From Phaeosaccion multiseriatum (taxonomy: Eukaryota; Protista; Ochrophyta, other classes), in contig OZ218952.1 in NCBI GenBank assembly GCA_965112735.1, positions 5,394,001-5,458,000 on the forward strand: a DNA stretch of 64,000 nucleotides, written 5' to 3'. Below the pieces are notes generated by a model. That model made no database searches. It was given only the letters and a program-made list of their open reading frames with translations, and was not told the DNA's origin. The translations under genes and the position numbers were made by a program. Numbering within the stretch: the first letter of the stretch is position 1; every line of letters starts with the position of its first letter. Below are positions 1-64,000 of this stretch, in pieces.

Positions 1-185
1 GGGCTTCTGGCCGCAGGCCAGCGCAGGCTTCTGGCCGCAGGCCAGTGGTCAGGCTTCAGGCTTCGCAGGCTGGGAGAAAAATGGGGGACTTGGCAGGCTT
101 TTCGCTACTTTCTGCAGGCTTCTGGCCGCAGGCCGCCGCAGGCTTCTGCTTTATCGGGGGCCCGAGAAACCTCGCCTGGAGCCGA
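1..185. mobile_element. Truncated right ends of TCG-terminated non-autonomous elements
   Basis: Tandem GGCTTCTGGCCGCA-type subrepeats end in ...GGGCCCGA at 165. CTGGAGCCGA at 176-185 is identical to the family-B terminus at 63981-63990. The left ends lie outside the window, so TSDs cannot be checked. Confidence 0.45.
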
Positions 186-194
186 CGACCTAGA

Positions 195-500
195 CCCAGA
201 CAGCACACAAATGACGATTACTTTGACGACGTTTGACGACGTTTGACGACGCTTGAGCCCCCTGTTTGACGCTCTTTGACGCTTTTTGACGCCCTTTGAC
301 GCCCTTTGACGCCCTTTGACGCCCTTTTCCGTGAGTTTTTTTTTACGTGATTTTTTTTAGACGAAATTAATAAGGCGAATTAAGATAAAAGGTGCGTCAA
401 AGTGCGTCAAACAGGGCTTTAAAGTGGGTAAAAAGGGGGTTCAAAAGTCGTCAAACGTCGTCAAAGTAATCGTCATTTGGCGTCAAAAGCGTCAAAAGTG
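195..500. repeat. Foldback/subterminal-repeat region, probable DNA transposon end
   Basis: Perfect 33-bp inverted repeat at 208-240 / 447-479 (CAAATGACGATTACTTTGACGACGTTTGACGAC). About ten TTTGACG units on the left are mirrored by CGTCAAA units on the right. Confidence 0.6.
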
Positions 501-806
501 CCACTCAACCGCGAAATCACAGTAGGCCTATTTTGGAAAATTGCCCGGCCTAGCGAGGGCCGTAGGCACTCGGTCTATTTATAGGCCGCCGCCTAGGCGC
601 AGTCGCAGGTCCAGGGCGGGAATATGCTCATATGCCCCTTGGCTGGCCCGGAACCCGTCCAAGTGTCGTAGGTAGAGGAGAGATAATGAAAAAAGAAAAA
701 AGAGTTTTTTTTTTTTAATTTTTTAACACTCGATTTGCGTAAGAATCGCCCAAATCGCCCGATTTCCGGCCCAATTTTTTTTTTGCACATATGCAGCAAA
801 AGGACG

Positions 807-2846
807 CTACCCCAGCACCCCTCCCTCCACGTCCTTCAGCTCATTCGTGTATCTTCCTGGCAAGCCTTCTGCTCTGTCGCTCTCACGTCGTCGCCTCCTC
901 CCGTTGGAAGGATTGCTGCATCCCACCTTGCTCTCCGCCTTGCTTTCCTCCTCCTCCTTCTCCTCTTCCTCCTCCTCCTCCTCCTCCTTCTCCTCCTCCT
1001 CCTCCTCCTCCTCGCCCTCGTCCTCCTCACTCGCTGCCTTGCCTTCTCCATCTCCACTCGACGCCCTGTCCTCCTGCCGCTGCCGCTGTCTGCTCTTGAC
1101 CACAGGCACCCTGAGCATCAGCACGGTTCCCTCCACACTCACCACCTCGCCTCTCCACTTTGGCGCGCCGTGCTCCCCCTGCTTCCTTCTTCTCACCCCC
1201 CTCTTTCTCGGCCTCGTCCTCTTCCCGTCGATCTTAACACTGCCAGCAGGACCCAGAGAGCCCCCACCGACCAAAGCCTCATTCGGACCACTGCGAGGGG
1301 CAATGGCAGAACGTACAGCATCGTCGCTGGCAGGGGGTGAGTCCCCCTCCCCCTCCCCTTCCCCTTTCCCTTTCCCAAGGTCTTCGCCTCCCTGGGACGG
1401 GACAGAGGTACCTACTGGGCTTGAACGCACCTCTTCCCCTCCGCCGTCCCCACTAACTCCGCTTGCCGCCTCCTCCTGCCCCTTCTCCGCTGTTCCCAAT
1501 CCGCCGCCTCCCTCCCCCTCCCCACCTCCCACCCTGGGCCCTGCTCGGTCCTCCTCGTCGCTTGGTGGCATCCTGTTTTGAGCCTCCTTGTCCCCACCTT
1601 TCCCATGCCCCTCCTCCGCCGCCTCCGCCGCCTTCTCCGCCTCCTCCGTCTCCTCCTTCTCTTTCTTCTTTTCCTCCTCCGCCTCCTCCACCTTTGCCTT
1701 CCCCTCCTCGTCGGCCTCAGCTCGAGCTCCGTCGCCGAGCTCTCCGGGGGTCTTGGTCCGACTGCCCCCTCCATCCTCCGCTCGCCCTACCAGCTCCGCC
1801 GCCCCTCTTTCCTCCTTGTTGCCTTCTTGTGGCGGTGTCTCCCCTGCCTGTGTCCCTTCGGAACTGTCTCCTGAACCATGTGTTTCACCAGCGGCTTGCG
1901 TGTCTTCCTGCTCACAGTTGCCGCCCTCCTCCCCCCCTTCTCTCTTCCCTCTCTTCATCCCTTCGCTGGGAACTTCAACACGAGTATCTTTCTCGCGCTC
2001 TTCCCTCTCATCTCCGGCGTCCTGAGCGCCCTCCTCTTCCCCTCCTACTTGTTCTCCTCGCCCCTCTTGTTCAGGAAGGGATGACGTCGTCGCCTTCTCG
2101 AGCTGCCCCAGTCCAGCGTCCGCGTGTCCAGGCGTCTCCTCAGCGAGGGAAGCCGCTGAACGAGGCCCTGCTGACGATACCACTGCGGTCTCCCCCGCAT
2201 TCCCCGAGGCGGGAGGAGCAGTCTTCTCGGTGGCATCAGAGCTCTCTCGGGCATCTTTGTGTGCTCCCTCTTCCGACTGTCCCGTCTCCTGCGCCCGTCT
2301 TTCTGTCTCGCCCTCCTGTACTGCGCTGACGCTGTCTCGCTGAGCGTCCCCACCTCCGGTCCCCTCTCGCAGGCCTTCCCTCGTTTCGTGCCGTCCTTCC
2401 CCTCCCCCCTCTTCTTCTGCTTCTGCTAGTTGCTGCTCCTCCTCGTTCCCACTTCCATCCTCGCTGCAGCTTGAGATCAAGGAAGGAGGCGCGATGGGCG
2501 AGTCACCGGCGGCCACAAGGTGGAAAACTCCTCTATGTATATCGAAGGTCACTTCATGGCTACGCCATTCCAACTGGGGAAAGGCCAAGCTCCCCTTGGA
2601 CTTCTTCCCTCGCTGTTTGCCGCCATGATACTGACGTACATCGGCCTGTGTATTCTGTGAAGAGAAGGCGCGGCTGGGCAAGGCGTATCCCTCCTCCTCG
2701 TCAGGCTCCAGGCCGAAGCGCTCATCGGCAAGTAAATTACAATCACCACCAAGCCCTCCATTCGGCCTGCTGCAACTCGACGAAGAGCGAGAGCGCGGAG
2801 AGGACCCCGAAGAAGAGGAAGGCGACCGCGACCTACACCGAGGCAT
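807..2846 (-). CDS. Hypothetical Glu/Gly-rich low-complexity protein, intronless (~680 aa)
   Basis: 2.1-kb open frame with first ATG at 2846. Two short ordered-looking segments (QLEWRSHEVTFDIHRGVFHLVA; KWRGEVVSVEGTVLMLRVPVV). Lies head-to-head with the kinase gene. No recognisable domain. Confidence 0.5.
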   Translation of the reverse strand: MPRCRSRSPSSSSGSSPRSRSSSSCSRPNGGLGGDCNLLADERFGLEPDEEEGYALPSRAFSSQNTQADVRQYHGGKQRGKKSKGSLAFPQLEWRSHEVTFDIHRGVFHLVAAGDSPIAPPSLISSCSEDGSGNEEEQQLAEAEEEGGGEGRHETREGLREGTGGGDAQRDSVSAVQEGETERRAQETGQSEEGAHKDARESSDATEKTAPPASGNAGETAVVSSAGPRSAASLAEETPGHADAGLGQLEKATTSSLPEQEGRGEQVGGEEEGAQDAGDEREEREKDTRVEVPSEGMKRGKREGGEEGGNCEQEDTQAAGETHGSGDSSEGTQAGETPPQEGNKEERGAAELVGRAEDGGGSRTKTPGELGDGARAEADEEGKAKVEEAEEEKKKEKEETEEAEKAAEAAEEGHGKGGDKEAQNRMPPSDEEDRAGPRVGGGEGEGGGGLGTAEKGQEEAASGVSGDGGGEEVRSSPVGTSVPSQGGEDLGKGKGEGEGEGDSPPASDDAVRSAIAPRSGPNEALVGGGSLGPAGSVKIDGKRTRPRKRGVRRRKQGEHGAPKWRGEVVSVEGTVLMLRVPVVKSRQRQRQEDRASSGDGEGKAASEEDEGEEEEEEEEKEEEEEEEEEKEEEESKAESKVGCSNPSNGRRRRRESDRAEGLPGRYTNELKDVEGGVLG

Positions 2847-3053
2847 GGGGAGAGCCGACTGGGGAGAGCTGGTGGAATATTTTGTACATCGGAATGCTGA
2901 TGTCAACGTGTAAGCTCGCGTGTTGGCTGTCTGCCATTACGGTTGAGATTCACAGCTGGCGGCCAGGGCTGACTCGGGAAGTTCCTCGAGTAAATATGAG
3001 CAAGAGGGGCTTAGCATTGCTTGGCCGTGTGGGATAGAGAGGGGGAAGGCCAC

Positions 3054-6025
3054 ATGGGATGGCTGAAGTCATTGTCCAAAGGGCTTGCCAAGGGATTGGC
3101 GACAGGGGGAGACAAGCTCTCTCGGGGCAAAGGGGGGAAGGCAATTTTAAAAAGCAGCCGTGCGGAGGAGGAGTACGAGGAGGAGGCGGACGAGGATGAC
3201 GAGAAAACCTCCACAGAGGAGGAGAGGGGGCGCTGGAAGGCTCGGGACGAGACTGACGAGGAAGAGGAGGGCCCCTCTCTTCGACGAAGAAGGCGGAGGA
3301 GTCGGCGGCACACACTGGCAACCCAGGCGGATGGCCTCTCCGATGGTCGTCGACTGAGGTCCAGCATACACCCCGAGGAAGCCACTGTCTTTTTTGACCG
3401 TCCGAAGATCAAGCGACGTACTCCCTCTCCCCCGCTCAGACCCGAACGCACTGACGAAGAGAGGAGGGAACGCCTTCGCTATCTGGCGGGCCCTGCGCTA
3501 GCTCCTCCTCCGGTAAGTTCATTCCCCTCCTACTCGGGAAAAAGGGAACAGAGGGAGAGCTCACAGCCCTCGTCTTTTATCGCCTGCTTGCCCACTAGGA
3601 GAAAGGGCAGTTCGTATATCAACAGCAGGAACGCGCTTCTCGCCGCCGGCGACGCCGCAGTACCGGTAGCGTGGAGGACGGCAGTCGCTGGTCGCCGCCC
3701 AAGCCGCTGCAGAAGAATGGAAAGGACCTCCTCAGGGGGGAGAAGGGGTGGAGAGGAGCGGATGGTAGGGATAACAGAAAGGGGGGGGGAGATGGCAGGA
3801 CGGGGGGGGGGCGGAGACGAAGGCAGCGGAGGAGTGATTTGGAGTCCGACGAGTTGGTCTCGGGGGAGTTTCGCAAACAGGGACATACTCTCGACGAGGG
3901 CGACGAGGACGGCGAGGAAGGCAAAGTTGAGCCTTATGGGGTGGTGGGAAGCGAGACCAGCAGCGCAGGCACACCTTCGCCTCCTCCCCCACCCCCTAGA
4001 CGGGTCAAGGCTTCGGTAGACCGAAGCAAGCACAGCGGAGGGGTGGGAGGAGTGGGAGGGGTGGGAGTAATTGAGTCTCAGCAAGTCTTTGCTCTACGCG
4101 AGGCCTTGGAAGAGAGGGGGCGGCAGCTTGTGGAGCTGCAGTGGCAGCTCGACCGGGCGAATGCGGAGTGGAAAGAGCAAAGGAGAGAGGCGGCACAGGA
4201 AGGGGCTGCTGCTGATGCGCGCGCTGAGCAGGTGTGTGTGTGTGTGTGTGTGCGTATGTGTGTGTGCGTGCGTGTGTGTATGTGTGTGTGAAGTGTGAAA
4301 CCCTTTTAGTAGACACCCCTCGCCCCTGATGTGTGCATGCCCCCCTTCTCTCCATCCATCCACAGCCACCCTCATACCTCTGCTCCTGCTCATGCAATAG
4401 AATCGTGTTGAGCGCCCTTCCTCCCTCACCCCCCCCCCCCTGTGTCCTCTGCTGCCTCCACCACTCCATCAGACCATTGCCCACCTTCGCATGCAGCTGC
4501 GAGACCGAGACCAAGAGCTATCCAGCCTTCGCAGTCTCGAACAGCAGAGGGATGCCCGCGTGAGAGAGCTCAAGGCACAACTCAGGGAAGCGAGGGAGGA
4601 GAAATCGTGTGGAGCTCTTGCCTTGCCGCCTGAGATGGGGGGGGTGGAGAGAGCGGAGGGTGGGGGAGGAGGAGGAGCAGGAGGAGGAGCGGGAGGAGGA
4701 GGAGGAGGGGGAGTGGGAGGAGGAGGAGGAGCAGGCGGAGGGAACAGGCCCCCGGAGACACCGAGCGGTGGGGGAAGGGCTATGAAGGTGAGGCGCGGTT
4801 ACGGCGGTTACGCCTTCTTGATGGTGTTGGGGATGAATGAGTCGATTCCGTCTAGGATCAGTGTGTGTATGTGTGTGTGTATGTGTGTGTATGTGTGTGT
4901 GTGTGTTTGTGTGTGCGTGTGCGTGTGTGTGTGCGTGTGTGTGTGTGTGCGCGTGTGTGTGTGTGGTGCGAGTGTGCGTATGGTATTCTTGGTGCGGATT
5001 TTCCCCTCTCCTCCTGCCCACCCTCCCACCCACCCACCCCCAACCCTCCCACCCACCCCTGTCCGTCGATCCGTCTGCCCTGTGTGCCCCGCCTCACGCA
5101 GGTGTTCAGCAATGAGGAGCTTGCCAGGGCCTGTGATGACTTTGGTCAGCGCAGCATCCTCGGCTCAGGGGCTTTTGGAGCGGTGTACAGAGGGAGGCTT
5201 GGTGAGCGCAAGGTTGCGGTGAAGCGCCTCAACGCACCCACAGGCATGGGTGTGGTGGACTCTATGCAAGCGGCAGAGAGCTTCAGGTGAGTGAGCAGTT
5301 GGTGACACAGTAAGAGGAGCAGGAAGAGAAGAGGCTTTCTTTGCCTCTCGAACCTGGGAGTGAGTGGCCGCCCCTCTTGAGCGACCTTTCGGGTCTGCGC
5401 TTACTTACTTACTTACTAACTTGCTGACTTACTTACTTGCTTGCTTGCTTGCTTCTTGCCTACCTACCGCCCAACCTCGCATTGCTCTCTCTCTCTCTTT
5501 CCCTCTCTCTCTGTCTCTCTCTCTGTGTGTGTGTGTGCTGTGTCTACCCAGGCTGGAGGTGGAGGTCCTGATGGCGTGCCGTCATGAACATTTGGTGCCC
5601 CTGGTTGGGGTCTGTCTCAGTACCCTCTCGCTGGTATACCCATTTATGCGGAACGGAAGCTTGGACACCCACTTAGTGGAGACCCAAAAGCGCCGGGTGT
5701 TGCTGTGGCCCGACCGCGTGATGATCGCGCTGGGGGTGGTCAAAGCCCTCGCCTACTTGCACTCGCCTGTGGAGGGCCGGGGGACCAACAGCAACAAGCC
5801 GGCCATCATACACAGAGATATTAAGGTGAGGTGTGGTGCATACATCTATCTCTGTCCCTATCTACCCATATACCTACTTATTTATCAGTCTTGTCTATGG
5901 GCGGATCTCTTTCTCGTCCTCTCTTTCTGTCCTATTACTGACTGGTATCTCTGTCTACCCAATTTATCAATGGATCTATCTGGTTGTCTATCGCTCTCTC
6001 CACTCTTTCTTCATCATCATTTCTA

Positions 6026-6056
<31 letters not shown>

Positions 6057-7185
6057 GTCTGTCTATCTATCTCTCATTCTATCTATCTATCTACCATCTA
6101 TCTATCTGTCTGTCTCTCTCTCCCTCTCCCCCTCTCTTTCTCTCTACCATCTATCTATCGATGGATCTGTGTCTACGCATCAACCTCTCTGTGGAGAAAG
6201 AGCAACGAAGGGGGCTTAGAAAAAATATGTCGAAAGCGCTTGAGCCCACCTTACTCTTATCGACTGTCACTCGCCCCTTTTACATGTTTAGGCCGCGAAC
6301 ATCCTCCTGGACAATGATATGAATCCTCGGCTGGCGGACGTGGGGATCGCCAGGGTGAGTGAGTGAGTGAGTGAGTGAGTGAGTGAGTGAGTGAGTGAGT
6401 GAGTGAGTGAGTGAGTGAGTGAGTGAGTGAGTGAGTGAGTGAGTGAGTGAGTGAGTGAGTGAGTGAGTGAGTGAGTGAGTGAGTGAGTGAGTGAGTGAGT
6501 GAGTGAGTGAGTGAGTGAGTGAGTGAGTGAGTGAGTGAGTGAGTGAGTGAGTGAGTGAGTGAGTGAGTGAGTGAGTGAGTGAGTGGGTGAGTGAGTGAGT
6601 GAGTGATTGAGTGAGTGGGTGAGTGAGTGGGTGAGTGAGTGAGTGAGTGAGTGAGTGAGTGAGTGAGTGAGTGAGTGAGTGAGTGAGTGAGTGAGTGAGT
6701 GAGTGAGTGAGTGAGTGAGTGAGTGAGTGAGTGAGTGAGTGAGTGAGTGAGTGAGTGAGTGAGTGAGTGAGTGAGTGAGTGGGTGAGTGAGTGAGTGAGT
6801 GAGTGAGTGAGTGAGTGAGTGAGTGAGTGAGTGAGTGAGTGAGTGAGTGGGTGAGTGAGTGAGTGCGTGATTGGGTGAGTGAGTGAGTGAGTGCGTGAGT
6901 GAGTGAGTGAAGTAAGAGAGAGCGTGAGTGAGTGAGTGAGTGAGTGAGTGGGTGAGTGAGTATGTGAGTGAGTGAGTGAGTATGTGAGTGAGTGAGTGAG
7001 TGAGTGAGTATGTGAGTGAGTGAGTGAGTGAGTGAGTGAGTAAGTAAGGGGAAGCCCCCACCACTCGTGGAGCCCCTCCTGGCGCCGGCCTTGCTTAAGT
7101 TGTGACGTCACACATACACATACACACACGCACACACACACGCACACACACACACACACGCACACACGCACACACACATACACAC

Positions 7186-7266
<81 letters not shown>

Positions 7267-8647
7267 CACAGGTGCTGGGGCAAGGGGAGATGCACTGCAC
7301 CACCCAAGTAGCAGGCACCCCGCAGTACCTTGATCCTTCCTACATGGAGTCAGGACACTTGACCGAGCAGAGCGACAAGTACTCACTGGGGGTGGTCATG
7401 CTCGAGTTGTTGGAGGGTCAGCTGGCAAGGCCGGGCTTTGTGTTGGCGCAGAGAAGGGCCCTACGAAGGGCGGATCTCCGAGTAGGCATGGGGGATAAGT
7501 TGATTGATTGGCCCGCACGCAAGGCAGAACCCTTTGCGGTGGCGGCCAAGGCGTGCATCCAGAGGTGTGTGGGGGGGGAGTGGGGGGGGGACGTGCGCTG
7601 TGAAGAACCAACTCCTGGACATGACTAGAGTACGCCAATGTGCGTACTCACCCCGACCAGTCCAAAGCCAATGCTTTTTTCTACAACGTCCACTTCCTTC
7701 TTGCCCCCCTTTGCTTGCATGCACCCTCTGGTGCCATCTGGACCCCCTTTGTCTTGTACTGTATCACCAACTGCTGCGCTGTATCACCAACTGCTGTGCC
7801 GTATCACCAACTGCTGCTGTCTCACCACAACTGCTGTGCTGTATCACCAACTGCTGTACTGTCCGAACCCTTTCCGACCGAGCACAGGGACCCCGACAAG
7901 CGACCCGAGCTGGAGCACGTCATCACGTGAGTACCTCCCATTCCCTCCCTCCCTCCCTCTCTCCCTCCTTCGTATCTGCAGTAGACTATCGTAGAATCTG
8001 CGTGGCATGCATATCAGGTAGCGCAGATGGCACCAGAGGGTGTGCACAATAGACTCAGACTTGAACCATGATAAGAGTGGTCCAGAGTCGAACGGAGTCG
8101 AACGGAGTCGAAAAGAGAGAGCTTGTCTGACAAGTGTGTGACGTTTTGTCCCTCGTACTTCATGCTGACGCCCCTCTCATGTCCCCCTCCTCCTGCTCCT
8201 CCCTGTCCTCCCCTACCCTACCCTACAATGGATATCTACAATGGCAGTGAGCTCAAGCGCATCCTGGGCTCCCGTCCCTCCCGCCACGCCCCCCGACGCC
8301 AACGACAGTGCATCGTCTGCTTGGAGCAGCCAAGCACAGCTCGATTTAGGCCCTGCAACTGCCTGCTGTGCTGCGGCCAGTGTGCGAAGCTCATACACCG
8401 CAGAGGGGGAGGACGGGGGGTGGGAGGAGGGGGAGAAGGAGGAGGGGGAATAGGAGGAGGAGGAGGAGGAGGAGGAGGAGGAGGAGGAGGCCGTGGGGGG
8501 TTGTGGGGGGCCGACGCCGACCAGGAGGAGGAGGAGGAGGAGGTGGAGGGGACGGGGGGGGCCCTCTGCCCACTGTGCGACGCGGAGATTCAGGAGGTGC
8601 AGTACGAAGCGGGAGGGGGGGGGGGGGCGTCTCTGAGCCCTGTGTGA
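3054..8647 (+). CDS. Pelle/IRAK-like (RLCK-type) Ser/Thr kinase with N-myristoylation motif, coiled coil and C-terminal RING finger
   Basis: 9 phase-consistent exons: 3054-3512, 3599-4231, 4473-4787, 5102-5286, 5552-5825, 6292-6354, 7272-7564, 7888-7926, 8248-8647. Motifs MGWLKS, FSNEEL, LGSGAFGAVY, VAVK, IIHRDIKAANILLD, ADVGIAR, GTPQYLDP, SDKYSLG, KRP; RING CIVC..PCNCLLCCGQC..CPLC. Confidence 0.9.
6355..7040 (+). repeat. (GTGA)n tetranucleotide microsatellite starting at a 5' splice site
   Basis: ~690 bp of near-perfect GAGT repeats beginning at the GT of kinase intron 6. The same intron ends in (CA)n at 7108-7270, running into the AG acceptor. Confidence 0.95.
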
Positions 8648-9352
8648 CGCGCCAAGTGAAGCTGTTGGTGATACGACTTGAGGGCACCCATATGACCGAG
8701 GACACCTCCTCCTCCTCATTTGGATGTGACTTGAGGGCACTCACATATGTGTACCTTTTTGTTACGTACAACGATTGATTTTTAATTTCAAACGATTTCG
8801 TAAAAGCGGGCTGATGACTGACTGACTCACCCGCCCTCCCGCATTCTCTTGTCGAAGATCGAAGACGGGCCGAGCCAGCTAACCCACCCGCACGCCCCCT
8901 GCCCTAGTCGTTGGTTGTCACCCTCTCTGATGTATGAACTTCCTTCGCTGTACCACCAACACGTGCACGTACGCACACTCTCGCTGAAACGCACGGGTCT
9001 CAATACCCTCTCTGCCCCCCACCCCGACCGAGCTCCCTCTCTCGCCGCGAATCGAATCGGTTCGGCAAGACCACACGCTTACAAAACTCACGCACGCGCT
9101 CACACCGAGCGAGCCGCGCCTCTCACAAATCATCGGAAATCCGTGCTCGACCTCTTCTTCTCGCCCCCCCTCCTTCTCCGGCTTCGCTTTCGCTCTGCTC
9201 CCTCTACCCTTACTTACACCTGCTGCTGCCCCTCCCCCCCCTCTCTTCCTCCCTCTCCTCTCTCTGAGCACTCAGCACTCCTCCCTCGTCCTCCTCCTCC
9301 TCCTCCTCCTCCGCTTTCCGCTCTCCTCACTCTGTCTTGACTTCCACGCCAT

Positions 9353-10382
9353 TTAATCTCTGTGCGACCTCTCCATTTGTTCTCTGGTGTACGCGGTACC
9401 CTTCACGACGCAAATGCCAAAGATGATGGGCGGGATGGCGAACCAGGCGTGGTCCTTGAACTTCCTCGCGGCCTGTGAGGTGAGGAGGGTGCGCAAGGGT
9501 ACGTATGGGTACGTAAGGCCCCAGTTAGTCACCAGCGGGGAGAGGAGGGGCACAGCGCGAGAGGAAAGGAGGGATGACGGAGGGAGGGGCGAGAAGGATG
9601 AGTGGTGACACGATCATGCAGAGGCGAGGGGCGGACACGTTGACTCAAGTCCGAGGGTGTGGGTGCGAGCCAACGGAGAGTGTTTGCCAAAGGCAGTACA
9701 GCTGTCCATGGGGTGGGGCTTTGCCAAGGGGGCCGTGCATGCATTGGCCAAGGACGATGGGGTAACCAAAGGAGCAGGCCCGGCCTCCCTGCCATTCGTA
9801 GTTGCTCTACCTCGCGACTGGACTAGCTCGTCTGCCTCACGTTGGCCTGCAGTAGACTCTTTCTCCCTTCCCGCCCCTCTCTCCCCCCCCCCCTCCTCTC
9901 CTCCTTCCCCTCTCATCTCGACTCACGTTGGCGTGCAGTGTCTTCCAGAGGGGCATGACGGCGTCTTGCTGGAAGGCAGACCGGTGGCGGGTGATCTTCA
10001 GACAGTCGGAGAGGGAAGGGGGCAGGGTGTAGACAGGAGAGAGGTCAGAGTTTCCCATCGGCAAATAGAAGAGTCAGCTTCCACCAGACCAAAGCACTTA
10101 ATCCACATCGCCGCTGCAGTCGGCCCTTTCTCCCGATTAAAGGAACCCCTACAGCAGCACCGCAGCAAGACAGCCACGCTTGCCTTGCCCTCTTCCTCTT
10201 TCTCTCGCTGTGGCGGTGGCGCCCTCTCTCTCCCTCTCTCTATTCAGCGAACTCACCACTCCCTCCTGCGGCACGTAAAACGACCACCACTTCTTGAGGT
10301 TTTGCTTGTCGGATTGCTTCGCGCGGCTCATCCCTGAAGACTCCGCCATCATCATGAGTCTGCTCGTTGCTCGGAACGCCAT
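9353..10382 (-). CDS. QCR8: Cytochrome b-c1 complex subunit 8 (QCR8/UQCRQ-like), 104 aa
   Basis: Three phase-0 exons (10382-10257, 9995-9927, 9472-9353) give ...KKWWSFYVPQEGV-ITRHRSAFQQDAVMPLWKTLHAN-AARKFKDHAWFAIPPIIFGICVV...RSHRD*. The WW..Q.G.IT...S.FQQ pattern, single TM helix and size match UcrQ. Confidence 0.78.
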
Positions 10383-10819
10383 GGCTTGTCGTATCAACTA
10401 ACTACTGAGCTCAGCCGCCTAGCCGGAGAGAGAGGACTTACGTAAAGTTACGTAACTTTAGGTAGGAGGGTTTAGCTTCTTCCCCTCTTGAAAAAAGGCA
10501 AGGAAAGGTTGCTTGCAAAGGTACGTCGATAGAACCGCGTAGAAAAAGCTTGGCTTGTCCCAGATGCTGTCTTGCGTACACCGCTGGTGTCTTTGTCGCG
10601 GAAGTGTGGCTTTCTTTACGGAGAGAGTGGTTTAATTCCGTGGGCTCGCTCCTTTCCGCCTGTTCCCCTCCGCCTTGCCACCATTACCACTCTGCCTCAA
10701 ACGCCACGACCCATAATCTTCTCCTCCCACGGCTGCCTCGGGCTGAGTAGCGATTGCATAGCACGAGTGGAAGCCAGTGGGCGAGCGATCCAACACTTCA
10801 CAGAAGGGGGGCAACAGAC

Positions 10820-14654
<3,835 letters not shown>

Positions 14655-15469
14655 AGATAGATGGCAGTGGATGGCCTTGATCATTGAAGCTCATTGCAGC
14701 ATCGCAGGCATATGGTCATTGGGTCCTTACGAGGCAGGAGGAGAGAGGCGAGTCTTTAGTGTCCGTGTAACCGCACAAGAGAGCTCAGAGGAGAGGGGGG
14801 CGGCACTTCACTTCATCTCACGTCTCTCTCATTCACCCATTCAGCGGCGGAGAGCAGGGGCAGTGAGCGGCGGCCCGAGGGGGGCAAGGCCGGGAGGGGG
14901 AGGGAGGGGAGGGATGCCTGTTAAGCTCTTCGTCGGAGGTCCTCTCTCGGCCTGTGGTAGCTGAGGGGCAGAGGTGAAGAAATGACCGCACTTGGGCATT
15001 GTATTGGGCATCACAGGCGTGTGTGTCATGTGTAGGGTCAGGGAAGGGGTGCATTGGGCTCTCCTTGCTTTAATCACTGAAGTAAATCAAACTTCGTCCG
15101 GCTCGCTTTCCCTTCATTCCTCAAGGTCTTAAAGCTAACGACGTCGTATACTTCAAGAGCCCTTGCATTCCTCTTCTCGCCTCCTCGGGTCAGACGCGCC
15201 TAACGGTCTTGGCTCTGGCGCGTAGGACGCTCGGCCCTCGGCCGATCTGGTCGGCCTCTAGGCAGGTTCTAGGCAGCCTCTCCGTGACCGCGGGCGCGTG
15301 CGTGGGGCCGCCCAGCCAGTGGTAGCGGCGCACCTGCAGGCATGCACTCCTCGCAGGGCAGCCAGGCGAGGCGGCAAGAGACAACACGAATCAAGTCTAC
15401 TCCTCGCTTTCAATCCCATGCATTGCTTGGTTTAAAGTGACTCTTTGCACTCTGGGCAATGCCACCGTC

Positions 15470-15890
15470 TAGCTAGGCCGCCGCCCTGGGCCGCGGGTCT
15501 ACCAGGCCGTGTTGTAAGCCGGTGCCAGTTGTGATCTGCCCCCGTGGGTACGCGAGCTGCTCATGTACGGCGGCTCCTCTCTCAGAGCTTGGTTTGTATA
15601 AGGACAGAGCGGCCAGCATGATATAGTAGTGGCTGATGTGGTAGGTAGTGCGAGGGAGGAGTGGAGCAGGCAAGCAATCGGGGCCTAGCTAGGCATTGGG
15701 GATGTTGTAAGTCGGTGCATGGCAGGCTTGTTGCTCTCCTTAAACAAACCAAGCTCTGAGAGAGGAGCCACCGTACGTGAGCAGCTCGCGTACCCACCGG
15801 GGGCAGATCACAACTGGTGGTATCGACTTACAACAAGCCTTGCGGCGGCCTCTAGAAATAGGCGGAGGGCCTGGTACGGCCCTCTCTAGC
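15470..15890. mobile_element. Degenerate foldback element (family D)
   Basis: ~100-bp imperfect inverted arms at 15510-15610 and 15733-15835 (TGTTGTAAG...CTTACAACA). 15842-15890 resembles the reverse complement of 549-595, so it is a dispersed repeat. No clean TSD. Confidence 0.55.
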
Positions 15891-15891
15891 T

Positions 15892-18565
15892 TCGGCTCCA
15901 GACTGGCCTAGAAGCCTAGGCCTAGAGACGAAATTCGGCCGGCCTAGGGGGGCCGCAGGCCCCCGGCCTAGGCCTAGAGGGGGGCGCAGATCCCCGGCCT
16001 AGGCCTATTTTTGGCGCAGCCCCCCCGGCCTAGGCCTATCGACCCTGGACAAGATTACGGTGTGCCGGCCGTAATCAGAATCAGATGATCTTGTGTCCAG
16101 GGTCGACTCCCTCCCTCCCTCCCTCCCTCCCTCCCTCCCTCCCTCCCTCCCTCCCTCCCTCCCTCGCTCCCTCCCTCCCTCCCTCCCTCCCTCCCTCCCT
16201 CCCTCCCTCCCTCCCTCCCTCCCTCCCTCCCTCCCTCCCTCCCTCCCTCCCTCCCTCCCTCCCTCCCTCCATCCCTCCCTCCATCCCTCCCTCCCTCCCT
16301 CCCTCCCTCCCTCCATCCATCCATCCATCCTTCCCTCCCACCCTCCCTGCCTCCCTCCCTCCCTACCTCCCGCTTTCTATCCCTGCCTGCCTCCCTCCCT
16401 CCCTCCCTCCCTCCCTCCCTCCCTCCCTCCCTCCCTCCCTCCCTCCCTCCCTCCCTCCCTCCCTCCATCCCTCCCTCCATCCCTCCCTCCCTCCCTCCCT
16501 CCCTCCCTCCATCCATCCATCCATCCTTCCCTCCCACCCTCCCTGCCTCCCTCCCTCCCTACCTCCCGCTTTCTATCCCTGCCTGCCTCCCTCCCTCCCT
16601 CCCTCCCTCCCGCTTTCTATCCCTCCCTGCCTCCCTCCCTCCTTCCCTCCCTACCTCCCTGCCTCCCTCCCTCCCTCCCTCCCTCCCTCCCTCCCTCCCT
16701 CCCTCCCTCCCTCCCTCCCTCCCTCCCTCCCTCCCTCCCTCCCTCCCTCCCTCCCTCCATCCTTCCCTCCCACCCTCCCTGCCTCCCTCTCGGCTTCAGA
16801 CTGGCCTAGAAGCCTATGCTCTAGGCCCTAGGCCGAGCGGCCTACGCCCGCTCTAGGCCTAGGCCGGCGGCCGTTGGCCGCTCTAGGCCGGCCATTTTCT
16901 CTCCCTAGGCCGGCGGTTCTAGGCCTAGGCCTCGACCTATCTGATTAGTAATTACCGCCGGCGCAGCCGGCCTGATTACTGAATATGACCGGCGCCAGCC
17001 GGCCTGAGTACTGATTATGCGCCAACCGGGGGCTGATTACTGATTACGGCCGGCGCACACCGTAATCTTGTCCAGGGTCGAAGGGAGGGAGGGAGGGAGG
17101 GAGGGAGGAAGGAAGGGAGGGAGGGAGGGAGGGAGGGAGGGAGGGAGGGAGGGAGGGAGGGAGGGAGGGAGGGAGGGAGGGAGGGAGGGAGGGAGGGAGG
17201 GAGGGAGGGAGGGAGGGAGGGAGGGAGGGAGGGAGGGAGGGAGGGAGGGAGGGAGGGAGGGAGGGAGGGAGGGAGGGAGGGAGGGAGGGAGGGAGGGAGG
17301 GAGGGAGGGAGGGAGGGAGGGAGGGAGGGAGGGAGGGAGGGAGGGAGGGAGGGAGGGAGGGAGGGAGGGAGGGAGGGAGGGAGGGAGGGAGGGAGGGAGG
17401 GAGGGAGGGAGGGAGGGAGGGAGGGAGGGAGGGAGGGAGGGAGGGAGGGAGGGAGGGAGGGAGGGAGGGAGGGAGGGAGGGAGGGAGGGAGGGAGGGAGG
17501 GAGGGAGGGAGGGAGGGAGGGAGGGAGGGAGGGAGGGAGGGAGGGAGGGAGGGAGGGAGGGAGGGAGGGAGGGAGGGAGGGAGGGAGGGAAGGAGGGAGG
17601 GAAGGAGGGAGGGAGGAGGGAGGGAGGGAGGGAGGGAGGGAGGGAGGGAGGGAGGGAGGGAGGGAGGGAGCAGCCGGCCTGTTTACTGATTATGACCGGC
17701 GCCAGCCGGTCTGGTTGCTTACAGCCGGTGACCAGCCGGCCTGATTACTGATTTTGCGCCGGCCGGGGGCTGATTACCGGTTACGGCCGGCGCACACCGT
17801 AATCTTGTCCAGGGTCCTAGGCCGGGAGGGCTGCGCCCAAAATAGGCCTAGGCCGGGGACCTGCGGCCCCCCTAGGCCGGCCGAATTTCGTCTCTAGAGG
17901 CCTAGGCTTCTAGGCCAGTCTGGAGCCGATCCCTCCCTCCCTCCCTCCCGCTTTCTATCCCTGCCAACCTCCCTCCCTCCCTCCCTCCCTCCCGCTTTCT
18001 ATCCCTCCCTGCCTCCCTCCCTCCTTCCCTCCCTACCTCCCTGCCTCCCTGCCTCCCTCCCTCCCTCCCTCCCTCCCCACCTCCCTCCCTCCCTCCCTCC
18101 CTGCCTGCCTGCCTGCCTCCCACCCTCCCTCCCTGCCTCCCTCCCTCCCTGCCTCCCTCCCTCCCTGCCTCCCACCCTCCCTCCCTCCCTCCCTCCCTCC
18201 CTCCCTCCCTCCCTCCATCCATCCATCCCTCCCTCCATCCATCCCTCCCTCCGTCCCTCCCTCCCTCCCTCCCTCCCTCCCTCCCTCCATCCCTCCATCC
18301 CTCCCTCCCACCCTCCCTCCCTCCGTCCCTCCCTCCCTCCCTCCCTCCCTCCGTCCCTCCCTCCCTCCCTCCCTCCGTCCCTCCGTCCCTCCCTCCCTCC
18401 CTCCATCCCTCCCTCCCACCCTCCCTGCCTCCCTCCCTGCCTCCCTCCCTCCCTCCCTCCCTCCCTCCCTCCCACCCTCGCTGCCTCCCTCCCTGCCTCC
18501 CTCCCTCCCTCCCTCCCTCCCTCCGTCTCCCTCCCTCCCTCCCTCCCCTCCCTTTGACCCTGTTG
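15892..18565 (+). mobile_element. Family-B composite element, copy 1 (older, interrupted, right arm missing)
   Basis: Starts TCGGCTCCAGACTGGCCTAGAAGCC as at 63004. Contains an internally deleted family-C MITE (16039-16106) and degenerate (CCCT)n at 16107-18553, split by copy 2. A TTGACCCTG remnant of the second C is at 18554. Confidence 0.8.
16790..17929 (-). mobile_element. Family-B composite element, copy 2, inserted into the microsatellite of copy 1
   Basis: TIRs TCGGCTTCAGACTGGCCTAGAAGCCT / AGGCTTCTAGGCCAGTCTGGAGCCGA. TSD TCCCTC at 16784-16789 and 17930-17935. Reverse-complement match to 63004-63990, with (AGGG)n at 17082-17668. Confidence 0.9.
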
Positions 18566-19084
18566 TCGACCCCTGACACACTATCGCCCACATTCTCGAT
18601 AGCGCGCTATTGGCCGCGGCCGATAGCGGATAGCGTGCCGGCTGGCGCCGGCCGATAGCGGATAGCGCGCCGGCTGGCGCCGGCCGATAGCGGATAGCGC
18701 GCCGGCTGGCGCCGGCGATAGCGGATAGCGTGCCGGCTGCGCCGGCGATAGCGGATAGTGTGTCAGTCGACCCCTGACACACTATCCGCTATCCGCTATC
18801 GCCGGCGCCAGCCGGCGCGCTATCCGCTATCGCCGGCGCAGCCGGCACGCTATCCGCTATCGCCGGCGCCAGCCGGCGCGCTATCCGCTATCGGCCGGCG
18901 CCAGCCGGCGCGCTATCCGCTATCGGCCGGCGCCAGCCGGCACGCTATCCGCTATCGGCCGGCGCCAGCCGGCGCGCTATCCGCTATCGCCGGCGCCAGC
19001 CGGCACGCTATCCGCTGGGGGGGCCGATAGCGCGCTATCGAGAATGTGGGCGATAGTGTGTCAGGGGTCGATGTCAGGGGTCGA
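18566..19084. mobile_element. Family-A MITE, outer copy
   Basis: TIR TCGACCCCTGACACACTATC / GATAGTGTGTCAGGGGTCGA (right TIR split by the inner copy). TSD CTGTTG at 18560-18565 and 19085-19090. Internal GATAGCG and GCCGGC subrepeats. Confidence 0.9.
18767..19071. mobile_element. Family-A MITE, inner copy in opposite orientation
   Basis: Complete TIRs; TSD TGTCAG at 18761-18766 and 19072-19077, i.e. inserted inside the right TIR of the outer copy. Confidence 0.9.
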
Positions 19085-19424
19085 CTGTTGCGCGGTTGAT
19101 TGACCCCTCGCTGGGAAACGGAAACTTCCAATTTTCGCATCTTTTTTTTTTGTTGGGAAGAAAGGTTACCCCGCTGCTACTACTCTGCTGCGCCTGCTGC
19201 AGCCCTTCGCGTGTTGCCTCCACTATCTGGGACGTCTTCTTCCCTCTCGTCAGACTCGCCGTAGAGTGTATCCGATGGGGAGGGATTTGGGGAATGAATG
19301 TCCGGAACATCGCGTGAGCAAAGGCAGGAGGAGGAGTAGCAAGAGCAGCAGCCGAATAGGGTGCAGCATTTTAAGGGAGGGGGAGACGAGTAGGGGCAGG
19401 AGTAGTTGCAGCTGGGTCCTGACC

Positions 19425-22279
19425 ATGGGGGTGCTGGTCCTCGCCAGGGCGGCGACTTGTAATGCCTTCAGGACGCTGGTCCGGCCTACTACTGCAGCAG
19501 CAGGACGAAGGCTGTCCGTTGCAGCGGGATTAAGCACCAGTAGACCTCATTCAACAGCAGTAGCAACAGCAGCAGGAGGAGGAGGAGGCGGGGGCTTCGG
19601 CCGCATGGGAAATAGGCACCAATTTGGCGGGGGGAGAAGCAGCAGTAGTGGTCGAAAGAGGTACGTAAGCAGAGGATATATATATATATCAGTGCTCGTC
19701 GCTGTATGTTGCAAGTCTCCGTGTCCTCTCCCCACACTCTCTTTCACACTCTTTCCTCTCCTCCGGCACGCTGCAAGATGATGTAAGCACCACGTACGAT
19801 GCACACACACACCTCGCCCACCGGCACCCCCCCACACCCCCTTTCCAACTCAGTCCTTCGACCCTAACCAACATCGATCCCAAGGGATCCGCAATATACC
19901 GACACAAGGACCAATGCGATAGCATCTGCTTTTGCGCCAACCTTCCCTGATCCTCTCCCCTGTCCCCTCTCCTCTTCTACCCCCCTTCCCTTCCCTTCCC
20001 CAGCACGAGCGACGACGTGGGTGCAGAGATCGGAGAGGGCTGGGCCATGCACCCCGGCCCTGCTGAGCACAGCGACGGCCGAACGAGTAGCGTGGGCACT
20101 GTGGCTCCTCATAGCGCCGACACGATGGAGGATCACCCCCGCCGCATCACAGGAGAGAATCACATCTTCTGCAATCGGGAGATCAACCTGTCCAAGGTAA
20201 CGTACATGTGTGTGTGTGTGTGTGGGTGTGGGTGTGCGTGTGTGTGTGTGCGCGCGCGCGCGTGTGTGTGTGTGTGTGCGTGTGTGTATGTGTGTGCGTG
20301 TGTTTCTGTGTGTGCTTGGAGCTTGGAGCTTGGGCTTGTTTTTGATTGGTTGGTGGCGTAATAATATAATATTTGCGATGCTCCCTCCGCATGTTTTTTC
20401 TTCTCTGTATCTCTTTGTGTGTCTCTCTCTGCCTCTTCCCCTCTCTCCATCTCTACTCCCCCCTGCACTATCTGAAGCCCCCCCACCATCCCTCCCACCC
20501 CCCCTGCCCACCACAGATGCAGGCAGTGGGCTTCGATATGGACTACACGCTCGCTCAGTACTACTCGTCCTTCGACCTCCTCGCCTTTGATGGAGCCAAA
20601 GCTAAAATGGTAAGCAAGCAAGAGGAAGGAAGGAACTGTCCATGGCCGTGTGTGTGTGTGCGTGCGTGTGTGCGTGCGTGCGTGCGCCGCCCTCCTTTCT
20701 CCTGAAACCCCATGCGTCCTTTACCTCTCCGTAGCTCTCTTTAGCTCTCCTTGCTCACCCTCGTCTCCGCCACTCTCAGAGCGTGTTTTTCTCTCTCTCC
20801 CTGTATCACCAACTTTCTCAGGTGAACGAGCTCAACTACCCCGAGGCTGTTATGGACTTCCCCTACAACCCCACGGCCTTCACGAGAGGGCTCGTCATTG
20901 ACAAGGAGCGAGGAAACTTCATCAAAGTAAGTCATCAAAATGCGTCAGGGCGGAGGATAGACCAACCCAACCCAACCTAACCCAACCTAACCCAACCCAG
21001 CCCAACCCAACCCAACCAGCTTAAGGCTTGAGTAGGCGGGTCGTCCGACCCAATCAGATTTGATACACACACGATTTTGCCTCTCCCCTCCCCTCCACTT
21101 TCCTCATGCGACGGTCTGTCTGTCTGTTTCTCTCTGTCTCTCTCTCCCTCTCTTTCCCCACCTCCCTCCCTCCCCCCTTCCTCCCCCCCTCCCCCCCATC
21201 CCTCCCCTCTCCCCTCCCTCCCTCCCTCCCTTCCCTTCACCCCACCCCCCCCCAGATGGACAGACACAAATACGTCCGTGTGGCCCATCATGGCTACCGT
21301 CGCCTCAAGAGCGAGGAGCGCAAGGCCATCTACCAGTCGTCTTTTAGCACTCAGAACACCGCCTTTACGGGGGCCAACTTTGTCAACATGGACACCCTCT
21401 TCAGTCTGGTGAGTTTCAGTTTCAGTTTCCTCGTTTGACCAATGTCGTTATCAGTCGCCTGCTCGCTACCTTCACTCACTTGCGTGTGTGTGCGTGCGTG
21501 TGTGTGTGCGTGCGTGCGTGCGTGTGTGTGTGCCTTTCTCAGGTCGACGCTTGCCTTTTCGCTCGGCTTGTGAACTACAAAGACGAGCACCCTGACGTGT
21601 TGCCGCAGGTGGGGGGAGGTGGGATGGCAGTGGATGGGGAGGGAGGGAGGGAGGGATGGCAGTGGATGTAAGTTTGGAGGCCGATGGATCTCGCTTGATC
21701 AGGAGGAATGCGCACGCAGGCATGGCAGTAGATGCGGCAGGAGTAGGAGGCTCATGTAGGACAGAACCCCCCCCCTCCCGGCCCTCCTTTGCCTCACAAC
21801 ACTCCGTCATCTCGACTACTTCACTGCCTGGTTCACTAACTGACTGTCTCACTGACTGACCGACCGATTGCCCGCCCTCTCTCCCCCCCTCTCTCCCTCC
21901 CTCCCTCCCTCCCTTCTTTCCTCCCTCCCTCCCTCCCTCTCTCCCTCTCTCCCTCCCTCTCTCTCTCTGTCATCCCTCCCCAGTCCTACGCCTCCCTCTA
22001 CCGAGACGTGCGCAAGTGCGTGGACGTGTGTCACCGCGACGGGGTGATCAAGGACAGGGTAGCGGAGGACCCAGCCAAGTACATCATGCCCGACCCCGAT
22101 ATGGTGCCCATGCTGAAGAGGCTCAAGGAGGAGGGCATCAAGGTAGGCAAGAGGGTGGGGGGGGGGGAGGGAGAGGGAGAGAGAGAGAGAGAGAGGGAGG
22201 GAGGCAGACAGAGAGAGAGACAGGGAGAGACAGAGGTCATGTGCCTCCTCCGTAGCTCGTTTGCTATGTGTGGGTGTGA

Positions 22280-22317
<38 letters not shown>

Positions 22318-25266
22318 TCCACCCTCTGTGGTGGTGTGTGCGCGTGTGTGGGTAGTTTTGTGTGTTGGAGCCCGCCCACCCCCGGGCATGACTCACTCAG
22401 TCTGAACCCCCCCCCCGCCCTCTCACCCGCTGCCCATACGCCTCTATCGCCTTCTCTCCTGCCCGCATGCCTCCATGTCCTCTACTCAGGTGTTCCTACT
22501 CACCAACTCCCTGTGGGATTACACCAATGTCGTCATGAACTTCCTCGTCGGAAACGACGTGCGTGCGTGCGTGTGTGTGTGTGTGTGTGTGAGCGCGTGC
22601 GTGTCTCAGTAACGTTTTCCGGCTTCTTGTCTCTGCCCTTGCCCCTCGTTCATACCCTATCCCTTTCCCTCTTCCCCTGAACCCCTCACCTCCGTCCGCT
22701 GCCATCCGCAGAAGGAGCACCGCAACACGGAGTGGGTGGACATGTTCGACATGGTCGTGGTTGGGGCGTGCAAGCCGGGCTTCCTCGCAGACCCCTACCT
22801 CACTCTTTTCCGAGTCGACACGGTACGTGACGCACGCACCGCCCGCCTACCTATTACGTAATTCTTAGGTTAATTCCCATGAGTCAGTAAATATGTCTAT
22901 CCCCCGCCTACTTACCACCACTGTCACACGTATAGATCATGTGAAGGGGATGGCAGTGGAGGGGGGGGATGAGAGGGCTCTGACTGCCGGCCTCTTTCTC
23001 TCTCGCCCTCCCTCTCTCTCACACACATCTCCCCATCCACTACCATCCCCCCTTCCATCCCCTTTCCCCCACCATTCTCTTCCCATCCACTGCCATCCAC
23101 CCCCCCCCCTCAGGAGAGGGACATGCTGCGCAACACGGACGGGGTCATCGGCAGCGACGTCGCCAAGTTCCTGGAGGAGGGCAGGGTGTTCCAGGTGCGG
23201 TAGTGGGGATGGCAGTTGATGGGGGGGGGGGGGGGGGGTGGCAGTGGATGGGGACAGGATGTCAGTGGTTGGGCAGGGCAGAGGATGGCAGTGGATGGAA
23301 AGGGTGGATGGAGAGGGCATGGAGAAGAGCAAGGTGTTCCAGTACCGTATTGACGTATGGGGATGGGAAGGGCAGAGGATGGCAGTGGATGGAGTGCCTT
23401 CATTCTTTCCTTCCTTCCTTCCTTACCTCCCTCCCTCCCCCACAGCATGAGGACGACCAGTGATGCCAGAGAAGGAAGATTATATTAGAGGCTTTGTCAT
23501 CCCCTCCCCACCCACTGCTTTCTCGCCTCACAGCCCCCCTCTCCTCTACCTTCCTCTCCTCTCCTCTCTCTCCCCTCCCCTTTCCCCTCCCTGCAGGGCG
23601 GCAACTGGCTGCACCTGCACGAGATGCTCTCTCTGTCATCGGGTGACCAACTGCTCTACGTAGGGGATCACATGTTCTCTGACATTGTCAAGAGCAAGCG
23701 GGCCGTGGGCTGGAGGACTTGCCTCATTGTGCCGGAACTCGAGAGGGAGGTGAAGGTGGGTGAGGTTCTGTAACGGTGGGTTATGTAGCGTAGGACATAG
23801 CATAGGACGTGGTGTAGAGCGTGCAGAGAGAGAGATGAAGGTGTGGGGGATGTGACGGAGGATGTAGCGTAGAAGTTGCGGAGAGAGATGCAATCCCTGA
23901 CTAAGTTACTCACTCACTCCCTCACTCACTCACCACACCACTCACTCGCTTATTCACATGACCACACCATATCAACACCACACAAAACCTCCTCCTCCTC
24001 CTCCTCCTCCTCCTCCGTCTCATCCTCTCCTCCCCCCAGACGCTGTACGACAACCTCGAGCTCCGTAAGCGCATCACTGAGCTGCGCAACCTTCAGTACG
24101 ACCTCGACGATTGGGCAGACACCCTCCGCCTCAGGCGCAGTCGGGCAGAGAAGGCCGGGAACTTGGACTATCTGCCAACGGTATGTATGTGATGCGTGTC
24201 TGTCGTGTTGTGACTTGGGCCACAATGAGGGGTGTGGGGACCCAACTCCGCCAGCTCTGCCTCTGTATCTCACCCAAGCGGCCCTATCTTCCCCTCCCCT
24301 CTCCCCCCCCCCTTATCCTCGCTTCCCTTCCCCTCTCAGAACCAGCGCCAACTGGAGGAGATGAGCGCGCAGCAGCGCACCGTCAAGAGCCTCCTTGCGC
24401 AGAAGAGCCTCAAATTCCATAGGGTGTGTGAGGAGGAGTGGAGAGAGAGGCAGGGATAGTTCCTTGGCTTGTAGGTTAAGGAAGCTGCTTGGGCATTTGC
24501 CTTGTGTAAGGAGTAGCCCGACCTAGGTTCCTTCACCTACTCTCTCTTACTTCCTCTCCCTCCTCCCTCCTCTTCCTCCCTCCCTCCCTCCCACCCACCT
24601 CTCCCTCTCTTTCCCCTGGCCTGTGAAACAGTCCTTCCACCCTACTTGGGGTCAACTGTTCAAGAGCGGTTACCAGGACAGCCGCTTCTCGCAACAGGTG
24701 ACCATGTACGCGTGTCTGTACACGTCCAGAGCCACCAATCTGCTGCAGATCTCCGCGTCAAGGTCCTTTAGGTGGGTGGCGGCAGGGGATAGGGGGGGGG
24801 GGCTAGGGATGGCACTGGATGGAGGTGGGGGGATGGCAATCGATGGGGGTGGGAGGATGGCAGTGGATGAAGGGCGCCCCAGCCGGGGGTGGATGGCGGA
24901 GAAGCTCTCGCCCCCTCGGCTCCACGGCTCGACCCAACCGACTACTTTCACGTATCCGCCAAATTCTGCTGCTGTACCACCAAGTGCTCCTGTATCACAA
25001 ACTCTCTCTCCCCTCTCTTCTTTGCGTGTTGGTTGCCCGCGACTGTCACTCACAACTGTCACTCTCACAGACCCCCTGGAGACAGCAGCCCCCATGACGC
25101 AATGCTTGAGATGGAGCCGCAGCTTGACCCCGACCCCTCTCGTCGTCTTCATCAGCTGCAGCAGGGAGAGGGGACAGGCGACAGGGCAGGAGTAGGCGGG
25201 GCAGGGCAGGGGGGGGGGGAGGGGGAGGAGGAGGGAAGTGATAGCGATGAAGAGGATACACCCTAA
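19425..25266 (+). CDS. HAD-superfamily (IG) 5'-nucleotidase, cN-II/NT5DC family, possibly organelle-targeted
   Basis: ~15 exons. Motifs IFCNREINL, AVGFDMDYTLAQY, RGLVID, VFLLTNSLWDYT, LYVGDHMFSDI, GWRTCLIVPELE, FHPTWGQLFKSGYQDSRF, YACLYTS. N-terminus MGVLVLARAATCNA-F. An alternative in-frame ATG exists at 19275. Confidence 0.92.
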
Positions 25267-25452
25267 GGCAGTGAGGCGTATGGGCAGGCAGATGGGCAGG
25301 CATATGGGCAGGCAGGTAGCCAGGCAGGCAAAGGAGGCAGAGGCCAAAGACGGACGGAACGACGGACCGACGGACGGACCAACTCTACGCACTGTGGGCG
25401 ACTGACAAAATTCGTGCACATGTATTTCATCTTTTTTACTTCATTAATTTTA

Positions 25453-26295
25453 TTAAAACATTCCCTCATTATAATTTCCACTAGGGTTAGCTTCGGGGGG
25501 CGGCGCGAACAAGGCGGTCGTGACGATGACGCACACCTGCTCTATGAAGCAGTCCAGCGACGCTGCCTCTCTCCGTGCAAAGGTCATCCACTCTCTCTCC
25601 GTGAGCCGTCTGCTAGCACTACAATTACTGCCACTACTAATACTACTACTACTATTCCTGCTGCTGCTACTGCTACTGCTGCCTTTCCCGCTGCTACTAC
25701 TCCCACCACCTCTTCCCTTTGAGTCTTTCGATGTACTGGAAGCAGTCCCTGCCCCCCCCCGGGGCCCTGCTGCAGACAGAAACTGACATTGCGCTGCCCC
25801 GGCGCACGCCATTGCCTCTAGCAGCGGCCCCACCTCCCCCAGGGGGTCCTCCGAGGCGGGCGCGTGTGTGGGTGCGGGCGTGTCCGTATGCTTCTCGCCC
25901 TGCTGCGGGGCCTTCTCCACTGGAGGGGGCTGCTGCTGCTGCTGCTCCTGCTGCTGCTGCTGCTCCTCCTCCTGCTGCTCCTCCTCCTGCTGCTGCTGCT
26001 GCTTTATCACCAACGGCTGCTGCTGTTGCCGTAGCTGCATGGCTGCTGCCTGGGTCTGGGCAGTGGCGGTGAGGGCGCTGTTATCGACGGCCACCATGTC
26101 CATCACAAGAGCCTTCAGATCAGCACCCGAGGCTCCTGAGTCCTGGCCGCCGCTACCCCCACCACTGTACATTGTGAATACGACTGTGGAGGGTGGGGGA
26201 AGAGGGGAGGGCGAGGGGCAGGGGGCAGGCAGGCGGCGCGGGTCGAGTCAGCAACGCAAGGCAGAAGGCATGGAAGGAGGAAGAAGACAATACTA

Positions 26296-26326
<31 letters not shown>

Positions 26327-27159
26327 CTGTGTGTGCGTCCGCCACTTCACTTACATCCCAGACGGGCCTGTTTGCTTGATACATTTCCGAGTGCGACGAA
26401 GGCGACGACATACTCCTGAGAGAAGAGACAGAGAGGTGTTCAGTCGAGGCACAATCTTGTGAGCTCGGAAGAGAGAGGGACTACTCCTCCTCACCTCTTC
26501 CGAACCTCTCCTACCACCACTTCCTCCCCTCCTCTCCCTCCGGGGCGCAAATAGCTTAAGGCCTTAGCTTAGACTAGTTCACACACGAGTCTGTAAGGAG
26601 TAGACCAATACCGCTCCTATAACTTTCTTCACTCTCCCGTTTATGCATAGTTTTGTTGCAAAGAGGGAGGACTAGATACGAAACCTCCATATTTTAAAAA
26701 GAACAGTCCCGATGGCTGCAAGGCTCTTGCACGCACCTCGTAGTCTACAGCTCCGTCTCCGTCGAGGTCGAGTGCGGAAAACACACGGGCTTTGACCTCG
26801 GCATCCCTTTGGCTGCTGCTGCCGAAGGCCCCGTGTCCGAGGCAGAGCGCCAGAAAGGCTTCTCGGGGCAGAACAAGCGCCGCATCCTCCTTGGTGTCCT
26901 CCTTGGTGATGGCCTTAACACTGAGAGGGGAAGCGGCAGCTGGAGGAGAGGCGACCCCTCCCTCCCCAGTGGTCTGCCCCGCTTCTGCGACGACGGGCAC
27001 CAGCCCCTCCAGCTTCAGGAAGCGACTACGCAGCCCCTTTTCTGCTTCCGAACCTAGAGCCTCCTTCGATGCCTTAAAGAGTGCCGCTTTCCTCGAGATC
27101 TCACTGTCTCCAATCCCACCGCCTGCTGCTGCACCACTGCTACTGCTGCTATTCCCCAT
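25453..27159 (-). CDS. N-myristoylated EF-hand protein (calcineurin-B/NCS-like, with low-complexity insertions)
   Basis: MGNSSS start at 27159; exons 27159-26737, 26415-26355, 26183-25453 are phase-consistent. Canonical EF loop VFSALDLDGDGAVDYEEYV, then ARLGFVFTMY. Confidence 0.7.
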
Positions 27160-27277
27160 CAAGGAAGAAAGTAGTGGAAGTCTCACGTGGAGCACCAACC
27201 GTTGAAGAAAAGAAGCGGCCACAACATAGATGGCACTTAACGGTTACAATATACAACTATCGACGAAAAAAGCTAAA
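27160..27277. promoter_or_regulatory. Compact bidirectional promoter/5'UTR region
   Basis: Only 118 nt separate the divergent ATGs of the EF-hand and aquaporin genes; locally A/T-richer. Inferred from position only. Confidence 0.5.
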
Positions 27278-30274
27278 ATGGCGTATGGTTTGGGCACGAG
27301 GTTCATCTCTGAGATGCTGGCTATGGGTGTTGTGATTTACATCGGGGATAGTGTCATCTCTAACGAGGTGCTGCCGCGCACGAAGGGCCACAACTTAGGT
27401 ACACCCGTTACCCTTTTCTTCTCTCCCCTCTCTCCCCTCTCAGTCCACTCTAACTAACATCTTTTTCTTGGCTCCCACACGTCTCAGGGCTTGGATTCGT
27501 GGCTATTTGCTTTGGAATGGTGAGTTTGGTCCTGCAGGCACATTTCGGTTCATCAGCCAATTTGAAGAGATGGTGTACGCTTTTTGATTGATCCAAGGGA
27601 CAAGGCCTTGGAAGCAGCAAGTGCTGTCTACTCGTGCTCAACCCTCCTCCAATCCCTCCCTCTCAGGCCTTCTTCATCCCCATCTCAATGTTTGGACATA
27701 TATCCGCCACCGTGAACCCCGCGATGCTACTGGCGAAGGCCTTCACCGGCAAATTGCCCTGGAAGGATGCACTTGCGCTAATGGTCGCGGACTTCATCGG
27801 TAAGTAAGGAGAGAGAGAGGGAGAGAGACTCGGCTTCCAGAGACCTCTGGCTGAATTACTAGTTGTTCTCAACTAAGACACAAAGGCTATGAAGCTATAG
27901 CGCCTGACTCCTTCCCGACTCATCTAGGCGCCTTCCTCGGGGCTATCATGGTGTACTTGCACCACATCTGCCACTTCAGCATCGTGCCCGAGGCCCCTTC
28001 TCCCCCCCGTTGGGCGGACCGCTTCACCAGCGCGGCAGGCCGCAAAGCCATCACTTCGGACACCAGGTACAAATGTAAATGATCGGAGATGGAGCAAATG
28101 CAATACTCGCGATCTGACATCCGCTCGCCCGCCCCCCCCCCCTCCCTCGCCTCCCTCTGTTCCTCGCCCTCACTCTCTCCCACCGGCCCATCCACCCAGA
28201 GACGCCTTCATCTCCGCAGACCCCGCCAGCTGTGTGGTGCCATCCCCAACTCTCTCTCCTGGCGAGCGCCGCGGGGGTGTAAAGCGTCTGAAGGCAGTCC
28301 TGCAGCTGCGGTGGCGCCCCCGGGTTTCTTTGCGACGTCGCAGAGAAGGAGGAGGAGCAGCAGGAGGAGAAGGACGTGGCTCGTCCGCTGGTAAGCCATC
28401 TGAGATAGCAGCAGAAGAGGGGGCGGCAGCAGCAGGAGGAGGAGGCGGAGGAGGAGGAGGAGGAGGAGGAGGAGGAGGAGGAGAAGCAGTGGGAGTGGCA
28501 GGGGGGCGACGCGGATTGGAGATGCGCAAGGTGTGCTCCATGATGAGTATGGCAGTGGATGGCAAGAGCCGACTCGACGACAGCACGCACAGTATACAGG
28601 TGAGAGTAGCGAGGGAGGAGGGAAGAAGGGTGAATGTGTACGCGCCCGTCTCCCTCCACCCTCCATCCACCCTCTCCCCTGCCCCCTCCCTCCCTCCCTC
28701 GTTCCCTCCCTCCCTTCTTCTACCCTCCTTGTCCTGACACCGAGGAGCGCAGGTGGCGTCTCTCCTGCACGAGCACGACAAACTCCGTGACGACGATTAC
28801 CTAAGGCTCGAGGCCCTGCAGGAGGCACCCAACGCCTTGAGAGGGCCACTTCTGGAGCTGTGTCTGCCTCGGGCCCGGCCCGCACCAGACCTACTCTATG
28901 GGGGTGGAGGAGACGGCGACAATGACGATGGTGAGTGAGTGAGTGCGTGAGGGAGTGAGTGAAGGAGTGAAAGAGTGAGGGAGGGAGTGAGGGAGTGAGT
29001 GAGTGAGTGAGTGAGTTAATGGTGCAGTGATTGATTGAGTGAGTGAGGGAGGGAAGGAGGGAGTGAGTGAGTTAGTGAGTGGATGAGTGCAAAGGGTGGA
29101 AAAGAGGGTGGAGTAAGGGCTGCGTGGGGAGAGAGAGAGAAGGGGAGGGGGGGGTGCGGAAGGAGAAGGACCACAGCGGGCAGGGTGGCGAACGAAACTG
29201 ATGGGACTAGGATCACGTGTTGGTTATCCAGTGGTCGAGCGCGTGGGCCTCTACGAAACTTGAGCTGCGTGCGATGGCTCGACTGTGCGTGCGTCGGCTT
29301 GTTTGCCATCGTTCTTGTCTTACCTGTCTTATCTGTCTATTGGTTGGTTGGTTGGTTGGGTGGTTGGTTGGTTGGCTGGCTGGCTCTTCTCTCTCTCCCT
29401 GCTGACACAAACCAGGCAAGCCGCACGAGGGGGGGGATCAGGCGTATAATGAACTCGTAGAAGCCTACAGAGGACGCATCCTCGCAGACCAAAACGCCAA
29501 ACTCACCTGCTTCTGCACCCGCCCGGCCATCTACGCCCCGCCCTTCAACTTTGTAAGTCATCAGACGCACGCACGCACACTCAACCTCTTACCCTCTGAC
29601 CCTCTGACCCTCTAACTAACCTCTCTGATCGTCTCTTCTTCCTCACTGTTTATCGCCTCTTCTTACTCACTGAGCCTTTGATCCTCCTACTATTTAACCT
29701 CTGATATCACCTTCTGTAACCGACCTTTCACCTTCGAACCTCTGAGACTGTGACCCTCTGACCTCTTGTCCCCCTGACTTCTCTCTCATATCTCTCCTTA
29801 ATCTCTGAAACTTTGAACGAACGTCCTCAGCTCACGGAGGTACTGGGCACTTTCCTGCTCCTGTGGGCCGCACTAATGCTGGAGGAGAGGAAGGTTATCG
29901 GAGCAGGGGACGACACAGGCGCGGTGATAGACTTGCTCGAGCCGCTGCTCATCGGCTTCCTCGTCGTCGGCTTGGTCATGGCACATGCCGGTGAGGGAGG
30001 GAGGGAGTGGGTGGGGGGGTGGAGGGTGGGTGGGTTGAGTGAGTGAGTGAGTGAGTGAGAGAGTGAGCGAGTGAGCGAGCGAGTGAGTGAGTGAGTGAGT
30101 GAGTGAGTGAGTGAGTGAGTGAGTGAGTGAGTGAGTGAGTGAGTGAGTGAGTGAGTGAGTGAATGACTGAGCTCGAGCAGGGCGGGATTTGCTTCTCTGC
30201 GGCGCCTCGCCCTGCTGACCACTCTCTTGTACACACACATACACACACTCACACACACATGCACACGCACACAC

Positions 30275-30317
<43 letters not shown>

Positions 30318-31339
30318 CACGCACACGCACGCACACGCACGCCTACTGTCATAGGCCCCACTGGATACGCCGCCAACCCGGCGCGTGACATGGGCCCCCG
30401 ACTGGCGCACTTCTTTCTCCCTATACCCAACAAGGGCGGTTCAGAGTTCTACTACTCATGTGAGTGTGAGGGGGTGTGGCTCAGGAGCCGAGTCAGAACG
30501 CAGGGGTCGGTGTGAGGGAGACAGGCAGGCAGGAGCAACGATGCAGGGGTTGTGAGGCACGAATGCGCAAGAGCGAGGGCGCGGTCTGACAAGGCACGGA
30601 AGCGAGGCGCTCTGTCCTATGTGTGCTCCAACCTTCGTTGCCGTCACGCTGCTGGCCTCCCTCCCTCCTCACCTCTCACTCTCTCTCTCCTCTCTCACTT
30701 CCTCCCCACTCAACTCACTCACTCACTCTCTCTCTCGCACTTCCCCCCCCACTCAACTCACTCACTCACTCTCTCTCTCTCGCGCTTCCCCCCCCACTCA
30801 ACTCACTCACTCACTCTCCCTCTCACTTCCTCCCCACTCAACTCACTCACTCACTCACTCTCTCTCTCGCACTTCCCCCCCCACTCAACTCACTCACTCA
30901 CTCTCTCTCTCGCACTCCCCCCCCCACTCAACTCACTCACTCACTCTCCCTCTCACTTCCTCCCCACTCAACTCACTCACTCACTCACTCTCTCTCGCAC
31001 TTCCCCCCCCACTCAACTCACTCACTCACTCTCCCTCTCACTTCCTCCCCACTCAACTAACTCACTCACTCTCCCTCTCAATTCCTCCCCACTCAACTCA
31101 CTCACTCACTCACCCACTCTCTCTATTCATCTCTGTCTCCCTCTCCTTGTTGATCCACCTCTCCGCCCCCCCCCCCCCCCCACCTTACTCTCTCTCATCC
31201 TCATCCTCCAGGGGTGCCCTTCTTTGGCCCCTACATGGGGGGCTTCCTTGCAAGTCTTGCCTTCCAAGGCTGCAGACTGATGAATCACTACCCCGACAGT
31301 AGCTACGTCAGCAGGTCGTTCGGCGGAAGCTGGAACTGA
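27278..31339 (+). CDS. GlpF-like aquaglyceroporin (GIP-type MIP) with very long loop C
   Basis: 10 exons: 27278-27398, 27488-27519, 27667-27799, 27928-28067, 28200-28599, 28753-28931, 29416-29552, 29831-29990, 30355-30458, 31212-31339. Motifs [67 protein letters not shown]. Confidence 0.93.
30670..31125 (+). repeat. Compound minisatellite in last aquaporin intron
   Basis: About ten ~40-bp units of CACTTCC(T/C)CCCCACTCAACTCACTCACTCACTCTC..., with variants recurring in order. Confidence 0.8.
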
Positions 31340-31728
31340 GTACTCATCGTCTCGGCCTCTTCCATGTTTTGTACATTGTAGAGGTCCTCTACACAGAGTG
31401 TAGACATCACCCGACCCCACACCATGCCCATAATGTCATGTCCGATGGCGTGGTGGCGGATCGGAAACGGACTCTTGTGTGACTCTTGCCTTTCAGAGCG
31501 TTTGTCTGCGGCGGTGAACCGAACAATTCTTGTTGATGTTCGACGCTAATAGTGTTTGTTGCACATTCTTCAATTAAAGTGCCACGCACTAATGGAAGTG
31601 GGGAAAAAGCGAACTAAACAAAGAAGTTGGAGCCAATAACCTCCTTCCATCCTAATCCTACGCAAGGAGCCTTTCCACCTCTACCTTGTACCACAACGTT
31701 TTGAGTCGAGAAACACTCAACCTTGGCT

Positions 31729-32127
31729 GGGGGGAGGGGGCCTCGGCCGGGCACGAACGATGCTGAGCGAAGTGGCAGATATGGCTGGTGCAACCAGGTA
31801 CACCATGATGCCCCGAGGAAGCAAGGCGCCTAGCTAGATGCGTCGTATCATTCATTGGAATGGAGTCAGAGGCGCTATAGCTTCATAGCCTTCATGTCTT
31901 AGCAATACTGAAACCAGAGGCCTCTGGCTGGAAGCCCAGTCCAAGTGGCTGAGTGCAGACTTGCTCGTCTCTCCTCTCTCTCTCTCTCCTTACCGATGAA
32001 GTCCGCGACCATGAGCGCCAGTGCATCCCTCGAGCGAGGCAATTTGCCGGTGAAGACCTTCGCCAGTAGCTAGACATCGTGCGTGGCGGACATGTGTCAA
32101 AACATTGAGCGAGATGGGGATGAAGAA
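31729..32127 (-). pseudogene. Inverted, decayed partial duplicate of the aquaglyceroporin gene (exon 3 - intron 3 - exon 4)
   Basis: Reverse complement aligns to 27670-28008, including intron sequence (AAGGCTATGAAGCTATAGCGCC). NPA codons deleted; many frameshifting insertions. Confidence 0.92.
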
Positions 32128-33063
32128 CCAAGTTCGCGTCGTGACCCTCACGTAGTACAGATGTCGCCAACACGTTCACATTTAGCACGTACAATTCAGT
32201 GCGATTCATTGACAGATGCATCGAGAGCAGCTACCACTTTCGCTTGGCAGAAGCGGGCACCCCATCCCACCGCCCAAGCGTCCGTCCTACAGGCGTGCGG
32301 CCAGCGGTGCCTGGCAAGCTGCTGCAGCACAGAATCACTGGCACTTCATTCTCCGCCTCCGCCTCGGCCTCGGCGATCAAAGAGTAAACACCTCCGGAGC
32401 TCTCCCTGCCTCGCTCGCTGTGTCTCGGTCGCTGTGCACCGCAGGCAGTCAGGCAGGGGCGCCTCTGCGCCGAAGACCTCGTCCCTGTGGGAGGGGGTGG
32501 GCGGGGCGGATACCCTTCTCACCCCTGCCACACACACTACAACGCCCCGCTCCAGGCAATGCTCGGAGCGCGCTCGAGCATAGTCCACACGGCAGAAGGG
32601 GCGGGGAACGGGCGAAGGGGGGGGGTTGCGTTCGAAGTTGGAGCCTGCAGAACCTGACCAAGAGGCCGTGGAGCCCCGCCCCGCCTGACTTATTGCTGAG
32701 CTGAGAGCTGAGCTGAGTGGTGAGCCGGGCCGAGGCCGAGCGGTGTGCCCAAGTGGGCCTGGCCCCGTCTGTCCTTCTGCGGCAAGGACTGCGGCAAGTG
32801 GGGGACCCCATCTTTCACTCCTGCGTTTTAATTCCACCCGTCGCCAGTGTGTGTGTGTGTGCGTCCCGAGGAGAAGAGAAGGAAGCGACAGGGTGCTGCT
32901 GCCACACGCAAAGGTTTTGGTGGTTGATGACTATCGGTCGGACCTTGGTGTGGAGACAGAGATGGAGGAGGATGGATGCTCCCTCCTCTCTGTGCGTGTC
33001 CCGCAGTGTGGAGAGGGCTCAGCGGACGCGCGTCAGCAGCAGCAGTTGGTGATACACACTTCC

Positions 33064-34286
33064 TCAGCAGTAGTCATAATCGCTGCTGGCTTGGGGCTTT
33101 GGGGCTGCCGGCTGAGAGGCATCCTTGAGTAACTGCTGCATGCCCTCTTCGAAAGAGCCGTCGCACCCCCCGCGGGGCTCCATGGCGCCTGCAAGAGGGA
33201 GGGAAGGAGGGGGATGGAAGGAAGGAAGGAAGGTGGGGCAGAGGGAAAGAGCGTGGGGCGGGTATTGCTGTGGGTTGGGGGGAGTAGCAAGTACCGAGTC
33301 GGCTCCACAACGCTTGCCTTCCGTACTGTTCAGATTGGAGGAGAGGTGCTGCTCTCCATGTGAGACGATGGTCAGGTGTAACGCAGCAACGCAACACATA
33401 CATCCTCTACTCATGGGAACGGTAAAATCGACGTATGAAATCGACGTATAGACCATAGGGTGGAAAGGAAAGGATACACAGGACACGCCAACACCCCCCT
33501 CCATTCCCTCTGCTTCTTACCATTGCCCCACTTGATTGCGACGCAGGGGCCAAGTCCACACATGCCGAGGCAGTCCGAGCTCTCCACACTCACAGCAGGA
33601 CTGCTGCTGCCTTCCAGCGCAGCCGAGCCGTCCTTCAGAGCCCGCATGGTCATTGCCGCTCCCTGCTGCAGGCAATCCACCTCCATACACACCAGAAGAC
33701 TACTGCTCTCCTGCTGCTTGGCAGCCACTACCTTGGGCTTCTTCTTCTTCTGTGGGGGCTTTGCCTTTGCCTTCAGTGCTGGCGGTGGCGTTGCAGCACC
33801 TCCTTTCTTAGCTTTTTTGCTGCTTGACGCTGCCGCCATTTTGGATTTCTTTCTGCTCGCCTTCATGGCCACCAGCGATTGCGCCCTCCGAGCTCGGGGG
33901 CCCAGTGCATTGGGCGTGGCGGGCAGCATAGGCCTGCCCCCTCCTCCTTGCACAATCGTCGAACTGAGAAAGCCTCGTGCAGGCTACCGATGGGCGCGAC
34001 ATCAAAAGGCAAAGGACACAAGTCTGTGAGTGTTAAGCGAAGGAGGGTGAAGAAGAAGGCGTGGTGGGGAGAGGTGGATGGTCGACGGAGGCGTCGTCGT
34101 TGGTAGGTGGGAGAGTGGCCAGGTGGGGATATGCGGCCCAGGAATGAGCGGTGAGCGTGCAAAAGTGTGGAGGGAGACAGCAGAGTGTCGAGAGAACCGT
34201 AAAGGGCCCAGCAAGGAATAGCCGAAGTTCGTTTTCACCTGTGAGGTCGCAAACATCAAGATCGCGGTCACGGAGAGAGACAACAT
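33064..34286 (-). CDS. Thioredoxin-like [2Fe-2S] ferredoxin-domain protein, probably plastid-targeted; 3' end uncertain
   Basis: Exon 34286-34239 (MLSLSVTAILMFATSQ) splices in phase to 33983-33521 (PARG-FLSS..., Lys-rich stretch, LVCMEVDC...SDCLGMCGLGPCV = Cx4C/Cx3C ligands). Last exons unresolved. Confidence 0.7.
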
Positions 34287-34492
34287 CCTGCTACCTCCTG
34301 CTACGACACCTAGTCTCGCTACTTCGACAAGCAAAGCGACCAAAGAGGAAGGAATAAGAGGGAGGGAAAGAAGGAAGGAAAAACCTTTAAGTGCCATCCG
34401 GGTAGGAGCCACGCACGCGTTCACAGATGGCAGAATTCTTCTCTTTTTTTTCTTTTCTCCTTTCTCCTCTATAAGCTTGTCTTGTAGAGGGG

Positions 34493-35877
34493 ATGGGGGC
34501 AGGAACGACAGCCACGAAGGCGATGGCTCATGTCCTTCTCCTGGCCGCCAGTTCCCGGCTGCCCGTCGGCTCGAGGGCCCTCGTTCAGACCTTCTTTTGC
34601 TCTGCTTGTGGCGCCGTGTCGAGGAAACAGCAGCAGCGAGGGCATGTCCAAAGCCTGCAGAGCAGCAGTACCGACCCCGTGCCTTGCAGCTTGAGCGGCA
34701 TTAGCAGCAGCTATAGCAGAGGGAGGGTTAAATGTCACCTTGGGAGGGGAGGAGGCGTTGTCCGCGGTCGCCCAAGCAGCAGCTTCTGTAACAATGGGGA
34801 CGCTGTTTGCAGCTCGGGCGGCAGCAATCATAGTTTCAGCAGCAGCAGTGCCGGGGGTAGCGGTGTCTCACTCGAGACAAGGTCATCTTCGGGGAAAGTA
34901 CCACCGGGAGAGAAGGAGAGGGGGAGCGAGAGCATGAGCCCGGGGGGGCGCCTTCCCACTCTCTTCGACTTTAGCTTCTATCTCGGAGATGAACCAACCT
35001 CACGTGAGCCAATAGCAGGAGGAGCAGGAACGTCCTTACCAAGCGAACAGGGGGAAGTCGCGGCAAGATGTGTAGCTGTGCGCATGCCGACAGATGGGGA
35101 AGGCCGCGCGGCTGCAGAGGCCGAGCTCCTGGAGGAAGAGGTGCGCTACTGCGCCTCCCTTCACCCTCGACGACAGGTAAAGGAAACCAATATCAACTCT
35201 GTGTGCTTTGGTAGCAATAGCACCTATAGATCCAGCCATGTGTTCACCTAGCTGTGCCGCTTAGTCCTTGGGTCACTCAACTCTCTCCGCTCCCCCCCCC
35301 CCTGCAGGCTACTTTCCTGGGTGGGCGGGTAGCTCTCCTCCGGGCCTTGACTCTGCTTCACACCCCGCTGGACTCGGACTCGAGCACACCCCACGAGAGC
35401 AGTAAGGACGCAGGCAGCGTCCACTCTCCCTCTCTTCCCCTCGGCCCCTACGAACGCCCACCCCCATTCGGCCCGGAGCTGCTGCTCCCACCCATTCTGA
35501 AAACCGCCTGCGGTGCCCCCGTGCTGCCCCCCACCCTGCACGGGAGCATCAGCCACAAGAATGACGTGGCCGTGGCCATCGCCTGGCAGAGCGGCAGCAG
35601 CAGTAGAGACGCCCCGCCTCACCATCTCGTCGGGGTCGATTTGGAGAGTATCAATGTGCAGCGCAAGGCCGGCTTGGAGAGGCGCATCCTCACCAAGAGC
35701 GAGGTGGAGGAGTGGGACTCACGGCGGTTACAGAGCCTCACCGCTGCAGAGGAGCTGTTGGTGCGCTTCTCAGCCAAGGAGGCCCTCTACAAGGCGCTCC
35801 ACCCCGTGTTGGGAAGGACCATTGACTTCCAGGAGGCCCAGGTTACGCCTCGAGACCCACCGAGTAGTAGCAACAGA

Positions 35878-35908
<31 letters not shown>

Positions 35909-36213
35909 GCAGCAGTGGTCGCACTAGCACTAATAGTAGCAGCATTGGCAGGAGTCCGTGGGGAGCAGAAGGAGGAGAGGCGGCAGGAGCAGGTGTGGAG
36001 CTGGAGGGCGAGGGTGGGGCAGGGGTAGGGGGCGAGTGCGAGGTGGAGCTACTCATGGAAGAGGCACAGGGTATGCGGGCCCGAGGCTACTGGAGGAAGG
36101 TGCTGGATGGGATGGCCCTTACCTGCGTGCACGTCGTGCAGGCCCCCCAAGAGGGAGCAGCAGCAGCAGCAGCAGCAGCAGTTGGTGATACAGCAGAACA
36201 AGAAGTGAGCTGA
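34493..36213 (+). CDS. 4'-phosphopantetheinyl transferase (EntD/Sfp-like)
   Basis: Exons 34493-35176 and 35308-36213. RRQATFLGGRVAL, GAPVLP..GSISHK, VGVDLE, RILT..E, FSAKEALYKA. Long Ser-rich N-terminal extension; alternative ATG at 34523. Confidence 0.9.
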
Positions 36214-36502
36214 AGCTGAGGCCTGCGCCTGCCTGCGGACAGAAAGAAGCCTTTCGTTTGATTTACATACGTCAATCACAAGATTATTTTGCAGAGTCGT
36301 TGATGCGCTACTCCTCGTGTGAAGACTAACGCTCTGGGCTCTCTCCTCTCTGCCTCTCTCCCTCACCCTCACGAGACTCAAGCAAGAGCAGGGGGATTTC
36401 TCCACCCCAGATGGCGGTCTCGACGCCCCAAGCAGAGCAGCAACAGGTGGTTATACAGTTACACAGGCAAAAGCACCGGAAACCCTCCTTTAGTCAGTCC
36501 TT

Positions 36503-38512
36503 CTACTGCTGGAGGTTGCTCCTCCCACAGGACCCAAGCCAAGGGTCTTGCGCAGATGTCTGGGGGAGCCTGAAGATCAGAGCCACCTGTGGTGTTGTTG
36601 TAGGTCGGCCATCATGACGGTTACAATTCGGTTAACGGCTTCAAAGGGAGAAGAGAATACTAAATAGGCCAGCCAGCAGTGCACAGGGCAAGAGACGCAC
36701 ACATCACGCACCCGTCCAATTCCCTTCTCATGGAGGAAGGCCCCTGGAGTGCCAGGGCCGAAGAGGTTAGAGGGGGCTGTCTCCGGGGGTAGCACGCTGA
36801 TAACCTTCAAGAGGAGGAAAGGAGGGGGTGAGTTCTTAGAACCTTCCTTGGTCGTGCGCACTAGGACACAGCAGGAAGCGCACGGGGTGGCCAGTGCGAG
36901 TAATCAAAGTGACAAGGGAGGGGAGGATGCAGCAGCCCCACCTCCCCATCCCGCCCGCCCCCTCCACGCACCACGCAACCACCCACACCCACACCTGGTG
37001 AAGGAGCATGTCGCCGTCGAAGAACAGCACGTCTTTGGGAGATAGATTCATCAACAGAGTGAGGGAGAGGCAGGAAGGAAAGAGAGGGGTGAGAGAAGAA
37101 GACAAGAAAAGAAAGGCCTACTACTGTGTGATGCAGGCATCATCAGCCTTGCTTACGGTCTTGTGGTACTCCCACTCTCCTTACTTACCGCCGCTGTCAA
37201 CTGTGACTGTAAAGCTCTGAGAGGGAGGTAGCCTCTCGTGCTCGTCCTCTGGATCTGCCAGATCAAATCTAGGGAGGGGGGAGGGAGGGAGGGAGGGAGG
37301 GAGGGAGGGAGGGAGGGAGGGAGGGAGGGAGGGAGGGAGGGAGGGAGGGAGGGAGGGAGGGAGGGAGGGAGGGAGGGAGGGAGGGAGGGAGGGAGGGAAT
37401 GCTCACCTATTTTATTGGTTTGTCCGGCCGGATAACCATGTTACTAACCTGTTGGCGCAGCACCACCTGATCCCTTGGCCCAGAGAGAGGAGGATGGTGG
37501 GGCCTGATGTTCCATCCCTATGGGCAGGGAGGGCGGCCCTGCCCTCCTTGCTGTACGTCCTGCTCCCAGCAGTAGGTCCACATCAAGACGAAAAGCATCC
37601 AACAAAAAGAATGGGGGGTGGTATTAGGTCAGCACAAGGAATGCTCCTCATGGAGTAAGCAATGCTCCTCACGGTGTGGACAACTTTCCACCAAGCAATA
37701 GCCGTCATTGATCCGCGTCGGTCCCTCCCTCCCCCCCCTCCCCTTCGGCCGACCCCCTCGCTCCTCCTGACGTACTTGTACGTCCTGCGGATAAGACGGA
37801 TGGCATCAGGCGTGCCTTCTGCACTCTCGTCGAGCAGTTCAGCGAGCCTTTTGAGATGCAACTCTATGAGTGGGGTCTTCGCTCCTGCATCCTGGCCGAG
37901 CAGGCTGAGGAGCGACTTGATCATATTCCACCCCTTCTCCTTCACAGGCGTGGAGTTCAAGCTGTGGGGGAGGAGGAGTAAGTGGGTGGGTGGGTGGTTG
38001 GGTGGGTGAGGGAGGGAGGGGGAGAGCAGACGACGAGGAGCCAGGACTTGCGCCAAGCAAAGCATTCGTGGCGGCAATTCAAAGTACTCGACTCACGGGG
38101 GGTAGTGGGCATCTCCGGAGAGTACCAGGGGCAACCGCCCAGAGCGTCTCGAAGCTCCTCCTCCTCCTTCTCGCGCCACGTCAGCGAGCCCGGCGTGCGA
38201 AGCCTCTCCTTTTCTAGCAGAGGCTCTAATTTCCTTCCCAGCAAAGTCCTCGTTAGAAGCGAGGGCGGCAAGGATCTGCTCTGTCTGCTCTGCGCTCACG
38301 GCATTCCGAATCAGAAAAAAGCTTTCGGCGGCGTCAGTGTCTGCTGGGGCCACAGGGTCCAGGCTGGGGGGCTGCGGGTCTCTGAGGCGTCTTTCGTTTC
38401 TCTGAAGACAGGCCGCGGTCGCTCTCTCATTTTCAAGGAGGAGAGCCGCAGTCTGCATGTCGCTCTGCATCTTCAAGCTCCGCTGATGATGGAGAAAGGG
38501 GGGAGAGAAGAA

Positions 38513-38581
<69 letters not shown>

Positions 38582-38948
38582 AAGAGGAGAAGACACCTGG
38601 CCATTCCATTCTCGCTTTGAAAGAGGGGGGGGGAGGGAAGGAAGAGAGAGAGACTGGAGGGGAAGCACTTACCACGCGGGCGCTCAGGTTCTTGTGGAGC
38701 TTTGGCGCAACCCCCGTGTTGTTGTTGGGCTTCACCCCGCCCTTGGAATGGAGCTTCCCCTTCTTCTTGGCCTTCTTCTTGTTGGTGCTTCCCCTCCTCT
38801 TCCCTTCTCTCCATCTCTGCCACCTTTCCCCCATCCTTCTGGTGTACTCAGCAGCAGCATCAGAGAAAGGCGATGCAGAAGCCGAGGTGGTCTCGGGCTC
38901 GCTGTTAGCCTCTTCACCCCTGCTTCGCGTCAGATCGATCACATCCAT
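36503..38948 (-). CDS. AlkB-like 2-oxoglutarate/Fe(II) dioxygenase
   Basis: ~8 exons assemble FFLIRNAVS, RRTYNKEGRAALPAHRDG (HxD), TILLSLG, VDSGDVLFFDGDMLLHQV (distal His), GIGRVALIFR (Rx5R). One internal junction (~37215-37465) is tentative. Confidence 0.75.
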
Positions 38949-39158
38949 GATGGGGTGGTGGGCGGGGAAAAAATATAAAATGGGGTGTGATGAAATCACG
39001 CGCCAAACATCAACCAAGCAAGTCAACAAAAAAGGTATATGGGCCTCGCTTCACTTGGATCTCGTGTAAGTCATTGATATCCCCCCCCTGGGTCGCGCTA
39101 AAGAACACCCTACGCTCAACGCCTTATCCCTCTCTCTTGCATCGAGGGCCGGCACACC

Positions 39159-40280
39159 ATGGCTACCAATGTGAGTTTGGAAGAGACCTGCTTGCCCCAG
39201 AGGAAATTGCAAGGGGAAGCCAGGGCTTCTTGTCCGTTGTTTCCTCAAGTGTACGTGCCCGATTCACCTTCCCGCGTTCTCTGTTCTGTGTCTAGTGTCC
39301 TCTTGTGCGCGTGCATTGCAGCTCCTGGGGGCGACGGTGTGTCTCCACCTAGTGCTGCATCGCGTTGCAGTGGTTTAGAGCTGCCCCGCTCGCCGACGAT
39401 CCTCAACAATTCTTTTCCCCAATTCTTGTTCCCGCAATACCCTCCTCGCACCCCCCCTTCCCATGTTGCACTTAACTCATTCCCCACCCCCCCCCGTCCC
39501 CTTCCTTGATCCTTACTGGCAGTGGGGAGAGACAGAGGCTACGTACCTCATTATAGGAGCATGTGTCCTCGGATTCATCTTCGCAGGCGTTCAGTTCTAC
39601 TTGGTCGACAGAATCGAAGTCAAGAGCGCCGCCACCGCCTCGAACGAGTCCACGGCTCTTAACAGTCAGCTTGATGACGCCAAGACAGCACTGCTAACTG
39701 AGGTATGCAGCAGCAGGGGGGGGGGGAGAGAGAGGAAGAGGAAGAGGAAGAAACGCAAGCAGGGTTGAGGGGGGAGGGGAATGACGTAGCCGTGTGGGGT
39801 CGACCAGCCGTGTGGACGGTGGCGGTGCACACGCTCTCATGGCGGCCCTCTCTCTGTCTCGCGCTCCCCTCACTCCCTCTCTCTCTCACACACACGCACA
39901 CTCCCTCTCTCTCTCTCTCTCTCCCTCGCCCTCGTCCTCCTCCTCCCACCCGACCTCAACTGCTATTGCTGCCGTATCACAAAGATCTACACGTCAATCA
40001 AGCACGGGGCAGACGCTTTCCTGAACGCAGAGGTAAAGAGCAGTACGCGGGAGGTGAAAAGGGGGTGGTGTCTTGGTTGTCGGGGGCAATCGATTGTCCT
40101 CCCATCGCTTCAGGGTCCCTCGACAAGAGATAATGGATGCGGGTCAGGCCGTGTGAGGGAAGCCTCAACCTTCATGGCGGCAGGAGAGTAGATAGACAGA
40201 CCGTCCACATTCCCATCCACAGCTGCTCACTCACCCATTCAATGACTTAGCTAATCCCTCGCTCACTCTTTTTGCTCTCG

Positions 40281-40313
<33 letters not shown>

Positions 40314-43300
40314 TGTGTGTTGTTTGCACCTCTTTTTCCCTCTCCACGCGCGCGCACACACACAGTATGCTATCTGCATGATCTTTATCGGTACGTGCGT
40401 GTATAGGTGTGTGTGGGGGGGCACAGGGCGCTCGATATGAAGGGCACTACCCTTCATCTGTCTGTACTGTGCTCGCATCTGCCTCTCTGTCTTCCTCTCC
40501 CCCCCTGTTCTCCCCCTCCCTCTCCTTACAAGACGTCCTGCCCCGCCCCCCCCCCCCTCCTCTCTCACTCACTATCATCAACTGCTGTACTTCTTACCAC
40601 CAACTGCTTTGGTACCACCAACTGACACCCCAGTCCTCTTCGGGAGCGTGGTGTTCTTCCTCGTGTCCATCGGGCAAGCCTCTTACGCGCAGGGAGCCTT
40701 TACCACCGTTGCCTTTATCCTCGGAGCTTTCACCTCAATGCTCTCGGGATGGATCGGAATGAAGGTGAGAATGGCCTCCCTCTATCTCTCTCTCTCTCCC
40801 TCTCTTATCTAGTTCCGTCGTATTACGACGGATTATGGAAAGCCCTCTGGTGGATACAGAAGATGATCAAGAGGAGGGGGGGGGGGGGGGCAAGAAAACA
40901 GTGCAAATGTCTGTCCGTGGATGTTTTAATTCATGCAGAGGTGGCGGGCAATTGGGAGGGGCGGTGGGAGGGCCGCCTGTGCTTCGCCTGGATGCCTGAA
41001 TGACCACTCAATACCCCGCTCACTCCCCTCCCTCTATCCCTCCCTCTCACCCTCCCTCCCTCCCGCACGACAGGTCGCCGTCCACTCCAATGTGCGAACC
41101 ACCATCGGTACGTACGTATACACGTTACGTACCCCCATCATTACAAGTATCTTACTCCCTCTCTCTCTTTTTCTCTCTGTAGGTGCACAGCAGCCTGGGT
41201 TCGCCCCGGCCTTCAACGTCGCCTTCCGCGCAGGTGGCGTGATGGGCTTCGCCTTGACGGGAGCGGCCATGGCTGTGCTCTACTCCCTTCTCTTCTTCCT
41301 CCGCCAGGTTAGCCAGGAAGGCAGTCAGTCAACTCAGTCAATCACGCGCACGTCACAATCCACGCCCTACCCTGCCCTATTCACATACCGTGCCCTGCTC
41401 TGCCCTTGGTCATACGCTCCTGCCTGTTGCCTGCCCATACGCCTGCCCTGCTGCCCCACCCTCCAGCACTTCGAGGTGGACCAGTGGGACATCATGATGG
41501 ATTGCGTGTCCGGCTACGGTCTCGGAGGCTCCTCCATCGCCATGTTTGGAAGGGTGGGTGGAGGCATCTACACGGTGAGTGAGTGAGTGAGTGAGTGAGC
41601 GCACTAAGCCCTCCCTTCTTTGTTTCTCTATCTCTGTCTCTTTGTATGTTTCCCTCTCTCTCTGTATGTGTCTGTCTCTTCTCGAATCTCTGTCTCTTAT
41701 CTCGATTCTCTTGTCTCTGTCTCTGTCATTGCCTTGCCTCCGCACTGGTCGACCCTTGTTTGTCGCCGTCGGAGGAGATGGGATGTACAGGCTAAGTTGC
41801 TAACCCCCCCCCCCGCCCCCTCTATCTCTCTCTCTTTCTCTTTCTCTCTATGTGTGTCTTGGTCTCCTTGGTCTCCTCCTCCTGACTCCCGTTTTGATTC
41901 GTGTACCTTCTTTTGTTCTTTCAGAAAGCCGCCGACGTGGGCGCTGACCTTGTGGGGAAGGTTGTGCATGGCATCCCCGAGGACGATCCGAGAAATCCGG
42001 CAACGATTGCCGATAATGTTGGCGGTGAGCGAGCGAGGGAGGGAGGGAGGGAGTGACTTAGGGAAGGACTGAGGCGAGAGAGCTCCAGCCCCGGCCCCTA
42101 GTGAGGGAGGGAGAGGGAGAGAGTCAGTGTAGGGCCAAGAGGGAGAGAGTCAGTGTAGGGCCAAGAGGGAGAGAGTCAGTGTAGGGCCAAGAGGGAGAGA
42201 GTCAGTGTAGGGCCAAGAGGGAGAGAGTCAGTGTAGGGCCAAGGTCTCCACACGCTGCTGCCCTTACCCTCCCCCACGTATTTACTTGCGTACCTTATGG
42301 GACCTTGCTGCCTGTCTCCTCTCTCCTTTCTCCTCTCTCCTGTCCGTCCGTTCGTCCGTTCGTCCGTCCGTCCGTTCGTCCGTTCGTCCGTCCGTCCTCA
42401 GACAATGTTGGAGACGTCGCTGGAATGGGTAAGTCGGAAGTCGCGCAGCGGGCCATGACTTGTCTCTGACCTCTCGGACCTATGGCCGTCATATCTGATG
42501 AAGGCCTCTGACCTCTCGGACCTATGGCCGTCATATCTGATCGTCCTCTCGTGTCGTCTCACGCTGTGTCGTCTTGCCTCCTCTCTCGTCGTATCTCGCC
42601 TTTCCAGGCGCCGATCTGTTCGGCTCCTACGCCGAATCCACCTGCGCCGCTCTCGTCATCGCCGCCACTTGCGACAGGTGAGCGAGGGAGTGAGTGAGTC
42701 ATTGAGTGAGTGAGAGTGTGCGTGAGTGGGGGAGTGAGTCAGTCAGTGGGTCAGTGAGTGAGTGAGTGAGTTGAGAGAGTCAATGAGTGATGAAGTGATG
42801 GAGTGAGTCAGTCAGTGAGAAAGTGAGTGATGGAGCTGAGATAGTCAGTGAGAAAGTGAGTGAAGCAGTCAGAGGCAAGGGTGCTCCTTGTGGCCGGGTC
42901 TGGCCCGGCTGAGCCTGAAGTGGAGAGGCGGATGCGTTTACTGCCGCAGCCGAGGCACAGGTGGCACGCACGCTTCTCATCACCGTTCTCGTTTGCTTCT
43001 TCGCCTCCTCATACATCACAGTATATCCCTAAGGTCGTTTGCACCCGCCGCGCCGCTCCTCGCAGAGCACTCTCGTTTGCCTCCCCACACGCCTCTCCTT
43101 CCCCCCCCTCTCTCTCTCCCTCTCTCTCTCTTGTTTGCCTCCCCTAACACCATCACCGCCCCCTGTCCCGTGCTTTCCTGTCCCTCCCCGCTCCACGCCC
43201 CGCATCATTCAAGCCTCGTATCCGCGGGCTGGGGCGCCGTCGTGTTCCCCATCGAGGTTTCCGCGGTGGGCATTATCGTGTGCTTCCTCACCTCCTTCCT

Positions 43301-44651
43301 GGCCACCAACATCTTGCCCGTCCGCTCCGAGGAGGGGGTGGAGCACGCTCTCAAGCTGCAGCTCATCGTCACCACGCTCCTCATGGTGCCCAGCGTCTAT
43401 GCCCTTGCCATGAACTTCCTGCCTAACGAGTTCTTCATCCTGGGTAAGTGGGTGGTGTAGTATGTCAATGGGTGGGTGGGTTGTGGGGTGCCCCCCCGCC
43501 CGCCGTCCTGTCATCCTGACCATCACCTGGACACTCATCGTGTCACACCCTACCCTTACCCTCGCCCATTCCGCCACCCCGACCACCGTGGCTTCGCTCC
43601 CAGGTGTGGCCGGCGGAGTGACCGCGACCCCCTTCGACGCCTTCATGTGTGTGTCCTGTGGAGTGGTGGGCGGGCTCGTCATCGGCCTCGTCACTGAGTA
43701 CTACACCTCACACTCCTACGCTCCCGTCCGCGAGGTGAGAGGAGGCCTATGTACATGCCGACTTGCCGACCTACCCACTTACCTACCTAGCAATTAGGCC
43801 GAAGGGCAAGGGGTCTCTCTCTGTGGGTGTGTGGCCTCTGTCTCTGTCTCCCTCTCTTAACTCACTCGGTGTGTCTTCCCTGTCCATCTCTCCCCCTCTC
43901 TCCCCCCTTCTCTCTTATACAATCAATCAATCCACAAACCAATCATCTATCCATCCTTTCAACAGGTGGCCTTGTCCTGCAAGACTGGCGCCGCCACCAA
44001 CATCATCTACGGCCTCTCCCTGGGCTACAAGTCCACCATCATCCCTGTGTTCGTGCTCTCGGGCTGCATTGGCCTGTCCTTCACCCTCTGCGAGACGTAC
44101 GGAGTGGCCCTCGCGGCCATCGGAATGCTCTCCACGCTGGCCACGGGTCTCACCATTGACGCCTACGGCCCTGTGTGCGACAATGCCGGAGGTAAGAGAG
44201 GGTGGTATCAGGACTGCGGGGACAGAGGGAGAACGGAGAGCACGCACGCGCACATGCACACGCACGCACGCAAACACAAATGCACTCACCAGACTGCCCT
44301 CTCTCTCAGCGGCCTTACACTCCCCACCTCTCTCCACCCCGCCCCCCTTCCTCCTCAGGCATTGCCGAGATGTGCCAGCTTGACCCCAGTGTGCGTGAGA
44401 AGACCGATGCCCTTGACGCCGCCGGAAACACCACCGCCGCCATCGGAAAGGTAACGCCAATCACCCACTTCAAGCCCCCCCCTCCCTTCAACATCATTGC
44501 ACGCTCGCCGCCGCCGAGGATATTCACCTCGCTCTGATGTGCTTGGCTTGGTGGACCGACTGAAGGAACGAGTCGGTCTTTTGTCTAAGCTGCATTTTGT
44601 CTATTCAAACTTTGTCTCATCTTGTCTGTCTGTCTATCTGTCTGTCTGTGG

Positions 44652-44687
<36 letters not shown>

Positions 44688-46745
44688 TGTCTGTCTTTCT
44701 ATCTGTCTGTCTGCCTGTCTGTCTTGTCTGTCTGTCTTGTCTGTGTGGCGTGTTGGATCTCTTCGCACAGGGCTTCGCCATCGGCAGTGCCGCTCTCGTG
44801 TCTCTCGCTCTGTACGGCGCCTTTGTGACTCGCCTTGGTATCAAGGGAGGCGTCAATATCCTGGAACCCCTGACCTTCAGCTTCCTCGTCATTGGGGCCA
44901 TGCTTCCCTACTGGTTCAGCGCCATGGTACGTATCACCAACTATCTGCTGCTGCTGTACCACCAACTGCTGTACCACCAGCTTCCTTTGTTCTGGTTTTC
45001 TGCGCTGTGCTGTTCGCCTCTATCTGCAATTTCCCAAGTCGGAAACCGATTTGAGATAACCTCTCCTCCCCCTCACTCTCTCCTTCTCTCCCCCCTCCCC
45101 AAACCACCAACAGACGATGAAGGCCGTCGGAGAGGCCGCTATGGAGATGGTGGAGGAGGTGCAGCGTCAGTTCGATGATAACCCGCGTCTGCTCGACGAG
45201 GGCACCGCTGAACGCCCTGACTACCAACGATGTATCGCCATCTCCACCCGTGCCTCGCTGCAGCACATGATTGCTCCGGGAGCCCTGGTGATGCTTGCTC
45301 CTCTGCTGGCGGGTACCTTCTTTGGCGTGTATGCGGTGTGCGGTGTGTTGACGGGCGGGATGGCGTCAGGCGTGCAGGTGGCGATTTCCATGTCCAACAC
45401 GGGAGGCGCGTGGGACAATGCCAAGAAGTGAGTGAGCGGGAGGGGACGAATGGGGGGGGAGGGAGGAAGGGAAGGAGGGGGCTGGGAGGGAGGAAGGGAG
45501 CGGGAGGGGGTGACTCTTGGAGGAGAGGGGGGATTCTGAAAGGGGCACACGTCACACATCACGCGTGGGTCGAGCTGTGAGTGATTGCGTGCCGACTTGT
45601 TGCTCGGGGAATGAATGTGTGTGTATCTTCGTATCCATCTGTGAACCCTACTGACGCATCCCCCGCCTCTACTCTCTCCCCCACCGCTGCCTCCCCCACA
45701 CACCTACACGTCGCCTGCCTTGCCTGCCCTTGCTCGCTACCCTCCTCTCCTCTCCTCTCCCCTCCCCTCCCGAAGGTACGTCGAGAAAGCCTCGCCCGAC
45801 TCTGAGCTCAGGGGCAAGGGCTCGGACATTCACAAGGCTGCCGTGGTGGGAGACACCGTGGGTGAGTGAGGGAGTGAGTGGGGAAGGGATGGCTGTGGAT
45901 GGATGGATGGATGGATGGATGGATGGTGGTGGAAGGGGGGATGACACGGGACGGATGTAGACATGCCCAGGCGCTGCTCTGTACGCTCGTGCTGAACGTC
46001 ATTAGCGAGAGGCTGGTGTTTTCATGGCCTTCTTGTTCGGCGTTTTGTTGACCTCTATCCCTTGCTCTCGCTCTGTGCCCCCCCCTTGCTGCGACCCCCG
46101 CCCTCCTGGCCCCTCGCCGCAACCCCCCTCTTTCGCATCCTGCAGGCGACCCGCTTAAGGTAAGACTGACACACGCAATTAGAGAGACGAGAGAGTGTGT
46201 GCCTTGCGTACATGCGTGGGTGTGTGCGTGTTTGTGGGGACGGAAATGCTGCAGTTGGCAGTACGTAGGGCCAAGCTGTCGCTCGAGAGTGCCATACGTC
46301 ACTCCTTCTCCCCTGCTTCCACCTCTCACCCCTGTCCATGTGGCTGTATTGTATTGTCCCCTTTCCGTTGGTCTTGCCTTCTGCAGGATACTTCCGGACC
46401 CTCCCTCAACATTCTAATGAAGGTAAGGAAGGCAGAGCACATCCCCCCGTGTCCACGTGTCACTCGTTTCTATTGTGTGTGTGTCAGTGTGTGAGTAGAG
46501 CGAGCAGGCTGCTCGCCTTGCCCGTGCCTCCTCGCTTGTGCGTGTGTGGATTGCTCGGCTGCCCCCCCCCACCTCCTCCACTCTACGTCTGACAAGTCGT
46601 TCCCCTCCTCCCCGTTTCCTCCCCCTTCTCTCCTCCTGTCCTACGGTAGTTGATGGCCATCATCTCTCTTGTCTTCGCCGAGTACTTCCTGGCTATCAAC
46701 GAGGGACGCGGCCTCCTTAACATTCAGCACAACGCGCTGGACTAA
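39159..46745 (+). CDS. Membrane H+-translocating pyrophosphatase, K+-dependent (AVP1-like)
   Basis: 21 phase-consistent exons. Motifs [131 protein letters not shown] (Ala) indicates the K+-dependent type. Confidence 0.97.
42113..42242 (+). repeat. 26-bp minisatellite x5, intronic
   Basis: Five exact tandem copies of GAGGGAGAGAGTCAGTGTAGGGCCAA. Confidence 0.95.
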
Positions 46746-47318
46746 GCAGCGAGTCGAGTCACAAATGACACAGCAGGAGAAGCAGTACGATAGTAGCAGC
46801 AGCAGCAGCGGCAGCAACAGGAGGAAAGCGCAAGACAAAAAAAGTTGCGCACCCGGGTTGCTTGGGCTGCCAAGAGAGAGAGAGGCGCCGTCGCCTCTGG
46901 ATGTGCAGACACTGGGTATTCGACCACTGGCGACGCGCGCAGTGCAGTCGACATAGAGGAGGGGGGTTTGATTTCGACTGGGGGCGTGGGGGTGTGCGTG
47001 CGTACGTGCGTGCGTGCGTGAATGGGGAGGAATTTACATGAGGGGTTCTTTTGGGGGCTCACAGGATCGCCCAAACTTGCAACGCGTGGAGAGTGAATGA
47101 ATGAATGAATGAACATGAATGACAACGGAAGGCGTCGCCTTCACTGACATGTGGCCTCCCTGATCACTGGAAGGGCGTCGCCTTGACTGATGTGAGGCAC
47201 TGATCACTGCTTGCTTGAGATGCATTCAATCGACACATCGCATTATTAGTTGGAGATAAGCGGAGGAGAGCGCAGTTGGTGATACAGCAGCAATTCCAGC
47301 GCTCGTCCCTCACTCGCT

Positions 47319-49436
47319 TCAGCCGAGCAAGAGCCCGTCTGTGCGCGACTGCGACTGTCTGCTGCTGGTTTTGCTGCTGCTCTTGCCCTTGCTGCTGCTG
47401 GAAGCGCGAGAACCCCCCCCCCCACCACCATACCCGCTGCCGTACGGAGTCATGCTTTTCGCCCCCCTCGATCCTCCCTGAGAACGGCCGCCGCCCCCCC
47501 CCCCTCCACCCCTGCTTCTGCTTCTGCTGCTGCTGCTGCCAGCGCTAAGGAAGCCCCCAAAGGGTGTTGCTTGGCGGGGCAGGCCGGTGCTGAGCCTACT
47601 TAGGACTGCCTGCTTGGCGGGAGTCATCGCCCCTCCACCGGGCGTCCTCCCCCTACTACTTCTACTACTGCTACTGCTCGTTCCCCTGCTGTTAGTGCTA
47701 TTACCTCCACCACCGCCGCTCTTCTTCTTTGCGGTCTCTGCCTCCAGGCGATGTGCCAGCGCCTCTCTCCTCGGCTGCTGCTTGAGCTCAAAGCCCTGCC
47801 CATATGCCCCCATACCACCCCCCGGTCCACCCAAAGCACTCGCCATGAGAGCTGCGTCCAGCGCCTGCCCATATGCCTGCTGCTGCTGCCCGCCCCCCCC
47901 GCCCGCATCTCCTCCTTCTTCCCCTCCGAGCCTCAATGGCGTCCCGTCTACCTCCCCCCACGTCATCATAGGACTCTGCCCAGCGGCCCCCGGCTCGATG
48001 AGGGGCGTCATGGTAACCGGATGGTATTCTTTCTCCTCCTTCTTATTGCCCCTCCTCCTCCCCTCCTCGCCCTCGACACCGCCCACTCCTTCGAGGGCGT
48101 CGAGCTCCATGACCGAAGAGCGCGAGGAGTCCGGCCGCTCAAGCAAGGGAGACGGGGTCGGAGGAAGCCCCAAGGCCCGACGGGCGTGGTTGTTCTGGCC
48201 GTGCAAGAAGGCTCCGCTGAGGCGAGTGGAGCGGTGCTGAATCTGCTTCCTGTTCTTCTTGAGCAGCTCGCTGTGTGGGCCGCGACGAGACGCAGACGCC
48301 TCGCGCAAATCGAGCTCTCTCCCTCCTCCTCCCTCCTTGCCCCCTTCCCCCACCTCGTCCTTACCCTCGCCGCTGCAGGAAGGCTCGTCCGCCACTCTCC
48401 GCCGCTTCTTGGCCTTCCAGCCGATGCTGGGCGCCGCCTGCCCCTGCCCACCCTGCAGCCGCAACCGCTCCTTCTCCCCCTTCTCCTCCTCTGCATCACC
48501 ACCTTCAATCGTCAACTGTGACGCCCTCGCTGCAGCCGCTGCCGCTTCAGCAGGCTTGTCGATCCTGCACGTATCGTACGAGATCTCGCGCTCTGGCGGG
48601 AACATGAGTTGGTTGCGGGCACGGTACTTCCACGTGCCCAACTGGGTGGGCCGCTTGTCCCCCCTTTGCGCCTCCGTCTCGCACGCCTTGTCCATCACGG
48701 CCCTCCTCTCCCCCGTCATGACCTCCCCGTTCTTCATGATGTACAGCTGCGGCTTGCTCGAGTCCCCCCCCAGAGCGTCCAAAGCCCCCTCGTATGACCA
48801 CCAGTACTTGCGCCTCCGCTCGGCCTGGTCCTGCTCCAGGATCTGCTGGAAGCTCTCATTGTCCTCCGACGTGTGCGTGCGCTGAAACTCTGTCAGAGAC
48901 ATGCCGGTGGTGTCGAGCGTGGCTCCTCCCGCTCGGCCCTCGTCCTCTTCCTCTTCCTCCTCGTCCTCCTCCATCTCGCCCCCCACCGTCCCCGCTGGCC
49001 GCCACGGCGAAGGAGAACGCGCAGGCGTGGCCGAGGGTGCATCGAACCGCCTCTGGTCACTCCACAGTGCCTTGTGCTCCGCAGCCAAGGAGGCCTGTGT
49101 GTCTCGGTCCTCGATGGTCCCCATGCCCCGCGCCCGAAGCAACCATTTGACGTGCCTCTCCATCAACGGAAGCTCCGGGAAAAAGTCCCTCTCTATAATA
49201 TCCTCCAGCGCCTCCACGAAGCGCTCCTCCTCCAGCACCTGCTTGCGCCCCAGGCGAGAGCGATAGCCAGCCCCCGCTGGAGGCGCTGGCGGAGGCATCG
49301 TCTCAGGGTCCTTCACCTTCTTGGCGGGCAGCACGGTGAGTTTCGAGCCCCCAATCTCCATCCTACGCAGGGGGGAAGGCGTAGGAGCTGGTCGCCTCCC
49401 CCCCCCCCCCTCTTCGCTTCCTCGCAGGCGCTTCAT
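47319..49436 (-). CDS. ESS2: Splicing factor ESS-2/DGCR14 homolog, intronless (~705 aa)
   Basis: VLEEERFVEALEDIIERDFFPEL, SLTEFQRTHTSEDNESFQQIL, YRARNQLMFPP, SPMMTWGEVDGTPLRL, C-terminal TDGLL. First ATG at 49436. Confidence 0.92.
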   Translation of the reverse strand: MKRLRGSEEGGGGRRPAPTPSPLRRMEIGGSKLTVLPAKKVKDPETMPPPAPPAGAGYRSRLGRKQVLEEERFVEALEDIIERDFFPELPLMERHVKWLLRARGMGTIEDRDTQASLAAEHKALWSDQRRFDAPSATPARSPSPWRPAGTVGGEMEEDEEEEEEDEGRAGGATLDTTGMSLTEFQRTHTSEDNESFQQILEQDQAERRRKYWWSYEGALDALGGDSSKPQLYIMKNGEVMTGERRAVMDKACETEAQRGDKRPTQLGTWKYRARNQLMFPPEREISYDTCRIDKPAEAAAAAARASQLTIEGGDAEEEKGEKERLRLQGGQGQAAPSIGWKAKKRRRVADEPSCSGEGKDEVGEGGKEGGGGRELDLREASASRRGPHSELLKKNRKQIQHRSTRLSGAFLHGQNNHARRALGLPPTPSPLLERPDSSRSSVMELDALEGVGGVEGEEGRRRGNKKEEKEYHPVTMTPLIEPGAAGQSPMMTWGEVDGTPLRLGGEEGGDAGGGGGQQQQAYGQALDAALMASALGGPGGGMGAYGQGFELKQQPRREALAHRLEAETAKKKSGGGGGNSTNSRGTSSSSSRSSRGRTPGGGAMTPAKQAVLSRLSTGLPRQATPFGGFLSAGSSSSRSRSRGGGGGGGGRSQGGSRGAKSMTPYGSGYGGGGGGSRASSSSKGKSSSKTSSRQSQSRTDGLLLG

Positions 49437-49562
49437 AGGTAAAGTTAGTAAGTTTTTTTGGGGAAGGAAATCCAGTTTTAGTTTCAGCTCGACAGGCTTT
49501 GTTCCTTCTCTCCCTCTCTCCCTTCCTTCCTCAGGCGCGCTGCTCCGGCTGGGGGGGAGAGA

Positions 49563-50628
49563 ATGGCCTTGGTGGGGGCGAGTCTGACAGTGAGCGAGTC
49601 GTTTCTTTGCGCAGCTCTCTTGGCTTGTGCAGGGGTGGCGCTCTGGGTGCTGCAGGTGCTGTGGACACTGCCCCTCTGGCGGCGGCGCAGAGGTGCATGG
49701 GACCCGCTCCAAGACTGTCGCAGGGGGGAAGGCAAGAGCAGCAAGCACGCCAACGTCAGAAGTATCATCGTCCTTGGCTCAGGTGAGATGTGCCCTTTCT
49801 TCTCCATCACGGAGGGCTGGCCTCACTAGTGCTGAGCCTCTTTCCTGTTTGTCGTGTGTGTCGGTTGCCGCAACGCCGCACAGGAGGGCACACATCCGAG
49901 ATGCTACGCCTCAGCAGTGCCTTGGACCCGAAGGTCTACACCTCCATCACCTACGTGGCGGCAGACACAGACCACACGAGCGTGCACCGCATCCCCCCGG
50001 AGCAGCTCAACAGCAAGTCTGGGCCATGCAGAGCGCGACTCGTGTCCATCCCTCGCAGCCGGGAAGTTGGTCAGTCGTGGTTGTCTACGGTGGGGTCCAC
50101 TCTCAAGGCGCTTGTCAAGAGCTTCACCCTCGTTGCGAGGTTCAGGCCCGACGTTATTCTTGTCAACGGTCCAGGTGCGTGTGTGTGTGAGGGAGACAGA
50201 GTTTAAGGCAACAGGAAGGCAAACGCGACCATCAATCAGTAGCGACTCCTTCTGGGCCTCCTGCTAAGCCCGACTCCCCTGAAGGCGCCTCTCTCTCTCT
50301 CTCCTGATGATGCCGTGTGCTCCCCCGTCTGCCGACCTCAAACCCACCATCCGCCCACCCACCCACCCACTCGCCGATGCTTGGTACTCATCCCACCCAC
50401 CCAGGCACGTGTGTCCCCATCTGTATGTGGGCTCTCCTCCTGCGCTCGCTGCCCCTGGTGCGGCGCTGGCGAGGAGTGGTGATTGTCTTCTGCGAGAGCT
50501 TCTGCCGAGTGGACTCCTTGTCTCTGACGGGCAGGCTGCTGTACCCCTTCGTGGACCGCTTCGTCGTGCACTGGCCGGAGTTGCTCCACAAGTACCCCAG
50601 GGCGGAGTATGTGGGCCCTCTCCTGTGA
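49563..50628 (+). CDS. ALG14: UDP-GlcNAc transferase subunit ALG14
   Basis: Exons 49563-49782, 49884-50175, 50405-50628. N-terminal TM, IVLGSGGHTSEM, IPRSREVGQS, PDVILVNGPGTCVPIC, ESFCRVDSLSLTG, FVVHWPEL. Confidence 0.95.
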
Positions 50629-51872
50629 TTGACTTATGAGCTGGCTACGGGGCTTGTTTGCTGTCGGCGGGCGGCACGAACAGAAGATACCTCAAATGCT
50701 GAGCAGGAGGAGGAAGATCAGATCTGCGATTGATGAAGAAGCACAGCGGAGCTACTCCCGTTTTTGGATAGGCCGATGCCTCTCTGCGGACATGGAGGTT
50801 GGGCAAGCCGTACTCCTGTCCTCTGGAGAGCCTGCCTGCCCGCCTGGTGAAGGAGCTTCGGGTGGGAGGGGAGGTGCGGATCTGGCCGAGGGGCTTAGGG
50901 TGGTGTTGTGTGGTACATAATCGTGCTCTTTGTGGACGGCCTCACACACACGACATCAGAATACCCGTCCCGCTGAGACCCCTTTATGTGACCTGAGGTC
51001 GACATGACCAGGCTGAGGAGGAGGAGGAGGAGGAGGAGGAGGAGGAGGAGGAGGAGGAGGAGGAGGAGAGGCCTCACCTACCATGAGGAGGACCGATGGC
51101 AAGGGGGAGTACGTACCGATCCCCTTGTCGATGCTGAGGACAGCGGAGGTTGGCTCAGCAGGGGGGCATTCTGATGGTGAGGTTCTTCGGAGGACTGTCC
51201 ACGCCCTCGAGGAGGAGGAGGAGGAGGAGGAGGAGGAGGAGGAGGAGGAGGAGGAGGAGGAGGAGGAGGAGGAGAGCGACAGCAGATCCCTCACGAGCCT
51301 CAGATCTGCGATGAGCACGGCCCACTGGTGAGCACAGCCGGCAAGCAAAGGGGGGCAGGGTGGCTTGCCACGCAGCATGTCCGTGTGCTTTGCGAAGCTC
51401 TTTCGCCCCCCCCCTACCAGGGCGAGGGCTGGCGCGGGAGGGCGAAGAGAGGGTCCGCTCGCTGGGCAACCCGCTGCTGGTGTGGCTAGAACGAGTGGAG
51501 CTCCCCCCTGCTGGCCAGAGCAGACCCTGGAACAACCTGGCTGCTGACAGAAGTGGGATGCTAGCCGGTGCCAACTGGCCGAGGGAACCCCAGCACCCTG
51601 TCAGCCTGAAGCTGCCTCCCTGCCTCCCCACCTACCCTCTGATGTCCAGAGGACATCAAGGAGCAGGAGCGATGCGGCGGGGGCAGAGGGTGCCATCTGA
51701 GGAGGAAAAGGAGGAGGGAACTCGGGCAGCCGATACCCCTCTGCACGGGGGGGTACAAGCAATGGTAGACGTGTCGCAAGGAGGAAACCGGGCCTCGCCT
51801 CAGCCCTTGACGACCCACAGCCCAAGGCCTCTTGCTCGCTGGCTCCTCCTCCTGCCCCGTACACACTTATGG

Positions 51873-51972
51873 TAGACCCCTGACGTGACGCACTATCGCC
51901 CATTCTCGATAGCGGATAGCGGATCGGCTGGCGCCGGCGATAGCGGATAGCGGATAGTGCGTCAGGGGTCGA
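51873..51972. mobile_element. Short solo family-A MITE (100 bp)
   Basis: TAGACCCCTGACG(TGACG)CACTATCGCCCA ... GATAGTGCGTCAGGGGTCGA, homologous to 18566-19084. TSD imperfect at best (ATGGTA/ATAGTA). Confidence 0.8.
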
Positions 51973-52622
51973 ATAGTATGCGCACGTAGGCAGAGAAGAA
52001 ATATAAGGGGTGCTTGGGAGTTAGATGGAGTTCGGTGGAGCTGGCACATTCGAAAGCGGTGGGGAGAGACACGGCCCGTCGGAGTAGGCCGAGAGGTCGC
52101 ACAGTTTGGGGGGCTCACATTTTGGAATCCTCCTCGGGCAATACATTTTGGGCCCAAATCCCACGGAAATTCCCCTGTCCCCTTAAATTGGGGAGTGGCG
52201 AATCTAGTTCCCCTTTCGATCCTCTCCGCAGACGAAGCGCAATTGAAAGCAGGAAAGTCAGCAGGTTGCAGCAAACCTTTCACTTTGGTTCCACAGCAGC
52301 TCAGAGGCGGGGGCTTGATAGAAAGGAGGGCGAAAGGTGCGAGAACAGTCGACTCAGCCAAGGAGAGGCATAGAAGTGAAGCAGCCTGTAACCCGCCCTC
52401 GCTCGCAAGCGATCACACCATCGGCAGTTCAGCTGAAGAATTCCTCCTCCTCCTCCTAGTTTTCTCTGCGCTATGAGAGCAGCAGGCACCCAGAGCACCG
52501 ACTAGCCCTACTAGTAGAGGAGTAGCTACCTTCGGCCGGGTGCCACTGGTGGGGGTAAGCTGTCCGTGCGGGGCGGAACAACAAGAACAAAAGGAGCTGC
52601 CGCTTCGTCTTGAACGTGCAGG

Positions 52623-54516
52623 ATGGGAAGACAAGTGCGGCAAGTTAGGAGCAAAATCCGCAGGTAAGCAACGGGGGAGTGACCAGGGGGCTGTGACATA
52701 CAGGCTGTAGTACCGCCTTACAGACTCTTCTGCTTGGCCTGCCTGGCTACGGATGTGGTGCGTGGGCTGATTCCCTCGCCTTCCTCCTCCTGCCGCGCCC
52801 TGCCTCCCCTTTCGCTCTCCTCGTTGATTCAGAGAATATACAGATTCAGAGACGCAAGCGCGTGCCCGCCTCAGCCCCTCCTCGGGCTCCTCCTTGGGCT
52901 CCTCCTTCAGCGATCGACCCTTCTCCTGCAAGGCCGAGGACTGTGGTTGGAGCTTCCGCAGGCTGGCGGAGCTCACTCAGCACACGCGGGAGGTGCACGA
53001 CATCATCAGGCCCTTTCATTGCGATAAGCCCGGATGCGGCTACCGAGCGGCCCGGCGCTTTGATCTTACTAAGCACAAACAGGGGAAGAGGCACCAGCAA
53101 ACTACCAACAACCCGACGAGCTCGACCTCCACTTCTTCCTCGACCGACGTCCTCAAGTGCGCCAGAGCCCCTCGCAAGCGCCGTAAGAACCCGCCGCCCA
53201 AGAAGTCGATCTTCTCGCTACCCGCCAGCAGCACAAAGGCCGAGCGATCTTCCTCTTCCTTCTCCGTCGCCCCCTCCTCGTCTTCCTCTTCCTCCGCCTC
53301 CCGCCTCCCCTCCCACTCTCACCAACTGCGGAGGGTCCGTCCTGTTCGCACTACTGAATCCAGCCCTCCCCCCGTCTGTCGCCGGAGCACCAGCCCCACC
53401 CCCACGAGTCGAAGCAGCATGATCGTGGACACGAGTGGTACCGATGAGAGCGTGCGAAGGAACTCACTTTGGTCCGGCTTCAAAATGAGCCCAAGAAAAG
53501 GACCAAGAAAAGGGTCGGAGGTGGAGGAAGAGGGGGAGGAGGAGAAGGAGGATAATGAACAGGAGCAGGAGGAAGAGGTGACAGTTGTGGGGCAGGAGCC
53601 TCACCGCATGCCGCTGTTGTCGTTTGGACATGGTGAGCGCCTCAAGAGCAGCGCCCGTGTCAATCCCTGGCCTCTGCCTGGGCGGCAGCTGCAGCACCAG
53701 CGCTCCAACTGCCAGGAGCCTGTCGCTGTCAATGAGGTGGAGGAGGACTGCGGCAGATGGGGATGGCAGCGCGCGGCCAGTCAACCACTGGAAGAGGCGG
53801 ACCAATGGCTCATCGAACAGGAACAACGACCACAGGCCGGCAGCAGCAGCGGCAGCGGCAGCGGCAGTGGCAGTGGCACCGGCAGCGGCACCGGTTGTCA
53901 CTGGTCCCAGCAGCAGTTGCCGGAGGGGCCCTCCCCTGTTGTCCTCGCGCAGGAGACCTTCACCCTGCGGGGCCGGGGTCGGGGCGGCGCCGGGGCGGAG
54001 GCTGAAGTAGGCTCCATCAACCAAAAGTTTCCGGGTCGGCAGGTGTCTCCAGAGCGGGAGGGGGAGTCCGAGACCACCTTCTTGTACCGCGTCATTGGGG
54101 CCGTGTATGGCGCCGCGGAGGATGAGGAGGACGGCAGTGAAGGGACGAAGAGTGGCCACGACGAACAAGAGAAGGAGGAGGAGGCAGCTGGGCATGGACG
54201 AGGTGGATACGCAAACGGATATGGAAGTGGAGGCGCAGACGAGTATCGCACGAACGGCGGCGGGGCCTGCCATCCTCAGGAAAACCCGCTGCCGCTGTGG
54301 CGTCTGGCGGCGATGGACCTCGGCTCTCACTGCCGCGGGCAGCGGCGGTATGCGCTCTTCCCTGAGGAGGTGCTGGAGGCATTGGTAAGGGACGAGGGTG
54401 GTGTGCTTGCTTCCGTGCTCTCCTCCATATTGCAGGAGGGGGAGGACGAAGGGGATGGCAGTGGATGGGCCGGGTGGGACGGGGGCGGTAGCGCGCGGCT
54501 GGCAGTTGCCATGTAG
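52623..54516 (+). CDS. C2H2 zinc-finger protein (two fingers, long disordered tail)
   Basis: RPFSCKAEDCGWSFRRLAELTQHTREVH and RPFHCDKPGCGYRAARRFDLTKHKQGKRH. Putative first exon 52623-52663 joins 52833 in phase 2 (start tentative). Confidence 0.8.
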
Positions 54517-55724
54517 TAGAAGGTCAGACAGCGGAGAGGAGGGCAGTCAGTCAGTGAGTGAGTGAGTGAGTGAGTGGCGGCCACGGGAGAGGTTGCTTTC
54601 TTTCTTTAGTGTTTAGTGAGACTATATTTTGAGTGTGCCTGCGATTTCCTCGGATTTTCGGAGGGGATGTGTGTATCATGCAAGGCCCACAACAGATGGA
54701 TTTCCGTAACGGCTGCCGTTACGTCTTTCGAGTGCTTTTTCGATACGATACGTTACGACTATATTTACTTTTTCTTTGTGTGTTTGCTTAGCTACGATCA
54801 ACGATATAGTATGATTGGTACGGTAGGGTGGTTGGTGTAAATAGGCCATGTGGACGTTGTCTTTGCAAACTTTTTTTGCAAAAAGTAACTTAGGAAGGGG
54901 GACAAAGCCAGCACCATCGGTATGGCAGTCAAAACCAAAGCTAAGTCTGGATGGTACAGTGGAAGGAGCACGAGGTTGACACACTTTTTTTATACGTTTA
55001 GTACAATGTACAGTAAAAGAGAGGATGAAAAGACCTACACGCCACCCACCTGCCTCCCCCCCTTCCGCCCGAAACAACGGTTTTGGCGAGTTTGAACATG
55101 CTTACCGTGTTTCCCTCGTTAAGACAAGTCGAATGCCGGCCTCGTTGGCTCCTACAACCCTCATCAAGTTCAGTTCAATAGGAGGAAGTCAAAAAATTGA
55201 AACTCGTGTTCCTTACGGAAGGGCCATGAAGGGTGTCTGGAAGCCCAGGTGGGCCCTCCCCCCTCCCCCCCCCATGGAAGTGCCTCTATCGCAGTAGCAA
55301 TGGGCAAGGGGAGTGCAATAAGACCCTCAGAGTCTTTGGTGAACGCAAGTCTGAATGTCTCCAGTTAACGCAAGTCGCACTGAATTATAGGCCCATCGCC
55401 GGGAGAAGAAAAGAGGAGCGAGCGAGCGGCGAGGAGCTGTCACTGGTCCCCATCACCCATCACCACAGCCCCCCGTGCAGTATGTCAATGGTCCTCACCA
55501 CACCCCCCCGTGCAGTACCCTGAGCACATGCCCCCTCCTCTCCCATCCACTGCCATCCTCTCCGCCTGCGTGGCATGCCCATTTTTTATGCGCTCCTCTG
55601 CCCCTGCCACATCGACTCCTGCCCCCCTTCTCTCTCTCTCCCTCCATCCCCTCCCGTCCCCTGCCTCCACCCCCCCCTCCTACCCCACCCACCCCCTCCC
55701 TCCCACTTCAGCACCACCTGCTCA

Positions 55725-57327
55725 CTACCTCCTTCGACGAACGCCCTCCAGCTCCCTCACCAAATCCCTCTGTAGCAACAACACATCAAGCGTCGTGTAG
55801 CCCAGCACGGCATGTGCGCCCCACAGCCCCGCCGTAAGCTGCCCCTCCAGACCTTCCGTGGTCACGTCTTGCCCCGCCAAAAACAGTCCGGGGATGTGTG
55901 AGGGGTGCCTAAGACCGGGGCAGGCGAAGCGCGAGGGCGTGCTAGCAAGCCGGCAGCGGCCCTCCTCCTGCACCACGTGAAGTACCTCGTCCGTACCCTG
56001 TGGTGTGGTGTGGTGTGGGATGGCAGTGGATGGCAGTGGATGGGGTGTGGTGCAGTGTGGAGTGGTGTGGTGTGGTGTAGTGCAGGGAGCAAGTAAGAGA
56101 GAGAGAGAGACGGAGGGAAGGGGGGAGGGGGGGGGGGGGAGGGAGGGAGAGGGTGAGAGGAGAGAGAGAGTCAAGCCTCCAGCCTTCTCATCCGCCTACA
56201 GCACCCTTTACGGGAAGCCCACCCACCCGACTCAACTTGCTCCCTACCCTCTGGCCCACCCCACAAGCTACCCTACGGCTTTTGCCAGCCTGCCTGCCTG
56301 CCCATATGCCTGCAGCTTGTCTGCCCATAAGCCCGCCTGCCCGCCCATACGCCTGCCCATATCCGTTACGCCTGCTGATATCCTGCTGATATCCCCATAC
56401 CCGTGCCCTCACCTCCGTGTTCGGGAAGTGCTTCTTGAGCTTCTGCGTGAGCTCTGCGATGAGCTTGTCCCTCCCCTTGCGTGTGTCCTCCCACCCCAAA
56501 GGCCCCAGCACGTACTGCCTCTTGGGCGTGTCTCCTCCTCCTCCTCCTCCTGCTGCTGCTGCTGCTGCTGCTGGTGCTGCTGCTCCCCCTCCTCCTCCTC
56601 CTCCTCCTCCTGCTGCTGCTGCTGCTGCTGCCCCTTCCTTGCCCGCTTCCTTGCCGACTACAAGCTCTCCTTCGGGGTTGGGACCTCCCGGCAGCAGCAC
56701 GGGCTTGAGAGAATTCTTGCCGATCTCGCTTGTGATGACACACGTTGTACGCTTCTCCCACCAACGAGTCGGATCCTTCGTAGCATCATGAAGGAGGGGC
56801 AGGGGGAGAAGGAGGGAGAGGAGAAAGCGAGAAGGAGAGAGAGAAGAGTGCGAATCAGACCTTCCGCATTGCGTCACACATGCTCTGCTCTCTATGGCAC
56901 GACACACACACAAACACACGCATGGGCTGCTCCGTTCGCTCTTCACTGCGTATGTACATGTACCCATCCCAATATCCCCTACCCTCCCACGTACCCCCAC
57001 GTACCCACGCACCCACGCACGCACACACATACACGCACGCACGCACACACACACCTTGGATGTGCTTGTGCTAATCCTCCACCACTCGCTGTCCGGTCCT
57101 GCTCCGAAGTCGTCTGTGGACGCTGAGCAGTTGTCCCTTACGTGACTGATGTCACATGCTGTCATATCAAGGTCGTCGGTCCAGTTGCCTCTCAGCCCCA
57201 CGCACACGTGTATTCGGGGACGGGCCTGAGGGAGGAGGAGGAGGAGGAGGAGGAGGAGGAGGAGGAGGAGGCGTCAGATCAGTCGTAGGCATACGATGAA
57301 CACAGACACACAGATAGACAGATAGAC

Positions 57328-57418
<91 letters not shown>

Positions 57419-57464
57419 TAGACAGACAGATACACAGATACACAGATACACAGGCCAGCCAGCC

Positions 57465-57495
<31 letters not shown>

Positions 57496-57505
57496 TGGAC
57501 AGATG

Positions 57506-57558
<53 letters not shown>

Positions 57559-60500
57559 CTAGACAGAAAAGATGTGGGTCCCTTGATGGTTTGAGACGCT
57601 CCCCTCCTTCCCCTTATCTTGGAGGCGCTCCGCCTACCTCCCCAAAGAGTAAAACAGCGCAACACACCCATCCATCCATCCACACACATACCCACGTGCA
57701 CACGTACACACACACACCTGTGAGAGGTTCCGGAAGCCAGGAGGCATCTTGAGCTGCTCCAAGTCCTTTGCCTCCAAGCCATCTGTGAACGTCTCCAGCG
57801 CGCCCAGAGCAGACACCACGCTGCCCTCAGGCCTCACCCGCACCACCACACCCCCACCACTCGACGATGACGACGAGGAGGTATGTATCCTGACACCCAC
57901 GGCCTGCCCTTCCTCGATGAGGACAGTCGTCTTGGGCGTGCGAGTGAGGATCCTGCCCCCTGCGGCCTGAATGGTGGGGAGGATGCCCTCTGCTAGACCT
58001 CTTAGCCCCCCCCCGGGGTAGTGCACGCCGTTCCACTTTCGTACAATCTCGTGCACAAAGGCTCCGAAGGAGATGCCCTGGCGGGAGGGGAGGAGAGGGG
58101 AGGAGGGACAGGAAGTGAGAGGGAGAGGGAGAGGGAGAGGGAGAGGGAGAGGGAGGGAGATTGAGCCAGAGAGGGAGAGGGTCAGCCACCCACGTCACCA
58201 GCCAACCAGCAGCCAGTACGTGGTGTCAGTCAGTCAGTCAGTCAGTCAGTCAGTACTTGGTGTCAGCCAGTGCCTCGTGTCAGACAGTCAGCCAGCGCTT
58301 GGTGTCAGGCAGCGCCGCATCTGCTTACCTCCACGGGCAAGTTCTCCACTCCGAAGAGGGCGCTCATGATTCCGTACATCTCGGGAGAGCCGCACACCAC
58401 TTGCAACACGTCACCTGTCGCCTTTCGGCAGAGCTGCGGGAGGGAGGGATGGATGGCAGTTGATGGGCCAGGGGACGGGGCAGTGGATGAGGACAGGACA
58501 AGACAGGACTGGACAGGACTTCACTCGCTCTCTCCTTACTACGTACGCACTACGCACCTTGGCAAAGGACGTGCCGAAGAGGGCAGGGGCAGCTTTGAGG
58601 CTCTCCACAGCCTTGCTCGTAAACGCCCGCCCTCGGAAGAAGACGGAGGAGTCCTCCTGAGCAGTTGGTTGTTTGGAGGGGAGTCATAGAGTGGTCATGG
58701 AGCGGGGCACGTGAGGGGTATGTGACGGGGGGTAGGGGACGCGGGAGACCACACACGTGCGTACACTCACACAAATACGTACACATACACACAGGCAGAC
58801 ACACCGACAGACACACATACAAAGACACACACACACACACACTCATGGCGCGAGTGAGGCGTTGAGTGCAAGACGCAAGACGACGACGACCGTACCGTGA
58901 CAGTCGCCAGGCTGTGAACGATGCCCTCGACCTTCTGCCTGTCGTCCGGACACAGCATGACCAACTGCTCCACCAAGCCGTTGCTGCTGCCCGGAAGGAG
59001 CACCTCCTTGCGACTGCCCCCTACCTCTACCATGTCGTGTACACAGGAGGTCGAGTCCACGCCCCCCACCTTGAACCACTTGGTCTCAGGTAGGGATGGG
59101 TCCTGGGCGGTGAAGGAGGCGAGGGGTGAGGGAGGGGAGGGGTGAGGGAGAGTGGTCAGCGGGTGGAGGGGCGGAGGTAGAGGTCGGCCGGGCCGGAGTT
59201 GGCGACGATCAGGACACACAACACGCTCCTTCGGCACGCTTGACTCACCCTTACAGCCTTCAGCAGGCGATGGCACTCATCCACTCGGCCCACGGTGGGC
59301 GACGAAGTCTCAAACTCCCACGGCCTGGCCTCCGGATTCTCTCGAGCCTCCCATCCGCTGCCATCCTCCTCGCCCCCCTCTTGTCGACTGACACTGCCGC
59401 TGCCACTGCTACTGCTGGCACTGACCTCCCCCCCTACCTTGATCACCCCTCCTCCCCCAACCAGGGCCTTGCTCTCCAGCACGAGACACCTCTTGCCACA
59501 CCTCGCCAGCAGACCGGCCAGGTACAGTCCTGCCATGTTTGACCCAAGCACAACGTGGTCGTAATAGGCCTCTTCCTCCTCCCCCTTCTGCAGTTTGGCC
59601 ACCGAGAAGTGGTCCTCTAGAGGGTCGTGGGAGCCCCTCTCCTTGTCCTGCAGATGAAGAGATGGGCGGGGAGGGAGGGAGGGAGGGAGGGAGGGAGAAG
59701 CGGGTACTCTACGCCATGAGATAAGTGGCCAGTGATAGGAACGATTCACAAAGCAAGCAGGCAAGTGGTGAGCAAGCAAGCAAGCAAGCAAGCAACTACC
59801 GACCTCTGGGGGCTCGAGAGGATCGAAAGGCTGGAGACCCTTGGGCCTGTAGCGCCGGCCCAGTACAAGTCTATAGAGGGCCACCACGGTCAACACCACC
59901 AGCGGGTTGACGGCGAAGAGCGCGCAACCAATCATGGCGGTGAGGAGGAAGCCCTTGTTGGCTCTAACCACCATAACGAGGATGACGATGCCGCCCACCA
60001 GCCCCAGGGGAGGGTCGCCAAAGACTCTAAAGTTGGCGTAGAAGCGAGTCCACACGGCGAGCAGCCACTGCAAAGGCGTCAGGATGGGGGAGGGGAGCGA
60101 GCGAGAGAGGGCGCCCAATGGGTGTGTGCTGGTGTTAGTTGTGTGTCGAGCGAGCGGCCCATGTCCTCGCCTCAGGAGGAGACAAAGGAAAGAAAGGATG
60201 GATGCGACCCTGCCTCTGCCCTCAAATACAGCACACGCTCGCAGATACTGCCGATGGAGTACGGCCGTGTAGGTACTGGTCTGTTCCTCCGCGTCCTCTC
60301 TCTCGCGCTGGCTTGGTCTACACGTTTGCCTGATATCCTCCCTCCCTCCATCTGCCCCTCTACCTCTTCCCTCTGCCCTTCTCACCTGCACGGTGGGGTG
60401 GAGGATCACGTCCTTCAGCACACCGTACTTCTCATCCAACTCCCTCTCGAACTTATGCTTATCAGCCGCCTCGGTGGCCGCCTGCCAGAAGCGCTTGACC

Positions 60501-60646
60501 ATCTTCTCGCCCACGTCGCTCATGTCGTCCAGGTGCTCATTGTACGAGTCCTCCAGCTCCTCCACGAAGTCGTCGCTGTTAAAGAAGAGAAGGTCCAGCG
60601 CCCTTTGCACCAGGTCCGGCGGCTCCGCGCCTGAGAGACGCACCAT
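55725..60646 (-). CDS. FAD-dependent oxidoreductase, retinol saturase / phytoene desaturase-like family, with N-terminal membrane region
   Basis: ~10 exons. YDHVVLGSNMAGLYLAGLLARCGKRCLVLE, HYPGGG..LAEGILPTIQAAGGRIL, AVGVRI, VVSALGALETF, IPGLFLAGQDV, LGYTTLDVLLLQRDLVREL. Confidence 0.82.
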
Positions 60647-60889
60647 CGTGCCTCAGCTCTCTATCCTCTGCGGGTGGGCCAGACGCGGCGTCTGCCCATC
60701 CACTGCCATCCATCTGTCGACTTCTGACATCTTTTTTTTGGACGCTCTCCTGATCCTCTCCTCCTTGATGCCTGTAATCGTACCATGAGTGCTCCCCGTT
60801 GTGGTCCAGGTGTGAGTGTAGACCACTATCGGATATGCTTACGAACGAAGAAGAGGAGATAAAGAGAAAAGTATCTTTGTCCGATCAGG

Positions 60890-61759
60890 ATGCGAGGGGC
60901 AAGAGGGCTCCACGTGCTGTCCCTTCTCCTGTCCCTCTCCATCTGTGGCGCGTTCGTCCTGGAGGGAGTTCGACTGCAACGCACGTTCTCGCGAGTCTGC
61001 CCTACAGGCAAGGTCTCTTTCTACGTCTTTAGCGAGGTTTTCGGAGCGGGCGAGAGAGCAAATGAGGGGGGCGCGCGGGCTGAGCATGACGCCTTGGCGC
61101 TGCAGCTGTGGCCTGCTGCCCGAGTTATGGCCGCACATGTGTACGAGTATGCACAATGTCACCAGAAGCAGCAGACGAAGCAGACCCCGCTGGTAGTCTG
61201 CGAGCTGGGGGCGGGCACAGGCCTCGTCTCCCTCGCAGCGACAGCAGCCGGCGCCAAGGTGATAGCCACAGACTTTTGTCCCTTTGCGCTGAAGCTGGTG
61301 GACAGGGCCGCGGCTGAGCAGAGCCTGCTCTTGGAGACGACGCTGGTGGATCTCACGCAGGACCCGGCCTCCTGCCTGCCGCCGGCGGAGCTGTACGTGC
61401 TCTCTGATGTGTTTGTGTCGCGAGAGGTGGCGAGGGGGGCAGCTCGGCACGTGTATGAGGGATTGCAGAGGGGTGCACACGTGTTAGTGGCGGCGGATCG
61501 AAGTAGAGCTTGTCGAGAAGACTTTCTGTCGGAGATTGGAGCCTTGTTGCTGGGCAGCAGCACCACAGAGGGAGGGGCAGGAGGAGGAGGAGGAGGAGGA
61601 GGAGCGGGGCATCACCCGGGGGGTGCCGACATTTCTGATCTCCACTTCCGACCCCTTGAGGAATGCACGCCCTTGGGTCTAGGGTCTGGGCACCATCGAG
61701 AGAGACTGACACTCATTGACATCGACGAGCAAGCTTTGGACTTCACTGCCTACATGTGA
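60890..61759 (+). CDS. Lysine methyltransferase (Methyltransf_16/METTL21-like), probably plastid-targeted, intronless
   Basis: Signal peptide ending ICGA-F; LQLWPAARVMA, VCELGAGTGLVSL, VIATD, VLSDVF. Confidence 0.88.
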   Translation: MRGARGLHVLSLLLSLSICGAFVLEGVRLQRTFSRVCPTGKVSFYVFSEVFGAGERANEGGARAEHDALALQLWPAARVMAAHVYEYAQCHQKQQTKQTPLVVCELGAGTGLVSLAATAAGAKVIATDFCPFALKLVDRAAAEQSLLLETTLVDLTQDPASCLPPAELYVLSDVFVSREVARGAARHVYEGLQRGAHVLVAADRSRACREDFLSEIGALLLGSSTTEGGAGGGGGGGGAGHHPGGADISDLHFRPLEECTPLGLGSGHHRERLTLIDIDEQALDFTAYM

Positions 61760-63003
61760 TGATGTGATGGGAAAAGAAAGAGCCCTGTATCGTAGTGTAG
61801 GGGAGGGGAGGACGCAGGGCAGAGATCCACTTGCGCTGCTCTTGTCCCTGTCTCTTCTCCCCCTCGTCTTTCTTGCTGCGCGACGACGTAGCAGTGGAGA
61901 GCGTGAAGAGGAGGAGGATGAGCACTGGCTGCTGTGCCTGCCAATCACGTCGACCCGGAAGCAGAGGGTCGGATTTCCTCCAAGAGAGAGAGGCAGGGAA
62001 ACGCATTTGTTGTGGGGAGGCAGCAGCCTCCCGCCCCTCCTCCCTCCCCTGCCTGCCTGCCTCTGCAGTCAGTAACCATCTCGCCCTCCGATGTCAGAGG
62101 TGGCCTCTGCCGGTGTGCCACAGAGACGTGGCTCGCTCCACTCTGTGCCACTCTGTGGCACTCTGTGGGGTTGACTGGCATGGCCTCGACGAAAAGAAAC
62201 AAGACATGCTTGAGTGCTTGGCGCCAACCCCTTTCTTCTTGACTTCGAGGGGTCGTCCCCGGCTCCACACTGGACGTGATGTTGATCTACTCTTTGCCAA
62301 GTCGTCGGTATGCGGGGCGGGCTATACCGCGACACAATCGCTCTGCTCACAGCCCGGAGAGGGGGAGAGAGGGATGCATCCCTATCTACTGCAATGTGGC
62401 CGATGTCAGCAGTAGACGGAGCCTAGACCTGGAGGGAGACATGCATAGATGTACGTACGATGGTGACCAGTGTGCGGGAGGGAAGTGTGCAGGGGAAAGG
62501 AGTGAAAAAGGCCATGCGCAGAAACGCGAACGACTTCCCGGCCGCATGAAGCTGTGCGAAGTTTGAGGAGGGTGTGTTGGACCATGTGACACACACGTAG
62601 GCGCGCTCCCAACCGGGAAGCGCCCCACATCTCCACGTGTAGGGCGTGCCTTGTGACCCCGAGTGCCCCTGCCTGCGTGCAGAGAGACAGGCGACAATGC
62701 GCGAAAGGGTTCCCGGTGTTAAATTTTGGGGTCTACACATTTGGGTATGGGTGTATCAGAGCATGAGAAAGACACCTAGGCGCTCTCCTAAATGATTTTT
62801 GCCCCCAGCGCTTTCTGAAGAGGAGGTATGCAGGTCTGCACACTTTGGAACACGGAAACCAACATGGCCAAACGGTTTCGTGCGACGGTGTTCCCGGTGT
62901 TTGTAACGTCTGGGCATTGGACATTTGGGTGATTAGACCCTCGACCCCTGACACGCTATCGCCCACTTTCTTGATAGCGCGCTGGCTGGCGCCGGCTCAG
63001 GGG

Positions 63004-63990
63004 TCGGCTCCAGACTGGCCTAGAAGCCTAGGCCTAGAGACGAAATTCGGCCGGCCTAGGGGGGCCGCAGGTCCCCGGCCTAGGCCTAGAGGGGGCCGCA
63101 GGTCCCCGGCCTAGGCCTATTTTTGGCGCAGCCCCCCCGGCCTAGCTAGGCCTATCGACCCTGGACAAGATTACGGTGTGCGCCGGCCGTAACCAGTAAT
63201 CAGCCCCCGGCCGGCGCAAAATCAGTAATCAGGCCGGCTGGTCACCGGCTGTAAGCAACCAGACCGGCTGGCGCCGGTCATAATCAGTAATCAGGCCGGC
63301 TGCGCCGGCCGTAATCAGAATCAGATGATCTTGTCCAGGGTTGACTCCCTCCCTCCCTCCCTCCCTCCCTCCCTCCCTCCCTCCTTCCCTCCCTCCCTCC
63401 CTCCCTCCGTCCCTCCCTCCTTCCCTCCCTCCCTCCTTCCCTCCCTCCCTCCTTCCCTCCCTCCCTCCCTCCCTCCCTCCCTCCCTCCCTCCCTCCCTCC
63501 CTCCCTCCCTCCCTCCCTCCCTCCCTCCCTCCCTCCCTCCCTCCCTCCCTCCCTCCCTCCCTCCCTCCCTCCCTCCCTCCCTCCCTCCCTCCCTCCCTCC
63601 CTCCCTCCCTCCCTCCCTCCCTCCCTCCCTCCCTCCCTCCCTCGCTCCCTCCCTCCCTCCCTCGCTCCCTCCCTCCCTCCCTCCCTCCCTCCCTCCCTTC
63701 GACCCTGGACAAGATTACGGTGTACGCCGGCCGTAATCAGTAATCAGCCCCCGGCTGGCGCATAATCAGTACTCAGGCCGGCTGGCGCCGGTCATAATCA
63801 GTAATCAGGCCGGCTGCGCCGGCCGTAATTACTAATCAGATAGGTCGAGGCCTAGGCCTAGAACCGCCGGCCTAGGGAGAAAAAATGGCCGGCCTAGAGC
63901 GGCCAACGGCCGCCGGCCTAGGCCTAGAGCGGGCGTAGGCCGCTCGGCCTAGGGCCTAGAGCATAGGCTTGTAGGCCAGTCTGGAGCCGA
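63004..63990 (+). mobile_element. Family-B composite element, copy 3 (complete)
   Basis: TIRs TCGGCTCCAGACTGGCCTAGAAGCCTA / TAGGCTTGTAGGCCAGTCTGGAGCCGA. TSD CAGGGG at 62998-63003 and 63991-63996. Confidence 0.93.
63155..63848 (+). mobile_element. Family-C composite: MITE - (CCCT)n - MITE
   Basis: C1 63155-63344 and C2 63699-63848 both start TCGACCCTGGACAAGATTACGG and flank (CCCT)n at 63345-63698. One TSD, GGCCTA (63149-63154, 63849-63854), brackets the whole unit. Confidence 0.9.
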
Positions 63991-64000
63991 CAGGGGCACG

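What the first reader, a model, noticed from the sequence alone, without database searches (positions are those of the whole stretch)
31729..32127. Pseudogene decayed by stereotyped +4-nt insertions (XYZ -> XYZ-G-XYZ): candidate undescribed mutational process
Seen: against its parent (27670-28008) the copy has nine insertions of exactly 4 nt: ctc[gctc], cca[gcca]g, cta[gcta]g, ctt[gctt], tac[ctgg]ttg, cca[gcca], ttc[gctc], tcgt[tcgt], ccg[gccg]. Seven fall within 70 bp of parent (27921-27990), which otherwise shows only about one substitution and one 1-bp deletion. Eight can be written as a 3-bp duplication with a G spacer (two imperfectly). The parent frame is intact, so the exonic events are gains in the copy. 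The same +4 event separates TE copies (CCTAGCTAGG at 63141 vs CCTAGG at 16029). Established: neutral decay is usually dominated by substitutions and 1-bp or deletion events. Inference: a dedicated process, such as excision footprints of a 3-bp-TSD transposon, staggered-nick repair, or duplicate-targeted mutagenesis analogous to RIP but by insertion. It could also seed the many tetranucleotide microsatellites here (GAGT, CCCT, CTAT, CTGT, GATG, GCAA).
Basis: partly seen in the sequence, partly recalled or inferred. Interest (0 to 1): 0.85.

Follow-up and report, generated by a model that had tools for sequence, protein, structure and literature searches.

The report
Four-base scars riddling a dead gene
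A broken, flipped copy of part of an algal water-channel gene carries eleven near-identical four-letter insertions (two letters repeated around a fixed 'GC'), which look like scars of a cut-and-paste enzyme, but no matching jumping gene or published process was found.

Summary
The better grammar is ab -> ab-GC-ab (2-bp duplication around a fixed GC), not a 3-bp duplication plus G. Nine of 11 fit perfectly (chance about 1e-14). It is not an assembly artefact: read-derived contigs match, and a second isolate shares 8 events and carries the perfect form of one 'imperfect' event. New here: the sites follow a one-sided context 5'-YRYC^Y (49/55 matches; CTAG is a typical site), all on one strand (P about 0.02-0.08). 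The motif re-finds a second cluster at 15313-15691, and timing looks burst-like. Best reading (0.45): excision footprints of a cut-and-paste element with a 2-bp target duplication and G...C ends, like Tc1's +4 footprint; no such element is in the window. Close rival (0.35): a host cut-and-rejoin mutator of dead duplicated DNA. Top2 duplications, C-to-T RIP and microsatellite seeding are not supported. The scan noted the same signature before on other pieces of this genome (unchecked AI notes). Ten literature searches found no description.

The parts
27278..31339 (+). Parent gene: intron-rich aquaporin/MIP with two NPA motifs and intact frames; exons 27667-27799 and 27928-about 28066 plus intron 27800-27927 are the source of the copy
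   Evidence: Exon translations. Pfam MIP hits on two exons searched separately, E = 0.0085 and 0.08, both below the curated cut-off
31729..32127 (-). Inverted, intron-retaining partial copy of parent 27670-28007, 389 bp downstream of the parent stop codon; 24 substitutions, one nonsense codon, many frameshifts
32107..32112 (-). Event 1: c-TC-gc-TC-a
32067..32072 (-). Event 2: c-TA-gc-TA-c (net +5 with one extra base)
32032..32037 (-). Event 3: c-TC-gc-TC-g (net +3 with one base lost)
31925..31930 (-). Event 4: c-CA-gc-CA-g, in the copied intron
   Evidence: shared by the second isolate
31831..31836 (-). Event 5: c-TA-gc-TA-g, at the copied splice acceptor
   Evidence: shared by the second isolate
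31819..31824 (-). Event 6: c-TT-gc-TT-c
31791..31796 (-). Event 7: c-TG-gt-TG-c here, c-TG-gc-TG-c in the second isolate
   Evidence: Variant 31793 A>G in run X5 restores the perfect form
31782..31787 (-). Event 8: c-CA-gc-CA
31765..31770 (-). Event 9: t-TC-gc-TC-a, the one site without an upstream C; separates the 2-bp from the 3-bp grammar
31753..31758 (-). Event 10: c-GT-tc-GT-g; either a later G>T in the spacer or a plain 4-bp tandem duplication
   Evidence: second-isolate allele not shown in the truncated table
31744..31749 (-). Event 11: c-CG-gc-CG-a
31869..31872 (-). Pure 2-bp duplication (c-CT-CT-g), the spacer-less form of the scar
31846..31862 (-). About 11-nt insertion that is an inverted (snap-back) copy of its flank, a break-repair type scar
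   Evidence: Alignment; hairpin z = -2.3
31941..31966 (-). 25-26-nt insertion in the copied intron with short inverted ends; origin unknown
   Evidence: folding no better than shuffles
31669..31714 (.). Short multi-copy repeat abutting the copy, probably the end of a mobile element; another genomic copy has TAGC put in behind 31688
   Evidence: At least five other contigs lie on it, summed depth about 12 times the flank; single in the window
63143..63148 (+). Same event (c-TA-gc-TA-g) in one copy of a young MITE; absent from the copy at 16029
15313..15691 (.). Second cluster of candidate events (15313, 15359, 15470, 15686) next to and inside a decayed fold-back repeat; no parent available, so inferred from motif only
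   Evidence: 4 of 14 ab-GC-ab hexamers have the perfect YRYCY context against a 3% background, P = 7e-4; scan-corrected P = 0.004

Best explanation
The insertions are insertion-and-excision footprints of a cut-and-paste (DDE-type) DNA transposon not yet identified. Inferred steps: (1) the enzyme attacks a site like 5'-YRYC^YN with a 2-nt stagger, so gap filling duplicates the two central bases; (2) the element's ends begin with G (or GC) and end with C; (3) on excision the non-transferred strand is cut 1-2 nt inside each end, so terminal bases stay on the flanks; (4) end joining gives ab-GC-ab. With GC...GC ends the 2-nt overhangs are self-complementary, which would make the scar unusually uniform; trimming gives the pure +2 form. 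Events pile up in silenced or dead duplicated DNA and are purged from, or not aimed at, working genes. Shown: the grammar, the site context, polarity, reality and sharing between isolates. Inferred: every enzymatic step and the element itself.
For: Constant GC between two copies of a variable dinucleotide in 9 of 11 events, 10 with the second isolate's allele. This is the geometry of Tc1 footprints, +4 bp in 78% of excisions (10.1101/2022.08.01.502254), and of ISY100, whose self-complementary 2-nt overhangs religate to TA-TA-TA (PMC2170065). Pre-event 4-mers match CTAG in 25 of 44 positions against 11 expected (P = 1.5e-5; best of 16 palindromes). Pure +2 duplications and snap-back inserts in the same copy point to double-strand breaks. 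The region is rich in DNA transposons.
Against: No intact element with G...C ends and a 2-bp duplication in 64 kb. The MITEs present have TCG...CGA ends and 6-bp duplications. Only 2 of 11 duplicated dinucleotides in the copy are TA, whereas Tc1/mariner/IS630 use TA almost exclusively. Density is extreme: 11 in 338 bp, 7 in 70 bp. The context is one-sided (49/55 left, 31/55 right) and all sites face the same way (P about 0.02-0.08), while a transposase dimer should give a symmetric or randomly oriented profile.
Confidence: 0.45

Rival explanations
1. A host mutator acting on dead or silenced duplicated DNA with no mobile-element intermediate. An enzyme nicks or cuts 3' of the C in YRYC^Y with a 2-nt 5' overhang (Spo11/Topo VI-like geometry, or a domesticated transposase). 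The ends are filled, each gains one G, and they are joined, giving ab-GC-ab. It works in bursts along one strand: a frameshifting analogue of RIP.
For: One-sided motif and same-strand orientation of the sites. Eight events shared by both isolates and none private despite 1.8% divergence, P = 0.005-0.14 under a steady clock depending on branch length. Confinement to dead DNA. No donor element. Yeast Spo11 cuts with a 2-nt 5' overhang and prefers C just upstream of the cut and A at -4/-5 (10.1101/2024.11.20.624382); A is the commonest base at -4 here (5 of 11).
Against: No known enzyme adds a fixed GC. Non-templated addition is normally variable (own knowledge). Strand coordination is marginal and rests on one locus; the second cluster has both orientations. 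The parent shows no demonstrable hit: the one candidate in its intron (27848) is not improved by collapsing it. No candidate gene was identified.
Confidence: 0.35
2. Footprints of a 3-bp-duplication element (CACTA/EnSpm-like) that excises through flank hairpins; the G is a palindromic (P) nucleotide complementary to the first C of the right-hand duplication.
For: 10 of 11 sites have C directly upstream, so C-ab-G-C-ab describes them equally well.
Against: Event 9 needs extra substitutions. The repeat variant at 31688 has G upstream (tentative). P nucleotides from the other flank (complement of the last base) are not seen where they would differ from G. Hairpin footprints are normally heterogeneous (own knowledge). 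No CACTA-type ends noticed in the window.
Confidence: 0.1
3. Ordinary 4-bp tandem duplications (trapped Top2 with fill-in and NHEJ, or slippage) later blurred by substitution.
For: Trapped Top2 yields 2-4-bp de novo duplications (PMC8795545). Events 3, 4, 5 and 10 read as perfect 4-bp duplications.
Against: Seven of 11 are not perfect duplications and all deviate to the same G|C junction. Only 23% of perfect duplications in this sequence would read as ab-GC-ab. Background substitution is only about 8%.
Confidence: 0.04
4. Assembly or sequencing artefact, or inheritance from a closer source locus that already held the insertions.
For: The same-sample runs may be the source of the assembly and are contigs, not raw reads. 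The whole genome could not be searched for a closer source.
Against: An independent isolate from another study carries 8 events with its own substitutions and a parent-like contig lacking them. A closer source would only move the process to another locus.
Confidence: 0.02

Closest known systems
Tc1/Tc3 and IS630-family (ISY100) excision footprints
   Same: 2-bp target duplication plus two element-derived bases, net +4, highly stereotyped.
   Different: Those duplicate TA almost exclusively and leave CA/TG or TA. Here the dinucleotide varies (TC, TA, CA, TT, TG, GT, CG), the spacer is GC, the context is one-sided, density reaches one per 10 bp, and no element is seen.
Trapped-Top2 duplication signature (ID17 / ID_TOP2alpha)
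   Same: Recurrent de novo 2-4-bp gains from staggered cuts and NHEJ, with a one-sided context motif despite a dimeric enzyme.
   Different: Top2 products are exact duplications; here the junction is always G|C whatever the template.
Spo11 / Topo VI cleavage
   Same: 2-nt 5' overhang; yeast Spo11 prefers C just upstream of the cut.
   Different: No +4 scar or fixed GC addition is described; mouse SPO11 disfavours CNTANG-type sites; no link to a gene was tested here.
RIP in fungi and localized TpA hypermutation in Bigelowiella natans (10.64898/2026.01.13.699255)
   Same: Clustered mutation of duplicated or foreign DNA with a fixed sequence context (for Bigelowiella; RIP from own knowledge).
   Different: Both work by base substitution. 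Here there is no transition bias and the product is a frameshifting insertion.
PIF/Harbinger-IS5 group (PHIS), including ISL2EU
   Same: G...C ends and 2-3-bp duplications are typical of the group (own knowledge); an earlier scan note reports a Harbinger-type element in this genome.
   Different: That element is noted with an AWT duplication; no PHIS element matching YRYC^Y and a variable 2-bp duplication was found.

Membership tests
Tc1/mariner/IS630 footprint | 2-bp target duplication with two element-derived bases between (+4) | tested here: met
   9 of 11 perfect, 10 with the second isolate
Tc1/mariner/IS630 footprint | Duplicated dinucleotide is TA | tested here: not met
   TA in 2 of 11 events in the copy; CTAG is only a consensus
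Tc1/mariner/IS630 footprint | Donor element whose terminal bases equal the spacer, with a DD(E/D) transposase | tested here: inconclusive
CACTA/EnSpm or hAT hairpin footprint | 3-bp (or longer) duplication with P nucleotides from either flank | tested here: not met
   Spacer is G regardless of the last base; event 9 lacks the upstream C
P-like TCG-ended MITEs of this window | Scar keeps a 6-7-bp duplication and TCG/CGA end bases | tested here: not met
   6-bp duplications flank 18767-19071 and 63004-63990; the scars have 2 bp and GC
Top2-type duplication (ID17) | Exact 2-4-bp tandem duplication | tested here: not met
   7 of 11 are inexact, all towards G|C
RIP / deaminase hypermutation | Excess C-to-T transitions in a fixed context | tested here: not met
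   4 C>T and 2 G>A of 24 substitutions
RIP / deaminase hypermutation | Targeting of duplicated DNA, both copies hit | tested here: inconclusive
   Enriched in dead repeats; parent intron 0 clear events against 2 in the copied intron, too few
Spo11/Topo VI scar | 2-nt stagger 3' of a preferred C | tested here: inconclusive
   Geometry and the C at -2 fit yeast Spo11 but cannot identify an enzyme
Spo11/Topo VI scar | Dependence on the enzyme and on end joining | not testable with these tools
   Needs mutants or cleavage mapping

The most novel reading that the evidence does not exclude
This ochrophyte-like alga has a host-controlled genome-defence mutator that knocks out duplicated or silenced DNA by writing frameshifting ab-GC-ab insertions at YRYC^Y sites in strand-coordinated bursts, an insertion-based counterpart of RIP with undescribed chemistry.
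Probability: 0.3. Interest if true: 0.92.

Novelty: new variant of a known kind. Interest (0 to 1): 0.72.

Why it matters
If these are footprints, they reveal a transposon with a target rule and end sequence not matched by any family I could check, active enough to be the main cause of pseudogene decay in this alga. If they are made by the host, they are a new class of mutational signature and possibly a new genome-defence system that guarantees frameshifts. Either way the signature is exact (ab-GC-ab after YRYC), can be scored genome-wide from sequence alone, and gives a direct handle for finding the enzyme.

Tried and rejected
A same-strand alignment was meaningless because the copy is inverted. 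Window-wide there is no special excess of GC as spacer among ab-XY-ab hexamers (observed/expected 1.36 against 1.2-1.6 for other spacers), so the signal is local. A self-BLAST, also after collapsing all ab-GC-ab hexamers, found no further gene/pseudogene pair. Two searches for intact elements with G...C ends and 2-bp duplications found none. More DNA of this organism could not be fetched: a MITE end pattern and a protein query found nothing in metagenome contigs, the exact-protein look-up was blank, and homolog searches gave only distant relatives (32-44% identity at the top), so the species is unidentified. No RNA run holds the stretch, so read-through and hairpin RNA are untested. No Rfam family in 26000-34000. 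Microsatellite seeding, RIP-type transitions, Top2 duplication, P-like MITE footprints and artefact were each tested and rejected. A 10-bp periodicity is absent: spacings in the dense cluster are 8, 25, 5, 13, 8 and 5 bp (read). Ten literature searches found no description of this scar; the library lacks most subscription papers.

Full report
Setting. The window is GC-rich (53-69%), microsatellite-laden eukaryotic DNA. Earlier scan notes mostly call the organism an ochrophyte alga with about 22 pieces; I could not name it, because its proteins have only distant relatives in the databases. The parent is an intron-rich aquaporin/MIP gene at about 27278-31339 (+), with both NPA motifs in open frames and weak Pfam MIP hits on two exons searched separately. 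The spliced protein was not joined or searched. The flagged stretch is an inverted copy of parent 27670-28007 (one exon, the next intron, part of the next exon) 389 bp past the parent's stop. It keeps the intron, so it is a DNA-level duplication. It abuts a 46-bp sequence (31669-31714) on which several other contigs lie, probably a mobile-element end.

The observation. All nine listed insertions are there, and two more are hidden by adjacent 1-bp changes. Nine of the 11 read exactly as ab-GC-ab. A random 4-nt insertion does so with probability 0.017, so P = 7e-15. The rest of the divergence is 24 substitutions with no transition bias, a few deletions, one pure +2 duplication and two longer inserts, one a snap-back copy of its flank. 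The parent frames are intact, so exonic events are gains in the copy.

Reality and age. Contigs of two runs from the same sample span 31685-35800 without a difference. These may be the assembly's own source, so the stronger test is run X5, another sample and study: one contig covers 31669-31945 with no gaps and 5 substitutions, so 8 events are shared. Its variant at 31793 turns the 'imperfect' event 7 into a perfect c-TG-gc-TG, as the grammar predicts. A parent-like X5 contig lacks the events at 31993-32127. With 1.8% divergence between isolates and no private event, a steady clock has P = 0.005-0.14 depending on the branch length assumed, which hints at a burst before the isolates split. The same event in one young MITE copy (63143) shows that the process also acted recently.

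Grammar. Event 9 (t-TC-gc-TC-a) fits only the second without extra change. Another genomic copy of the adjoining repeat has TAGC inserted behind a G (tentative). Seven of 11 events are not exact 4-bp duplications and all deviate to a G|C junction, which excludes simple duplication.

Site preference. Pre-event 4-mers match CTAG in 25 of 44 positions (11 expected, P = 1.5e-5), but the match is lopsided. On the copy's minus strand positions -5 to -1 read Y (10/11), R (9/11), Y (10/11), C (10/11), Y (10/11); the mirror side is near background, 49 against 31 of 55. No uniform random set reached that information content in 1500 trials. That all sites face one way has P of about 0.02-0.08 under several null models: suggestive only. 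The motif was derived post hoc, so I tested it elsewhere. Among 551 ab-GC-ab hexamers in the window 26 have the perfect context, and outside the copy the only tight cluster is 15313, 15359, 15470 and 15686 beside a decayed fold-back (scan-corrected P = 0.004). That cluster has both orientations and no parent for confirmation.

Where it acts. The copy is the top hotspot of a reference-free scan and 15260-15700 the second. CTAG sites are converted at 3 of 8 in these two old dead segments and 0 of 48 outside them and the MITE clusters. Window-wide GC is not favoured as a spacer. Whether homology, silencing or only lack of selection explains this is open; the parent intron has no clear event. Tetranucleotide arrays are not explained: 16 of 156 contain GC.

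Mechanism. A variable dinucleotide duplicated around two constant bases is the shape of a Tc1-type footprint. Tc1 leaves +4 bp in 78% of excisions (10.1101/2022.08.01.502254), and ISY100's 2-nt self-complementary overhangs religate to TA-TA-TA (PMC2170065). An element with G...C or GC...GC ends and a 2-nt target stagger would give ab-GC-ab. I rank this first (0.45). It fails family membership because TA is not required, and no such element is in the window; the MITEs here have TCG ends and 6-bp duplications. The density, one-sided context, common orientation and burst-like timing fit a host enzyme better (0.35): a cut 3' of C with a 2-nt 5' overhang, as yeast Spo11 makes (10.1101/2024.11.20.624382), fill-in, one G added per end, and joining. 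No enzyme with that fixed addition is known to me. A 3-bp hairpin footprint (0.10), Top2-type duplication (PMC8795545; 0.04) and artefact (0.02) are less likely.

Novelty. Ten literature searches found nothing describing this scar; the nearest algal case is substitution-based hypermutation of viral inserts in Bigelowiella. Four earlier scan notes report the same or a similar signature on other pieces of this genome. They are unchecked AI notes and I do not count them as support. What this report adds is the second-isolate test, the YRYC^Y context, the orientation bias and a second cluster.

Verdict. A real, highly non-random mutational signature of unresolved origin. It works like a transposon footprint, is not a member of any footprint family tested, and has about a 30% chance of being a new host defence mutator. 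Interest 0.72.

Noticed in passing
window 18767-19071 and 63004-63990 (also 15892-17929, 18566-19084, 51907-51972, 62941-63003): Nested MITEs with TCG...CGA ends, subterminal repeat arrays and 6-bp target duplications; some carry long CCCT/AGGG arrays inside.
   Followed up: partly
window 14659-60711 (24 places, e.g. 21622, 23283, 54453, 60711): A dispersed 16-nt word GGATGGCAGTGGATGG (up to 2 mismatches) on both strands, mostly in G-rich simple sequence, once in an ORF.
   Followed up: no
window 5296, 7773-7853, 33043, 36179, 44968, 47273 and others: 18 copies of the dispersed word CAGTTGGTGATACA (up to 2 mismatches), usually inside CAG runs; a tandem array of it at 7755-7862 lies between inverted repeats at 7722 and 8042.
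   Followed up: partly
window 14126, 14717, 25309, 41433, 47867, 56300, 56343: A third dispersed word, GCCCATATGCCTGC, seven copies.
   Followed up: no
window 15468-15856: Decayed fold-back element with diverged arms; one end and an internal site carry CTAGCTAG.
   Followed up: partly
window 208-479: Inverted repeat with 10-bp internal tandem units and an AT-rich centre, probably a small transposon.
   Followed up: no
window 17894-17903 and about 17815-17822: A third copy of the MITE has a pure +2 duplication at one CTAG site and a 7-bp deletion starting at the same CTAG that carries the +4 scar in the 63143 copy, suggesting different repairs at one hot site.
   Followed up: partly
window 31669-31945: In the second isolate the contig carrying the copy has depth 15 against 44 for the flank and 74 for the parent-like contig, and 31946-35700 is covered only by short or parent-derived pieces; this may mean presence/absence variation, but that run is incomplete.
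   Followed up: no
window 27667-28007 and 31729-32127: Parent and copy form a 4-kb-spaced inverted repeat just past the stop codon; read-through would give hairpin RNA. No RNA run was available.
   Followed up: no
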